From Candidatus Latescibacterota bacterium (GTDB lineage: Bacteria > Latescibacterota > UBA2968 > GCA-2709665), in NCBI GenBank assembly GCA_965226795.1, contig CBDDDZ010000004.1, forward strand, positions 96,001 through 160,000: a stretch of 64,000 nt of DNA, given 5' to 3'. Position numbers and translations under genes: made by a program. The notes under the pieces were generated by a model that was not told where the DNA came from, ran no database searches, and saw only the letters and a list, made by a program, of their open reading frames with translations. This document shows, piece after piece, positions 1 to 64,000 of this stretch. The stretch's first letter is position 1, and every line of letters starts with the position of its first letter.

Positions 1-771
1 CTTCGGAAATGCAGGATAGAACCAGTGCACCATATTCAACCAGAAAACCCCGGACATCAACCCGAACCCCGCCCAGAACGCCTTTCCCTTCATAAATTCC
101 GGAAGGACCCGCGACCCGGATCCACTCCGGTTCGCCATCTCCAGGACCGGTGTCAACGTGGGGTAGACCAGCTTTTCGTGGTCCGCCCACTGGCGATGCA
201 GAATGACCGACACGCAGACGCAGGCGAACCCCAGAACGGCGATGAAGCCGAACCACCACAACAGCGGCCCCCACCAGTCGTGCCAGGGAATGGACATCCC
301 GTTCGGGAGCCCTTCGAAAAACATGGTGATGGACTGCCGTTCGTCCGTTGAGATCAGCCAGCCGGGAAGATGCGGGTGCAGATATTCCGACCACCGGTTC
401 TCGGGCGTGGCGAAGTAGTAGGGAGCCACCAGCTGGCTGACGAGGTATCCACTGATACCGTAGGTGGGGCCCATGGCGCTTATCAGGCCCATGCCGAAAA
501 TCGTGATCCATTCCGCCGGAGCGAACACGAAACGCCGGCCGAACCATCGGGCAAGCGCGGCACAGATCAGAATCGACAGCAGAAAGAGCAGAAGGTCGCC
601 CATCGGGATCAGGCTGATTGCCATGTACGACCCATGCTGGACATACCGCATCGTATTGGCGAGCAGGTTGACGGCTACCGACAACCCGAGCCCGAATACG
701 ACCGCGCGGGTCGTTACGCCCGGGCTCGCGGGCCGCCGGTTCCGCGGTTCTGCCGTGCCGCCGTTGGCCAT
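1..771 (-). CDS. DUF6785/DUF6784-like polytopic membrane protein (putative transporter); 3' part runs off the window
   Basis: Not in the ORF track because it is open at the edge. Manual translation from ATG 771 (GGGAGA RBS) gives MANGGTAEPR...VTTRAVVFGLGL...LVAPYYFATPENRWSEYL...IPWHDWWGPLLWW...LHRQWADHEKLVYP: multiple hydrophobic segments plus PYYFATPENxW and RQW..EKLxYP motifs. Confidence 0.7.
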   Translation of the reverse strand, partial: MANGGTAEPRNRRPASPGVTTRAVVFGLGLSVAVNLLANTMRYVQHGSYMAISLIPMGDLLLFLLSILICAALARWFGRRFVFAPAEWITIFGMGLISAMGPTYGISGYLVSQLVAPYYFATPENRWSEYLHPHLPGWLISTDERQSITMFFEGLPNGMSIPWHDWWGPLLWWFGFIAVLGFACVCVSVILHRQWADHEKLVYPTLTPVLEMANRSGSGSRVLPEFMKGKAFWAGFGLMSGVFWLNMVHWFYPAFPK

Positions 772-790
772 GGGTCTCCCGACCGGTTAG

Positions 791-950
791 CAGTCCGTTG
801 ATAAAGTCGCTCTGCAGGCGAGGTCGAGCCATTGTGGCCGAAGACAAGGCGCGCAACCGAGTCGAATCGAGCGATTCGGCGAGGGAGCGCAACGCAGTAT
901 TTCGACCGCAAGGGCCGGCCGTAGCCCGGATGGGCTTTTTCAACGGGCTG
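791..950. mobile_element. MITE-like element, 160 bp, imperfect 18-bp terminal inverted repeats, TTAG direct repeats
   Basis: Left end CAGTCCGTTGATAAAGTC; reverse complement of right end CAGCCCGTTGAAAAAGCC; TTAG at 787-790 and 951-954; no coding capacity. Confidence 0.75.
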
Positions 951-956
951 TTAGGC

Positions 957-2147
957 TCAGCGCAGCCCCATGCCGCCCAGGTCCGCCGGAACCTGCCCCG
1001 CAGCCCGATCCCGGTTCGGGCGAAAATCGGGAACCCGCATCAACCGGCTCCCCTCCTGTATCGAGTCAATCGCCCGTACCGCCGCGGCAACCGTATCCAT
1101 GGCCCTGTACACGTCAAAAGCCAGCGGCTTCCCGCTGAGGACCGCGTCGCGAAAATGCATATGCACGTAGGAGTCCGCGTCGCCGTGGCCGCTTCCACGC
1201 GCCTCCGACGGCGCATCGGTGCGTTCAAAGCGCCAATCCACCTCCGTCCAGTCGTTCATCTGCGCGTCCGCGAACCAGACTTTCGGCATCTCGCGGCGCG
1301 AACGCCGCCACTCCAGGCTCCCCTTTGTGCCAATCATCTGCCACCAGTGGTGATCTCCATGCGGGCGCGGCTGTGTATGACCATCCAACATGCGAATCAA
1401 CGTATCCTTTTCGGTCTTCATCAGCGCAACCTGCACGTCGGGCTTTCCAATCTGCGGATGCGCGTAGCTTGGCCTTTTTGTGCTCATCGCCGTTACTTCC
1501 GTCACACGGTCGTCCAGGATCTTCAAAAGGATGCTCAGATCGTACGAAGCGGCAATAATGGGCGGGGTGTCGTGGGGAAACGTCGGCCTGGCTTCGGGAT
1601 GGTCGGACAACTCCTCGATGGAATACTGCTTCCCCGTGCTGTAGTCCTGGAAAAATTGATGTGTGCCGTAATACCCGACGTATTGACCCTCGGCGTAGGT
1701 GATTTTGCCCAACCTGCCGTCGTCTATAAGGCGCTTCCATCCGTCCACGAACCCCCAGAAACGCGTCTGCTCGGCGAGGCCGTAGACCAACCCCGTACGC
1801 TCCACGTTGGTTACGATGCGCCAGCACTCCGCCATCGTGTAGGCGCCCGGCACTTCGCTGTTCACGTGCTTGCCCGCCTCCAGCGCCTCCGCTGCCATGC
1901 GCCCCACCTCGCGCTGCCTCACCACAAGACCCACCGCGTCCATCTGATCGTATGCCAGGAAATCCTCGTAGTTGCCGAACGCCGCCACGTCGTCCCGATA
2001 GGAGATTTCAGCAAGTGCCCGCTCCTGTAGCGGTTCGATCCAATCGTAGACCGCCGTGATCCGGTAGCCGGGAATTTTCTGCAGCAGCCTTATCCAGTGC
2101 AGCCCCCGGCCGCCCAGGCCTGCGATCCCAATGCGAATTTCGTCCAT
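957..2147 (-). CDS. Gfo/Idh/MocA family NAD(P)-dependent oxidoreductase (GH109-like)
   Basis: IRIGIAGLGGRG Rossmann motif, GKHVNSEVP, C-terminal GSGHGDAD; start placed at ATG 2147 after GGAGG. Confidence 0.85.
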   Translation of the reverse strand: MDEIRIGIAGLGGRGLHWIRLLQKIPGYRITAVYDWIEPLQERALAEISYRDDVAAFGNYEDFLAYDQMDAVGLVVRQREVGRMAAEALEAGKHVNSEVPGAYTMAECWRIVTNVERTGLVYGLAEQTRFWGFVDGWKRLIDDGRLGKITYAEGQYVGYYGTHQFFQDYSTGKQYSIEELSDHPEARPTFPHDTPPIIAASYDLSILLKILDDRVTEVTAMSTKRPSYAHPQIGKPDVQVALMKTEKDTLIRMLDGHTQPRPHGDHHWWQMIGTKGSLEWRRSRREMPKVWFADAQMNDWTEVDWRFERTDAPSEARGSGHGDADSYVHMHFRDAVLSGKPLAFDVYRAMDTVAAAVRAIDSIQEGSRLMRVPDFRPNRDRAAGQVPADLGGMGLR

Positions 2148-2180
2148 GTCGGTCCCTCCGGAGCCGGTTTGCAACCTTTA

Positions 2181-2343
2181 GAAGCTGTTTTAAAATCCCA
2201 AGTGAATTCCCGAGCGCGAGCGAAAAGGTGTCGGTCCAGGCGGGCGGACCCGCCCGTATCTTTGAGATACGGGTGAGTTTGACCAACGCCGACCGACGCT
2301 TTTGCAGCCACGCGAAGACCGCTGGGGGTTTTAAAGCAGCTTC
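2181..2343. mobile_element. Second MITE/REP-like element, 163 bp, 19-bp imperfect terminal inverted repeats
   Basis: Left GAAGCTGTTTTAAAATCCC vs reverse complement of right end GAAGCTGCTTTAAAACCCC; internal hairpin CCCGTATC-TTTGA-GATACGGG; flanks TTA/CTA are not an exact duplication. Confidence 0.6.
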
Positions 2344-3054
2344 CTAGTCAAGTTGAAAACGGATGTAGATAAACATCCGCACTTCAACCGCCTCGCGATT
2401 CTGGTACCCCGGGAGATACCGGAAACCCGATAGGGCGTCCAGCGATGCTTTGTGAAACTGCTCGTGCCCCTTGAGCACCACGCCATCATTGACCCGGCCG
2501 TCCTTTCCCACGGTAAATTCCATCAGGACGACACCCTCCAGGCCAGCCCGCCGCGCCTCGTCCGGATACGCCGGATCCACCTTTTTGAGGAGCTTTGGCT
2601 TCCGTTCCACGAACCGAGCCGGGTAGACCTCCTCCCCATCCACTTCCTCGTCCTTAAAGGGGGCCGAAACAAGAGTGTCCGAAGGCGTAGAAAGGCGTAT
2701 GGACACCGTGTCGAAATCGAGATCCGTGGTGGCGGCAACGGTCATCTCTTCGGGCAGCAGGTCGCGGCTATCCGTTTCAAGGGGCATCGTCGGCCGTGCC
2801 AGAGGCGGTAGCCTCACGCCCTGTCGGGTCTCCGGAACCTCGGTAACCTGGATGAGAATCGGATGTTTCGCTGAGGCTGGCGTGCGGAGCCTGATGGCTG
2901 GGAAAGTAAAGGCAACGGCCGCGTGGAGGGCGAGCGAAATCCCGACGCACAGGGGGAGGACCTTCCGATACTGCGCCTTCAAGTCCGCTTCGGGACGCCT
3001 GGTGCGGATGATGTTTCCGGTTATCCAGGGTCTGGGAGGCAGCTGTTGTGGCAT
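2344..3054 (-). CDS. tonB: Energy transducer TonB
   Basis: N-terminal TM with SLALH motif; C-terminal PAYPDEARRAGLEGVVLMEFTVGKDGRV TonB_C domain; start at ATG 3054 after GGAGG. Confidence 0.85.
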   Translation of the reverse strand: MPQQLPPRPWITGNIIRTRRPEADLKAQYRKVLPLCVGISLALHAAVAFTFPAIRLRTPASAKHPILIQVTEVPETRQGVRLPPLARPTMPLETDSRDLLPEEMTVAATTDLDFDTVSIRLSTPSDTLVSAPFKDEEVDGEEVYPARFVERKPKLLKKVDPAYPDEARRAGLEGVVLMEFTVGKDGRVNDGVVLKGHEQFHKASLDALSGFRYLPGYQNREAVEVRMFIYIRFQLD

Positions 3055-3163
3055 TGTACCCTCCACGCTGCCTGCACGGCCGGCGTACATGCGTTCAACG
3101 CGCATTTTGCAGGGTACGGCGATCCGTCGACGTTCCACATGCGACGACTCGCAGAAACCCGGC

Positions 3164-4039
3164 TCAGGCCGCGTCGGGCGCGCGTCCCAATGCCCGCGCC
3201 ATCGCCCTGATGATGTTCGGGCCCGCCCCGCAGCAGGCGCCGATGAGATTGATCCCTTCGGCCTTCGCCTTTACCGCACAATCGGCCATCACGTCCAGCG
3301 GAACGCGTGTATCCTTTCCGCCAGATCCGAACCCGTTGGGCTGCCAGCCAACGGGCACGTCCACAGCCTCACGCATCTCCACCGCGAGATTCAACATCCC
3401 TTCGGGCGTTCCGTTGCATACCAGACCCACGACGTCGGCACCCTGCCCGGCCAGAACGCGAGCGCACTCCGCCGCCGTGGCGCCGTCCTGCGTCGTGCGG
3501 CCCATGCCCATGAATACCATGGTCGGAACACTCGTCTTCTTGCAACATTCCAGGCACACCAGCACCTCGTCAAGACGGTGAAACGTCTCCGGAATCAGGA
3601 AATCCGCACCCGCCTCCACCAGAATGGCGATCTGTTCGTCCCACTCCGCCTTTGCCCGGTCTCTGGAAGACGGGTCATCCGGATCGAAAATCGGATCGCC
3701 CTCCCACGACCCGGTCCTGGTTGATACCAGGCATCCCCCCACCGGCGCCTCGCCACCGGACGCCTCCTTTGCCAGTTGCACACCCACCCGGTTTACTTCG
3801 CCCAGCCTTTGGCTCCAACCAAAATTCCGATCCAACTGGGAACGGGAGGTAAACCACGTCACTGCTTCAAGCACCTGAGAGCCGGCATTGAAGAAATCCC
3901 TGTGTATCTGTCGAATGGCGTCCGGATGCTCCACAATCGCACTGGGGGTGTCGTACCCGCGCCACCTTGCTTCCAGAATCATACCGCCGTCGCAAAGGAC
4001 AACGTCCTCGCGCAACATTTTCATCACATCCTCAGGCAT
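3164..4039 (-). CDS. Homocysteine S-methyltransferase family protein (copy 1)
   Basis: VLCDGGM, IHRDFFNAG, GADFLIPET, VGLVC and IGACCG zinc-binding cysteines. Confidence 0.85.
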   Translation of the reverse strand: MPEDVMKMLREDVVLCDGGMILEARWRGYDTPSAIVEHPDAIRQIHRDFFNAGSQVLEAVTWFTSRSQLDRNFGWSQRLGEVNRVGVQLAKEASGGEAPVGGCLVSTRTGSWEGDPIFDPDDPSSRDRAKAEWDEQIAILVEAGADFLIPETFHRLDEVLVCLECCKKTSVPTMVFMGMGRTTQDGATAAECARVLAGQGADVVGLVCNGTPEGMLNLAVEMREAVDVPVGWQPNGFGSGGKDTRVPLDVMADCAVKAKAEGINLIGACCGAGPNIIRAMARALGRAPDAA

Positions 4040-4118
4040 CTCGCTACCTTCCTCCTTCAGGCTGGAGACGATATCCCTCAGATCCGGACCCTCACGCGCC
4101 CCTGGATATCATTGCCGA

Positions 4119-6890
4119 TTATTGGCTTGCTTCCCTCACCCAGAACAGGCCTTCCTTGGTCGCCTGCTGCCCGCTGTCCAGGTCCTTCACGGTCATCCGG
4201 ACCCTGCGGCGACCCGGGGCGGCCTCCCCGATGTCCAGCGCCACGTAGTCAGAAACCGACGCCTCCGTGCCGGTCTGTTCGTAGCGTACCGTTACCGCCG
4301 ATTCCGACCGACCCAGAACCCTCGTTTTCACGCGGGAAAGGCTGGTCCCGGATTCGTCGGTGCTGTAAACTTCGTAGGCCACCTCGTAGCGCGTGGCCCC
4401 GAACTCGTCCTGCGAGAGGTTGTAGATTTCGAAAAAGACAAATACGTGCTGCCCGGCGTTGAATACATGCGAGGGCAACGGTGTGATATTCCATCTCCCG
4501 CGGACGAACCTGGGGTCGGACCCGGACATTGCCACCTCCACCTGCCGGGCGACGAACAGATCGCTCAGCTTCAGCCGTTCCCCTGAGTAGTCTTCCACGG
4601 ACAGCTTCTGCGAGTAAGCCTGGAGACGATTCGTGTTGTGGCGCTGAACCTGCACGGCCAGTTCGTATTCTCCCGGCAGAACATCCAGGAGATCCACCCG
4701 GTCCAGGAGCGCCCGGTCACGCCGCCGCCCCGAGACCGGCACTTCCATATCCTGCTGTAAGGACAACACCGTTGTGTACCGCCCGTCCATCAGCGCCACC
4801 CTCCGATTGACCAGTACGTCGGCGTCCGTATCCCCGGGCATGGCGACATGCTCGATGGGAATGCCCACATTTACCTGGACCTCGGTACCGGCCTTCTTTC
4901 CGCGGAACGTGACCACGTCGTAGCTGAAGTCGAGCGGCTCGAAACCCGTGAGGCTAAAGCGCTCTGGTTCCTCCCTCGCCACCGACGCAACCCGGGTGGA
5001 AGGGGCGAGTTCCGTGAGCCGCTGCATCAGGCGCAGGTAGGCCATCTGTCCCACAAAGGGGTCTTTATCGAGGTTCTTGAGATCCTGGCTGTTCACGCCG
5101 GGTACCGGCGCATAGTCGTACACGCCGGAATTCTGTTCATCCGTGAACGCCACTTCCAGACCCTTTCCCACGCCCGCATACACCCAGACCTCCCAGGGCA
5201 CGGACGCCCAATTGTGCCCCATCGTGACCGGCTTCCATCCGCTCAGGCCAATGGCGAATTCCGGATCCAGATCAATACCCGCCTGGATGGGAGATTCTTC
5301 CAGATCCACCAGTTCCCGGGGCGCTGCAGCGGGATTTCCCCAAGCGCCCGCGGCGGCCTGTTCCGGCGGCAATACGGCCAGGTTGAGTTCTTCGATCGCC
5401 GCCATCTGCATGTTGCGCCGGAGGTCTTCGCTCGGCTCCAGAAAAGAACCCAGATCCGTGCGGATGGGGAAAACGGGCCCCACAAAGCTGATGCCCACCC
5501 CCTGGGCGCCATAAAGCTGGTAGGCCATATTGTCCTGTACGCTTTCGACTGCGGGAGGCACGTTTGGATTCGGCTCCAGCGAAGAGGACCGGTAGTCCGG
5601 TTCGCCGTAGCGGATGTACACCTCCCCGCGGCGGTCCCAGGGCCACTTCAGCTCTCCATACTTCGTTCGGGCGTGCCACACCCGCCGGTGGTGCGCGGCG
5701 CGACGCATCGCGCCGCGTGAGGCCTTGAACGGGTCGTGGCGGAGCCAGAAGCGCTGCAGAAACGCGGCCCTGTTGTCAGGGGGGGTTGCGCGATACGCTT
5801 CGATTTCGTGCGGCAGACCCACCAGCGACACATCCCGGTAGAGTGCCTGTTCTTCCGGATCCAGGCTTTCGATGTAGATCTTGAACGCCCGGAGCGCGCC
5901 TTCGTAGTTGCCCCGCGCCATCAGCGCCTGCGCCAGCAGCGGCAGCGCGTGGTCATTTGTCATCAGGGACGTAAGGGTCTCAACCTCTTTGAATTTTTCT
6001 TTCTCCAGCAACTCACCGGCAAATGCCAGCGCCGCCGCCTGGTCCGCCGGTTTCAGTTCCAGGAATTTCTCAAAGTAGACCATCGCGCCCTGAAGGTTGC
6101 CGTCCTCACGGTGTGATTCGGCCAGCAGCAGGTGGGCCGGTGCAATCCGGGAGTCGTATTGAAGCGCCCGGTCCGCGGCCTGCCTCGCCCCTGGGCGCCC
6201 GGTTTCCAGATAGACGCGGGCAAGGAAATAGTGCGCCTGCGCATAGGTGGAGTCGGCGCGCAGCGCCGCCTCCAGATGGGGCAAGGCGCCCGCCGCGTCT
6301 CCCTCTAATTCGAGGGCGACCCTGCCCAGCCCACAATACGCCGCAGCCAGTTTCGGATTGAATCCGACCGCCCGTTCGAACGCGTATCGCGCGCTGTCCG
6401 CCGCACCTGCTTTCAGGTGCGTCCGGCCAACCTGCTCGAGTGCCCGGGACAAATAGGTGTACGTCCAGATATACGTGGAGTCGGCGCGCAGAGCGGCTTC
6501 CAGATGCGGCAGCGCCCCGGCCGCGTCTCCCTCCAGCTCGAGGGCCACCCTGCCCAGCCCACAGTGCGCCGTGGCCAGTTTCGGGGCGAATCCGACCGCA
6601 CGTTGAAACGCCGAGCGCGCGTCATGCGCCCACCCCACCCGCAGATAGAGCATACCGGCCCGGTTCAACAGGAATCCGGCATGGTCCGAATGGTCGACCA
6701 GTGCGCTCTCCAACGCCTTCGCCGCCTCCACCACGGTCGGCACGTCCCGGGCTTTCAGACCGCGCGAGTACACCGCATCCAATTCCGGCAACGGCTTCCT
6801 GGCGGCCGGAGTGGCACCCGGCCAGAGGCCGCCAACCATCAGCGCACCGCCGAGCAGAAGGCGTACCCGCAGCCACTTTGGATGCTCCAT
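4119..6890 (-). CDS. GWxTD domain-containing protein with N-terminal TPR repeats, signal peptide
   Basis: Signal peptide, TPRs, then FLQRFWLRHDP...HHRRVWHA...WDRRGEVYIRYGEPD and WEVWVY; C-terminal beta domains (LKLSDL, FFEIYNL). Confidence 0.8.
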   Translation of the reverse strand: MEHPKWLRVRLLLGGALMVGGLWPGATPAARKPLPELDAVYSRGLKARDVPTVVEAAKALESALVDHSDHAGFLLNRAGMLYLRVGWAHDARSAFQRAVGFAPKLATAHCGLGRVALELEGDAAGALPHLEAALRADSTYIWTYTYLSRALEQVGRTHLKAGAADSARYAFERAVGFNPKLAAAYCGLGRVALELEGDAAGALPHLEAALRADSTYAQAHYFLARVYLETGRPGARQAADRALQYDSRIAPAHLLLAESHREDGNLQGAMVYFEKFLELKPADQAAALAFAGELLEKEKFKEVETLTSLMTNDHALPLLAQALMARGNYEGALRAFKIYIESLDPEEQALYRDVSLVGLPHEIEAYRATPPDNRAAFLQRFWLRHDPFKASRGAMRRAAHHRRVWHARTKYGELKWPWDRRGEVYIRYGEPDYRSSSLEPNPNVPPAVESVQDNMAYQLYGAQGVGISFVGPVFPIRTDLGSFLEPSEDLRRNMQMAAIEELNLAVLPPEQAAAGAWGNPAAAPRELVDLEESPIQAGIDLDPEFAIGLSGWKPVTMGHNWASVPWEVWVYAGVGKGLEVAFTDEQNSGVYDYAPVPGVNSQDLKNLDKDPFVGQMAYLRLMQRLTELAPSTRVASVAREEPERFSLTGFEPLDFSYDVVTFRGKKAGTEVQVNVGIPIEHVAMPGDTDADVLVNRRVALMDGRYTTVLSLQQDMEVPVSGRRRDRALLDRVDLLDVLPGEYELAVQVQRHNTNRLQAYSQKLSVEDYSGERLKLSDLFVARQVEVAMSGSDPRFVRGRWNITPLPSHVFNAGQHVFVFFEIYNLSQDEFGATRYEVAYEVYSTDESGTSLSRVKTRVLGRSESAVTVRYEQTGTEASVSDYVALDIGEAAPGRRRVRMTVKDLDSGQQATKEGLFWVREASQ
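6243..6620 (-). repeat. Intragenic ~150-bp duplication (6243-6392 and 6471-6620)
   Basis: Both copies encode AR(S/Y)AF(Q/E)RAVGF(A/N)PKLA..(H/Y)CGLGRVALELEGDAAGALPHLEAALRADSTY. Confidence 0.9.
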
Positions 6891-6979
6891 ATGCCGTTAC
6901 ATCCTCCGTAAACAGATAGGCGGCCCTGTCACTCTCAGAAGCCGCCTACCGTGTTCACTTCAATTGCGCTTCCCCGATA

Positions 6980-7954
6980 TCAGAACGATCCTGTCACCGA
7001 GAACCGCAGGGTCGTACCGTTGTCGGGAAATTTGTCGAACTTAACGAAGGCGAAGTCCGCCTGCACGTGGTGTATGCCCCGCTGCAGCCGTACCCCCGCC
7101 CCGGCTGTAAAGTCCTGCGCGTCGTACCCCAGCTTGTACCCGGCCCGAAGCGCAACGATGTTCCGCAGCCAGAGTTCGGCACCCGTGTGTATCCGCCGCT
7201 CGACGCTCACGCTGTAGAGTGCTTCGATCGCTCCGGTGAGCGAGACGTCCTCGCCGCGTTCTCCGTACACCTCCGCAGCCGTCGCCAGGCTGAAGAAGAC
7301 GGGCATCTTGCCCTTAATGGCCTCGTCCGTCAGGAGCACAAGGTCCTTTCCGAAGTTGCGCAACGACATGCCGATACGCAGGCTTCGGAAGCCGGTATGG
7401 TAGAAGGTCCCGACCGCCAGGTCGAAAACGCGGTAGTCGTAGCCCTTGTCGAGCTTTTCCTCAACCACCCGCGCCTGAAACCCCACGGAGAAACGCTCTG
7501 TAAACTGCTTGGCATAGAGTCCGCCCAGGGCCCAGCTTCCGGTGTCCAGCATCCGGCCCGTTCCCTCGGGATTGAATATGGTCGTCTCCTCGATATCGCC
7601 GGTGTTGAACGCAACCAGACTCAGTGCCAGGGCGCCGTAGTCGGTATTGACCCCTACCGCCGCGGAGTTCAATTGGGAATCCAGGAGCCACTTCGTGTTA
7701 GTGAAGGCAAATTGAAACCGGTTGCGCGCCATGGCCGTGAGCCCGGCCGGATTCCAGAACGCGGCATTGATGTCGTCTGCCACAGCCACGTAGGCGTCTC
7801 CCATCCCGGCGGCGCGTGCGCTTTGGGAGATCTCCAGGAAGGCGGCGTAGGTCTCGCCCACCGGGGTCTGGTTCGAGATTTCGGCCAACGCCGGGACGCC
7901 GAGAACGAGGACGCCGAAGAGCGCCGTAAATCCGATCTTATAAATGCGCTTCAT
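6980..7954 (-). CDS. PorV/PorQ family outer-membrane beta-barrel
   Basis: FLEISQSARAAGMGDAYVAVADDINAAFWNPAGL signature; C-terminal Phe. Confidence 0.85.
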   Translation of the reverse strand: MKRIYKIGFTALFGVLVLGVPALAEISNQTPVGETYAAFLEISQSARAAGMGDAYVAVADDINAAFWNPAGLTAMARNRFQFAFTNTKWLLDSQLNSAAVGVNTDYGALALSLVAFNTGDIEETTIFNPEGTGRMLDTGSWALGGLYAKQFTERFSVGFQARVVEEKLDKGYDYRVFDLAVGTFYHTGFRSLRIGMSLRNFGKDLVLLTDEAIKGKMPVFFSLATAAEVYGERGEDVSLTGAIEALYSVSVERRIHTGAELWLRNIVALRAGYKLGYDAQDFTAGAGVRLQRGIHHVQADFAFVKFDKFPDNGTTLRFSVTGSF

Positions 7955-7964
7955 GGCGACCTCC

Positions 7965-10493
7965 TTAACGAATGATGACCAGCTTGGCGCCCTTCACCTG
8001 GCCCTCGGTCCCCGGCAAGAGGGACTCGACGGTGACAAAATAGACGCCGAAGGTCAACTGCGTGATATGCGTTCTGTTAAACTGGAAGAAGGCTGCCTCA
8101 CCCTCTGTCTGCGAATCGTGGTCCACCTCGCCCACCAGGTCGCCGGCCACGGAGAAGATCCTGATCTTCGCCTTCCTCGGAACGTTCAGGATGCGGATCT
8201 TTTTTGAGCCCTCGTAGGTGTGCGGCGCCTTGGGGATGTAGGGATTCGGCACAATGACGATGTCCTTTTCCAGCCGGTCCGCGCTTGCCGTGGGCACCTG
8301 CACCGGGCTGTCGGGCGCCGACCCCGAGGGGGGCAGATAGTAGGTGGAAACGTCTCCGATGCCCGACTCGTAGGCCCGGACGCCGCCTTCCACCGTGGCG
8401 CCGGTTACGCGGCTGGCGAATCCGGTGTTGGCGCTGCCCTGGTAGGAACGCACGGCATAATAGTACTGAAATCCGGCAAGCGAGTTCTCGTCCTCGTACG
8501 CGTATTCCTGCGAGCCGTCCGCCGGCAGGTCCTGGATGAGCGTCCAGATACCGGGCTGCGTCTCGGACTGGTACACCCGGTAGCCCGCGACGTCGGACTG
8601 GCCCGTATCCGGATTGATCGACTTCTCGGGATCGCCGCTCCAGGTGATGAGGTTTCGTGCATTTTCCGAGGAAGTCACCATAGCGTCCACGTCGGGAGGC
8701 TGATTGGGCAGGTCGTAACCCAGCGCGTAGGCCTCCTTGGCCTTATTCAGGTGGTTGAGCAGGTTGGTGAACGCGGCCCCGTTCTCTTCCTTCTTGAGTT
8801 CGCTGCTGTCTCCCGACTTCTGGAAAGCCCGGAAATTCTCCGTAACGGGAGCCGCCGCGACGTAGGCGAACACGAACTTCACCTTCTGGCCAGGCGCCAG
8901 ATCGTAGGGGCCGTAGGTTTCCACGGGGGTGTAGGCCGCGGCGATCCCATGCCGCCCCTCCCACTCCCACGCGGGGATCGGCATATACGGCATGCGGCCT
9001 ACCGGGACGTCCGGAACCGGCAGCAGCGGCACTCCCAGGTTGGGGTTGCCAGACCCCCGGCTCGGACGCTCCAGAAGCGGCAGGTCGAAATACGACGGTT
9101 CCGGCGTACTGACGAGCATCTGGTAAAGCGTTTCATGGTTCATCTCGTTCGGGTTCGGCTCGTCCGTAAGGAACCCGACGGCATCCGACGCACCGGACGG
9201 ATATCGGTACAGAAAATGGAAGAAATTGTACGCGAATGGCTGTTCCGTCACCTTCGGCGCCTCGTAGACCTCAGGATCGCCCGCGAACCCGTCCGTGGGA
9301 TCCACGTCGATCGGGGCCTTGCCGATCCAGGCGGGGGACGTCAGGTCCCCAACGCCGATCAGGCTCGGGAAGGTGCACTGGGCGCACCTGTGTTCGGATC
9401 GATAGGGATCTCCGATATCGTCGGACAGCGGCCCGGTAAGGCAGTAATTGTTCCAGTCGTACTGGTAGGTGAGCCTCAGACCTCGGGCAGAGGCCGGACC
9501 GTCGTAATTCGGTGCTTCGGTATACTTGATCTTGTCGTCCTGGGAATTGTCCAGGGGTCCGAAATTACTGCTGCATCCGTCTCCCGTGCCGTAGTCGGAA
9601 TAGTAGGCTCTGTAGCTCGTCCGGGAGACGCCCGCGGAAGACGGCATGAAGCGGTGATGGAACGAAAAATATACGTTCGTGAGATTGTGCCCGCCGCCCG
9701 CAAGGTCGGCCACCCGGTCGCCGTCGGTATCGCCGGTATTTTCGAACACCCACTCGGTGATCACGAAATCGTCGTAGTCCGGGTGGTTCCACGCAAAGGC
9801 CGCCTTTTCTCCGGTGATGCCCAGCCCGGTGGTCCACTTGCTCAGTATAATGTCTTCCGGAAAGTTGTCAGTGGAAACGTCGTTGTACTGGCCGATGCGG
9901 TAGTTCAAAATCTCCCTGGGTTCCAGCGCATCCAGTTGGACCCCGGTACCGGGCCACCAGTTGGCCATTGAGCGGCCCGTGTTGGGGCTGACCACGTCGT
10001 TGCCCAGCCCCGCGTACCGGCCCTTGAAGTCCTCGCCGGGATCCACCGCCATCGCCACCACGTCTTCGCTTTCCTCCATCGCCGAAATGAGAGGATCGGC
10101 CCAACTCACCGCGGCCTGGCCGTTCACCTTCGCGGCGATCCACCACCCATGGCCGCGGCCGTTGTGCGACGTGAGGTCGACGTGCATGCTCCCGGCGCTG
10201 CGCTGATCCCCATAATAGGAGGAAAAGTCGTTCGTTCCGCCTCCTCCCCAACTGATCAGCGCGAACCCGGGATAGGCCAGATCCAGATAGAGGCCGGCAT
10301 AGTTCCCTTCCACCGGCCGAGCCCCTTCGGCGCCCGTGCTGAGAAAGCTGTGCCAGAGCGTGCCGCGCGCAAGGTGCCGGGGCGTCAGCGATTCGCCGGC
10401 CGCGTTGGTAAAGGTCGCCCGCTGACCCTCGGCCGGAATCCAGAACACGCCTGCGATAAGGAGCGCGCCCACAAACGAGTATATGCGTCTCAT
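7965..10493 (-). CDS. Secreted protein with FN3-like domain and T9SS type-A-like C-terminal sorting domain
   Basis: Signal peptide; VAGYRVYQS...YYYAVRSY (FN3-like); C-terminus IVIVPNPY...KIRIFSVAGDLV...GVYFVTVE...KLVIIR; start at ATG 10493. Confidence 0.7.
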   Translation of the reverse strand: MRRIYSFVGALLIAGVFWIPAEGQRATFTNAAGESLTPRHLARGTLWHSFLSTGAEGARPVEGNYAGLYLDLAYPGFALISWGGGGTNDFSSYYGDQRSAGSMHVDLTSHNGRGHGWWIAAKVNGQAAVSWADPLISAMEESEDVVAMAVDPGEDFKGRYAGLGNDVVSPNTGRSMANWWPGTGVQLDALEPREILNYRIGQYNDVSTDNFPEDIILSKWTTGLGITGEKAAFAWNHPDYDDFVITEWVFENTGDTDGDRVADLAGGGHNLTNVYFSFHHRFMPSSAGVSRTSYRAYYSDYGTGDGCSSNFGPLDNSQDDKIKYTEAPNYDGPASARGLRLTYQYDWNNYCLTGPLSDDIGDPYRSEHRCAQCTFPSLIGVGDLTSPAWIGKAPIDVDPTDGFAGDPEVYEAPKVTEQPFAYNFFHFLYRYPSGASDAVGFLTDEPNPNEMNHETLYQMLVSTPEPSYFDLPLLERPSRGSGNPNLGVPLLPVPDVPVGRMPYMPIPAWEWEGRHGIAAAYTPVETYGPYDLAPGQKVKFVFAYVAAAPVTENFRAFQKSGDSSELKKEENGAAFTNLLNHLNKAKEAYALGYDLPNQPPDVDAMVTSSENARNLITWSGDPEKSINPDTGQSDVAGYRVYQSETQPGIWTLIQDLPADGSQEYAYEDENSLAGFQYYYAVRSYQGSANTGFASRVTGATVEGGVRAYESGIGDVSTYYLPPSGSAPDSPVQVPTASADRLEKDIVIVPNPYIPKAPHTYEGSKKIRILNVPRKAKIRIFSVAGDLVGEVDHDSQTEGEAAFFQFNRTHITQLTFGVYFVTVESLLPGTEGQVKGAKLVIIR

Positions 10494-10554
10494 TGAATTT
10501 CTCCCCGCCTGTTTGTGCCGTGGCGGCCGCGCCGCCACGGCATCGTAGCCATAC

Positions 10555-13500
10555 CTAGAAACCGATCCGCAGCCCCATATTTACGTACCGCGGCGTGCCG
10601 CCCCGACTGTAGTTCGAGTCGCCGTACTTCAGATAGTTGGTGTCGTTCGGCGTGGGCTTCTTCAAACCCCAGCGGACGTAGTTGGCGCCGAAGGAGGGGT
10701 CATAATAGGTGTTGAAGAGGTTGAATACCTCCGCGTAGAACGTGGGGGTCGTGTTGCCGATACGGAACGACTTCTGGAAATTCAGGTCCGTCCGCACGAA
10801 AATCGGCCGATTGCGGGCGCTCTGAACGCTCGTGCCAGGCAGGGTGATCTGAAACTGTCGTCCGTTATCCAGCCGCCAGACCACGTTGGCCTGGATGCCA
10901 CCCAGGATCCTGGCGCCGCCCACGTATCCGCCCGGCCCCCAGTCCATCGGCGTGGACCAGAGGAACTGGAACGAGGCATTGGTCGTGGGCGGCTGCCCGT
11001 TGAACGCGTCCACCTGCCGCCAGACGTCCTCGAACCAGAGATTCTGCATGTCCTGCTTTTCGGATTCGCTGAGACCCGGATACTCATACCACGGACGGAT
11101 CGCGTCGAGCCGGTTGGTACCCCACGCCCCCACAAAGGTCGTCCCATCCTGCTGTTTTTTCCGGATCGTCTCATTGGCCCTGTGGCCGATCGTCCTGATT
11201 TCGTCGTCAGTCAGCCGGACGATCTCGTCGTTCGCATCCACGGTGAAGTAATTCGAACTGGCGATGTAGTTGGAGTCCGGAAACGTCGTGACCTGGAGCT
11301 GTGAGCCGCCGGACCAGTTGAAGAGCGCCCAACTCACGTCCAGCCCCACCCGGAAGGAGAAATTGTGGGAAAAGGCCTTGGTGAACCCGACTTCGATTCC
11401 CTTGGTTTCGAGGCGTGCGTTCGGACCTCTGTGGCCCACGTAGGCGAGGGTCTGGACCGGATCCTGGAACCGGTGCACCCCACCCGAGCCCACCCGCTCG
11501 GTACGTCGGTAGTAGGTGGACAGTTCCATGACGAAATCGCTGATGAAATTCCACTCGCCGGTGACCTCGAACTCGGCCGTATTCGGCAGACCTCCCGGAT
11601 CCTGGTAACCGCCGTCCAGTCGCCACTGCCCGCCCCCGATCCAGTTCAGATCGAACCAGACGTCGTCCAATTCGGGGTGGTTCTCGGCGTCGGAAGTCGC
11701 CCAGGGCTCCAGCCACAGGAGAGAAAAGTGCGGCGGCTTGTAGTACACCCCGTACGAATACCGCACGGTGGACCGGTCCGTGATCGGGTGGGACAGACCG
11801 ATCCGCGGCGACAGGCTGGTCATCGGCCGGGTTTGCGCCAGCGGCACCCGCCCGGTGCGCCAGGCCTTATAGGTTCTCCACCCCGGCAATGCCTTCATAA
11901 AGCCGGACAACGTCCGCTCGGGCCCGCCCCAGAAACTGTCGAAACGCAGGCCGGCGTGCACCACCAGGCCCTGGAACTCCAGTTTTTCGTCGATGTACGC
12001 CGCCAGCCGGTTTACCGTGTATCGCTTGCCGGGCTCGCTGTTCCCTGCCATGATCTTGAGCGTGGCGTTGGTCGCGCTGGACCGGTTGTAGTCCCAGTTG
12101 AGGTTGTTCATGTTCTGAAAGACAAGACCGGCCTTGAACAGATTCCGCCGGGTGAGTTGCCCGGTCAAGTCGTAGCGGAAGTTGTACCGGCGGTTGTCTT
12201 CCACCACAATGCGCCTGCGGTCCCTATCTATATTGAACTGACCCAGTTTGTCCCGTCGCCAGGATGTTGTGGTGGAAGGTACGTCTTCGCCCGGATCGGT
12301 CTTCGTACCGTAGAAACCGACCTGGAATTCGTGGAACATTCTGGGATTGATACTCTGCGTGCCCGTCACGTAGAAAATCCGGTTGACCCGGTTCTGCTGA
12401 TAACCCGTCGTGCCGTTGATCAGGAAGAGGTTGCCCCCGACCGACCGGTTGGCGTCGCCGAAGAACGTCGGCTCGTTGGATTGGTTGAACCCCACTTTGA
12501 CTTTGAGGTTGGGCGACGGGTAGAAGCTGATTTTTCCGAAGATGCTGTGTTGGCGCAGCCCGGTCAGCGTGGGCGCCGGCAGACTCAGTTTGGCGCGGCT
12601 GGTTTTCCCGCTCACCACAAAGGTGGCGTTTTCGCCCAACGGCCCGGTGACCCATCCCTCCACGAGGTGCCCGACGGAACTTTCGTAGTCCTGCTTTACA
12701 TGAATCTTCTGTCCGGTGACCGAATCCTCCTCGTTCACCCATTCCGGGTTGTTCCACTGCAGCCTGTCGCGCCAGTACCCGTTCGCCCCCCCGCGCTCCC
12801 CCGGCGTGGCGTCGTAAACGTTGGGTCCGCGGTGCCGCTTCCCGGGCATTTCCACCCGGAGGTCGACGCCGCCACGGTAGATCCGCGTACCCTCCCTGCT
12901 GATGATATTCACCACGCCCGCGGGCGACGACGCCTGGGAGGCGTCTGCCCCGCCTCTGACCAGCCCCATCTCCCCGACCGACGTCACGGGCAGGTTCGTG
13001 TATTGCCGGACGCCCGTCTGCTGCGAGGTGTCCAGGTTCATCAGTTCAATGCCGTCGAACGTCCAGGTCTGCGCCGCGCGCATGGAATAATAGCTCATAT
13101 GACGAATGCGCACGCCGTTGCCCGGGCTGTCGTTCACATTCGTTCCCACGGCATACTGCAGGTGCTCCTTGACGCCCCTGATAATCGGGACCTGTTCAAT
13201 TTCCTGCGAGGAGATCTTCGTCTCGCTGGAGGTCCGGTCCACCTCCACCAGGGGTCGCTCGGCCCTTACCACAATCTCGGCGGCCTCGAGCGCCGATTCC
13301 CGGAGCGTGAAATCGGACACGGTGGTCAGGCCCGCCGCCACCTTGGCCCGCTCCCGGACAACCGTCTCGTATCCGACCATCGATGCCTTCAGGGTGTATA
13401 ACCCGGGCTCGACGCCGATAATGATATAATACCCCTCGTTGTCGCAGGTCGCTCCGAAGCGCGTCCCTTCGACCACCACGTTGGCTCCCGGCAGGGCCCC

Positions 13501-13617
13501 GCCGTCCACGTCGGTCACCTGTCCGGTAATCTTTCCGTAGAAGGTCTGGGACCGCGCCGGCCCGACCAGCAGGCATAGCACCGCGATTGTGCCCAAAACC
13601 ACTAATTCACGCCTCAT
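10555..13617 (-). CDS. TonB-dependent receptor with N-terminal carboxypeptidase-regulatory-like domain
   Basis: GKITGQVTD..GGALPGANVVVEG, GVVNIISREG plug end, LSPRIGLSHPIT, VFNLFN, terminal GLRIGF. Confidence 0.9.
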   Translation of the reverse strand: MRRELVVLGTIAVLCLLVGPARSQTFYGKITGQVTDVDGGALPGANVVVEGTRFGATCDNEGYYIIIGVEPGLYTLKASMVGYETVVRERAKVAAGLTTVSDFTLRESALEAAEIVVRAERPLVEVDRTSSETKISSQEIEQVPIIRGVKEHLQYAVGTNVNDSPGNGVRIRHMSYYSMRAAQTWTFDGIELMNLDTSQQTGVRQYTNLPVTSVGEMGLVRGGADASQASSPAGVVNIISREGTRIYRGGVDLRVEMPGKRHRGPNVYDATPGERGGANGYWRDRLQWNNPEWVNEEDSVTGQKIHVKQDYESSVGHLVEGWVTGPLGENATFVVSGKTSRAKLSLPAPTLTGLRQHSIFGKISFYPSPNLKVKVGFNQSNEPTFFGDANRSVGGNLFLINGTTGYQQNRVNRIFYVTGTQSINPRMFHEFQVGFYGTKTDPGEDVPSTTTSWRRDKLGQFNIDRDRRRIVVEDNRRYNFRYDLTGQLTRRNLFKAGLVFQNMNNLNWDYNRSSATNATLKIMAGNSEPGKRYTVNRLAAYIDEKLEFQGLVVHAGLRFDSFWGGPERTLSGFMKALPGWRTYKAWRTGRVPLAQTRPMTSLSPRIGLSHPITDRSTVRYSYGVYYKPPHFSLLWLEPWATSDAENHPELDDVWFDLNWIGGGQWRLDGGYQDPGGLPNTAEFEVTGEWNFISDFVMELSTYYRRTERVGSGGVHRFQDPVQTLAYVGHRGPNARLETKGIEVGFTKAFSHNFSFRVGLDVSWALFNWSGGSQLQVTTFPDSNYIASSNYFTVDANDEIVRLTDDEIRTIGHRANETIRKKQQDGTTFVGAWGTNRLDAIRPWYEYPGLSESEKQDMQNLWFEDVWRQVDAFNGQPPTTNASFQFLWSTPMDWGPGGYVGGARILGGIQANVVWRLDNGRQFQITLPGTSVQSARNRPIFVRTDLNFQKSFRIGNTTPTFYAEVFNLFNTYYDPSFGANYVRWGLKKPTPNDTNYLKYGDSNYSRGGTPRYVNMGLRIGF

Positions 13618-13799
13618 ACGCCAACTCCTTAGCTGAAGAACCCATCGTCCATCCGGCCGATCAACGCCCGAAGCCGGGCATTGCCAGCGTCGGATACGCG
13701 GATGGAACGCTCAGTTTAAGTTCTAACCGCCCCAATCCCCTCGATCTGTGGTCCTATCCATAGGCAATCCTCCTCGTCGGCAAACGGGTCAGAGTTGAT

Positions 13800-14489
13800 T
13801 CATGCTCCCGCGCCGAAATCTCCGGCGAATTGAATAAAGTCCTCGAAATTGACCGCTCCATCACCGTTCAGGTCGAACACCGGGTCGAAATTGCCATCGC
13901 CGTTGCTCGTTCCGAAAGCCGTGGCAAAGCTTGAAAAGTCCGTGAAGTCGACCTTCCCATCTTCGTTGAAGTCCGACCGGTGCTCAGTGCCGACGCCCCC
14001 GGGCGAATGCACAGGAACGCTGTTGAAAAACCCCGGATTGCTGAGCGACAACCGCCGGCCCGGCGCCCGATCGCCAGGACGCCAGTTGCCTGCCGGATCG
14101 CCGAGTTCGTTTCCGTTCGTAAAGCCGTCCCGGTCCGAGTCGATCCGGGCCAGACTCGGCCCCCACATCACATTTCCGGAATAACCCGACTCGGAAAGAA
14201 ATCCCTTCTTGATCGTTACACCAAATGCATTGAGAGGGCCGCCCCCGCCCGTGTAGGTGTGACAGCTGGCACAGATGGCGTCCCCTTCGTTAGTGGCTTC
14301 ATGCGTCGTCTCGGAAAGCGGAATATCGAGCCGGGTCGTTGTTCTGCCCCGGTCGACGTGGCAGGTGCGGCATAGCGCGGCGCTGGCGTTGGGAACCTGA
14401 AAGACACGTTTCGGCCGCGCCTCGCCCTCCTTGCACCAACCAGCCGCGAAAACGATGAGAAAAATAAACGATCCGGCCCGTGTGTTCAT
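13800..14489 (-). CDS. Secreted protein: two CxxCH motifs, temptin-like segment, C-terminal paired EF-hand/dockerin-like domain
   Basis: CRTCH, CASCH, GGGPLNAFG...DSDRDGFTNGNELGDP, DFNEDGKVDFTDF and DLNGDGAVNFEDF. Confidence 0.7.
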   Translation of the reverse strand: MNTRAGSFIFLIVFAAGWCKEGEARPKRVFQVPNASAALCRTCHVDRGRTTTRLDIPLSETTHEATNEGDAICASCHTYTGGGGPLNAFGVTIKKGFLSESGYSGNVMWGPSLARIDSDRDGFTNGNELGDPAGNWRPGDRAPGRRLSLSNPGFFNSVPVHSPGGVGTEHRSDFNEDGKVDFTDFSSFATAFGTSNGDGNFDPVFDLNGDGAVNFEDFIQFAGDFGAGA

Positions 14490-15227
14490 TTATCGCACGT
14501 AGTACTTGATACCGACCATGAGGTTGAAACTGAAAATCGGAAACGTCTTCTTCAGGTCCCAGTCCTCGTAGGGCCTGAGTTCGCCCATCGATACGTTCCA
14601 CCGGATCCGAAAATCCACCAGAAATTTATCGGACGTGCGGCGGTAGAAGCCCAACCCGGTGTTGATCGACAGCGCCACGTCTTCGTCAACCGTGGACTCC
14701 TTCATGCCCTGTGAATCGGTCCGGATCTGTTCGCCCACCTGTCCGGGCCAGATCAGGCCCGAAACCTCGTGGGTATACTTGAGAAAGCCGATACCGGCCG
14801 CGATGTAGGGAACACTGCGGCCAGGCTCGTCCGGCTGGAACGTCCGGAGACCGTTGACCACGATGCCTCCGATCCACATACTGGCCTCGGCGCCCGGGCT
14901 TTTTACCGAGGAACCGTTTGCCGCGCCCAAGCCGTTGTGCCAGGTGAACGACCGGTCGGACAATCCGGCGTCGGCCAGTGGCGAGTACGTCACTTCGACT
15001 TCCGTCATCGTTCTGTCGGAAACCTGATAGGTCAACTGCCCGACGAACGCCGGCGAGATATTGTACCAGCCCTTGAACGGCCCCGCCGGGCGCAGCATCG
15101 ACCCGTGGACGCCGAGCGCGTAGCGCAACTCCTGCGCCTGCGAGGCGGGCACCAGGCCGAGTCCGAACAGAAAATACACGCCCAGGACCGATCCAAGCGC
15201 CAATCTGAGAATGCCGGTTGCTCTCAT
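14490..15227 (-). CDS. Outer-membrane beta-barrel domain protein
   Basis: Start at ATG 15227 after AAGGAGG; signal peptide; amphipathic strands (VPYIAAGIG, SFNLMVGIKYY). Confidence 0.7.
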   Translation of the reverse strand: MRATGILRLALGSVLGVYFLFGLGLVPASQAQELRYALGVHGSMLRPAGPFKGWYNISPAFVGQLTYQVSDRTMTEVEVTYSPLADAGLSDRSFTWHNGLGAANGSSVKSPGAEASMWIGGIVVNGLRTFQPDEPGRSVPYIAAGIGFLKYTHEVSGLIWPGQVGEQIRTDSQGMKESTVDEDVALSINTGLGFYRRTSDKFLVDFRIRWNVSMGELRPYEDWDLKKTFPIFSFNLMVGIKYYVR

Positions 15228-15542
15228 AACAACGGACCTCCTTTTCCGACTGCGGCCATGTGATGACCCGTCTAATGCGCCTTCACGACAGATCCTGTTA
15301 CCGATAAACCGCTTACAGGATTCCTTGTCGGACATCCTGCAATGCATCGTACAAGTTGAGAATATAAGATCAGTTAAACAAAAAACAAACAAAAAAACGA
15401 CCGGTCATAGAGTCCATCGTCGTTGGCAGACAGACCTCCATAGTTGGCTCTTTTTTGGTTGCGCCGTTTCGGAGTCCGGACGTATCTTTCGCGAGGATCC
15501 AGGCAAGCCCGATGGCATGAATCGCAGGAAAGGACGGATCAG

Positions 15543-17270
15543 ATGAAATGGCCCGGCGGCCGCGTCCGCAGGACGCGTTTTTTCGTGGCGGTTTTCTGCG
15601 CCGCCACAGTGTGCTTCGACCTTACGGGTGCGGCAACGGCAATGCCGACCGCCGCGAGGGAGGCGCTCGAGGCCGGGCTCGAGCATGCCGGCGCGGGCCG
15701 GCTGCATGAGGCTTTAGAGGAAATGACGCGGGCTGCGGAATTGGCCCCGGAATCGGCGCAGATCTGGCACAACCTGGGCATCCTGAGCGCGCAGATGGGC
15801 CGGCTGGCCGACGCGGCGGATATGCTGCAACGCGCGGCTCGCCTGGAACCGGATTACCGGCACACCCACGTCGTGCTGGGGGCCGTATACCAACGGAATG
15901 GGCAACTGGCCGAGGCGGAACGGGCGTATCGGCGCTCGGTGGAACTGGCCCCTGGCCTGCCCGACGCACACCGGGCGCTCGGCATCCTCGCGGTGGCCCG
16001 GAGTGACCTCGGAGCGGCGGCGGCGGCGTTCAGCCGAGCGGTGGAACTGGCGCCCGGCAGCGCTGAACTTCGATACCGCCTCGGCGCCGTTGCACTGAAG
16101 AGGGGCAACAAGAAGGCCGGCGAAGCCGCCTTGAAGCGGGCGGTATCGCTGGAACCCGGCCTTCTGCCGGCCTGGCTGGAACTGGCGGCTTACTACAAAC
16201 GCCAGCGCTACCTGGTCAGGGCGCTGGACACATACACCCGCGCCGCGGCCGTGGACCCGGGCTCTTCGACCGCCTGGCAGGGACTGGGAGACGTGGAAGC
16301 CGCTCGAGGCAACTCATCACGGGCCGCCGACGCGTTCCGAAGGGCCGAGCGGGCTGACGCTTCGAACGTGGACGCGCCCTTTCTGCTGGGCCGGGCGCTG
16401 CTCCTTCTCGGACGGGCGAAGGAGGCCGTTCCCGCGTTCGGCCGGGCAATCCGGCTGGCGCCGGACTTCGCCGACGCGCGTTCCGCCCTGGCGGAGGCCT
16501 ACACCGCCCTGGGGGAAGACCGGAAGGCCGCAGACGCCTACCGGGAGGCCGTTCGATATTCGCCGGCGCACGCAGGCGCCCATTTCGGACTTGGCGAGGT
16601 CCTGCTCAGGCTGGGCGACCTGCCCGATGCCGAGGCGGCATTCCGCCGGGCAATCGCGCTCGATGCGGATCACGCCAGGGCCCGCTACGGCCTGGGGCGG
16701 ACCTGCTTGCTTCAGGGACGGACGGAAGAAGGACGACGGGAACTGGAACAATTCGAGCGGTTGTCCCGAGAAGGGCACAAGCTGGATGTTCTGGAACGGG
16801 CGGTACTGCGCCACCCCGAAAACCCCGAACTGCACGATCGCCTCGGGCGGATCTACGCCACGCGGGGGCACGCCAGAGAAGCCGCCGCCGCTTTTGGCCG
16901 GGCCGTCGGGCGGGACAGCACGTTCACAGGCGCGTACGTTCGGTTGGCCGTGGCGGCCGCGGAAATCGGCGACCTGGGTACCGCCGAGCGGGCGCTGAAA
17001 CGGGCGATACGGCTCTCTCCGTCGCCGGGCCACTTTCTGGCCCTGGGCGCGGTCCACGAGCGCCAGCGGCGGTGGCGGGAGGCTGCGGCCGCGTTCGAGC
17101 AGACGATTCGACGGGACACACGCATTGTCGCGGCGCACCGGTCGCTGGCCGTGCTCTACGAACGGGCCGGAAGGATCGGTGCGGCCCGGCAGGCGTTAAA
17201 GCGCGTTCTGGCGCTCGACCCGGCCGACGAAGAAGCCCGTGCGGCCCTCAACCGCCTCGGCGAGAAATGA
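15543..17270 (+). CDS. Tetratricopeptide repeat protein
   Basis: Signal peptide followed by many 34-aa TPR units (e.g. AHFGLGEVLLRLGDLPDAEAAFRRAIALD). Confidence 0.85.
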   Translation: MKWPGGRVRRTRFFVAVFCAATVCFDLTGAATAMPTAAREALEAGLEHAGAGRLHEALEEMTRAAELAPESAQIWHNLGILSAQMGRLADAADMLQRAARLEPDYRHTHVVLGAVYQRNGQLAEAERAYRRSVELAPGLPDAHRALGILAVARSDLGAAAAAFSRAVELAPGSAELRYRLGAVALKRGNKKAGEAALKRAVSLEPGLLPAWLELAAYYKRQRYLVRALDTYTRAAAVDPGSSTAWQGLGDVEAARGNSSRAADAFRRAERADASNVDAPFLLGRALLLLGRAKEAVPAFGRAIRLAPDFADARSALAEAYTALGEDRKAADAYREAVRYSPAHAGAHFGLGEVLLRLGDLPDAEAAFRRAIALDADHARARYGLGRTCLLQGRTEEGRRELEQFERLSREGHKLDVLERAVLRHPENPELHDRLGRIYATRGHAREAAAAFGRAVGRDSTFTGAYVRLAVAAAEIGDLGTAERALKRAIRLSPSPGHFLALGAVHERQRRWREAAAAFEQTIRRDTRIVAAHRSLAVLYERAGRIGAARQALKRVLALDPADEEARAALNRLGEK

Positions 17271-17318
17271 TCGACGGGGCGGACCTTTGCCGGCGCCCGC
17301 CCTCACCGAACGATGGCG

Positions 17319-18602
17319 TCAATCGTCCCGCGGCCCCGGCGTCAGTCGCCCATAATACACCTCGTTGCTGTTCTCCAGGGACGCCCCGGTCCAATAACAG
17401 TCCACAAAGGGCAATCGGGCGCCTCCCGCGCGCGTCGTGTTCGTAAAGAAGTGCCACAGCCGAGACGGCATGTCCAGTTGCACGGGTTCACTGATCCGGT
17501 CCCAACCTCCGTCTTCGCCAACTGCGTGCCAGACACCTTCCGCGTTGCCCCGCCCCCCGCGGGTGAGGAAATAGTGAAACCGGCCGTCCGGACCCTGGTA
17601 GACCCGGCCACCGTTGAAGTTGCCCAAACAGAAGTGACTGAACGGTCCGCCGGGACCACCCACCGCGTGGTAGAGCAGGCTGTTTCCCGGCTCCTGGCCC
17701 CTCCCCGCCCATACGGTGGCGGCCGGCTGCAGGTTTTCGTAGTACGTCAGGTGAACCCGCCCCCTCATATCCATCATCAAATCCTGATGATCGGTCGTCC
17801 CCCTGGCCCGGCCGTCGAACGTATCGGACACGTCGCTGATCACCGTCATTCGCCAGTCTTCCGGGGTTCCGAACACATCCGGACAGTAGTAATAGTAAGC
17901 CTTCAGAACAGGGTAGATGCCGCGGGGGGTCTCTACGGACCTGATCTCGCCGGTCTCCTGGTCCCTCAGCTTCACCGTCTGGTTGGGAAACTGCTCGCCC
18001 TCCAGGAAATAGTCGTCGCTGGAAATCGCATGCGCCTCGGATCCGTTGAGGATCACGAAGTTGTATCCCCGGTTCCGTTCGTGTCGCACGCTCCCTGAGG
18101 CCATAGGCCGATAGCCGGTTTCCGGGTCCAGCACGTACCAGGTCATGGTTGCCAGCCCGCCGGCGACAAAGATCCGACCGGCGGCGTCGATCGACGCGCC
18201 GAAGCGGCTGTCGGCCGAGGCGTATTCCTGAATTTTGAACCTTTCAACCTGTCCGGGCGGATCGAAGATGGCGTGGTAACTCGCGTTTGGGCCCGCAATC
18301 ACGTGCAGCCGCCCGGCGCCGTCCACGAGCAGGTTGCCGTTCTGCGGCACGGGAGGCAGCGGAGGGCTGGACTCCCACCGCCCGTCGACCGCACGCCGGA
18401 ACACCACCAGCGTCATATCGTCCCGCCAGCTGAGCGCATAGACGTCCTCGCCCGCCCGGACGATGTTGGACTGATTGTACCCCCAGCAACTCGCGCCGCT
18501 GCCGCCGGTTTGGAGGTACCCCGCCGTGTCCGTAATCATCTCCACCTCGAAACACGGCGTCTCCCGCGGCCCGTAGGTCGCATGGACCCGTTCCGGTTTC
18601 AT
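17319..18602 (-). CDS. Hypothetical protein, possibly beta-propeller
   Basis: 427-aa ORF overlapping the amidohydrolase stop; repeated D..GR.H motifs (VDGAGRLH, IDAAGRIF, MDMRGRVH, PDGRFH). Confidence 0.55.
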   Translation of the reverse strand: MKPERVHATYGPRETPCFEVEMITDTAGYLQTGGSGASCWGYNQSNIVRAGEDVYALSWRDDMTLVVFRRAVDGRWESSPPLPPVPQNGNLLVDGAGRLHVIAGPNASYHAIFDPPGQVERFKIQEYASADSRFGASIDAAGRIFVAGGLATMTWYVLDPETGYRPMASGSVRHERNRGYNFVILNGSEAHAISSDDYFLEGEQFPNQTVKLRDQETGEIRSVETPRGIYPVLKAYYYYCPDVFGTPEDWRMTVISDVSDTFDGRARGTTDHQDLMMDMRGRVHLTYYENLQPAATVWAGRGQEPGNSLLYHAVGGPGGPFSHFCLGNFNGGRVYQGPDGRFHYFLTRGGRGNAEGVWHAVGEDGGWDRISEPVQLDMPSRLWHFFTNTTRAGGARLPFVDCYWTGASLENSNEVYYGRLTPGPRDD

Positions 18603-20170
18603 CCGATCCCTCCTTTCGTCGAATTCCTGGCCCTGTGGTAGATCCGCGCCGGGTTCTCCCAGAGAATCCGGCGCTTGAGTTCGTCACTGATATCCGCATA
18701 AAGCACCCGGCCGAGCTGGTACGGAAAATCCATAATGGGAAAGTCCGATCCGTACAATATCCGGTCCGGGGGCATCCGCTCAACCAGCCGCGCGAAACCG
18801 CCCCGAAGAACGGTTGAGCCGGTGGTGTCGTAGTAAAAATTGGAAAACTCCCCGGCGATTTCCAGATAGGGTTCGTGGGCTTCCGGCGGGCTCGCGGCAA
18901 AATGGGCTGCTATATAAGTCAGGTGCGGCATTTCCGCCAGCAACGCCCGGAGCAGGTCGGGGGGCAGCACGCCGTGGGTCAGGATCGGCAGGCGCCGCTC
19001 GTTTGCAACCTCGAACGCGGGGCGGTATTTCGGCGAATCGGGAGGCGTATTGTGAAGCTGGCAGTGGAACTTGATGCCCACGACGCCGGGCTCGTCGAAA
19101 AGACGTTCGAAAGATCCGATGTTGTTCGCGTATTTGCCGGGTGCGTAGCCGGCGTACGCAAAGAGACGGCCGGGGTATTCGGCGGTCGCCTCGATCGCCC
19201 GGGCATTCCCCGAGTCGGGGTCGTTTTCGATTGCACGGATATCGCTGATGACAAAGCGTTCCACGCCCACCTCATCCATACGCCGGACCGTGTCCCCCGC
19301 ATTGTAAACCGGGTAGGGAATCTTGTACCACGGTCCCAGGTGTCCGTGGATGTCCCACACCCGCATCCCGTCCGCCGCGACCGGCCATTCGCGGTCCGTC
19401 GCTTCCCGGGGGGCCTCGAGGCCCAGCAGCAGCCGCGCGTTGTTCCCGGCAATCGCCGCGCGTTGCCCGTCCGTCAGCCGGCTTCCCGCGACCGTCGCAA
19501 TCGGCCCGCCCGCGTCGTACGTCGGCATGCCGCTGCCGAATAAGATCCGCCCGCTTCCAAATCGTTCGCAGATCTCCTCGAGGCAGTTTGCGCTCTGGAT
19601 ATAGGAGGTCTCGAGGTAGAGATTCGGAAACTCATCCCAGAGATGATACATTACCCTGGGGGCGTCTCCACCCTCCCGAAGCAGGATCACGGGCAGACGC
19701 GGGTACGCCTCGCATAGATCGAATATTTCGTCCCAGGGAGACATGTCGGACCAGTGGCGCCTTTCCAGATCCAGAATCAGGGGAATCGACGCCTCCGCCA
19801 GCGCCGCCAGTAAGGGGCCCAGGATACGGCGGCTCACCGGAAAGAGATGCTGGCCTGGCAGCAGCCGGGCGGCGCGGACGCCGTGCTCCCGCATCTGGCG
19901 GACGATTTCATCAGGAGCGGGCAACTCGGGGGTACCCGGCGGCAGCAGCAGCCAGCAGGGATGCAGCCGGTCGCGGTGACCGCCGAGTTGCTCGAACAGC
20001 CGCCAGTTTCCCTCCCGTGGATGACCGTACCGCGCGTGGCTGGAGTATACGAGCGCCTCGGCGATCTGCAGCCGATCCAATTCCCGAAGCAAATCGTCGG
20101 CATTCCGGAAAGCCGGTTCGGCGGCGTCGGACGTGGGCCCGAGCATCACATTCATGTCCAGCAGGTCCAT
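18599..20170 (-). CDS. Amidohydrolase_2 family protein, two tandem domains
   Basis: Two RILFGS/RILYGSD motifs; second domain has DIHGH, GIKFH and AAHF. Confidence 0.8.
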   Translation of the reverse strand: MDLLDMNVMLGPTSDAAEPAFRNADDLLRELDRLQIAEALVYSSHARYGHPREGNWRLFEQLGGHRDRLHPCWLLLPPGTPELPAPDEIVRQMREHGVRAARLLPGQHLFPVSRRILGPLLAALAEASIPLILDLERRHWSDMSPWDEIFDLCEAYPRLPVILLREGGDAPRVMYHLWDEFPNLYLETSYIQSANCLEEICERFGSGRILFGSGMPTYDAGGPIATVAGSRLTDGQRAAIAGNNARLLLGLEAPREATDREWPVAADGMRVWDIHGHLGPWYKIPYPVYNAGDTVRRMDEVGVERFVISDIRAIENDPDSGNARAIEATAEYPGRLFAYAGYAPGKYANNIGSFERLFDEPGVVGIKFHCQLHNTPPDSPKYRPAFEVANERRLPILTHGVLPPDLLRALLAEMPHLTYIAAHFAASPPEAHEPYLEIAGEFSNFYYDTTGSTVLRGGFARLVERMPPDRILYGSDFPIMDFPYQLGRVLYADISDELKRRILWENPARIYHRARNSTKGGIG

Positions 20171-20220
20171 TCCCCCTCCGATCGGTTACTGCAATGCCTT
20201 AGGCTGGCCGCGGCAGAAGC

Positions 20221-21174
20221 CTACGCCCCCTCGGTGAGAAAACAAGCGGCTTGATGTCCCGGCTCGATCTGCTTCAGCTCCGGTGACTCCTCGCTGCACC
20301 GGGCCATCCGGTACGGGCACCGCGGGTGGAACGCGCATCCCGATGGGGGATCGATGGGACTGGGTACCTCCCCCTCGAGGATGATCCGCTGCTCCCTCGC
20401 GTCCGGGTCGAGACGCGGCGCGGAGGCGAGCAGAATCTGTGTATACGGATGGCGCGGCCGCCCGTACAGCGTTTGCGTGCGCCCGACCTCCACCAGCTTT
20501 CCCAGGTACATCACACCCACCACGTCCGACAGGTGCTCCACGACTTTCAAATCGTGCGAAATGAAGAGGTAGGCCAGGCCGAAGCGATCCTGCAGGGATT
20601 CCAGCAGATTCAGAATCTGTGCCTGGATGGACAGATCCAGCGAGGAGACGGGCTCGTCGCAGACCACGAATTGCGGTTTCAACGCCAGGGCCCGGGCGAT
20701 TGCCACGCGCTGCTGCTGCCCGCCGGAGAACTCGTGGGGAAACGCGTCCGCGAACCGTCGTCCCACGCCCACCAGGTCCAGCAGCCGACCCACCTCCTCC
20801 TCTCGCTCCCGCCTGGTCCCAACCCTGTGTATCGACAGGCCGTCCCCCACAATGGCGCCCACGCTCATCATCGGGTTCAGCGACGACAGCGGGTCCTGAA
20901 AGACAATCTGCATTTTCCGCCGGAGCGCGCGCATTTCCCGGCCGGAGAGCGCACACACATCCCTTCCTTCGAAATGCACCCGTCCGGCGGTGGGCTCGTG
21001 CAGCCGGAGGATTGCGCGGGCGAGGGTCGACTTGCCGCTGCCACTCTCTCCGACCAGGCCGAAGGTTTGGTTACGGTGGATCTGAAACGTCACTCCGTCC
21101 ACTGCCTTCACCACGTCCCGGCCCGGATAGAAATGCATTTTCAGGTCCACAACCCGCAACAACGGTTCTGACAT
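20221..21174 (-). CDS. oppF: Oligopeptide/dipeptide ABC transporter ATP-binding subunit (OppF/DppF type)
   Basis: GESGSGKS, FSGGQQQR, CDEPVSSLD, HPYT, CAFHPRCP. Confidence 0.9.
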   Translation of the reverse strand: MSEPLLRVVDLKMHFYPGRDVVKAVDGVTFQIHRNQTFGLVGESGSGKSTLARAILRLHEPTAGRVHFEGRDVCALSGREMRALRRKMQIVFQDPLSSLNPMMSVGAIVGDGLSIHRVGTRREREEEVGRLLDLVGVGRRFADAFPHEFSGGQQQRVAIARALALKPQFVVCDEPVSSLDLSIQAQILNLLESLQDRFGLAYLFISHDLKVVEHLSDVVGVMYLGKLVEVGRTQTLYGRPRHPYTQILLASAPRLDPDAREQRIILEGEVPSPIDPPSGCAFHPRCPYRMARCSEESPELKQIEPGHQAACFLTEGA

Positions 21175-21524
21175 ACCTGCACCCTTGAATGCATCTTCGT
21201 TCAACGACAACGATCCTGAAAAGGTGTTGAAACCCAAATGGGCGCAACGTATATTGGATCTGCAACGTCGCGTTTTGCAAAGCGATGTCCGGCGCGCGCA
21301 AGCGGGTACCCGCACCGCGGGAGTTGCGTGTCCTGGAGGTCTTTCCGGTTCCTGGAGGATTCCCCCCCGGCGGACTTGCCACTTGGCCGAAAAGTAGGCC
21401 CGGGCCCCCGCAAACGCAAGCGCAATCAGGACGCAGGTCCATAAAGGACGCGCGATAGGCGCCGACCCGCGGGAGAAGATTCGGGGGGACCCGCGCCATT
21501 GACTGATACCGAAAGGATGATCCC

Positions 21525-23855
21525 ATGGCCGTAGACATCACGCTTGCAAACGAAATTCGGGTACCTCGTCCGGGGGAGTGGCTATGCAGGGGAATACCGT
21601 TTCCTGAGGGGGTGCTGGCGGATACCGAAGGGCTGACCCTGAAGGAGGAAACTGGCCGCGCGCTGCCGCTGGGGTCGGAAGTACTGGCCCGCTGGGCCGA
21701 TGGGTCGGTAAAGTGGGCGCTGCTTCAGTTTCCGGCGGACTTTGACCACAACGGAAGGAAGAACTATTCGCTGAACTGGGCGGGGGACAAGCCGGAACCC
21801 GACGCCGGTCCCCGGATTACGACGTCGAAGACCGCTGCCGGATTGGAGGTGGACAACGGCGTCCTGCGCTTCCTCCTGCCCGGTTCGGGGCAGGCGTTCC
21901 TGGCCGGGTGCAACCGGAACAACACGGAGTGTATCCGGTCGGTCACCGCCGAGGTCGAGGACGAGACGGGCGTCAGCATATCGTCAAGCCGCCTCGAGGG
22001 AGAGGCCCGCATCGAGCGATTCACCGGGAAAATGCTGGTGGTGAGCCGGCGCGGCGCCCATCGGGACGAGGCCGGGCGCAAGCTGTTTTCGCTTGTCTTT
22101 CGGGTCACGGTATTCGCAGGCGCGGAGGACCTCGAGGTGGAGTACAAGTTCATCCACGACGAGCCCTACAGGGATGTCCCGGAACGGCTGAAACGCGCCC
22201 AGGGCATTGGCACGCCCAGCGTGGATCTGGATAGTCCCAGGCTGCGGTCGCTGCGTGCAGTTCGTCTGATTGTCTCACACGCCATTGACGGGGTTGAGGA
22301 GTACGCAACCTGTCCATTCGCCACCGTGGGGAACCAGGGTCTGATAACGTCGGCTCGGCCGCTCAGGGGTTTATTGACCGACGCCCCGCGGACGGCCCTG
22401 TACGACGCCCAGATCGACGCCGACGTGTACGAGGGCGAGACACCGGCTGGCCGGTCTCACGGATGGATTTCCGCGGGGGACGGCAGAGGCGGGGTCGCTG
22501 CATCGGTCCGGAAGTTCGTCCAGCAGTGGCCCAAGGGCTTTTCCGCGGACGCCAGCAGAATCGTACTGGATCTCTGGCCCGACGCGGCGGGGCCGCTGGC
22601 GATTTTCCAGGGACAGGCCAAGTCTCACCAGGTGAAACTGCGCACGTATAACGGCTGCGCGGCGGAGGCGGGGCTTCCGGACTGGCACTTTGCGTATCAA
22701 TTTCCCATTGTGTTCTCTTCTCCGGACTGGTTTATCGATTCCGGCGCAATAGGACCCGTGTTCCGCTACCAGCCCGGGAAATACAGGGGTATCGAGCAGA
22801 AGTTCCGGCTGGAGTTCGAGCAATTTCTGGGATACGACCGGCGGCTGGGGATGTTGGACTACGGCGACCACGAGCAACTGATGAGCGCATCCTGGGGACG
22901 CGTGGACTTTATGGCCAACTGCGAGCACGATTTCGGCCAGACCGTGTACCTCCAGTTCGTGCGCACCGGAAGTTACCTCTATCTCGACGCTTTCGAAGCC
23001 GCCGTCCGCCATGTGATGGACCTGGACATTATCCACTTCGACGATCACTTCGACGAACTGGGCGGATGGACCGCCCATGGCGCCTACCACGTTGGGGCGG
23101 ACGGGAAGCCCAACTGCCACCTCTCGCACATGTGGGCCGAGGGCTTTCTCTCTTACTACTACTATTCCGGATATGCGCCGGCACTGGAATCCGCTCGCGG
23201 CGTGGCGGACCTGATCTGCAGAAAGGTGGCGGCGGGGGACGGGCGGCGGGGCGCGCGGGACCGGGGATGGCCGTTGATCGCGCTTTGCAGCGTCTATCGG
23301 GCGACAGGGGAAACGCGGTACGCAGAGGCCGCGGAGAGGATTGCGGCTTCTTTTTCAGAGGGACCGGATCCGCTGGAACCCAACGGCGGCTGCAGCGGCG
23401 GATGGGGCCCGATCCCGTACCAGCAGGCGGTGATGGGCAGCATTGCCGCGACCGGGCTGGCGTACCATTTTCAGACCTTCGGGAATTCCCTCAGCAGGGA
23501 CTCGTTCCTGAAATTGTGCGACTTTCTGGCAAGCGAGGACGTTCGCACGCCGGAAGGGCTCTACCTGTCCATGCCCGGCAATGAGACGCCGATGAGTTAC
23601 ATTGGTTTCTCGGCACTCCGGGAAAGCATCGGCTACGCATGGGAACTCACCGGCGACGAGAAGTACGTTCACGCCGGCCTGCGGGACATCGAAATGAACA
23701 TGATATCCAACTTCCCGTCCGTCGGGCATTTCGACAAGACGAGATTCGGTTACGAGGTCATCCGCGCCACTGGCGATTCCATCAGCGTCATCTGGCGCGA
23801 TCTGCTTCGATTTTTCGACTACGCGGACCGGGCGGGGCTGCTGCGGGATTTCTGA
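21525..23855 (+). CDS. PcRGLX/YetA-like (exo-rhamnogalacturonan lyase-like) protein
   Basis: N-terminal GIPFPEG...LARWADGSVKWALL barrel motif; C-terminal helical region with GMLDYGD, RHVMDLD, HMWAEG, RDRGW. Confidence 0.65.
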   Translation: MAVDITLANEIRVPRPGEWLCRGIPFPEGVLADTEGLTLKEETGRALPLGSEVLARWADGSVKWALLQFPADFDHNGRKNYSLNWAGDKPEPDAGPRITTSKTAAGLEVDNGVLRFLLPGSGQAFLAGCNRNNTECIRSVTAEVEDETGVSISSSRLEGEARIERFTGKMLVVSRRGAHRDEAGRKLFSLVFRVTVFAGAEDLEVEYKFIHDEPYRDVPERLKRAQGIGTPSVDLDSPRLRSLRAVRLIVSHAIDGVEEYATCPFATVGNQGLITSARPLRGLLTDAPRTALYDAQIDADVYEGETPAGRSHGWISAGDGRGGVAASVRKFVQQWPKGFSADASRIVLDLWPDAAGPLAIFQGQAKSHQVKLRTYNGCAAEAGLPDWHFAYQFPIVFSSPDWFIDSGAIGPVFRYQPGKYRGIEQKFRLEFEQFLGYDRRLGMLDYGDHEQLMSASWGRVDFMANCEHDFGQTVYLQFVRTGSYLYLDAFEAAVRHVMDLDIIHFDDHFDELGGWTAHGAYHVGADGKPNCHLSHMWAEGFLSYYYYSGYAPALESARGVADLICRKVAAGDGRRGARDRGWPLIALCSVYRATGETRYAEAAERIAASFSEGPDPLEPNGGCSGGWGPIPYQQAVMGSIAATGLAYHFQTFGNSLSRDSFLKLCDFLASEDVRTPEGLYLSMPGNETPMSYIGFSALRESIGYAWELTGDEKYVHAGLRDIEMNMISNFPSVGHFDKTRFGYEVIRATGDSISVIWRDLLRFFDYADRAGLLRDF

Positions 23856-23872
23856 CTTCACCGGCCCCGTCC

Positions 23873-24844
23873 TCACGTTTCGAGATGCCAGCAGAAGACG
23901 GTGTGATCGTCCGACAACAGGGTCATTTCGGGGTCCTCTTCCCGGCACAGGTCCGTCGCACGGGGACAGCGCGGGTGGAATCGGCATCCCGACGGCGGAC
24001 GGGTCATGTCGGGAGGCTGCCCGGGGATGGTATCCAGCCGCCCGCGGACCATCTTCGCGTTTTCCAGTAACCCGATGGAGTACGGGTGCCGCGGGGCATT
24101 CAGGAAGACGCGCGTGGGCGCAATTTCGGCCACTCTTCCCGCGTACATCACGACGATGCGGTCGCTGAACTCAACGGCCAGACCGAAATCGTGGGTGATC
24201 AGGACGGTGGACATGCCGTACGCGGCCTTCATCCGGTTCATCAGATCCATGATCTGCGCCTGAGTCGTAACGTCCAGTGCCGTCGTGGGCTCGTCTGCGA
24301 TCATCAGCTTCGGCTCGCAGCTCAACGCCATCGCAATCATCACCCGCTGCTTCATCCCCCCCGACAGTTCGAAAGGGTAGTTCCGGTAGCGCGACGACGG
24401 TGCGGGAATACCCACCTCTTCCAGCAGCGAGACCGCGCGCTCGAAGGCCCGCTTTCGGTCGGCGCGGCCGTGCCACAGAATAGGTTCCGCAATCTGTGGG
24501 CCGCTGCGCATCGTGGGGTTGAGGGAAGTCTGGGGGTTCTGAAAAACAAACCCGATGTCGTTGCCCCGCACTTCCTGAAGCGCCTTTTCGTCCAGTTCCA
24601 GAAGGTTCCGACCCTCGAAGAACACCCTCCCGGCTTCGATCTTTCCACGCCCCCCGACGAGTTTTACAACGGACAGCATGCTCACGCTCTTGCCGCAGCC
24701 GCTTTCCCCCACAATTCCCACGCTCTCCCGCCTCCGGACCACGTACGAGATCCCGTCCACCGCTCGCACCACGCCATCCCGGCGGTAGAAATATGTCGTG
24801 AGATTCCGGATATCGAGGAGAATGGACAAGGGTGATCCTCGCAA
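23873..24844 (-). CDS. oppD: Oligopeptide/dipeptide ABC transporter ATP-binding subunit (OppD/DppD type)
   Basis: GESGCGKS, LSGGMKQR, ADEPTTALDVT, CRFHPRCP. Confidence 0.9.
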   Translation of the reverse strand: MRGSPLSILLDIRNLTTYFYRRDGVVRAVDGISYVVRRRESVGIVGESGCGKSVSMLSVVKLVGGRGKIEAGRVFFEGRNLLELDEKALQEVRGNDIGFVFQNPQTSLNPTMRSGPQIAEPILWHGRADRKRAFERAVSLLEEVGIPAPSSRYRNYPFELSGGMKQRVMIAMALSCEPKLMIADEPTTALDVTTQAQIMDLMNRMKAAYGMSTVLITHDFGLAVEFSDRIVVMYAGRVAEIAPTRVFLNAPRHPYSIGLLENAKMVRGRLDTIPGQPPDMTRPPSGCRFHPRCPRATDLCREEDPEMTLLSDDHTVFCWHLET

Positions 24845-24856
24845 AGGCAGATGGGC

Positions 24857-25777
24857 TTATTCCCTTGGATTGAACGCGTCGTTCAATCCGTCGCCCAGAT
24901 ACGTGAAGGAAAGCAGCGCAACCGCAAACGTGGCGGCCGGCCATGTCAGCTGGTAGGGAAACGCCCTGAAATTCAGGCTCCCCACCTGGATCAGGACCCC
25001 CCAGCTCGGCCTGGGGGGCATCACCCCCAGTCCGAGCAGACTCAACGCCGACTCGGTCATCATCAACCCGGGAACCATGAACGCGATGGCGACAATAAGC
25101 GGGCCGAAGGAATTCGGCAGAACGTAACGCCGGATCACGTATGGATGGGTTGCTCCGAGAGCCCGCGCCGACTCCACGTATTCAAGGTTTTTAATGGATA
25201 ACACCTGCGCGCGCATCAGCCGGGCGAACCCCACCCAGCCGGTGGCCGCGATGGCGATGAAAATCGTAAAGATGCCCCTGCCGAGGACCGACACCAGGAT
25301 GATGCTGAACAGAAACGCGGGGAACGCGTACATCACGTCCGTCAGCCGCATCAGGGCATTGTCGACGGCGCCGCCCGCGTACCCCGCGACGGCGCCGATC
25401 AGGCCTCCGATAGCCACCGAAATCACCGTAGCGCCGAATGCAACAGCCAGCGCCGTCTGAAGGCTGAAAATCAGGCGGCTGAAGATATCCCGCCCCACCT
25501 CGTCGGTCCCCGCGATGTGCCGCCAGGACGGGGGCTGGTACGTTTTGTCCAGGTCGATCTGGTTATACCCGTACGGTGCGATGTACCCGGCCAGGACCGC
25601 GACCAGAAACATCAGAATAACGAATCCCAGGCTCAGCAGGGCAAGCCGATTCGCTGCGAATCGTTGCCAGACGGCACCCCAATACGAGATGCTCGCCGGT
25701 TGGCGCGACGGCGCTTCCGCTCCGATTTGCGTAGGCCCGTCAGGATCCGGCGCAGCCACACCCTGTCTCCTTTCCAC
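24857..25777 (-). CDS. oppC: Oligopeptide ABC transporter permease (OppC); start may be GTG 25759
   Basis: GTDEVGRDIFSR, EYVESARALGA, LGDGLNDAFNPR. Confidence 0.9.
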   Translation of the reverse strand: MERRQGVAAPDPDGPTQIGAEAPSRQPASISYWGAVWQRFAANRLALLSLGFVILMFLVAVLAGYIAPYGYNQIDLDKTYQPPSWRHIAGTDEVGRDIFSRLIFSLQTALAVAFGATVISVAIGGLIGAVAGYAGGAVDNALMRLTDVMYAFPAFLFSIILVSVLGRGIFTIFIAIAATGWVGFARLMRAQVLSIKNLEYVESARALGATHPYVIRRYVLPNSFGPLIVAIAFMVPGLMMTESALSLLGLGVMPPRPSWGVLIQVGSLNFRAFPYQLTWPAATFAVALLSFTYLGDGLNDAFNPRE

Positions 25778-25781
25778 AACG

Positions 25782-26759
25782 TCATCCCCTTTTTTGACGG
25801 TAACTCGCCCGTATACGAGGATCGATCAGCGCGTACCCGATATCCACCAGCAGATTCATCAGCATAATCAGAAATCCGAAAAAGAGTGTGGATGTGATGA
25901 TCATCGGGTAGTCCCGGGTCCCCGCGGCGGCCACGAACAGCTTGCCCAGGCCTGGAATATTGAAAATCTCCTCGATAAACGCGGTGCTCACCATCAGGTT
26001 GGCGAACTGCGGACCGGTAATGGTCAGCAGGGGGATGAGTGAGTTCCGCAATGCATGGAGAAAGACCGCCTTGTTCCGGTCGCCCCCTTTGGAGAAGACA
26101 GTGCGGACGTAGTCTTCGCCCATTTCCTTGATCAGACTTACCCTGACGTACCGGGCGATGCCCGCAACGGGCTGAAAAACCATCGCCAACACAGGAAGCA
26201 CCGCGTACTCCCATGTCCCCCATCCCGACGTTGGAAACAACTGAAGCGTCACGGCGAAGAAGACGATCACCAGCAGGGCGATGACGTAGGACGGGATGCA
26301 GATGCCCAGCATGGAAACGAACATGGTGGCGCGGTCTATCCACGTATTTCGGTACAGCGCCGCCCCGATGCCCATGGGAATGCCGATCAGGAGGGCCAAT
26401 AGCATCGGAGAGAAGGCCAGGACGAACGTCCGCGGGAAGGCCCGTGTCATCATCTCCTCGATGGTGGTATCCGGGTAGCGGAACGACGGTCCGAAGTCCA
26501 GCGCGACCGCGTGTCGCAGATAGATGAGAATTTGCTTCCACACGGGCGTATTCTCCCCGTAGCGCTCCTCCCACAACATGAGCGTCTGGCTTTTCTCCTC
26601 GAACTGACTCAGCCGGCTGCCCGTTACCTGCTGGTTCATCAGCCGTTCGATATTGAAAAAATCGCCTGGCGCGGCGTGCATCAGATAGAACGTGATGACG
26701 AGAATCGCAATCAGACTCGCGACGATTTGACCGATGCGGCGAAAAACGAACATCACCAT
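25782..26759 (-). CDS. oppB: Oligopeptide ABC transporter permease (OppB)
   Basis: LDFGPSF, EDYVRT, HALRNSLIP, IEEIFNIPGLG, DPRIR. Confidence 0.9.
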   Translation of the reverse strand: MVMFVFRRIGQIVASLIAILVITFYLMHAAPGDFFNIERLMNQQVTGSRLSQFEEKSQTLMLWEERYGENTPVWKQILIYLRHAVALDFGPSFRYPDTTIEEMMTRAFPRTFVLAFSPMLLALLIGIPMGIGAALYRNTWIDRATMFVSMLGICIPSYVIALLVIVFFAVTLQLFPTSGWGTWEYAVLPVLAMVFQPVAGIARYVRVSLIKEMGEDYVRTVFSKGGDRNKAVFLHALRNSLIPLLTITGPQFANLMVSTAFIEEIFNIPGLGKLFVAAAGTRDYPMIITSTLFFGFLIMLMNLLVDIGYALIDPRIRASYRQKRG

Positions 26760-27037
26760 AACGACTCTCCGACCCGGGACTGCGTCCGATTACGACTGTA
26801 CCGTCAGATGCCGATCGAACCACGCGAGGGCATCCCGCTGAATGTCCGCGTCGTATCAGTGAGGCTTTCGGGGATTTTTGCGAGAGAACCTGCGGGGACA
26901 ACCGGCCCATTGGTATCCCGGCCGGATCTGCCGCGCCGCCTCATGCCTTTCCCTCCGGAGGAAACCGTTCATCCTCGCTGGTACTGACAACCATACTTAC
27001 ATTCGGGGCAGCCATAATGGTCTGGCCCGAAGCGCAC

Positions 27038-29053
27038 TCAGTCGCCGACGGAACGCCTCGCCGTTTTCGGTCCGTTGCCTGCCTGCGCCGAGCCGTGCTC
27101 GGCAGGCAGGTCGTCGATGTTGATCCACTTCAGGTACATGGGATTGGCCCACCAGTAGGCGCAGAATTTCAGCCCCTTCACGTAGGGCCTGACCAGAGCC
27201 GTGGCATTGGCGACGTGGAGCGGGAAATCCCAGCTGAATGCCTGCACCAGGCGGTGCACTTCGCGGTTGATCTCAGCCTGCCGGGACGGGTCCCGCGCGT
27301 GGTGCGCTTCCTGGCGCATCTCCTCCAGACGCCACCGGAGATCGCTGGCGTGCGACCACTGAAAATGGTATTGCCTGGCCTGGAGGAGCGTGACATTGAG
27401 AGCCTTCCAACACCAATCCGCATCCGCATCCGGTTCGTGGGCCGTCCGCAGGATCTCGTCCGCCGACCGCTGCCAACCGCTCATCGCCTCCGCTGCCTGC
27501 CGCCGCAGGTGCGGGCCGTGTCTTCCGTTTGCGAAAAGCGCCATCACCGAGTCTGCATACGCCGCGACCCGCCCGTGCATAGGCTGGAAGTCCTCGACAT
27601 TCTTTGCCCGATTGAGCTGAGTCATACCCGATCGGATCTGCACGATTCGGCGTTGCCCCGCCCACCAGGCGCCGTAGACTTCGGGATTGTCCGTCCACTG
27701 GACGTTTTCGATCCATTGCGTGCCGTAGATGGGGTTGGGCCACGGCGCCCCGGACGCCGCAAAGCACATCCCCGCATACCCGGTTGGGTTCAGGGAAACC
27801 CGCTTGTCGGCGTACACCCCCAGTTCCTGATTGTCGATCTTGAACCGAATGCCCAGGTTCTCTTCCAGCATGGCGGCAATCGCCACGAACTGCGAAACCA
27901 TCTCGGGCGCCAGGTACGACGGGATCAGAATCACCGATTCGGGAATGCCCTTGCCACCCGGATACCCCGCCTCAGACAGCAGCCGCCGGGCTTCGTCCAG
28001 GTCGAATCCCATCCCCAGTTCCGGATCCCAATCCGGCATAGCAGGCGTGGACAGCATATTCATCGGCGTCTCCCGCCCGAGAAAAATCGCCTCCACAATC
28101 CGGCGCTTGTCGAATCCGAGGGCGATCGCCCGCCGCACGCGGGCGTCCCAGTAAACCGGATTTTCGGAAAACAGGAATCTAACGTAGGAAAGCCCGCTCG
28201 TAGGCGTCCAGACCAGTTCACCGCTCAGCGCCGGATGGTGTTTGGCATAGTAGATATCGGCGATCGATTGCAGGAGTGCGAAGTCGATCTCGCCGCTCTG
28301 ATACCCCTCGAGGGGTCTGCCCGCGAATCGGCTGTAGATCCGCTCGAGATTGCCTCGCCGCAAGTTGTATTGCGGATTCGGTTCGAGGATGACATGGGAA
28401 TTGAGTTCCCACTCCACGATCCTGTACGGCCCGTTGCCCTGGTAGTTGGGCAGCTTGTGCCACGCGTCTCCATCTTTTTTAAGGGAGCCACGGTGGATCG
28501 GAAACATGCTTCCGGTGACCATTGCGTTCAAGAACGCGGGGTACGGCCTCGCCAGGCGGAACCGCAGGGTGTAGTCGTCCAGCACATCCACACCCACCTC
28601 CTCCTCTCGAGCGGCGCCGTTCCTGAAGTCCAGGGCCTTGATCACGTACTGCAACGGAGTGTCCCAGATCCACTTGCTCTCGCGACCCGGTTCCATCTGA
28701 TAGATGAACGCGGCCCTGTAGTCCCGTGCGGTCACTGTCGTGCCGTCGTACCAGCGGTTGTCCCGCCGCAGAACGAACGTATAGGACAGCCTGTCTTCGG
28801 ATACCTCCCAGCGCACGGCCTGGGCCGGAATCAGCCCTCCCTCCGGGCCCAGTTGAACCAGGCCCTCTTTCGTGCCCAGCGTGATCTGCGCGTACATCCC
28901 CCCCGTATACAGATAGCTGTTCAACGTGCTCAACGGCGGCCCGATGTACCGGATCTCCCTCGGGCGGTTGGCCAGCGCCGACGGACCGGAAAGCGCCCCG
29001 AAAAGCATCCCGCACAGTACAGCAGCGCGCCAGACCATGCTCCCAGGATTCAT
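27038..29053 (-). CDS. oppA: Peptide ABC transporter substrate-binding protein (SBP family 5)
   Basis: WEVSEDRLSYTFVLR..WYDGTTVTARD, GNGPYRIVEW, DARVRRAIA; ATG 29053 overlaps the upstream stop (ATGA). Confidence 0.85.
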   Translation of the reverse strand: MNPGSMVWRAAVLCGMLFGALSGPSALANRPREIRYIGPPLSTLNSYLYTGGMYAQITLGTKEGLVQLGPEGGLIPAQAVRWEVSEDRLSYTFVLRRDNRWYDGTTVTARDYRAAFIYQMEPGRESKWIWDTPLQYVIKALDFRNGAAREEEVGVDVLDDYTLRFRLARPYPAFLNAMVTGSMFPIHRGSLKKDGDAWHKLPNYQGNGPYRIVEWELNSHVILEPNPQYNLRRGNLERIYSRFAGRPLEGYQSGEIDFALLQSIADIYYAKHHPALSGELVWTPTSGLSYVRFLFSENPVYWDARVRRAIALGFDKRRIVEAIFLGRETPMNMLSTPAMPDWDPELGMGFDLDEARRLLSEAGYPGGKGIPESVILIPSYLAPEMVSQFVAIAAMLEENLGIRFKIDNQELGVYADKRVSLNPTGYAGMCFAASGAPWPNPIYGTQWIENVQWTDNPEVYGAWWAGQRRIVQIRSGMTQLNRAKNVEDFQPMHGRVAAYADSVMALFANGRHGPHLRRQAAEAMSGWQRSADEILRTAHEPDADADWCWKALNVTLLQARQYHFQWSHASDLRWRLEEMRQEAHHARDPSRQAEINREVHRLVQAFSWDFPLHVANATALVRPYVKGLKFCAYWWANPMYLKWINIDDLPAEHGSAQAGNGPKTARRSVGD
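27078..27110. repeat. 33-bp CCTGCCTG...CAGGCAGG mini-palindrome inside the oppA 3' end
   Basis: Reverse complement is identical to 31059-31091; encodes LPAEHGSAQAG in frame. Confidence 0.9.
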
Positions 29054-30771
29054 CGACCCGACTCTCCTTCCCTTACGATGATCTCCCGATCGACCGCAGA
29101 GCTCCCGAGCCGATCCATCGTACCACCGGGCCATCGAACCTTGACAGAATCGACTGTTGCGTACTGACCGAGCCCGAAATGGAGACGGAAGTCGTTCTGG
29201 GACAGATAGCTTGATCCACTTTGAACCTCTCGGATCTGCCGGCGGCCACCGGCCCATACCGTCACGCGGGCACCGATGCCGTTGCGGTTGGACAGACGCG
29301 TGACGCCCTTTGAATGCTTCGGATGCTCCCGAGCGGCTCCGATCAGTTTCACCCTCAGCCAGCGGTTCCGGTTGCCGACCTCGTTTCTCAGGAGCCGCGC
29401 CGCGCCGTTCACCGTAAGAATGAAAACGTCTACGTCCCCGTCGTTGTCGTAATCCCCTAAGGCGGCGCCCCGGCTGGCGCCCGGCCTGGACAGATCGTCC
29501 TTCACGTCGCGGGTCACGTCGACGAACCGCCCGCCTCCTGTGTTACGGAACAGGATGGCGGGCTGTCGGTAGACGCTTCCCACGCGGTCTGCGTTGTCGA
29601 GCACGTGGCCGTGTACCATCAGAAGGTCGGACCAACCGTCGTTGTCGTAGTCCAGAAACCCGAGACCCCAGCCCACATGGGGAATCGTGGGGGTCCTGAT
29701 CCCGGATATCGAAGAAATGTCCGTAAAGAGTCCGTCCCCCTCGTTGCGGAAGAGCCCGGCGCCCTCAAGCCGGAAATTGGTTACGGCCAGGTCCATGCGG
29801 CCGTCCCGGTTAAAATCGCCGAAGTCCGCACCCATACTGGACTGCAGGTCGCCCGATCCGCTGTAGGCCACCCCAGACAGAAGACCCCTTTCCACAAAAC
29901 TTCCGTCGCCTCGATTCAGGTAGAGAAAATTGGGCGTCATATCGTTGGCCACGAAGATATCCACGGTTCCGTCGCCGTCGACGTCGCCGCACGACATCCC
30001 CATCCCCTTGCCCGCGGGATTAAAGACGCCCGCCCGGTCCGTCACGTCCGTAAACGTCCCATCCCCGTTGTTGCGATACAGGCGATCGGCCGCCCCCTTG
30101 AAGTTGTCGGGGTGGGGATAAAACCTGGCATCCACCGATGGACTCGCGGAACGGGAAGCGTAGGGCCTCAACCCGGTCTCCGGGGAGGAGATCGAGTAGG
30201 CGACGTAGTTGGCCACGTACAGATCCAGAAATCCATCCGCGTCGTAATCCAGGAAGGCGCATCCCACGCTCCAGGCGGAATCTCCGGAGACACCGGCCCG
30301 GTCCGCCACGCCCGTAAACGTCCCGTCTCCGTTGTTTTGGAACAGGCTGTTCGGCCCGTAGCACGTCACGTAGAGGTCGTCGTGCGCGTCGTTGTCGAAG
30401 TCGCCCACGCAGACGCCCATGCCGTAGGCCGTTTCTCCCACTCCCGCGAACCCCGTCACGTCGGAGAAGGCGCCCGCGCCGGCGTTCCGGTACAGCCGGT
30501 TCCTCGGGGGCGGTCCGGCATAGCCGGGCAACGCCCCTCCGTTGACGGCGAATACGTCCAGCCGGCCGTCGTTGTTGTAGTCCAGAAACGCGACCCCTGA
30601 TCCCATCGTCTCCACGAAATACTTCTTGCCCGTCCCCCCGTGGACGTGCCGGAATTCGATGCCTGATGACGCCGTAACGTCAACGAATCGCGGCGAATCC
30701 GCGTACAGCGCTGGGCCCCGAAGGATCAGGAGAAGCAATATGCCGTAAACTGCGTGGGTCGAATGGACCAT
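29050..30771 (-). CDS. CRTAC1 family protein (FG-GAP/VCBS repeats + ASPIC/UnbV domain); start uncertain
   Basis: Repeated DYNNDGRLD/DFDND/DYDNDG motifs; SNRNGIGARV, GSSYLSQNDFRLHFGLG. Confidence 0.9.
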   Translation of the reverse strand: MVHSTHAVYGILLLLILRGPALYADSPRFVDVTASSGIEFRHVHGGTGKKYFVETMGSGVAFLDYNNDGRLDVFAVNGGALPGYAGPPPRNRLYRNAGAGAFSDVTGFAGVGETAYGMGVCVGDFDNDAHDDLYVTCYGPNSLFQNNGDGTFTGVADRAGVSGDSAWSVGCAFLDYDADGFLDLYVANYVAYSISSPETGLRPYASRSASPSVDARFYPHPDNFKGAADRLYRNNGDGTFTDVTDRAGVFNPAGKGMGMSCGDVDGDGTVDIFVANDMTPNFLYLNRGDGSFVERGLLSGVAYSGSGDLQSSMGADFGDFNRDGRMDLAVTNFRLEGAGLFRNEGDGLFTDISSISGIRTPTIPHVGWGLGFLDYDNDGWSDLLMVHGHVLDNADRVGSVYRQPAILFRNTGGGRFVDVTRDVKDDLSRPGASRGAALGDYDNDGDVDVFILTVNGAARLLRNEVGNRNRWLRVKLIGAAREHPKHSKGVTRLSNRNGIGARVTVWAGGRRQIREVQSGSSYLSQNDFRLHFGLGQYATVDSVKVRWPGGTMDRLGSSAVDREIIVREGESGR

Positions 30772-31011
30772 ACGGAAGGAATGACGATTGAAACCTGTGG
30801 AGGCCGGCACGGCCGATATCGAACCAGCGTCCTGACCCGGAAATGTACCACCATTCGTCTGGGGGTTCATCCCGTCTCGTTGCGATATTTCGCTTGCGGA
30901 ATCGTCGACGCTGAGCATACCTGCATTGAGCTTGTCCAAATGTCGAAGCCCCCTCGTTTCGCTACACGTCAGCTCGAATCTTCACCACCCCCAAACGTCC
31001 CCTATTCCCTT

Positions 31012-31712
31012 GCCCTTTTTCTTGCATCGCCCAAGAAAAAGGGCGAAAAAGAAGGGCGCCTGCCTGCCGAGCACGGCTCGGCGCAGGCAGGCCGCTCGGC
31101 GCGGAGCCGGTTTTTCCACGAATTTTCTCAGTGGCATAGACTTGCAATTGTGCCCTGCGTACGAATCCCGCCCCACGGTACTTCAATGCGGGACGGAATA
31201 GCGTGGAAAAACCCCCCACGCCACAACCGTGCGCTTGAAAGGATCTCACAAGATTCGTTCCGATAGTGATGTCACAATTTAGAGCGCGGAATCCACGTCC
31301 GCCCGCATGGTGGGCGACCTGTTGTCCCGGCGGCTTATCCGGACAACAGGGGACGCCTGGTTCTGGCGTTCGAGGCTGATGGTGAGCGGAATGATTTTCG
31401 CCGCGAACAAAGGCCCCTTCCACCCGTAGGGGACGCTCGAGAGGCGAAGCGTTCTGAAAGGCGTTAGAAAAACATCCATACGACTCGTCGCCAGAAAGCC
31501 AATTGGGCTTGTTGGCGAGTCCTATCCGGAGGACTCCCAGAGCAGAGCGCGCTATTCCGTTGCGCAACGAATTGCGGTATCCACCTTCGCTTGCAGGGCA
31601 GCACATCATGTGCGTCCCGTGAGGTTATTCGCGCTGTGCATATGGCAGGCCCCGCGCCCAGCGGCGACTTTTGGTTCCTTTTGGTCGCTTCAAAAGGAAC
31701 CCGCCGGAGGCA
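31012..31712. ncRNA. Putative long structured non-coding element (unclassified)
   Basis: Intergenic; terminal 13-bp and 11-bp hairpins plus several internal stems; homologous segments at 38947-39130 and 40378-40455. Confidence 0.5.
31059..31091. repeat. 33-bp CCTGCCTG...CAGGCAGG mini-palindrome inserted in the long element
   Basis: Absent from the homologous position (GCG^CCGCTCGG, ~38992) of the second copy. Confidence 0.9.
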
Positions 31713-31872
31713 GGGAAATTGGGGAGTAGTGGTAAGAACAATAAAAAATCGATATCGCCAGTCCGTATCGCTAACCGCCTTTTGCTGATCGTTGCCTGTC
31801 CCTTTGTGTCTTCGTGTCTCCGTGTGAGCCGAATCTCGGCAATCCGGTTCCGGTACAGAACTCCACGTTTAC

Positions 31873-33153
31873 CTATGGAAACTGCGGAACCTGAACCCGC
31901 GCGCCCTGGGCAGCCGCCTGCTCGCCGCAGATCGCCGGCGCGCACGACCGCGCGGCCTGGACCGCGTCGATGAGTGGGCGGCGGTCGCGGACGATCGCGT
32001 CGAAGAAATCCAGCATCATATCGAATTCCGCCCCCTGATGACCGGGTCCGGTTCCCGTTACAAGAGGCAGTTCCATCCAGCCATCGCCCGATTCCACGGT
32101 ATTCAGGAACCGGTGGGGAAGGTGAACGTATCCGGATCCGGCCTCGTTGCGCCGCTCGCCTTCGTAACATCCCAGCGTGCCGTAAAGGGCGAGATAATTC
32201 AGGTGGGGGCGGCGGAATCCGTAGCTCTGCAGCGCTTTGATGATCACCCCGCTCTCGCTCTTCATCAGCGCCACCGCGCTGTCGAAGCCATCGCCGGTTT
32301 TCGCGCCAAAGCCCAGCTCCGGGCTGCCTTCGGCGAAGCTCGTGCCGCGCATCCCGAAGGCTTCCACTTCGACAATCTGCTCGTCACCCAGCAGCCAGCG
32401 CGACGTGTCGAACGTGGTATGCACCGCCGCGTTCAGCGGTGGCTCGATTCCCCCTACACATCCCCGGTCGGCCGGCATGCCCACCTCGCGCTCACGGTTC
32501 ACCCAGAACCGCTTCCGCCATCGGTAGTCGCAGTTGTACTCCGCCTCCACGTACTGGATCTTGCCGAACTCCTCTTCCATGCATAATTGCTTGAGGGACT
32601 CGTACCGGTTGTACCACCGCAACTGATTGCCCATCTGCACCTTCAGACCGGTCTGCTCGCTTAAATCGACGATCGCCCTGCATTCCTCCAGTGTAACGGC
32701 AACGGGCATTTCCACAAAGACATGCTTGCCTGCCTGCAGCGCCTGGATCGCGTGCTCTCCATGCCTGTCCGTGCCCGTTTCCACGACAACCACCCGGACC
32801 TCGTCGTCCCTTAGCATTTCTTCGAAATCCACGTACGACTTCGGGATGTCCTGTTCTTCAGCGACGTATTCCGCCAGGTCCGCGACTTCGTCGCATACCG
32901 CCACCGTTCGACTCTGGTCCATCAGGTTGCATAAGCTCGCCATGAACCGGCCTCGTCCCAGGCCGACCACCCCCACGTTCAAGACACCGGCGCCCCTGTC
33001 GGGCCCGGTAACCCGCATGGGCGGTCTCTCCTGGCGGCCCATCCAATCCAGGTATCGCTCCAACTTAACCTGTCTCGCCTTTTCCGAATTCCAGTCTCGA
33101 GACAGGAATCTCTTAAGAAGATCCCGTCTTTTCGCGTCCATTCCGGACTCCAT
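31873..33153 (-). CDS. Gfo/Idh/MocA family oxidoreductase
   Basis: LNVGVVGLGRG, AGKHVFVEMP, GPGHQGAE. Confidence 0.85.
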   Translation of the reverse strand: MESGMDAKRRDLLKRFLSRDWNSEKARQVKLERYLDWMGRQERPPMRVTGPDRGAGVLNVGVVGLGRGRFMASLCNLMDQSRTVAVCDEVADLAEYVAEEQDIPKSYVDFEEMLRDDEVRVVVVETGTDRHGEHAIQALQAGKHVFVEMPVAVTLEECRAIVDLSEQTGLKVQMGNQLRWYNRYESLKQLCMEEEFGKIQYVEAEYNCDYRWRKRFWVNREREVGMPADRGCVGGIEPPLNAAVHTTFDTSRWLLGDEQIVEVEAFGMRGTSFAEGSPELGFGAKTGDGFDSAVALMKSESGVIIKALQSYGFRRPHLNYLALYGTLGCYEGERRNEAGSGYVHLPHRFLNTVESGDGWMELPLVTGTGPGHQGAEFDMMLDFFDAIVRDRRPLIDAVQAARSCAPAICGEQAAAQGARVQVPQFP

Positions 33154-33184
33154 TACTCGCGCGGAACCCTATCCGCGCCCCGTT

Positions 33185-34315
33185 TCATCGGGTATTCAGT
33201 AGGGTATGAATTGCCCGCTTGAACACGTGAATCGCACGTTTGGCGGCTCCATGGGGACCCGCCGTAGCGACGTTTGTCTCATAGAATACGCTGGGAATTC
33301 CAAGCCTGCGGGCCATCTGATAGCACAGTGTATTCTCACGATGAACGTTTGCCCTGCCATGCGTGGACATCCCATCGGTCTCCAGGCGCATCGTATCGCA
33401 CAGGGCCTGGTATAGCCGCGCCCGATCGGGATTCTCGAAGACCGGATCGACCACCTCGTACCATCCGTCGTAGGGGTATTCGCCATTGTCTCGCCAGCCC
33501 ACGAAGGCATGGATATTCATCCATAGCGCCGGTCGATCATTGACAAGCCTGTCCCACACCAGGCGACTCTCGTGGGCTTCCGGCGCCACCGCGTCCGGGT
33601 CCTCGCCGAATGCCCGGTACATGTCCAACCCCTCCGCGTTGAACGCGTTTCTGCCCATCACGTTTCCATCGGGATTGACCGCCGGCAAGACCTCAACCTG
33701 TAACCGCTCTCGAAGGGCGACGGCATCCGGCACGAGGGAGGTGATGAAATCGGCGATGCCCAGCATACCCCACGTGCCCGAGAATTCGACCGCGTGCTGA
33801 CCGGCCACGCACAGAATCCTGGGCTTGCCGGGCGCGCCGGTCCGGATGCCGGGGATGTCCCGCCCCTGGACCGACGTACCGATCGTGAACGACTCGCAGC
33901 GGTCCTCGCGTTCGACAGCCAGCTTTCGGAGGCCCTCCACGGTGTCGCTATAGGGCGCCGGCCAGGCGTTCGTTACCCGAATGGTTTGGTTCTCCTTCAG
34001 GTTCAGGCGGACCAACAGGGGTTCCTCGGAATTTTGTACCTGGGCTCGATCGAGCGGCTTGAAGCGACCCTCGCCCCGGGATTCGACCCATACGGTGGTG
34101 GGCAAACCGGCGACGAATCCCTCTGGCCCAAATTCGGAGTCCGGCCACACCTCGACCGTCAGTACCGAAGGAGGCCCGTCATTCCGGACGTCGAAACAAA
34201 AGTAGTAACAGTAGGACGCCTTGTCTCCGATGACTTCGAGCCGAAACCGGTCGATCGCGATCTGTCGGATATGCTTCGCGTTACCGCATTCGAAATCAGC
34301 GGTAATCGATATCAT
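33185..34315 (-). CDS. M14 family zinc carboxypeptidase
   Basis: ADFECGN N-terminus, IGTSVQGRDI, GQHAVE (HxxE), NPDG, MNIH. Confidence 0.8.
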   Translation of the reverse strand: MISITADFECGNAKHIRQIAIDRFRLEVIGDKASYCYYFCFDVRNDGPPSVLTVEVWPDSEFGPEGFVAGLPTTVWVESRGEGRFKPLDRAQVQNSEEPLLVRLNLKENQTIRVTNAWPAPYSDTVEGLRKLAVEREDRCESFTIGTSVQGRDIPGIRTGAPGKPRILCVAGQHAVEFSGTWGMLGIADFITSLVPDAVALRERLQVEVLPAVNPDGNVMGRNAFNAEGLDMYRAFGEDPDAVAPEAHESRLVWDRLVNDRPALWMNIHAFVGWRDNGEYPYDGWYEVVDPVFENPDRARLYQALCDTMRLETDGMSTHGRANVHRENTLCYQMARRLGIPSVFYETNVATAGPHGAAKRAIHVFKRAIHTLLNTR

Positions 34316-34369
34316 CGCAATCCTCCCCGGTACACGCCTGGACGGGACACTCGTTCATCGTTGAGATTA

Positions 34370-35515
34370 TCAATAGTAACCGGTCTCCAATGGCGGCCGG
34401 GCGTACGCCACCTCGATTCGACACGGAACCCCAGTACGGCTCATCGAATTCACGCCCCGGCAGGCCAGCGACTGAACCCCCTCCCGCATCGGCCAGTCGA
34501 AATGCGCCTCGCACCGTTGCCAGACCCCGTCATCGATGCGAATTTCATAGTGGTCGAAAAACGGCATACAGTGTGACAGCGTTACCGCCAGCCTGGGCAC
34601 GCCTGTGTTCCACACCGGCTGCGTGGACACGCGTACCAGATTCACGGTCCAGTACACGTCCGACAGGTTGGAGGTCCACTGAACACGGCCAACGGGTCTG
34701 AAATTACTCACGAATGTCGGCAGGCACCTGCGGTCCACCCATTCCCAGGTCAGGCGATCCGTCATTACCCGGATCCGGGCATAATAGTCCATGACCCTGT
34801 TTCGCATGAACCTGGCGAACAACTGGCGGTTGACCTCCTCGTCATAATCTCTCCGGCAGGTGGGATCGCGGAGTGCGAGCCGGACATGCCTGGCGTCGGG
34901 AACGAGGAATTCCGGCTGATCCTGCACCATTTCAACCGCATCCGCGGCACCGCTCAGCCACGCCTCCCGGATTTCCAGCGCGTTCAGGGGCGCACCTTCT
35001 CGTTCGTAGTGGACGTTGATGTCCGGATCCATCATCACCCACTTCCGGTGTTCATTGGACCAGACCTCGGCAACCGCGTGTCCCACGTTCCATATATTAT
35101 AGTCCCTGGGCGACTCGCAGTCCTCGATAGCGATCGCCACCCTCCGTGCAGGCCAGCCCAGCGCGGTTGCCGAATCCACGAAGACCCGGGCGTAGGAACC
35201 GCAGAAGAACCGTTCCCCTCTGCTCACGGCTTCCAGAATTCCCAGGCCGTCGTCAACCTCCGGGGCGTTGTACCATAGCCCGTGATTCCACTGGCCGCGG
35301 ACCCAGCGCTTCAGGGCCAGAAACCCCTGAAACTCGGTCTTGCAGCCCGCCACGACGTCCTCCAGCCCGTACGCTTCTCTGAGGCGCGCAATTCTCGGAG
35401 CATGCGGGTCGCCGTAATCGAGACACGTATAATCGCCGGTGAAGTCCCGGACCTCATACCCGACGACCCGAAACTCACCGGGACAACTCTGGCTCATGGC
35501 GTCCTCGCGAATCAA
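34370..35515 (-). CDS. Transglutaminase-like domain protein
   Basis: FFCGSYA (Cys), GHAVAEVW (His), KWVMMDPD (Asp) triad. Confidence 0.75.
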   Translation of the reverse strand: MIREDAMSQSCPGEFRVVGYEVRDFTGDYTCLDYGDPHAPRIARLREAYGLEDVVAGCKTEFQGFLALKRWVRGQWNHGLWYNAPEVDDGLGILEAVSRGERFFCGSYARVFVDSATALGWPARRVAIAIEDCESPRDYNIWNVGHAVAEVWSNEHRKWVMMDPDINVHYEREGAPLNALEIREAWLSGAADAVEMVQDQPEFLVPDARHVRLALRDPTCRRDYDEEVNRQLFARFMRNRVMDYYARIRVMTDRLTWEWVDRRCLPTFVSNFRPVGRVQWTSNLSDVYWTVNLVRVSTQPVWNTGVPRLAVTLSHCMPFFDHYEIRIDDGVWQRCEAHFDWPMREGVQSLACRGVNSMSRTGVPCRIEVAYARPPLETGYY

Positions 35516-35627
35516 TCATCTCCACCCTCGCACATTGGCTGGTCGAGCCGTAGAGCAAGCGGGTGTGAATTTACCTTTTCAAGCTTTGGTTCGAGGTATC
35601 TCCTGCAGCTTGATTCCATCCCGCGAT

Positions 35628-36542
35628 TTACGCGGCCCGCACGGGCTTCCCGAGCGCCTCGGCCATCGCACGGATGTGAGACGGACCGGTACCGCAGCAG
35701 CACCCGACGTAGTTGATCCCTTCGGCCTTGGCCTTCAGCGCAAACGCCGCCATATCGTCCGGTGTGACACCCTCGCGATACCTTGAGACACTGTAGCCGA
35801 CGTTTTCCGTATCCACCTTTTGTCTGAATCCCTTTGGCTGGCAGGCGACAGGCACATCCACCGCTTCCCGCATCTCGAGCGCAGTAGGCAACATCTGGTC
35901 CGGATCTCCGATGCAGACGGTCCCGACGACGTCGGCTCCTTCGTCCGCGAGGATGCGGGCGCATTCCCCGGCGGTTGCGCCGTCCTGTGTCCGCTTTTCG
36001 CTTCCGATCCCCATCAGCGCCATTGTCGGCAGGCCGGACTTCCTGCAGCTTTCCACGCACAGTCGCATCTCGTCCAACCGGAAAAACGTCTCTGGAATCA
36101 GGAAGTCCGCGCCAGCGTCGACCAGAATTGCAATCTGCTCTTCCCACTCGGACTGTGCGCGTGAACGCGACGAGGGATCCACCGGATCGTAAACCTGATC
36201 TCCCTGCCGTGAGCCGGTCATCGTGGATACAAGACAGCCGCCAACCGGCGCCTCCCAGCCGGACGCCTCCTTTGCCACCCGAATACCGGTCCTGTTGATC
36301 TCGTCCACGCGGCGTCCCCATCCGTATTTTGCCTCCAGTTGAGCGCCCGAGGTAAACCACGTCAGCGCCTGAAGCACCTGCGAACCCGAATCGTAGAAAT
36401 CCCGGTGGATCTGCTTCAGCGCCTCCGGGTGGGAACCGATGATTCCGGGCACTTCGTAGCCTCGCCAGTTTGCCTCCAGGTACATCCCCCCGTCACCCAG
36501 AACAATCCCCTCGTTAAACAAATCCATAAGACTTCCGGCCAT
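35628..36542 (-). CDS. Homocysteine S-methyltransferase family protein (copy 2)
   Basis: VLGDGGM, GADFLIPET, VGTVC, VGCCCG; close paralogue of 3164-4039. Confidence 0.85.
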   Translation of the reverse strand: MAGSLMDLFNEGIVLGDGGMYLEANWRGYEVPGIIGSHPEALKQIHRDFYDSGSQVLQALTWFTSGAQLEAKYGWGRRVDEINRTGIRVAKEASGWEAPVGGCLVSTMTGSRQGDQVYDPVDPSSRSRAQSEWEEQIAILVDAGADFLIPETFFRLDEMRLCVESCRKSGLPTMALMGIGSEKRTQDGATAGECARILADEGADVVGTVCIGDPDQMLPTALEMREAVDVPVACQPKGFRQKVDTENVGYSVSRYREGVTPDDMAAFALKAKAEGINYVGCCCGTGPSHIRAMAEALGKPVRAA

Positions 36543-36572
36543 ATGGCGTTGCTCCTTTCTTAAGTCCCGCCG

Positions 36573-37508
36573 CTATCGAAGCTGATAGGGCCCGGGCTGA
36601 TCCGGCATTGCCGTCGGTTTTCCGATCGCCTCGGCCATTGCTCGAATGTGGTACGGCAGGGCCCCGCAGCAGGCCCCGATGAAATCGACGCCCATATCCC
36701 AGGCGTCCCGCGCGTAGTCGGCCATCTCACGCCGGGGTTGGTGCCGGAGTTCGAAATGAACGCTTGAGCCCGAGGCGATCTCCCGCGTATACTCCGCGCC
36801 GTTTTCCAGCACGTACGCCAGGGGTTGAGCGCATATGGGCACGGACACCGCACCCATCATCTTGCGAAGAATATCCCGGTACATGTACCACGGCCGTCCG
36901 CAATTCACGCCCACCACGTCGGCGCCATGATCCACGAGCCGTTTCACGGCCTCGTCCGGCGGATACCGGTCGGCGGTATACTCGCCCGATTTGTACTCAA
37001 GTGTCACCACGGCGGGCACACCGGCGCTCTTTATGTAGGGCAGCCCCAGCGAAGCCTCCTCTACGGAATAAAACGTCTCTACGATGAACAGGTCCACACC
37101 CGCCGCGATCTGCTGTCCCACCCGCCGCTCGAAAAACGCCTGCGCCTCGCGCCTTTCCTTAGCGGTAATCGGTGATCGCCTCTGGTACTTTCCGATGCCG
37201 AAGGGGCTGAGCGTACCCGCCACAAACCGATTCGGGCCGGCAGCCTGCCTCGCAAGCTCGACGGCCGTACGGTGGAGTTCCTCATCCCGATCCAACTTGC
37301 CCACGCCCCAGGCCATGGCCTGCAGCACTTCGGCGCCGGCAAGCGCGAATTCCCTGTGCAATTCGAGCAGACCCTCGGGGTGATCCAGTACGGCCCAGGG
37401 GACGCCTTTGGCGAAACTGCCCAGACATCGCCGTTCAAGCTCCAGGTAGTAGCCACCGTCGCCAAGCACCGGCCCGTCCTTCAGGCGATCCAGAAAACCT
37501 GATGCCAT
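36573..37508 (-). CDS. Homocysteine S-methyltransferase family protein (copy 3, BHMT-like N-terminus)
   Basis: FLDRLKDGPVLGDGGYYLELERR, VGVNC, IGACCG. Confidence 0.85.
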   Translation of the reverse strand: MASGFLDRLKDGPVLGDGGYYLELERRCLGSFAKGVPWAVLDHPEGLLELHREFALAGAEVLQAMAWGVGKLDRDEELHRTAVELARQAAGPNRFVAGTLSPFGIGKYQRRSPITAKERREAQAFFERRVGQQIAAGVDLFIVETFYSVEEASLGLPYIKSAGVPAVVTLEYKSGEYTADRYPPDEAVKRLVDHGADVVGVNCGRPWYMYRDILRKMMGAVSVPICAQPLAYVLENGAEYTREIASGSSVHFELRHQPRREMADYARDAWDMGVDFIGACCGALPYHIRAMAEAIGKPTAMPDQPGPYQLR

Positions 37509-37613
37509 TGTAACGCCTCCTGTTGGGGGTTTTTATTTCCGCATCCTGAAAGTTATGGGCGCTATTGGTCCGAACTCCGCCTCCGCTTCCACGCGGGCAT
37601 ACCCAGTGCGAGT

Positions 37614-38831
37614 TCATTCTGGTAATGCACCGGCCTTCCGCTTCTCCGAAGGTCTGAAATCCGGAACGTCCAGACACGCGCTTCCCTGCTCCACAGACTG
37701 AACGGCCACAATGGCCGGCGCCGTTAATTCCGCCGACCGGTATACGTTCAGGGGTGGATCCGAATCATTCAGGATCGCGTCCAGAAAAGACGACAACGCA
37801 AAATAGTCCATATTTCCATGCCCGCTTCCCCGGGCCTCCTCGGGAAGCTCGTCCGGGGAATACTGCCATTCCATCGCCCGCATATCCTCTTCTCCGGAAC
37901 TCTCCAGCCACATCTTCGGCGTATCCACGCCCCGAGATCCGCCGTAGATCTCCGCGGATCGGGCGGTCTCCACCTTCCCTGTGGTCCCCTCCAGGTGCCA
38001 CCAGTGATGATCCCGGGGCGTTGTCGCATACGTAAAACCGGCCGCCATCCGGATAATCGTATCCTTTTCCGTGTGCATCAACGCCACCTGGATATCCGAC
38101 GCGGGAATTCCCTCGTAATAGTAGCTGTGGGGCCGCGTCCCCATGCATGTCACCCGCGTCACCCGGTCCTCCAGAACCGTCAGGATGGGGCCCAGGTCGG
38201 TTGCCATGTAGAGAATCGGGTGGGGATACCAGTTCCACATTCTGCTCTTGACCGCCCTCGGATGAGTCGCCGCTTCGTCCAGCGGGATCCGCTCGCCCGT
38301 CTCGGAATCCACCCAGAACCGGTCCGGCGTCATCCCGTGAAGATACTGTCCCTCGGCAAAGATGACATGACCGAGTTCGCCTTGCTTCACCAGTTTCCGC
38401 CAGGCTTTCACAAACGCATGGTACATCACCTGCTCGGCCATCTGGAACTTCAGCCCGCTGCGCTCCACCGCCACCACGACCCGCCACAAATCCTCCATAT
38501 TGTACGTCAGCGACACCTCGCACGTCGCATGTTTTCCCGCCTCCATCGCCTGGCAGATCAGATCCGGCTGATCGTGCGGCGCGGTCACGATGGCCACCGC
38601 GTCGATGTCCGCCTTCGCCAGCATCTCTTCATAGTCCGTGTAGCACGCGATGTCCGGATCGCCGGCCTCTCGATACGCCTGCCCCACCAGGGCCTCGACT
38701 TTGTCGCAGAGGGCCGTCACACGGCACGTCTTTATGCGCAGCAGGTTCTTCATCCACGATAGCCTCCCACGCGGCCCCAGCCCCACAATTCCGATCCGTA
38801 CCTGTTTCTGTTTGGGCATAAAATGCCTCAT
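37614..38831 (-). CDS. Gfo/Idh/MocA family oxidoreductase (GH109-like), paralogue of 957-2147
   Basis: VRIGIVGLGPRG, GKHATCEV, HHWW, EARGSGHGNMD, VPDFRP. Confidence 0.85.
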   Translation of the reverse strand: MRHFMPKQKQVRIGIVGLGPRGRLSWMKNLLRIKTCRVTALCDKVEALVGQAYREAGDPDIACYTDYEEMLAKADIDAVAIVTAPHDQPDLICQAMEAGKHATCEVSLTYNMEDLWRVVVAVERSGLKFQMAEQVMYHAFVKAWRKLVKQGELGHVIFAEGQYLHGMTPDRFWVDSETGERIPLDEAATHPRAVKSRMWNWYPHPILYMATDLGPILTVLEDRVTRVTCMGTRPHSYYYEGIPASDIQVALMHTEKDTIIRMAAGFTYATTPRDHHWWHLEGTTGKVETARSAEIYGGSRGVDTPKMWLESSGEEDMRAMEWQYSPDELPEEARGSGHGNMDYFALSSFLDAILNDSDPPLNVYRSAELTAPAIVAVQSVEQGSACLDVPDFRPSEKRKAGALPE

Positions 38832-38946
38832 TCCCGTTTCATTGCCCTTTTTGCTTACCTCTCCCGTCCTGCCTTTAACGACTCTTTGGAACTACGTTCA
38901 GTGTAGAAACAGGCGTTTCCTATCCCCTCACTTTTTTTTCTTCTTC

Positions 38947-39130
38947 GTCCTTTTTCTTATTCGCGTAAGGAAAAGGACCAAAAAGAACCGCGCCGCTCGG
39001 CGCGGAGCCGGTTTTTCCACGAATCTCACCGGTGGCATAGACGAGCGATTGTGGCCTGCGTACTCAAGAGATCAAAAAATCATTCTGTGGTGAACGGAAA
39101 AGCGTGGAAAAACCCCCCAAGCCACCACCG
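38947..39130. repeat. Partial second copy (5' part) of the 31012-31712 element
   Basis: Shared hairpin, CCGCTCGGCGCGGAGCCGGTTTTTCCACGAAT...GTGGCATAGAC...GCGTGGAAAAACCCCCCA. Confidence 0.85.
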
Positions 39131-39273
39131 ATCGGGCGGGAGGCGGACCGGGAAGGACCGTCGCGGGGCTCGCGGTCTGCCCGCAAACCGACGTCGGCCG
39201 TGTGCTTCTTTCCGGGTCACCCGATCCCCGGTTCCCCGCCGGAAGAAGCCGCAAGAGAAACGGCAGCCGGATG

Positions 39274-39501
39274 TCAGGCTGCCAGGTAGTCATCCTGCCT
39301 GGAGGAGACATCCGGCTCGGGATCTTTACTTGCCCCGACGAACTGCATGAGTCCACGCCTCTCCGGTACCTTTCGGGGATGGATGCTCATTTGGTGCGCA
39401 GGCTTCTCAGCCTTTTCCGCGCACCAGCGTTGAAGCCCTTCAATTACGGTTTCCCTCGACGGCCAGCGCTTGACGGACGAAATGGACGATGTCACCGGCA
39501 A
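39274..39501 (-). pseudogene. Truncated minimal nucleotidyltransferase (MNT) partner of HEPN, fused to unrelated sequence
   Basis: LPVTSSISSVKRWPSRETVIEGLQRW resembles the N-terminus of MNTs overlapping HEPN genes, but no GS/DxD catalytic motif follows. Confidence 0.5.
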
Positions 39502-39841
39502 AACGTAGTCCCTGTTCGCTCTGCAGCGGCCCGTAATGTTCGTAGGCCGCGCCTTCCGGATGCCCGTTAGGACAGCGTGTCGGAACGTAGTAGTTGTCGA
39601 GCACTCGCCCTTTTTCGACCAGGTGCTCCGAAGGGGCATCCGGAAGCTCCAAGAGCAGGCGCGCAACAACGTGGCCCCTCAATCGCTTTCCCCTGGCGAC
39701 GTGGAGCGCCTTCACTGCCTTTTCAGAAGCCTGGTGCGCGGCGAAACAAGCCCAGCCATGACGGCCTCCAATCTCAGATGCGGCGGCCTGCTGCAAATCG
39801 TGCTCCGCTTGCGCCAGCCAATCTTTCCATCGCTGTGCCAT
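39440..39841 (-). CDS. HEPN domain protein
   Basis: WLAQAEHDL, WACFAAHQASEKAVKA, GHVVARLL, YYVPTRCPNGH. Confidence 0.85.
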   Translation of the reverse strand: MAQRWKDWLAQAEHDLQQAAASEIGGRHGWACFAAHQASEKAVKALHVARGKRLRGHVVARLLLELPDAPSEHLVEKGRVLDNYYVPTRCPNGHPEGAAYEHYGPLQSEQGLRFAGDIVHFVRQALAVEGNRN

Positions 39842-40377
39842 CTTGTTACTCCTACCCTGTCCAAATCCCGACGTCGTTTCCTCGAAATCCTCAGTTCATT
39901 TCGTACTGAATTCCGCCACTGCGATCAACTCATGTCGAGCAAGAATTAAAATATCCCTAATCGACGACTTAAGCAAGAGGAAATGGCGTCGTGGCCGCCG
40001 TCTGTTAATAAGGGAAGGCGGCGCTCCCATGTTCGCTGGCGCGGGACCCCGTACGGGGAAAGATAAAGCATTGACAACGGGTCAAGGCGTCACAAGGAAC
40101 AGTCCGGCACAAGCAATTACTATTGACGTGGTAGTAAGTGAATTCCTCACAGAACCAGGCATCCGCGTATTGATATCGCCAGGCCGTATCGTCGACCAGG
40201 TTTGGCTGACTGCTGACCACTGATTGCTCTATCTCAGTGGGCCGGGGGGAGAGGTCCCGGGATCGAGGGCATCTTGCCCTCGTTGCGCCACTTCCGGTCC
40301 TGCCGCGTCATGGCGCTGACGTCAACTGATTGGGTTTTTGATTCAAGCTGAGAGCTGACAGCTTCTTTTGCTGCTTC

Positions 40378-40455
40378 TCCGGACAACAGAGGACGCGTGG
40401 TTTTGGCGTCCGACGTTGATGGTGAGCGGCGCGTCTCACGCCGCGAACAAAAGGC
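40378..40455. repeat. Internal fragment homologous to 31338-31414 of the long element
   Basis: TCCGGACAACAG.GGACGC.TGGTT.TGGCGT.CGA.G.TGATGGTGAGCGG...CGCCGCGAACAAA. Confidence 0.8.
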
Positions 40456-40616
40456 ACGCGACAAGATCGACGCGATGTTGAATCTTGCCGGCTGGAAGGT
40501 ACAGTCAAAAAACAAGCTTGTCGATAGCAAGGGCGGGTTGGGGCAGATGTGCAAGTTATTTGGTGACCGGTATGGATTACGTAATTGACGAATTGAATGA
40601 GGCGTTGGCGGCGTAA
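40444..40616 (+). pseudogene. hsdR: Internally deleted hsdR relic (5' end joined to 3' end)
   Basis: EQKARDKIDAMLNLAGWKVQSKNK matches hsdR ~41824-41897; the following DNA matches hsdR 44471-44565 including GAATTGAATGAGGC.TTGGC.GCGTAA. Confidence 0.85.
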
Positions 40617-40727
40617 GTCTGCCTCTCTGCTCAGGTTCTTTACATTCTGATAATTTTCTTTGTATTTTTCAGTAAGTAAAGTAATTCGTATGAAATTCTG
40701 ACGTGATCTACATCATTGGAGAAGATC

Positions 40728-40964
40728 GTGCCCAAAGTCAGTGCCAAGCGACAGATAACGCTTCCGGCTGATCAGTGCCGTTTGGCCGGCATCAAGCCAG
40801 GCGACGAGTGCCGGAGTTTCGTGGCCGATGGCCGCATCACCATAGTCCGCCAGCAGCCCGGCAGCGCCTGGGGATGCCTGGCGTATCTTGAAGGAGATCC
40901 AACGGTTTCAGACGAGGAGTCGCGGCAGGACGCCATGGAAAGAAAGCGAGACCAAACGCCTTGA
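40728..40964 (+). CDS. AbrB/MazE/SpoVT-family antitoxin
   Basis: PKVSAKRQITLP...GIKPGD; GTG after GGAG; overlaps the PIN gene. Confidence 0.85.
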   Translation: MPKVSAKRQITLPADQCRLAGIKPGDECRSFVADGRITIVRQQPGSAWGCLAYLEGDPTVSDEESRQDAMERKRDQTP

Positions 40965-41362
40965 TCGCAATCGACACCAATGTCCTGCTGCGCTATCTCT
41001 TGAGAGACGACGAAGCGCAGGCTGAACGGGCGCGTTGCATTATTGAATGCGGTGAGCGCGTTCTCATTACGGATGTGGTACTGGCGGAAACGACGTGGAC
41101 TTTAGCTGGCCGCCGGTATCGCGCGACCCGGGCCGACCTGATCGATTTGGTCAATATCCTGCTACAAGATTCCAACGTGCACTTCGAGGATGATGAGGTG
41201 GTCTGGAGCGCCTTGCAGGCATTTCGCAGGACGGAGGCGGACTTCGGCGACGCCCTGATCGTATGCAAGGCCAGAAAGACGGCAGCCGACGGAGACGAGT
41301 CGAGCGCTTTTTACACCTTCGATAACGCCGCCTTGCAGTTGCCTGACACCGCAGAGCCGTAG
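40961..41362 (+). CDS. vapC: PIN-domain toxin (VapC family)
   Basis: IDTNVLLR, VLAET, ADFGDALI, YTFD acidic residues. Confidence 0.9.
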   Translation: MIAIDTNVLLRYLLRDDEAQAERARCIIECGERVLITDVVLAETTWTLAGRRYRATRADLIDLVNILLQDSNVHFEDDEVVWSALQAFRRTEADFGDALIVCKARKTAADGDESSAFYTFDNAALQLPDTAEP

Positions 41363-41403
41363 CGCGTCCGGGAAGGCGATAAGGAAGAAGGAGAAAGGAA
41401 GAA

Positions 41404-41502
41404 GTGGCGGATCTTCGGATTCGGACGTAGGAGTTTGCACTGCGGATCATTCGCCTTTATTCGGGTCTTCCCAAGCGGACCGAGGCTCAAGTAATAGGCA
41501 GG
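41404..41502 (+). pseudogene. Four-helix-bundle protein (TIGR02436 type) N-terminal remnant
   Basis: Manual translation VADLRIRT*EFALRIIRLYSGLPKRTEAQVIGR with in-frame TAG at 41428-41430. Confidence 0.65.
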
Positions 41503-41613
41503 CATTCGCAAACAGCTTGAATGCGGGCGAAAGAGGTTGCGTTGATTTTGTTTAAATTTCTGCTTTCTTCCTTCAGATGACGGCTGAGTGTTGCTCTTGC
41601 TGCCAGACAAATG

Positions 41614-41645
41614 ACCCCGATGAACGATCTCATCGGGGTTTTTCT
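41614..41645 (+). terminator. Intrinsic terminator
   Basis: ACCCCGATGA-ACGATC-TCATCGGGGT perfect 10-bp stem followed by a T run. Confidence 0.75.
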
Positions 41646-41799
41646 GTGTCGCACAACGCGCCGAATTCGTCGCAAAATGCGTCACTTTCTGCTTGGGCCG
41701 CATTGACCAACAATGAAGATTTTCGTATATTGCGTGCTCTATAGGATAACATATATAGTTCGATCGAATTGGGCGAGTTTACGAAATAGGACGTTCGCA

Positions 41800-44565
41800 G
41801 TGACTGACATTTACCGCACTCCGGAACAGAAGGCGCGCGACAAGATCGACGTGATGTTGAATCAGGCCGGCTGGCAGGTTCAGTCAAGAAACAAGATTGA
41901 CTTGAATGCGTGCGCCGGCATCGCTGTTCGCGAGTATCAGACGGATGTTGGCCCAGCCGACTACGTTCTCTTTGTTGACAAGAAAGCCGTCGGTGTTGTC
42001 GAGGCCAAGCCGGAGGAATGGGGCCATAACATCACGACCGTGGAATTACAGTCCGGCACTTATGCTGCTGCCGAACTCAAATGGGTAAACAATCAAGAAC
42101 CTCTGCCGTTCGTTTACGAATCCACCGGTGTGCTTACTCGGTTTACCGACGGACGCGACCCGAAACCGCGCTCCCGGGAGGTTTTCAACTTCCCACGACC
42201 GGAAACCATGCCGGAGTGGCACACAAATGACGACTCGCTTCGTGCCAAGCTTCGAAAACTTCCTGAGCTCAACCCTACCGGACTCAGGTCTTGCCAGATA
42301 AGCGCCATCGAGAATCTCGAGATCTCGTTTAGAGACAACCGTCCGCGCGCACTCATTCAGATGGCCACCGGCTCTGGAAAGACCTACACCGCCATCACGT
42401 CGATTTACCGGCTGCTCAAACACGCGGACGCCAGGCGGATTCTCTTTCTCGTAGACACCAGGCATCTGGGTGAACAGGCCGAACAGGAATTCATGGCGTA
42501 CGTACCCAATGACGACAACCGCAAATTCACCGAACTCTACAGCGTTCAGCGTCTCAAATCGTCCTATGTTGCCAAGGATAGTCAGGTCTGTATCAGCACC
42601 ATCCAGCGCATGTATTCGCTTCTGAAGGGCGAGGAGATGGACGAATCCGCGGAAGAGATAAATCCGGCGGAGTTGACGCAGCCCAGACAGCCGATTCCGG
42701 TCGTCTACAACCAGAAAATTCCGCCTGAGTTCTTTGACTTCATCATCATTGACGAATGCCACCGGTCGATCTACAACCTCTGGCGCCAGGTCCTCGAATA
42801 CTTCGACGCATTCCTCATTGGCCTGACCGCTACGCCGGACAACCGTACGTACGGATTCTTCAAGAAAAACGTCGTCAGCGAATACACCCACGAACAAGCC
42901 GTCGCGGACGGTGTCAACGTCGGCAACGAAGTCTATATAATCGATACGGAAAGGACAGAGCACGGTGGCCATATAAGAGCCCACCAGCACGTCGAAAAAC
43001 GGGAGCGTCTCACGCGGCGCAAGCGCTGGGAGATTCAGGACGAGGATCTCGTTTATACCAGACAAGAACTGGATCGTGCCGTCGTCAATCCCGACCAGAT
43101 CCGTACCGTCATCCAGACCTTCCACGATAAACGGCATGAGATATTTCCGGGCCGAAGCGAAGTTCCGAAGACGTTGATTTTTGCCAAAACCGATAGCCAT
43201 GCCGACGACATCATACAGACCGTGCGTGAAGAATTCGCCGAAGGCAACGAGTTCTGCAAAAAGATCACCTACCGAGCAACAGAAGACCCGAAATCTGTCC
43301 TTGCCCAGTTTCGAAACGACTACTACCCGCGCATAGCTGTCACCGTGGATATGATTGCCACGGGTACCGACGTCAAACCACTCGAATGCCTGATCTTCAT
43401 GCGTGACGTGAGGAGCCGAAACTATTTCGAGCAGATGAAGGGTCGCGGGACCCGTACCTTTGAACACGACGATCTTAGGAAAGTCTCGCCGTCCGCTGTA
43501 AGTGGCAAGACCCACTATGTGATTGTCGACGCCGTCGGCGTCACAAAATCACTAAAGACTGCCAGCCAGCCGCTCATCACCAAACCTTCGGTGTCACTCA
43601 AGGATCTTGCAATGTGCGTGATGATGGGCGCCCACGATGAGGACACGGTGAGTTCCCTTGCCGGACGGCTCGCCCGACTCAACCGACAGCTCGACCAAGA
43701 TGAGCAGGATCGTATCCGAGAAAAGGCTGGCGGCGTCGAACTCACCAACATCGTCGGCGATCTGCTGGCGGCTATCGACCCGGACCGGATTGATGCGAAG
43801 GCTCGCGAAATTGAAGCTGTGCCCGACGGCGACGACCCGTCACCACCCGCTCGCGTCCAGGCGCGGGGACAGTTTGTAGCCGAGGCGGCCAGCGTGTTCA
43901 ACGGCGAGTTGATCGAATTGATCGATTCCATCCGCCGCGACAAAGAACAGACCATCGATCATGAGAGCCTGGACACCGTGCGGCGAGCTGAATGGAAAGG
44001 CGACGCGCACGAGAACGCCGAGGCCCTTGTCAAAGACTTCCGGGACTATCTTGAAGCCAATCGCGATGAAATCGAAGCCCTAACCATCTTTTACGCTCAA
44101 CCGTACAGGCGAAGAGACCTGACATTCGAGATGATCCGCGAGGTTTTCGAAAAGCTTAAAATCGATCGGCCTCGACTAGCCCCTTTGCGTGTATGGCAGG
44201 CATACTCCGTATTGGATGAATACAACGGCAGGCAACCGGCCAGTGAACTGACCGCGCTTGTGGCTTTGATCCGCCGCGTCTGCGGGATTGACGAGAAAAT
44301 CTCAACTTATTCGGATACCGTTCGCCGCAACTTCCAAAATTGGATTATGACACACCACAGCGGCAGCGGCGAAAAGTTCAACGAAGAGCAAATGCACTGG
44401 TTGCGCATGATCCGCGACCACATCATCACCTCCTTTCATCTGGAGCACGACGATCTGGACATGGCTCCATTCGATGGCAAGGGCGGCATGGGGCAGATGT
44501 ACAAGCTCTTCGGAGACCGAATGGATGATGTGATTGAGGAATTGAATGAGGCATTGGCAGCGTAA
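41800..44565 (+). CDS. hsdR: Type I restriction endonuclease subunit R (EcoEI/EcoAI-like C-terminus)
   Basis: ADYVLF..VVEAK nuclease motif, MATGSGKT, DECHR, QMKGRGTR; probable GTG start at 41800. Confidence 0.92.
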   Translation: MTDIYRTPEQKARDKIDVMLNQAGWQVQSRNKIDLNACAGIAVREYQTDVGPADYVLFVDKKAVGVVEAKPEEWGHNITTVELQSGTYAAAELKWVNNQEPLPFVYESTGVLTRFTDGRDPKPRSREVFNFPRPETMPEWHTNDDSLRAKLRKLPELNPTGLRSCQISAIENLEISFRDNRPRALIQMATGSGKTYTAITSIYRLLKHADARRILFLVDTRHLGEQAEQEFMAYVPNDDNRKFTELYSVQRLKSSYVAKDSQVCISTIQRMYSLLKGEEMDESAEEINPAELTQPRQPIPVVYNQKIPPEFFDFIIIDECHRSIYNLWRQVLEYFDAFLIGLTATPDNRTYGFFKKNVVSEYTHEQAVADGVNVGNEVYIIDTERTEHGGHIRAHQHVEKRERLTRRKRWEIQDEDLVYTRQELDRAVVNPDQIRTVIQTFHDKRHEIFPGRSEVPKTLIFAKTDSHADDIIQTVREEFAEGNEFCKKITYRATEDPKSVLAQFRNDYYPRIAVTVDMIATGTDVKPLECLIFMRDVRSRNYFEQMKGRGTRTFEHDDLRKVSPSAVSGKTHYVIVDAVGVTKSLKTASQPLITKPSVSLKDLAMCVMMGAHDEDTVSSLAGRLARLNRQLDQDEQDRIREKAGGVELTNIVGDLLAAIDPDRIDAKAREIEAVPDGDDPSPPARVQARGQFVAEAASVFNGELIELIDSIRRDKEQTIDHESLDTVRRAEWKGDAHENAEALVKDFRDYLEANRDEIEALTIFYAQPYRRRDLTFEMIREVFEKLKIDRPRLAPLRVWQAYSVLDEYNGRQPASELTALVALIRRVCGIDEKISTYSDTVRRNFQNWIMTHHSGSGEKFNEEQMHWLRMIRDHIITSFHLEHDDLDMAPFDGKGGMGQMYKLFGDRMDDVIEELNEALAA

Positions 44566-44566
44566 A

Positions 44567-46072
44567 ATGGATGAACTGGTTTCTACCAAAAGTAACATTC
44601 CGGCAAGTTGGATTGTAGAGAATTTAGACGTACTCTGTCGAAAAATAACCAAGGGAGCGACGCCTACAAGCTATGGATATAAATTCCAAGATTCTGGTAT
44701 CAACTTTGTCAAAATTGAAAACATCTCGAATGGGTTGATCGAGTCAAACACCATTCAGACATTTGTCAGTGAAGAAGCCCACGAAAACCAGGGAAGGTCA
44801 ATTCTTGAAGAGAACGACATCCTATTTTCGATAGCGGGAACAATCGGTCAGACTTGCATCGTAAGGAAAAGAGACCTCCCGGCAAATACCAATCAAGCCC
44901 TCGCGATTATTTCTGGATTTGCTAATTGCTTAGTCCCGGATTTCTTGGAGTTTCAACTCCGATCTACCGTTGCTAGTCGTGCAAAAGCGAAAGCCAGGGG
45001 TGGTGCGATGAATAATATTTCCCTAGGGGATCTCCGCAGCCTTCAGATATTGGTTCCACCACTCAAAGAGCAACTCCGAATCGTCGCCAAGATCGAGGAG
45101 CTTTTTCCCGAACTGGACAAGGGCATTGCGAGCCTGAAGGCGGCGCGGGCGAAGCTCGATATCTACCGCCAGGCCGTGCTCAAGCACGCCTTCGAAGGAA
45201 GGCTCACGGCCCAGTGGCGCGAAGAGAACCAAGACAAGCTTGAGCAGCCCGGGAAATTGCTCGCCCGCATCAAACGGGAGCGAGAAACACGTTACGAACA
45301 GCAACTTCATGAGTGGAAGGCCGCCGTCAAAAAATGGGGGAAAAGCGATAAAACGGCCAAGAAACCAGCGAAACCCAAAAGGCTGAGAAGCTTTTCAGTT
45401 TTTTCTGAAAATCAGCCGCTCAACAGTATTTGGCCGAGTTTTGAACTTGGGGACTTAATCAACGTCTCGAGCGGACAAAGCCTAACATCGAACGCCATGA
45501 GAGGCGGCAAATATCCAGTTTATGGTGGCAATGGGATTAATGGGTATCATGACGAATATCTGATTTCGGAACCAACTTTGATTATCGGCCGAGTGGGCGC
45601 GAAGTGCGGGGTAACCCATATTACCTTGAAGAACTCTTGGATAACTGACAATGCTCTAATCGCCTCGCCTCTTGTAAGATCGTTTGACAAACGCTATTTC
45701 AAATACTTACTGGAGCATAAGAACCTCAATGTATTAGGAAGTTCAACTGGACAGCCCGTTATATCTGGGGCGAAAATTTACGCTGTTCGCATTCCACTTC
45801 CCACGCTTGCTGAACAAATACAAATTGCAGATATAATAGAAAAAGCGAACTCATCAATCGACGAATTGACAACCGAAATCGACGATCAGCTACTTCAAGC
45901 CGACGTATTTCGACAATCGCTCTTAAAGAAAGCCTTTTCCGGCCAGCTCGTCCCACAGGACCCAAACGATGAACCTGCCTCGGTTCTTCTGGACCGAATC
46001 AGGGCCGAAATAGTGAAGACGGTGAAGAACAACCACTACAAGAAAACAAAGAAGAGAAAGACAACTGCATGA
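44567..46072 (+). CDS. hsdS: Type I R-M specificity subunit S
   Basis: Two TRDs; PPLKEQLRIVAKIEELF, RQAVLKHAFEG, PTLAEQIQI, RQSLLKKAFSGQLVPQDPNDEPAS. Confidence 0.92.
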   Translation: MDELVSTKSNIPASWIVENLDVLCRKITKGATPTSYGYKFQDSGINFVKIENISNGLIESNTIQTFVSEEAHENQGRSILEENDILFSIAGTIGQTCIVRKRDLPANTNQALAIISGFANCLVPDFLEFQLRSTVASRAKAKARGGAMNNISLGDLRSLQILVPPLKEQLRIVAKIEELFPELDKGIASLKAARAKLDIYRQAVLKHAFEGRLTAQWREENQDKLEQPGKLLARIKRERETRYEQQLHEWKAAVKKWGKSDKTAKKPAKPKRLRSFSVFSENQPLNSIWPSFELGDLINVSSGQSLTSNAMRGGKYPVYGGNGINGYHDEYLISEPTLIIGRVGAKCGVTHITLKNSWITDNALIASPLVRSFDKRYFKYLLEHKNLNVLGSSTGQPVISGAKIYAVRIPLPTLAEQIQIADIIEKANSSIDELTTEIDDQLLQADVFRQSLLKKAFSGQLVPQDPNDEPASVLLDRIRAEIVKTVKNNHYKKTKKRKTTA

Positions 46073-47556
46073 ATACCGCTCCCATCGTATCCAAAGTCTG
46101 GAGCTTCTGCACCACCCTACGCGATGACGGGGTGAGCTATGGCGACTACCTGGAGCAGCTCACCTATCTGATCTTCCTCAAGATGGCCGACGAATATGCC
46201 AAGCCACCGTACAACCGCGATGTTGGCATCCCAGCCGAATTCAACTGGCAGAGCCTGAAGTCAAAAAGAGGTTCCGAGCTTGAAGGCCACTACGTCGCCC
46301 TGCTTCGCGAACTCGGGACCAAGACAGGCATTCTTGGTCAGATCTTTACCAAGGCCCAGAACAAGATCCAGGATCCAGCGAAGTTGTTCCGCCTCATCGA
46401 CATGGTGGACAACACCGAATGGGTGACCATGGATGCCGACGTAAAGGGTGATATTTACGAAGGGCTTCTTGAGAAGAACGCTGAGGATACCAAGTCGGGT
46501 GCAGGACAGTATTTCACACCTCGCGCACTCATCCGTACTATGGTCGAATGCATACGACCCGAACCGGGTACGCTCATCGCCGATCCGGCCTGCGGTACGG
46601 GCGGCTTCTTTCTCGCCGCCTACGACTTCATCACCAACCCGGACAACTTCAACCTGGACAAGGATCAGAAGGCATTCCTGAAGCACGAGGCGTTTCACGG
46701 AAACGAGATCGTCGCCAATACTCGTCGTTTGTGTCTGATGAACATGTTTCTCCACAACATCGGCGAGATCGACGGTGGGGTTCCCGTATCGCCCAACGAT
46801 TCGCTGGTGGCCGATGCAGGCAAGCGCTTTGATTGTGTGCTGGCGAATCCGCCCTTTGGCAAGAAGAGTTCCATGAGCTTTACGAACGAGGAAGGCGTAC
46901 AAGAAAGGGACGACCTGACATATAACCGCCAGGACTTCTGGGCGACCACATCCAACAAACAGCTCAATTTCGTGCAGCACATTCGAACAATGCTCAGGAC
47001 CACCGGCCGTGCAGCTGTCGTCGTGCCGGACAACGTGCTGTTTGAAGGGGGCGCCGGTGAGACGATTCGCAAGAAACTGCTGGACAACACCGACCTGCAT
47101 ACGATCCTCCGACTACCGACCGGTGTTTTCTATGCGCAAGGGGTCAAAGCAAACGTGATCTTCTTCGACAATCATGAAGCCAGTCCGTCGCCATGGACCA
47201 AGCAGGTGTGGTACTACGACTACCGAACGAATATTCACCACACACTGAAGAAGAAGCCGATGCGCTTCGAAGATTTATCGGAATTCATCGAGTGCTACAA
47301 TCCGAAAAACCGGCATCAGCGCAAGGCAACCTGGGACGATAAGCATGCACCGGAGGGCCCTTGGCGCAGCTACAGCTACGAGGAGATATGCGAGCGCGAC
47401 AAGACCAGCCTCGACATCTTCTGGCTCAAGGACAAGAGCCTGACTGACCTCGATAATCTGCCCGAACCCGACGAACTTGCCGAAGAGATCATTGAAAACC
47501 TCGAAGCTGGGCTCGACAGCTTTCGCCAGGTTCTTTCGGGATTGGGGACGCGGTGA
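46069..47556 (+). CDS. hsdM: Type I R-M N6-adenine methyltransferase subunit M
   Basis: GQYFTPR, DPACGTGGF, ANPPF. Confidence 0.95.
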   Translation: MNTAPIVSKVWSFCTTLRDDGVSYGDYLEQLTYLIFLKMADEYAKPPYNRDVGIPAEFNWQSLKSKRGSELEGHYVALLRELGTKTGILGQIFTKAQNKIQDPAKLFRLIDMVDNTEWVTMDADVKGDIYEGLLEKNAEDTKSGAGQYFTPRALIRTMVECIRPEPGTLIADPACGTGGFFLAAYDFITNPDNFNLDKDQKAFLKHEAFHGNEIVANTRRLCLMNMFLHNIGEIDGGVPVSPNDSLVADAGKRFDCVLANPPFGKKSSMSFTNEEGVQERDDLTYNRQDFWATTSNKQLNFVQHIRTMLRTTGRAAVVVPDNVLFEGGAGETIRKKLLDNTDLHTILRLPTGVFYAQGVKANVIFFDNHEASPSPWTKQVWYYDYRTNIHHTLKKKPMRFEDLSEFIECYNPKNRHQRKATWDDKHAPEGPWRSYSYEEICERDKTSLDIFWLKDKSLTDLDNLPEPDELAEEIIENLEAGLDSFRQVLSGLGTR

Positions 47557-47632
47557 CTGACCCTTCTGGTTGGATTTTTGTCCGCCGAAAAAGGTAAGAT
47601 GTTGCCTGGAACACGGCTGATTAGCTCTTTGT

Positions 47633-49015
47633 GTGGGAGTGATTGTGAATAGGGCTGCACATCTTGGAGTCACAGACATTGATGTGCTTGCGCTTGATGT
47701 GCGTGACAGAGAGTCGCGCCGACTGATAGGCGAAGCGATAACTGCCTACCGAGGCGGCGCACTGCGATCTGCCATCGTGTCGACATGGATTGCGGTGGCA
47801 TATGACGTCATTGCCAAGGCTCGTGAGTTAGCTAGCCAAGGTGAAGCAGCTCCCCAAGCGTTCGTGAAGGAGTTGGACGTCGCGATTGACACGGATGACA
47901 AGCGAAAGCTGCAGAGGTTTGAAGCCGAGTTGATTAAAAAGGTAGATAGCGACCTTCAGTTACTTGCGCGGCACGAATTAGATGCCCTTGTGCGCCTACA
48001 GCGAGATCGACATTTATGCGCCCATCCCGCTTTTGTCGTCCAAGATGAGCTTTACGAACCGTCACCGGAATTGGTGCGCGCACATATCGTCCATGCCCTC
48101 CAATACCTTCTGGTGCATGCACCGCTTCAGGGCAAGAGTGCAATTGCGCGATTCGGCGCTGATTTACTTAGCCCCTCGTTCCCAGCGTCACCCAAGGAAA
48201 TCAGCGCTTTCCTCCGCACGAGATACCTCGACCGGGCGAAAGATGTACTGGTGATTAATCTTCTCAAGGCGATAGTCAGCGGACCGTTTGGCTCTGAAAA
48301 AGCTAGGTATGCCAGTAAGATCCAGACGCTGGCACTATCGTTACGGGAGATTGCAAACGCAAAAACGCAGATTTATGACTCAGTGATGCCTGAATATGTG
48401 GCTCAGAAATTCGAAAGCGTTGCGGACGACACCCTTCTACGCATTTGTCCATTCCTGACGAACGACCCGCGCATCTGGGATTGGCTGAAGGAGTCAGACC
48501 GCACGCGTATCAAGCGCCTTCTTGAGACCGTTGACGTCGAAACACTAAGAGCCTGCGCTTCGTTCGACGCAATTGCTATCCGTCCGGTGTCCGAAGTCCT
48601 TTTTGACCGGTTTGATACCTTCGATAGAGCCGAACAGATCAGCATTATCGCTGAGCACCCGAGCAAGGAGTTGGTCGGTAGGGGAATTGAATTATACACT
48701 AAGGCCGCAAGTTACCGCCATGCCGAGCAACTTGGTCAGTCAGTTATCTTGTCCCTCGCTACGTGCTTCGATAGCGCAGATGTTAAAGCGGTGCTGAAGG
48801 CCGCGGGTGAGAAAGGAGAGATTTGGAACGCGCACGGCACATCGGACATTCTTGAAAGACTGTTCGATGAGACGATTTCTCTTCTAAGCGAAAGCAGACC
48901 TCACTGGGAAGAATTCGTTCGCAAACAGGTAGAGCGAATGGATGGCGATGCGTCGGAATACTATAGTTATCCTGGACTGCAAAAGCGACTGGACCGGAAT
49001 GTGGAGACGACCTGA
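47633..49015 (+). CDS. Hypothetical protein with N-terminal HEPN-like domain
   Basis: EAITAYRGGALRSAIVSTW...LQRDRHLCAHP (Rx4H); helical C-terminus. Confidence 0.6.
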   Translation: MGVIVNRAAHLGVTDIDVLALDVRDRESRRLIGEAITAYRGGALRSAIVSTWIAVAYDVIAKARELASQGEAAPQAFVKELDVAIDTDDKRKLQRFEAELIKKVDSDLQLLARHELDALVRLQRDRHLCAHPAFVVQDELYEPSPELVRAHIVHALQYLLVHAPLQGKSAIARFGADLLSPSFPASPKEISAFLRTRYLDRAKDVLVINLLKAIVSGPFGSEKARYASKIQTLALSLREIANAKTQIYDSVMPEYVAQKFESVADDTLLRICPFLTNDPRIWDWLKESDRTRIKRLLETVDVETLRACASFDAIAIRPVSEVLFDRFDTFDRAEQISIIAEHPSKELVGRGIELYTKAASYRHAEQLGQSVILSLATCFDSADVKAVLKAAGEKGEIWNAHGTSDILERLFDETISLLSESRPHWEEFVRKQVERMDGDASEYYSYPGLQKRLDRNVETT

Positions 49016-49578
49016 GGGACGGATAATCAAACGTAAGACATCAGAGTACTCGCGCCCTATGAAGGCGGACACCAGCACTGAAATTTTCGGGTTGCGGTCT
49101 TTTGCGGAATCAATAGCAGCGCGGCGATCAAGTTAGCGCCAACACGTCCTGCAATCGGATTCGTTGACTGGTCGGTCCCTGGCTGCATTGAATCCTTTAA
49201 CCACTGAGTCAATTTCCCGCCATTTATCGGTGCGGGTATCCGTGGTGCCCTCCAAGGTAGGTTGAACAGTACCTGCTCCAGGTGGCGTCCCGAATCAGCT
49301 CTCGGACCGATCCCAATGATCACCCTTTGAAATTGGCGATACATCTTAACTTCAGTCGTCCAGTTGACTTTTCGCGCTGAGACATTCAGTTTTCTTGAAT
49401 TGCAGTTGAATTGTGAACGGTATAGAATTGTGGACCACTCCGCGTTGTATAATCACATCGTTACAGAATGAACACAAAGGATTGTTTTAACAAATGTTAG
49501 GAGAACAGGATGATTGAGATTCTTGATGAACTCAAGAAAGCTCCTACACAGAAAGGTCCAACTTACGGAGAAATATGA

Positions 49579-49615
49579 AAGGCTCCGGGTCGCCTGATTC
49601 GGGGCTTTTTGTTTT
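49579..49615 (+). terminator. Intrinsic terminator
   Basis: AAGGCTCCGGGTC-GCCT-GATTCGGGGCTTT stem (with G.U pairs) followed by T-rich tail. Confidence 0.6.
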
Positions 49616-49725
49616 GTGGTGAAAACTCTCAACGGGTCGTTCCGTTACGATTCATCAACTCTTCGATACACATTTGTAACGCGCGGATTTTGGCGTGCAC
49701 TGTTTTAGTGTGGGGCAGGCGAACA

Positions 49726-51033
49726 ATGATTGACATTATCTCCATACCCGCAGAGCAAATTAGCGAAAATGATATTTATGCGCTCATCGACATGGAAGTC
49801 CCGGAGGGCGAGCAAGTCGAATATAAGGAAAGCCTGCGTAAGCGGAGCAATTCACCAGATCCCTGGATTCTTGGGGAGAATAAGATTGGTGAAGGAGCAA
49901 GAAACGAGATACTTGAGGAGGCCGTCGCGTTTGCAAACGCTCACGCCGGTGCTTTGCTGATTGGTATCAGAGAGTCCAAATCCAAGCCGCCGGTCGCGGC
50001 TGAAATAACGCCGGTCCCGCGGTGTGTTGAGTTAGCCGACCGCTTCAGGCTAAACTTTCGTGACTGCGTGGAACCACAAATCCCAAGTCTGGAAGTGTTT
50101 GGCGTTCCAACCGACGGCGAAAGCGGTGTCGTTATTGTTCGAGTTGGGCGATCACGCTTGGCGCCACATCGCGTTGAGCCCACTCGGAAATGTACCGTCC
50201 GGCGAGCAGATCGATGCGAAGGAATGACGATGCGGGAGATTCAAGATATGACACTGAATGTATCAAGGGGAATGGAACGCTTTGATAAACGACTTGAGGA
50301 ACGATCAGAGCGCTTTCGGCGAGAGCTTGGCAGACTCGAAACCCCTGATGATTCGTACGGATTGCGGTTTACCGCACTGCCCGTTGGGGAGGAAGTTCAA
50401 TTCGATCGCGTTTTTCACCAACAAGGGATAATTGATGATTTATATACGCCATGGCGCACTGTGATCTGGAAAAAAGGTAACGATAGCCGACGACTTGACG
50501 GCCTGCCTGAATTTCCACCAATGTACTGGCGGCCAATCCTCCGCGGAGCGCGAGCGGATATTCATCCGTCTGCTAATTCGAATCTGTACACTGGTTATCA
50601 GGAACTTCATTGCGACGGATTGGTAGAGTTGGGCTTTGCGGCATGTAATCAAGTATCACCTCTTGATCCGGATTTGCCTCTTGTCTTGTTTGCCAACACG
50701 GTTGTTTGGGCAAATTATATCAGACGTCAGTCATCGGTGCCTTTGGCGGAATACGGGCTTGAAGTAGAAATACACGTTACGGGGAATTCTGTTCGCGTAG
50801 GGAAATACAATGACCCTATTTTCAAGGCTATGACTGCAAGTGCGGCAGCTCAGGGAGATGATAGAGAAGTAGATAACTATTTTCCCAAAATATCAAATGT
50901 AAAGTTTCCCAAATATTCCCTGGATAGCGAAGAAACACCCGCCAAACTTCTGTCGATATTCAATCAAGATTTCTCGAACTGGTTGGGAAAGTATATCCCG
51001 AGCGAAGGGGAAGAATTCGAAATTAGCGAATGA
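49726..51033 (+). CDS. Schlafen/AlbA_2 domain protein with uncharacterised C-terminal domain
   Basis: VPEGEQVEYKE, AVAFANAHAGALLIGI, LAPH, MTMREI. Confidence 0.8.
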   Translation: MIDIISIPAEQISENDIYALIDMEVPEGEQVEYKESLRKRSNSPDPWILGENKIGEGARNEILEEAVAFANAHAGALLIGIRESKSKPPVAAEITPVPRCVELADRFRLNFRDCVEPQIPSLEVFGVPTDGESGVVIVRVGRSRLAPHRVEPTRKCTVRRADRCEGMTMREIQDMTLNVSRGMERFDKRLEERSERFRRELGRLETPDDSYGLRFTALPVGEEVQFDRVFHQQGIIDDLYTPWRTVIWKKGNDSRRLDGLPEFPPMYWRPILRGARADIHPSANSNLYTGYQELHCDGLVELGFAACNQVSPLDPDLPLVLFANTVVWANYIRRQSSVPLAEYGLEVEIHVTGNSVRVGKYNDPIFKAMTASAAAQGDDREVDNYFPKISNVKFPKYSLDSEETPAKLLSIFNQDFSNWLGKYIPSEGEEFEISE

Positions 51034-51205
51034 CGATTTTCAATCAACCCAATCGCCCCGCTTGAGTCGGTCTCGACCAAAAGGTCCGGAGTAGGACAAA
51101 GCAACTCGGTGGCGTCGACGCCCAAACAGTTTTCAGACACGCGTCAGCTTACTGTTACGCATTTGGCACACGTAGAGTCACTGATTTAGATAAGGAAGCA
51201 AGATA

Positions 51206-54200
51206 GTGATTTCGGGCGGCATCGCAAACAAGCTGGGAAACGAATACGAACGCAAGTGGGCGGTTCTTAAGCTCCTCGACGTGATTGCGGGCGAAGCGAA
51301 CGCGATCAGGTACGAGGGCGTACCGGAAGAGTTCCTCGGGTTCGAGTTCGCCCTCCATCTATCGGACTCCGTGGAGTGGCATCAGACCAAGATCAACGCC
51401 CAGGACGCCAACTGGACGCTGAACGCGCTTAAGAGAAATGGCGTCACAGACGCTTTCAAGAGGCGTCTATCGGCCGATGCCGCCGCCAAGTGTGTGTTCG
51501 TTTCTCAAGACCCGGCCAGACAAATGCGAGAACTCTGCAATAAGGCGAGGCTGGGGAACGATGTACACGAGTTTCGGGGAGCGACCTCAAAAAAGGATGG
51601 AGAGACGTTCGATAAACTGGTGGAGATGTGGGATATCGACAAAAGGAATGCGTTCGAATGGCTGCGTCGTTGCGAGTTCCGCACTGAGTCCGAGCGATCA
51701 ATCGAGGAATTTATCGATATGTTCGGCCGGCATCTACTGCGGGGCGAGGCGGATCTCATCCCATCACTATCGAAATATCTGGTGGATAATCTGAATGCTC
51801 CGATCACAACGGAAATCGCACGGGAATGGATCCGAAAATGTAGCCCTTTCACGTTTCGTCCCGGCTCACTTGATCCAACGCTTGGCGAGAATGTCGACGC
51901 GGCCAACCAGAGATATTTGCATAGCTACACGCCTTTCGGCGTGGCGGGCCAGCATATTCCGAGAGCCGAAGCCAGCCATGTTGTTGCCAAATTGCAGACA
52001 GCGGACGGACCATCCCTGATCCTCCTGACGGGGGAGGCGGGCTGCGGCAAGTCAGGTGTTGTACGGGAAGTCATGGATCGCTTAACGACCAACTCAGTGC
52101 CGTACCTTGCGTTCCGCATCGATAAGTACCTTAACTGCCGTTCAAGAACGGAACTGGGTTCGGTCGTTCTGGATCGTGAAGAAAGCCCTGTGAGCGTCCT
52201 GGAACATCTGGCCGGGGGAAGGCCTTCCGTTCTAATCGTGGACCAGATTGACGCGGTGAGCGAGGTTTCGGGCCGTACTGGCGCGATCAAGGATGGCCTG
52301 CGTGAACTGGTTCAAGAAACCCAATATTTCGGGGACGTCCGGTGCATTCTGGTGTGTCGCAGCTTCGATTTGGAACACGATCCGCAATATCGCGAGTTAG
52401 AAAGGGAACACCGGGCTAAGCGGGTGACAGTTAAGCCCCTGTCGTGGGACGATGATGTTGTGCCGGTACTTACGCGTAACGGAATTGGAGCCGAACGCTT
52501 CACAGAAAGCGAGAAACGATTGTTATGTTTACCCCTTAATCTGGCTGTATTTCTTGAAATCGGCGATCCGAATTTTGGCTTCAGCACAGGCACTGCACTG
52601 ATGGAAGGACTGCTCAAAAAGAAAACACGCGATCTACACAGGGACCGCAATGTCGGATGGAACGTCCAGGCTCCGCTGTGTGCGATGGCTAAGTGGATGA
52701 GCGAAAAGCAGGAGTTGAGTTGCCCCGACGCTGTCCTCAATGAATTCGACGGCGCAAAAGACTTGCTGTCCTCGGAAGGGTTAATCGTCACCGAGCAACA
52801 TCGGCTGGCGTTTTTTCATGAGAGCTTTTTCGATTTTATCTTTGCGAGATTGTTCGCAATATCAGGGGACGATATTGTTGCGTTCCTTACCTCGACGGAG
52901 CAGCATCTCTTCCGGCGCACGCAGGTACGCCAGATCCTGACCGCGATGCGGGAAACCAACAAATCACGCTATCTGAGCGCTCTTGCAGACGTTTTGACCA
53001 ATTGCAAAATACGGTTTCACGTCAAACACGCCGTGGCGCAATGGCTTGCTACCGTCCACGATGCGACTCATGGCGAGTTGAAAATCATCCAGTCGCTGGA
53101 CGACGGCGCTGAAGAGTTTCCCATCCTCCTGCGCAGGGCGCTTTTCACGGAAGAGGCGTGGTTTGATCTTCTGAACGAAGGTGGCCATCTAACCCACATG
53201 TTGGAGGATGCGTCGTACCCCAGACGACATTGTATGCTTGGGTGGCTGTCTGTTATCTCCCGAAAGCGTCCGGGCCCGGTCGCGACGGTCTTTAGGCATT
53301 GGTGGCGCAATGATCCTTCGCGGACTGATGAACTCACCGTAAGGTTCCGCCTATGGCGCCGGATTCCGAACAACCCGGAACTCACTGCTCTGCTTCGCGA
53401 TGTGATCTGTTCTCGATCCGATAGTGGTTCCGAGCAATACGATCTGATGGGCCGCATGAGCCTTTTGCTTCCCATTTGGGACACCGAGCCTGAGATAGCA
53501 ATGGGAGTCGTTAAGGAACTCTTCGCCCAATGGTTCGAGGATAACCCTGGCAGCCATCCGTTCAAATACCTATCAAGACCGGTAGGCAACATTAGTGAAA
53601 TGTCGAAAGTCGTCAAAATTACCCCAGCGGTCTTTCTGGATGCGATGATTCCGATGCTCGTAAAGTCCGCTGAGATTGATTCGAACGATGATTCATACAG
53701 CAGCCGTATCCGTATTCGCCACAATCCCGACGCCGACGGTGGACCCGACGCTTTATTGTCGTTTTTCCGCGAAGCCTTTTGCACGCTTGCCGCAAGGTCG
53801 GCAACCGAAGCGGAAGCCCGTCTCGACCGCATCGACCCGACACTCCATCGCGCCGTTACTCACCTGCATCTTGAAACCATTGGCGCGAATCCTGGTGCGT
53901 TGGGACATCGCCTTGAATCGTTACTCGACGGACCGTTTCTCTTCAAGGCAGGCTATGAGCATGCCAAATGGAAGTCATTCGCCACAACAGCCCGATCCGT
54001 CGTTAAGGCGAACGGAGTCGCCGTGCGAACCGTCGAGGAACGCATTCTGAATCATTGCCCCGAATTGGAGGAAGCAACGCAGATTATGGGTATGATCCGG
54101 GCGAACGGAGAGGACGAATTCTTTTTCGTAACAAAGTGCTACGCTTCGAAGTTGCTTAGGCGCTCCGGGCAGGTACAATGGAACGTTTTAAAGACTATAG

Positions 54201-55774
54201 GGAGTGATTTACTTTCCTCTTGCGGCAAGAAGAAACTCGCGGAATTGCAGCGGAAGTTTTCTTCAGAAAGGGTTCCGAAAGCAGATAAAAGAAGCCGTGA
54301 CGGTATCAAGTCGCCGATCCCACGGTCAGCGGCGAAAAAGATGTCAGACGACCAATGGCTTGCTGCAATCAAGAAATACCACCAACGAAATGCTTATGTG
54401 GAGCCAGAAAACGAAACTGTCGTCGGCGGGACTCGTGAACTGGCACGAGAATTGGAAGGCGCTACCAGGTCAAATCCAGGCCGGTTCGCGCGCTTCTTTC
54501 TGCGGTTGCCGGAGGATGCCAGTTCGATATATGGGCAGTGTTTGCTTCAAGGATTGGCGGGTGCGGAGCAGATAGATGAGGACGCCGCAATTGCGGCCCT
54601 GCGTGATGCTCACGCCCGTCCGCGCCGACCATTCGAAATGCAGTTTATTGAGCTTGTAAAGCACCATCCGGCGTGTGGTCGGGACGACGAGGTCTTCAAG
54701 GCACTGCTCTGGTATGCTTCCCACGGAGAAGTTCAAGAAACTTTGGCAACTGACGAGATTGAACATCCTGGAATATGCCCGGCTATTGATGATCTACTCG
54801 AAGCGAATCGAAATCTCTACCTTAAGGGTATCAACTCATCTCGCGGTGTGGCGTGGCAAGCACTAGGCCATGTTGTCGCTCACCAATCCGATCGCGCGAC
54901 CGATTTATGGACTCTCGTCGAATGCCAATCAGCCGCGGAGATCTCGACCTCGATGCGGGCGATGATGCTGTATGCTCTTATTCCACTATACCGCCTTGAC
55001 AGGGATCGGTTCTGCGTATGCCTTAAACGTCTTACAGAACCCATTGCCGGCTTACGTGACGAAATTTCTGCGCTCAAACCACTTGTAACAGACGCAGGGT
55101 TCGATCTTTTTTATTTCATAGAGCGTGATTTCCCGGATCTCGCTGTCGAGTTGATGGAAAGGATGATTGACTCATCGGATTGTACATTGCACCTGGTCGG
55201 GGTATGGTGGGCACTTGCAGAACGCCTGAGGCAGGGTAACACCGCGGACCGATTTGAGGGTATTGAACGGGAGTCGCCCGCCCACTCAAACTTGTGGGCC
55301 TCGATCCTCTGCGATTCGGCCGCGGATACGGAATACCGAGCCATAGCGATATCGGAACTTGCATGGCTTTTCGCACATGATGTTCCTGAGATCCGGAACG
55401 CCGCTGCGGGGGTATTCAGGTGGATACCAGAAAGTGAGCTTCCTGCTTTCTCTGACTTGGCAAAAGCGTTCATTCGATCGGCAACATTCACGGACGGCGA
55501 GGATAACGCCGATGAAGTCATCAGATACCTTGAAAAGGCGTCGCACGACGTAACTGAGCTTGTCTTGGAAGCGAGTGAAGTCGTCTTGCGGGATCGGGGA
55601 GACGGAGGTTCTGATTCCTATCACGGCATTGAGAACCTTCTAAGGCGGGAATACCGGAACTCCGAAAACCGACCAGAGCTTCGCAAGAGGACTCTCGACG
55701 TGATTGACGAAATGGCGGCGAGAAATTTCATTGGCATAGATAATCTGATGCGACTGGATGATCGACAATCATGA
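51206..55774 (+). CDS. Avs/AVAST-like STAND NTPase with N-terminal PD-(D/E)xK-type nuclease and long helical C-terminus
   Basis: GNEYERKW...FEF...WHQTK; Walker A GEAGCGKS; Walker B LIVDQID; CRSFD; LPLNL; FFHESFFD. Confidence 0.75.
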   Translation: MISGGIANKLGNEYERKWAVLKLLDVIAGEANAIRYEGVPEEFLGFEFALHLSDSVEWHQTKINAQDANWTLNALKRNGVTDAFKRRLSADAAAKCVFVSQDPARQMRELCNKARLGNDVHEFRGATSKKDGETFDKLVEMWDIDKRNAFEWLRRCEFRTESERSIEEFIDMFGRHLLRGEADLIPSLSKYLVDNLNAPITTEIAREWIRKCSPFTFRPGSLDPTLGENVDAANQRYLHSYTPFGVAGQHIPRAEASHVVAKLQTADGPSLILLTGEAGCGKSGVVREVMDRLTTNSVPYLAFRIDKYLNCRSRTELGSVVLDREESPVSVLEHLAGGRPSVLIVDQIDAVSEVSGRTGAIKDGLRELVQETQYFGDVRCILVCRSFDLEHDPQYRELEREHRAKRVTVKPLSWDDDVVPVLTRNGIGAERFTESEKRLLCLPLNLAVFLEIGDPNFGFSTGTALMEGLLKKKTRDLHRDRNVGWNVQAPLCAMAKWMSEKQELSCPDAVLNEFDGAKDLLSSEGLIVTEQHRLAFFHESFFDFIFARLFAISGDDIVAFLTSTEQHLFRRTQVRQILTAMRETNKSRYLSALADVLTNCKIRFHVKHAVAQWLATVHDATHGELKIIQSLDDGAEEFPILLRRALFTEEAWFDLLNEGGHLTHMLEDASYPRRHCMLGWLSVISRKRPGPVATVFRHWWRNDPSRTDELTVRFRLWRRIPNNPELTALLRDVICSRSDSGSEQYDLMGRMSLLLPIWDTEPEIAMGVVKELFAQWFEDNPGSHPFKYLSRPVGNISEMSKVVKITPAVFLDAMIPMLVKSAEIDSNDDSYSSRIRIRHNPDADGGPDALLSFFREAFCTLAARSATEAEARLDRIDPTLHRAVTHLHLETIGANPGALGHRLESLLDGPFLFKAGYEHAKWKSFATTARSVVKANGVAVRTVEERILNHCPELEEATQIMGMIRANGEDEFFFVTKCYASKLLRRSGQVQWNVLKTIGSDLLSSCGKKKLAELQRKFSSERVPKADKRSRDGIKSPIPRSAAKKMSDDQWLAAIKKYHQRNAYVEPENETVVGGTRELARELEGATRSNPGRFARFFLRLPEDASSIYGQCLLQGLAGAEQIDEDAAIAALRDAHARPRRPFEMQFIELVKHHPACGRDDEVFKALLWYASHGEVQETLATDEIEHPGICPAIDDLLEANRNLYLKGINSSRGVAWQALGHVVAHQSDRATDLWTLVECQSAAEISTSMRAMMLYALIPLYRLDRDRFCVCLKRLTEPIAGLRDEISALKPLVTDAGFDLFYFIERDFPDLAVELMERMIDSSDCTLHLVGVWWALAERLRQGNTADRFEGIERESPAHSNLWASILCDSAADTEYRAIAISELAWLFAHDVPEIRNAAAGVFRWIPESELPAFSDLAKAFIRSATFTDGEDNADEVIRYLEKASHDVTELVLEASEVVLRDRGDGGSDSYHGIENLLRREYRNSENRPELRKRTLDVIDEMAARNFIGIDNLMRLDDRQS

Positions 55775-55839
55775 ACAAAAAATAGGACGCCGTTTGGAAA
55801 ATACCGAGCCCACACAGCCGACGGGCTTTTGTACCGAGA

Positions 55840-57262
55840 GTGAGGCAATTTCACCTCTCCAATCACCGAGAAACTTTTCTGAGAACGCTGGATTGGACAA
55901 TACAGAGTGCGCCTACTGTTGGAGCTATCCTTCCGGACTGCGTTGTGATAGCGATCAACAAAGAAGCTGAAATCGCGCCTCTAATGTTGGCAGGGCACGA
56001 TGACATTAGTGCCGTTGTCATGCCCGTTTCTCCAGAGAAGTTGCTTGTCGGCATTACGGATGGGTGCGCCCTTCCGCGGTCATTCAACTACAACGTAGAA
56101 GCTGCTCGTGCAAGCTACAGCTTTTTCCTTTCTTCACGTAACAATGCAGAGATCCTCCGCTTGTCCCCGGCGATCGCAGAGCGCTCGATTTTCGTCCTGG
56201 ATGAAGAGGTCGAGAGCGGGATTCAGGACGTTCTGCCCCAAAGTCTTCCTTCACGCCTGGAAGACGACTTAGGGAAGACGGAGCCCACCTATTGTCCCAT
56301 CGACCCCGACTCGAGCAAATTTCAATATGAACTGTCGTTCGACGGAGGCGTAGACCACCAAATAATCCAAGGACAGATCAACCACCTTCGCACCATTGTG
56401 TCGGCGCTTTCACAGGTACTCCCGCTTAGGCGACTAGACGGTATCACTATCGCAGGAGACTACCCCGCAGCACTCCGGAATCTCGATCGCGGTTTTGACA
56501 ATGCCCCACCCGTCGAAACGGTCTCTCCGGAGGTCGGCGTCGGCGTTCGCAAAGATGGTTGCAGTCATGCGGTCCGGCGAAGTCAAAGGTCGCATTGTGA
56601 TATCCAATGCCATTGGCGATGCCCTGACTTCCAATAACGCCGCAGATGCGGAGTTCGGCAACTACGCCGTCGTCAAAGAGCTTGCATTGGTTGCGATGTT
56701 CGAGTACGTCGAGCACGCGCTGCCGGGCGTCTTGCTCAGTTCCGTCGAAGGCAAACTCGACGGTTGGCTGTACGGTCCTGTCGACGCCGCGCTTCATGCC
56801 TATGTTGCCTCTTACATCGCGGCGGGATTCATTGATGAAAAAGAAATGGTAGAAGCCAAACGTCAGCTCTTGGCGGACTGCATTAATCGAATGAGGATTG
56901 ACGTACCAAAAGAAAGGCTCTCGTACCGCGATCACAGAAATCTTGATCAGCTCCTTGATGTCACCCTGCCTGCTATACGTTATGTCTTGTTATTTGCTGC
57001 AGATCTTCTTGGCCACAACGCGGTTTCAGGCCGTTCTGCCTTCCTAGAATCAGACGAACTGCATAATTCGCTTGAGAAGGCTGGGCTCACGAACTGGTTG
57101 GAGACGTACAGAGTCGATCTCATGCAATTTCACAAACAGCTCGGGCGTTGGGGGTCGTTTGATGAGTTTCTTTCTTTCAACGTCCACGTTGAGCGGCTGC
57201 TTTGGCAGTTCGGCATGTTCCCTTGGGAAAAACCAGAAGGAATATGGGTCGAGGTTCGGTGA
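55840..57262 (+). pseudogene. 5'-truncated, frameshifted gene (DUF4238-like C-terminal part plus downstream domain)
   Basis: ILPDCVV..VMPVSPEKLLVG; reading switches frame near 56545 (..SPEVGVGV | AKMVAVMRSG..). Confidence 0.5.
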
Positions 57263-57437
57263 GGCAGATAACCTCTTTCGATACAATCCGTATAGTCAAT
57301 CGGTGTGGCGGCGCATCCAATCCATCGGCGATCTGCGCAACGATGCGGCCCACGGCGAGGGTTCGACGATTGACCCCGAGGATGTCAAAGACGCCCATCG
57401 TTTCGTGCAACGATTCATCACAGATCACCCGGCGTGA
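57262..57437 (+). pseudogene. HEPN/DUF4145-like C-terminal fragment
   Basis: IGDLRNDAAHG (Rx4H) with no plausible start. Confidence 0.5.
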
Positions 57438-57446
57438 AAGCGGACA

Positions 57447-58873
57447 ATGAACAATATTGACGAAAAGACCCTTTCTAACCTGGCCGCTCTTGGCGAAGGC
57501 TATACCATTGAGTTTAAACGCTCGGGCACTTCCGGTCTCGGACGTGAGATATGCGCCTTTGCCAATGCTACTGGAGGCGTGATCCTGATCGGCGTTGCCG
57601 ATGACGGCGGAATCTGCGGTGTTTCCAACCACAACCGCTTGAAGTCCCAGGTCCGATTGCCCGCAGCGCGGAGCCACCTATCGCGTTGGAGATCGAAAGC
57701 GTGGATGACGTGCTCTGTGTGACCGTGCCCGCACAGCAGAGCAAGCCATACTCTTTCGGCGGGAAGTTTTTTATTAAGGAAGGGGCGAGCAGTCAGCAGA
57801 TGTCACGTGAGGAGATTCGGGAATTCTTCTATAAAGAAGGGCTGATCCATTTCGATGAAACCGCGTGTGACAAGTTTTCATTGGAGAGAGACCTCGATGA
57901 AGAGAACTGGTCCCTGTTTCAGGGTCGCGCCAAGATTCCCGAGGATATGGATCCGGAGACCGCGCTTCGCAACCTGCACCTGATGGGTGAAGATGGCCGG
58001 ATGACGCACGCCGGCGCCTGGTTGCTGGCCAGGGACATTCGGAAGTTCAATATCAGCGCGGACGTCGCATGTGCGCTCTTCATGGGAACCGACAAGGTGC
58101 GCATTCTCGACAGGCGCGACTTCCACGGCGACGTCTATTCGATGATTGAAGAGGTGATAGCCTGGATTCTCTCGAAAATCAACGTGGAGTACATCATAAA
58201 GCACGTAAGGCGGGAGGAGCGGCCGGAACTGCCCGAAGAGGCCATTCGCGAGGCGGTCGTCAACGCTCTGGCCCATCGCGACTAACGCTCCACCGCGAAT
58301 GTTCAGATCTATCTGTTCACGGACCGGCTCGAAATCGTCATGCCGGGCGGGTTGCCCGCCGGCATGACGGAAGCGGACCTCGGTATCAAGAGCATACCGC
58401 GCAACCCGCTGTTGTTCGGCATCCTGCACCGCATGGATGCGGTTGAGAGGATCGGTTCCGGCATCCGGCGTATCCGGGACCTGTGCCGCGAACACGGAGT
58501 GGCAGAGCCGCTGATCGAAGTGTCCGAGTCGTGGGTGACAACGACCTTCAGGCGTCCGGTAACCGAGTCCGAGGAGGAAGCTGGGGACAGGTCGGCACTA
58601 AGTCGGCACCAGGTCGGCACCAAGTCGGCACCAAGTCGGCACCAAGTCCAAATCCTGCGTAACTGCCTGACAGAAAAGGCGATAGGGACGTTAATGGCGT
58701 CAGTCAGCAGAAAGGACCGAACCAAGTTCAGGAACCAGGTCCTGAAACCCCTGTTGCAGGGCGGATGGCTGGAAATGACCATTCCAGACAAACCGACCAG
58801 CAGCAAGCAGAAATACAGGCTGACGGACAAGGGACAGCAGCTTCTGGCGGAGTTGGGAGAGGACGATGTCTGA
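57447..58873 (+). pseudogene. AlbA_2 + HATPase_c_4 + C-terminal HTH (RecG-C-like) gene, disrupted
   Basis: GEGYTIEFK/CAFANATGG; frameshift near 57655-57690; TAA at 58283-58285 replacing Tyr of NALAHRDY; PRNPLL, ERIGSGI; TIPDKPTSSKQKYRLT. Confidence 0.8.
58589..58648 (+). repeat. 11-bp tandem repeat A(A/G)GTCGGCAC(C/T), about 5.5 copies
   Basis: Read directly from the sequence. Confidence 0.9.
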
Positions 58874-59127
58874 AGACGGTACATGGAAAGAGAATCTGAT
58901 TGAAAAAAGAGTGACCTATCACATTGAGTTAGATGGGCAGCTCTTCCTCGTTGAAAACGTCCCGGCGCGCGTCAACGTTGAGACAGGCGAGAAGCACTTC
59001 TCACCGGAGACTGTTGAACGATTGCAGCAAGTGGTGCCTGTCTGCCATCTGCACAGGCAGGTGGGAGCGATGCTGTCCCGTTCGAACCATCGAGACCCCG
59101 GTTTATGAGTATACCTCCCTCGCCTGA
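58866..59127 (+). pseudogene. YgiT-type zinc-finger-family protein frameshifted by a 25-bp palindrome
   Basis: VENVPARVNVETGEKHFSPETVERLQQVV continues as WERCCPVRTIETPVYEYTSLA* once 59037-59061 is removed. Confidence 0.75.
59037..59061. repeat. 25-bp CCTGTCTG...CAGGCAGG mini-palindrome
   Basis: CCTGTCTGCCATCTGCACAGGCAGG. Confidence 0.8.
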
Positions 59128-59128
59128 A

Positions 59129-59558
59129 GGTTCCGGCATCCGGCGTATCCGCGACCTGTGCCGCGAACACGGAGTGGCAGAGCCGTTGATCGAGGTCTCA
59201 GCGTCGTGGGTAACGACAACGTTCCACAGGCCAACCTCAGAATTGGGAACCCGCACCGGGCTAAAGCAAGAGTCAGGCAAGAGTCAGGCAAGAGTCAAGG
59301 CAGGAATCGAGGGCAGAGGGCGTAGAACAACGAGTACTATCGATTCTCCGACAGACTCCCCTGTCCAGATCCGAGATCTCAATCGGTTTGGGCCACAAAT
59401 CCATATCGGGCCGGCTCAACGAGGCGATTCGCCTCTTGATGGATGACAAGCCGATCGAATACACAATTCCAGAAAAACCCAACTGTCGGTTGCAGAAATA
59501 CAGACTTACCGAAAACGGCAAGAGTCGACGGGCAGAATCGGAAGAAGGGCGATCATGA
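59129..59558 (+). pseudogene. 3' fragment of a second AlbA/HATPase_c_4/HTH paralogue
   Basis: 59129-59224 nearly duplicates 58454-58549 (GSGIRRIRDLCREHGVAEPLIEVS); HTH (EYTIPEKPNCRLQKYRLT) lies in another frame after GCAAGAGTCAG repeats at 59266-59298. Confidence 0.75.
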
Positions 59559-59588
59559 AACCAATCACCTTTACTGGCAAAGCTCCTC

Positions 59589-59858
59589 ATGGCCGCCGAA
59601 CAGCGAGAAATTATCCGCCTGTTGGCGGAGCGACTCGAGATGATCATGCATCAAGAGCGAGAGATTGGTTTCGCCTTGAAACAGGCGAAATTGCTACGCC
59701 AAGCTATCCTCAAGAAGGCCTTCGCGGGGCAGCTCATCCCGCAAGATCCGGAAGACGAACCTGCATCCATCCTGTTGGAGCGCATCAAAGCATGTAAATC
59801 TGCACCGTCTCAAGTCAACAAGCGAACAAAACGCAGGCGCGAGAAGGCAACAGCATGA
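59589..59858 (+). pseudogene. hsdS: hsdS C-terminal relic
   Basis: LLRQAILKKAFAGQLIPQDPEDEPASILLERIKA...KATA parallels the end of the intact hsdS. Confidence 0.8.
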
Positions 59859-61450
59859 CCGGCAAACTGCCCATCAACATAGACCACCTGCTTCGCCAGC
59901 GCCCCATCGAAGGCGAACGCGTTGAGTACAAAGCGGGCTGGAACCCGCAGAGCGTGCTGCACGCCATCTGCGCCTTCGCCAACGACTTCCACAATCTGGG
60001 CGGTGGATACGTCGTCCTCGGCGTCGAGGAACAAAATGGCCGCCCAGTTTTGCCGCCCAGGGGCATCAGGCCCGATGCCATCGATGCGATACAGAAGGAC
60101 CTGCTGAATCTGGGCAATTCTGCGATCCAGCCCTATTATCACCCGCTCACGGGAACCTACGACGTCGACGGACGGAACATCCTCGTGCTCTGGGCGCCCG
60201 GCGGCGAAACCCGTCCCTATAAAGCCAAAGTGACTCTGAGTGCGCAACGCAGCGAGTGGGCTTACTACATCCGCAGACACAGCAGCACGGTTCGCGCCAG
60301 GGGTCAGGACGAGCGTGAACTGCTCAGTCTGGCGGCCACGGTACCTTTTGATGACCGCTATCGCCAGACTGCATCTCTCGACGACCTGTCCCATCGGCTG
60401 ATCCGTGAGTTTCTAGGGGAAATCGGCAGCGAACTGGCATCGGAAGCAGTGGGCCTGTCTGTTGAGGACCTGGGCAGGCGCCTGAACGTCGTCGGAGGCC
60501 CGCCCGAAGCGATGTTCCCCAAGAACGTCGGGCTGCTTTTCTTCAACGACCGCCCACACGACTTTTTTCCGGCAACCCAGATCGATGTCGTGTGGTTTCC
60601 GGATGGGCCGGGCGGAGATCAGTTCGAGGAGAAGGAGTTCCGTGGGCCGTTGTCCATCATCCTCAGCGAGGCGATCGGCTACATTGAGCGGAACTTTCTG
60701 AAGGAAACCGTCGTCAAGTATCCCCACAAGCCGGAGGCCGAGCGATTCTTGAATTTCCCGATTGGCGCCATTGAAGAGGCGCTGGTGAACGCCATCTACC
60801 ATCGCTCATACGAAGAGCGGGAGCCGGTGGAAGTTCGGATCACCCGCGAAGAATTGCTGGTCTTGAGTTATCCCGGGGCGGACCGCTCCATACCTATGGA
60901 TGACTTCAAGAAGGGGCAGGCCGTGAGCAGGCGCTACCGTAACCGGCGTATCGGTGAATTTCTGAAAGAACTCGACCTCGCCGAGGCCCGCTCAACCGGG
61001 GTGCCGAAGATTTTCCGGTCCATGCGGCAGAACGGCTCACCGGAACCCATCTTCGAAAGCGACGAGGATCGGACCTGGTTTCGAGTGCGTCTGCCTGTGC
61101 ATGAGCGGGCATTACTCGTCGCGACCGGACAAGATACCCAACAAGATAAATCGTTGATAAATAATGAAAAGGGACAAGATACCCAACAAGACACCCAACA
61201 AGACACCGACCATATCGAGCAACTGGTGGCTGTGCTCACTGGAGAGATGAGCCGCGCTAGTATCCAGGCAGGATTGGAACTCAAAGACCGACCCCATTTC
61301 ATTGAAACGTACCTAAAGCCTGCGCTGGAGGCCGGGTTGATTGAAATGACCCTCCCGGACAAGCCCACCAGTCGCCACCAGCGCTATCGCCGAACCGCTC
61401 ACGGCGAGGCACTCGCAGAGCAGATTAAAAGAAAGATCGGCCCTGCATGA
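59855..61450 (+). CDS. AlbA_2 + HATPase_c_4 + C-terminal HTH protein (intact)
   Basis: IEGERVEYK, CAFAND, EEALVNAIYHRSY, YRNRRIGEFLKEL, STGVPKI, QDTQQDT linker, TLPDKPTSRHQRYR. Confidence 0.85.
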   Translation: MTGKLPINIDHLLRQRPIEGERVEYKAGWNPQSVLHAICAFANDFHNLGGGYVVLGVEEQNGRPVLPPRGIRPDAIDAIQKDLLNLGNSAIQPYYHPLTGTYDVDGRNILVLWAPGGETRPYKAKVTLSAQRSEWAYYIRRHSSTVRARGQDERELLSLAATVPFDDRYRQTASLDDLSHRLIREFLGEIGSELASEAVGLSVEDLGRRLNVVGGPPEAMFPKNVGLLFFNDRPHDFFPATQIDVVWFPDGPGGDQFEEKEFRGPLSIILSEAIGYIERNFLKETVVKYPHKPEAERFLNFPIGAIEEALVNAIYHRSYEEREPVEVRITREELLVLSYPGADRSIPMDDFKKGQAVSRRYRNRRIGEFLKELDLAEARSTGVPKIFRSMRQNGSPEPIFESDEDRTWFRVRLPVHERALLVATGQDTQQDKSLINNEKGQDTQQDTQQDTDHIEQLVAVLTGEMSRASIQAGLELKDRPHFIETYLKPALEAGLIEMTLPDKPTSRHQRYRRTAHGEALAEQIKRKIGPA

Positions 61451-61925
61451 ACACTGCACCCATCGTCGGCAACGTCTGGAGCTTCTGCACCACCTGCGCG
61501 ATGACGGGGTGAGTTATGGCGACTACCTGGAGCAACTCACCCATCTGATCTTCCTCAAGATGTCCGACGAGTACGGCAAACCCCCTACAACCGCGACGTC
61601 GGCATTCCGGCAGGCTTCAACTGGCAAAGCTTGAAGACGAAGAGAGGCGCGGAACTCGACGGCCATTACGCCGCCCTGCTCCGCGAACTCGGGACCAAGA
61701 CGGGCATGCTTGGTCAGATTTTTACCAGGTCCCAAAACAAGATCCAGGACCCTGCAAAGCTATACCGCCTGGTCGACATAGTCGATGACACTGAATGGGT
61801 CACGCTGGGCGCCGACGTAAAGGGAGACATAAACGAAGGGCTTCTTGAGAAGAACGCTGAGGATACCGAATCAGGCACAGGTCAGTATTTCACGCCCCGT
61901 GCTCTCATCCGTGCGATGGTTGAAA
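61447..61925 (+). pseudogene. hsdM: hsdM 5' relic, frameshifted and truncated
   Basis: DNA parallels 46069-46548 (MNTAPIV..VWSFCTT; KIQDPAKL; GQYFTPRALIR) with single-base deletions. Confidence 0.9.
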
Positions 61926-61965
61926 GACGGCCTCGGTCACACCTGCCTGCCGAGGCCGTCTTTCA
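61921..61965. terminator. Perfect 16-bp hairpin, probable bidirectional terminator
   Basis: TGAAAGACGGCCTCGG-13 nt-CCGAGGCCGTCTTTCA. Confidence 0.6.
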
Positions 61966-62091
61966 TTTCAGGGACTGCCGGGCGGTCGACAGTTTTCAGT
62001 GATTGCCTGCAAGGGTATCCATGATAGGTGACGCCGATCATTCTGCGGTACCCTGTCTTCCTGCAATCTACTCACGTATAGGAGGTTGGTT

Positions 62092-62274
62092 ATGGCTGGA
62101 CCCATGTATGCAGATGAGCTCAGAGATCATCGGACGGATATCAAAGAGCTCCTCGAATTGATCGTTGCACAAAACCACGCAGCAAGGACAGCTCTTGACA
62201 TAGACTGGCATGTTGCAAAGAAGCGAATGGATCCCGTGTTTAAGGAAAGACTCGATAAAGTTCTCAGGCGCTAA
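62092..62274 (+). CDS. Small hypothetical protein
   Basis: AGGAGG at 62080-62085 upstream of ATG; helical-looking 60-aa product; no motif recognised. Confidence 0.4.
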   Translation: MAGPMYADELRDHRTDIKELLELIVAQNHAARTALDIDWHVAKKRMDPVFKERLDKVLRR

Positions 62275-62492
62275 CAGGAGAACCGATATTTCTACGTGCG
62301 TGAAGAAACGTCGTCAGTCCGTATGAAATATGGGCGTTTTTCGTAGCTATTCAGCCGTTCACGGAATAAGCTCATTCGTCTTATGTCGCTGCTGTCCAGG
62401 AACGAAGCCGATTTCCGACAGGTGTGACGGAAGGTCTAAACGCAAAAACCACAAATAATGACTCACGCTGGCTGCATACGGTAAAGGCTTGA

Positions 62493-62610
62493 AATCCCCC
62501 CACCGCATCAGCCGTCGCCGGGCCCTTCGACAAGCTCAGGGGGCGGCTCGGCTTCTGCCTGCCTGTCCTGCGGACGCAGACAGGCGACTCCCCCTCAAGG
62601 GGGAGTGATT
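62493..62610. repeat. REP-like element carrying two nested short palindromes
   Basis: AATCCCCCCACCG...GACTCCCCCTCAAGGGGGAGTGATT with CCCTTCGACAAGCTCAGGG (62523-62541) and CCTGCCTG..CAGACAGG (62558-62584) inside. Confidence 0.7.
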
Positions 62611-62842
62611 GCGACGTGAGCGCACGATAGCCGGTGTGGAATGCCTCCGCGAGGCGGAGTGATCGCGAGGTGTCATTGGGCGGCTCTTCAGTGATACGCC
62701 GACCAGTAACAATTCGCCGAATATTACAAATGTGACTGTACGACGCTCGCGCCGTCCGCTCGCAGCGTTTTTCGACGCGGCTGACAGACTCTTCTCTTGA
62801 CCTTTGCGTCCCGATCCTTTAGATTGTCACGTCGCTATCATT

Positions 62843-62903
62843 CGACAAATGGACGCTCTCTTAACCGTCAATTGGCCGCTTGCTAATCCGACAAATGGAC
62901 GCT
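62843..62903 (+). promoter_or_regulatory. Three 15-bp direct repeats at 23-bp period overlapping the ATPase start
   Basis: CGACAAATGGACGCT (62843), CGTCAATTGGCCGCT (62866), CGACAAATGGACGCT (62889). Confidence 0.6.
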
Positions 62904-64000
62904 AACCGTTCCCTGTTTCTCCGCTCGCTGGAACCCGTAATCCGGGAGGCTTTGGCCGACACGCCGGTGGTCTGCCTGCTCGGACCGCGCCAAAGCGGGA
63001 AAACGACGCTCGTGCAGCAACTTGCGCCAGACCGTGCATACGTCAGCCTGGACGAGCACAACTACCATCAGACCGCCCTGGCCGATCCGGCCGGTTTCGT
63101 CGCCAGCCTGCCGGAGACAGTGACCCTGGACGAGGTGCAACGGGTGCCGGCACTGCTCCCCGCCATCAAGCTCGCCGTGGATCAGGACCGCCGTCCCGGT
63201 CGTTTTGTGCTGACGGGCTCGGCCAATCTATTGCTGGTGCCGACCGTAACCGAATCCCTGGCCGGCCGGATGGAAATGGCGCAATTGCACCCATTGACGG
63301 AATCCGAAAAAGCGCGCGCGCCGGGTCGCTTCCTCAGCGACCTGCTGAACGGCACAATCAAGCCGGGCATCCGACCCGAGGCGGCGCCCGAAGGGCCGTC
63401 GCTGCCGGAGCGACTGGTAGCCGGCGGCTATCCCGAGCCGCTGACTCGCACGCCCGGCCGCGCCCGGCAATGGCACAGGCAGTATCTACGCAGCATCATC
63501 GATCGGGACGTGCAAGACGTGGCGCGGGTGAGAGATGCCCACGAGTTGGCTCGCCTTTTGGAGCTGTTGGCCCTTCGTAGCGCTGAACTATTGAACACCC
63601 TCAATCTGGCCAATACCTTAGGACTGCACCGGTCGACGGTAGATCACTACATCGCCGTACTCGAGCGGCTCTTTCTGGTGCGACGCCTTCCCGCGTGGCA
63701 CCGCAACCCGGCCAAACGGCTCATCAGAACACCAAAGGTCCATCTCCTCGATAGCGGGCTGGCTGCAACCCTCGCCGACCTGACCGCGGACGATTGGCTC
63801 GGCAGGAGGGACCGCATGGGACATCTGTTGGAGTCCTTTGTGGTGCAGCAACTCATTGCCCAGGCCACCTGGACGGAACCGGATTTGCGTTTCTGGCACT
63901 ATCGCGACAAGGATCGGGTGGAAGTCGATGTAGTAATTACCCGGGGCCAGAAGACATGGGGTATTGAAGTCAAAGCCGCCCATGCGCTCACCTCCGGAGA
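62895..64000 (+). CDS. AAA_14 ATPase + DUF4143 protein; 3' end off window
   Basis: Not in the ORF track (open at edge). Manual translation MDANRSLFLRSLEPVIREALADTPVVCLLGPRQSGKTTL...LDEVQR...FVLTGSAN...KTPKVHLLDSGL...HYRDKDRVEVD...GIEVKA. Confidence 0.9.
   Translation, partial: MDANRSLFLRSLEPVIREALADTPVVCLLGPRQSGKTTLVQQLAPDRAYVSLDEHNYHQTALADPAGFVASLPETVTLDEVQRVPALLPAIKLAVDQDRRPGRFVLTGSANLLLVPTVTESLAGRMEMAQLHPLTESEKARAPGRFLSDLLNGTIKPGIRPEAAPEGPSLPERLVAGGYPEPLTRTPGRARQWHRQYLRSIIDRDVQDVARVRDAHELARLLELLALRSAELLNTLNLANTLGLHRSTVDHYIAVLERLFLVRRLPAWHRNPAKRLIRTPKVHLLDSGLAATLADLTADDWLGRRDRMGHLLESFVVQQLIAQATWTEPDLRFWHYRDKDRVEVDVVITRGQKTWGIEVKAAHALTSG

Follow-up and report, generated by a model that had tools for sequence, protein, structure and literature searches.

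The locus and its parts

Between genes for an FG-GAP/ASPIC protein and a Gfo/Idh/MocA oxidoreductase, the 64,000-nucleotide window (the whole stretch of Candidatus Latescibacterota DNA that was analysed) holds two related ~200-nt units, A and B, of a dispersed non-coding repeat, arranged as a divergent doublet (Table 1). A preliminary description of this DNA had treated the region as one ~700-nt element; it is in fact composed of two homologous units on opposite strands and an optional middle module, M. Read on their opposite strands, the left (A) and right (B) units agree in layout and have three invariant core motifs in common. The four stems named in that description are exact reverse complements, and the two hairpins thought to bound the element are real as stems, each being only one stem of a predicted pseudoknot. 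On either strand, the region (731 nt) has a better fold than every one of 20 shuffles (z -6.2 and -5.7). A Pfam scan of the two open reading frames overlapping the element gives no match. The earlier statement that no known family could be assigned holds for Rfam: nothing is found in the window at the gathering score, relaxation of E up to 10 yields chance-level matches alone, and nothing is found in 40 further knot-bearing loci. A search of a plasmid collection likewise returned short chance matches alone.

Table 1. Features of the repeat in the window (positions from the first letter of the window)
Feature	Position	Strand	Description
Unit A terminal pseudoknot	31012..31058	-	13-bp stem 31012-31024/31032-31044
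Unit A knot helix	31028-31031 with 31055-31058	-	loop bases pair
Unit A third strand	31045-31053	-	pyrimidine, mirrors stem purine strand; predicted U.A-U and C.G-C triples
Optional 33-nt GC-rich palindrome	31060..31092		inserted in small hairpin of unit A
Unit A core	31109..31213	-	closing stem 31109-31120/31202-31213; 81-nt unpaired fixed-length loop
Unit A core invariant motifs	31120-31123, 31151-31156, 31193-31197	-	
Middle module M	31285..31417		three to four small hairpins; optional; about 20-28 copies
Unit B second domain	31465..31541	+	more variable; replaced in sister species allele
Unit B core	31542..31639	+	stem 31542-31551/31630-31639; 78-nt variable loop; unit A's three invariant motifs
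Unit B terminal pseudoknot and small hairpin 3' of knot	31664..31714	+	module common to Pseudomonas TwoAYGGAY loci and other phyla
Unit B knot	31664-31668 with 31684-31688	+	stem 31673-31683/31691-31701; U4 third strand 31669-31672
Second, single A unit	38947..39130	-	other subtype; without 33-nt insert
Module M remnant	40370..40451		joined directly to fragment like start of type I restriction R gene

The second A unit of the window had been taken for a partial copy and is a whole unit. As was noted before, it keeps the first hairpin with two compensatory changes (C-G to T-A, G-C to A-T) and one G.U, and it keeps the long stem around an enclosed sequence that differs. The third segment also proved to be as described, the M remnant matching 31330-31411 at 82%. 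A genome-wide BLAST check, which recovered 199 pieces in 118 clusters (some of them just a short palindrome), establishes that further copies exist, and the window's three copies are thus three of about a hundred. Position at the border of a defence island, to which the preliminary description had tied the element, is incidental, the copies adjoining ordinary genes genome-wide.

Several features of the surrounding DNA are recorded here in their own right. The fragment fused to the M remnant (40445-40520) shares 88% identity with the start of the type I restriction R gene (41824-41899), and the intact gene follows 1.4 kb downstream. The interval that separates the second A unit from the restriction operon contains a HEPN gene with a short downstream open reading frame (39274-39841) and a small gene with a PIN-domain gene (40716-41362), both pairs being toxin-antitoxin-like. 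The 33-nt palindrome is carried by 46 of 78 A copies, and both RNA and DNA contigs pass over it. It occurs also in frame at 27077-27110, at the 3' end of an ABC substrate-binding gene to which it adds about 11 codons, and it has 48 copies genome-wide.

Core loop and terminal pseudoknot

The core combines a fixed length with a free sequence. In 61 A cores, closing stem and loop together measure 101 nt (39 cores), 102 nt (21) or 103 nt (1); among 59 distinct cores, identity between copies is 48% in one half of the loop and 44% in the other, as compared to 81-87% in the scaffold. The loop is unpaired in the consensus fold (83 interior columns) and folds no better than its shuffles (mean z 0.01). 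No consistent period of conservation was found in the loops, and as regards coding potential, stop codons occur in every frame of the cores (39-79 of 104 cores).

The scaffold was aligned for 51 A units lacking the insert, taken from genomes G003, G008, G011 and G015, from metagenome loci and from the window's second copy. Its 10-bp closing stem, 4-bp knot and 13-bp terminal stem make up a 27-pair structure in which 99.9% of 1376 cells are paired, compared to 50-62% in slid controls, and 93 cells are changed on both sides, although these cells do not represent independent events because the 51 sequences are related. Two-sided changes fall on three pairs of the closing stem, two of the terminal stem and one of the knot helix, where 43 C-G stand against 7 G-C. 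The selection on single-strand structure postulated at the outset is thereby supported.

Read with the hairpin last, the knot is laid out as knot strand, U-rich strand, stem, loop and A-rich strand. U-rich and purine strands match in parallel orientation, and loop and knot strand co-vary among A subtypes. The B-end pattern is present at no fewer than 120 loci of the genome collection, in Pseudomonas, Bacteroidota, Bacillota, Burkholderiaceae, Xanthomonadales and others. Among the 129 matches listed, the loop pairs with bases 5' of the U strand over 4.6 bp on average (at least 4 bp in 64%), compared to 2.8 bp (23%) in a cross-locus control. For a test of mirror symmetry, loci were searched by the stem alone and the upstream strand was then read. 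With a 4T-C-3T stem, 10 matches in 16 viral loci have the C placed in mirror order and none fits a direct repeat only; with a 5T-C-2T stem, the corresponding figures are 55 matches in 120 metagenome loci and 2, with the reservation that 2 mirror matches of the former and about 18 of the latter (by visual count) fall within T runs compatible with mirror and direct order alike. The third-strand C thus follows the stem in mirror order as the stem changes. From this predicted pseudoknot and its mirror pyrimidine strand, a triple helix is predicted in turn. Because mirror order allows a purine-motif triplex on the opposite DNA strand too, the working strand and molecule could be either; indeed, one strand of the sequence conforms to class II of the intrastrand triplexes and its complement to class IV. 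The feature by which intrastrand triplex motifs are recognised, a hairpin with a mirror third strand, is found in the sequence and in its mirror covariation.

The layout resembles the triple-helix pseudoknots of telomerase RNA and ENE elements. Common to all is a U-rich strand, which is predicted here to occupy the major groove of a U-A-rich stem and to be interrupted by C.G-C; the Latescibacterota knot differs in being a bacterial repeat, and its triples are those of a prediction. The same knot was observed at the end of repeats in Ralstonia, Cupriavidus and Oscillospiraceae (loci L173, L110, L167, L168), which appear to have conserved short motifs with variable stretches between them. This suggests variable-loop cores outside Latescibacterota.

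Distribution, and the gain, loss and replacement of alleles

BLAST against the window's own genome (G000) resolves the region into three blocks, with 78 matches covering the first hairpin for the left, about 20 for the middle and 41 covering the right end for the right. Strict patterns recover 70 A ends and 32 B ends; none of the 102 lies inside a long open reading frame call, all being intergenic. An A end is found within 1 kb of 25 of the 32 B ends, and all 25 pairs are divergent, with the terminal hairpins facing outward and an interior varying from 57 to 848 nt. For 46 of the 70 A ends there is no B within 1 kb, so that singles outnumber doublets. Ends show no preferred orientation, whether judged by the next gene (A 40/30, B 20/12) or by local GC skew (A 38/32, B 21/11). 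The 1.7 Mb around the inferred terminus hold 5 of the 102 ends, where 32 are expected; in that part of G000 (C5, 0.7-2.4 Mb), where units are sparse, GC skew is clean, and in the unit-rich half it is patchy. At one locus (G000 C3:633094-634509), an A unit precedes three B units that stand in tandem at intervals of about 375 nt.

The element is present in 14 of 14 genus genomes and in 19 of 21 family genomes searched. B-end copies number 0-32 across 15 genus genomes, and there are none in 26 others. Core spacing is retained in a second genus and in one genome of another family, and there, outside the genus, the unit is compact (~190 nt). In G010 (L336 1973-3418, L337), core copies that lack the terminal knot are found in a tandem duplication of 730 nt and, as a third copy, elsewhere. 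GCTGAY-type hexamers accumulate near B, at 1.7 per 300 nt on the 5' side and 2.1 on the 3' side as against 0.31 at random, and they show no enrichment on A's own strand. Group II introns of G008 are inserted beside GCTGA-type short repeats that flank the units (L024, L037, L053, L063).

Comparison of G000 with a sister species (G008) and a third species (G013) reveals how alleles change. At the present locus, G008 retains the B loop unchanged and lacks unit A, the join lying at a shared 5-nt motif, and it carries other modules in B's second domain and in the right flank; contigs contain the G008-type allele as well as an empty allele. The loop of the window's second A unit is replaced in G008 and similar in G013 (7 differences). 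The G008 set comprises 70 cores in 53 regions around 52 A and 31 B motif matches. Flanks of 61 cores map to G000, and for 31 of these the G000 site has no core of the same type. In the remaining 30 orthologous cores, differences over about 63 positions amount to 0-1 (11 cores), 4 (3), 10 (2), 16 (1) or 28-43 (13): loops at orthologous sites are near-identical in 11 of 30 and wholly replaced in 13. Among other non-coding windows, 16 of 173 have at most one difference, and among blocks of fourfold sites 11 of 364, giving p 4e-5 for the near-identical loops. Pairs among the three species show stronger conservation in retained loops than at synonymous sites. Close to the units, fourfold divergence is not lowered (0.15-0.18 within 1 kb, 0.15-0.20 beyond), and no co-conversion of flanking genes was seen.

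Of the 20 G013 cores, two are the same as a G000 or G008 allele at the orthologous site, with flanks of 88-90% identity; four differ at 1-5 positions from alleles found elsewhere or at sites that could not be mapped. Given near-identical loops at orthologous and non-orthologous sites, alleles are understood as being copied between sites; those retained owe their likeness either to recent exchange between species or to selection. Half-loops are exchanged independently of each other. Sites of presence and absence display a patchwork replacement between shared peripheral modules, with fuzzy borders, and at 11 such sites among those listed there is no target duplication, no shared terminal inverted repeat and no fixed end.

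Kindred systems and competing readings

The preliminary description had proposed a co-occurring enzyme gene as a check, and no mobilising enzyme was found: Y1 transposase was not found in 7 of 14 genus genomes, a reverse transcriptase (RT) occurs in 7 of 14 only, and both are missing from genomes with 12-18 B ends. RAYT-like genes exist in G000, together with 81 GTAG-type palindromes, and in 7 of 14 genus genomes, and were not found in G004, G009 and G012, which have 27, 18 and 12 B ends. The RTs inspected near units belong to group II introns, no neighbour protein recurs in 20 loci, and a crude motif scan for an adjacent DEDD recombinase gave 0 matches. Known systems built on variable RNA or repeats were considered and set aside: IS110 bridge RNA, as the longest match of loop to own flank is 9.3 nt as compared to 9.2 nt (87 cores); diversity-generating retroelements, as all six types of substitution occur with no adenine bias and Ts/Tv of 0.8-1.3; template RNA of a UG27/DRT-type RT, as no RT is consistently adjacent; CRISPR, TIGR or VIPR arrays, as copies are dispersed, have no fixed period and no recurring neighbour; and REPINs in the sense of two inverted copies of one REP, as A and B ends differ and most A ends are unpaired.

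The closest relative in kind is TwoAYGGAY of Pseudomonas, and the present repeat is likely the same kind of self-spreading element. TwoAYGGAY has been extended by a 3' pseudoknot, forms doublets that are 68.4% divergent, has short repeats 5' and REP arrays 3', and varies greatly in copy number; its expansion is described as mobile-element-like, with spread and function stated as open (10.64898/2026.09.22.753630). In the text of that source as covered here, the word 'triple' occurs three times, always for triplets. Scanning 20 of the loci with the B-end pattern identified two, both from Pseudomonas, where the Rfam TwoAYGGAY match stops 38-46 nt short of the B-end module, on its 5' side and on the same strand. 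Both have a 3' module of the same pattern (pseudoknot, then small hairpin), a basal stem that encloses a domain, doublets in divergent orientation, neighbours of REP type, a wide range of copy number and no known mobiliser, and perhaps also short repeats in the flanks. Distinct from TwoAYGGAY, the Latescibacterota units have no AYGGAY hairpins; their enclosed domain is an unpaired, hypervariable loop of fixed length; their doublets pair two types of unit; unit A brings a second type of knot with a longer mirror tract; and the flanking GCTGAY-type hexamer is unlike GMTBT. The model with two AYGGAY-loop hairpins, RF01731, matches Pseudomonas loci and gives no match in the window; genome-wide it gives no match either, in a search where the controls also matched nowhere. 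With the 3' module and doublet geometry in common and RF01731 unmatched, the repeat appears to work like TwoAYGGAY without being a member, and homology would be argued from the 3' module and layout. R200 (PMC2718517) is probably the same Pseudomonas element, judging by its 47 copies in SBW25 compared to 48 TwoAYGGAY matches. The open-access literature yielded no description of the repeat family or of a triplex in it, and the parts of PMC3116915 and 10.64898/2026.10.21.760802 covered here do not describe a Latescibacterota repeat.

Our study has importance in tying an uncatalogued Latescibacterota repeat to the extended TwoAYGGAY element through a common handle, the 3' pseudoknot with its mirror-covarying predicted triple helix, present in several phyla, which makes the question of spread and function testable in laboratory Pseudomonas. 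That alleles of the fixed-length loop are frozen in some cases and exchanged entire in others is unusual for a neutral spacer, and the loop is the likeliest place for new biology.

On the collective evidence, it seems to us somewhat better than an even chance that the repeat is a non-autonomous element, folded as a single strand, that is spread and rewritten by homology-directed copying triggered at the triplex knot, trigger and enzyme being the conjectural parts. The folded strand may be a transcript or exposed single-stranded DNA. A trans-acting enzyme would recognise the knot, or else the knot would stall replication; a break would then be repaired by copying from another copy, hence by recombinational copy-in as opposed to cut-and-paste. 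Crossovers at short invariant motifs could overwrite whole units, single half-loops or flanking modules, and the loop would serve as a length-locked spacer whose old alleles travel between sites and species. The reading as a non-autonomous mobile element, one of two offered in the preliminary description, fits this evidence. Conservation of the retained loops counts against a neutral spacer, unless exchange between species was recent, and it strains the copy-in explanation in that these loops are conserved beyond background, yet divergence does not dip in the flanking genes; the want of a mobilising enzyme also counts against it.

That same conservation, exceeding synonymous sites, speaks for an unlikely alternative, a dispersed library of functional RNAs in which the triplex protects the 3' end, as in ENE and telomerase knots, and the ~80-nt single-stranded loop serves a host protein as guide, template or decoy cassette. 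Fixed loop length with free sequence, invariant internal motifs and a spacing kept in another genus and family would suit such a library, and pyrimidine-motif triplexes do form in RNA according to PMC4666352. The RNA arrays of UG27 RT provide a precedent for conserved structure with diverse sequence, in pseudoknotted units of 150-170 nt that are gained and lost (10.64898/2026.09.22.753630, in the part covered); they differ in that the UG27 units, which are hairpins, sit in prophages as tandem arrays next to three genes, whereas the Latescibacterota units are dispersed, unpaired inside and without an adjacent RT. Against the library, loops match neither their own flanks nor pair with the other half-loop, the downstream domains or the partner unit; they keep a consensus and are related by point changes, unlike acquired spacers; partner gene and sigma-70-like promoter were not found at the units; and presence differs at about half of the sites between sister species. 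Loop 16-mers match the masked genome in 19 as compared to 12 of 87 cores, which may reflect unmasked remnants. As to the structured non-coding RNA first envisaged, the structure stands, and no discrete, abundant transcript was found. Part of the stretch is held by 14 RNA runs. In contigs of runs X1-X3, locus-specific loops have a depth of 2-9 and flanking genes mostly 2-20, and for shared segments the element-to-flank ratio is about 17-36 in RNA runs and about 54-123 in runs X15 and X19 (type unrecorded). Being unstranded and possibly contaminated with DNA, the contigs neither show nor exclude RNA by their coverage. A bolder version, which we consider quite doubtful, sees a genome-wide swappable library of triplex-capped guides or templates, with a constant scaffold, an ~80-nt cassette under selection and alleles shuffled at invariant junctions, read by a trans-acting enzyme; TwoAYGGAY and other knot-ended repeats would then be lineage-specific cargoes of one pan-bacterial triplex-capped class.

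Other categories agree less well. A and B as left and right ends of a deleted transposon, moved in trans by RAYT or another transposase in the manner of MITEs and REPINs, would explain why ends face outward in every pair around a variable interior, and the window's own genome has both RAYT-like genes and the palindromes; the resemblance to REPIN/RAYT (PMC3116915) includes non-autonomous intergenic doublets, many copies and mosaic clusters. This reading is nonetheless improbable: the empty sites that were inspected show no target duplication, no fixed ends and no terminal inverted repeats in common, many A ends have no B within 1 kb, Y1 transposase is patchy, and the one long A...B span inspected holds unrelated genes. 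Unlike REPINs, moreover, the units are pseudoknotted and ~200 nt long, A is no identical inverted repeat of B, and RAYT appears not to follow their distribution. Highly improbable is a role as terminator or leader of neighbouring genes, to which U-rich tracts following GC hairpins might point: the unbiased orientation to the next gene refutes a general role, and terminator-like sites number 2 as against 1.5 expected. Decayed coding sequence, equally improbable, has against it the stops in every frame and the overlapping open reading frames without a Pfam match.

Lastly, the repeat might act purely at the level of DNA, with an intrastrand triplex or H-DNA as hot spot of breakage and recombination and the rest as a hitch-hiking mosaic that has no dedicated enzyme. 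The fit to triplex classes II and IV, the fuzzy borders of replacement and the failure to find a dedicated enzyme agree with this, and intrastrand triplex motifs mark unstable loci in E. coli (PMC4666352). The motif studied there, TM-ECO, is likewise a mirror-repeat hairpin with third strand, multi-copy and intergenic at unstable loci; it is, however, ~36 nt long and G/C-rich, and the parts of that source covered here nowhere mention a pseudoknot, whereas the Latescibacterota units are A/T-rich and have a covarying knot helix within a 200-nt unit. A DNA hot spot leaves the covarying knot helix, the covarying distant stem and the locked loop length unexplained, and we judge it rather unlikely. 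A G-rich motif like the G/C-rich intrastrand triplex repeat does occur at position 40244 of the window and at 34 other sites, often in the same intergenic regions as the units.
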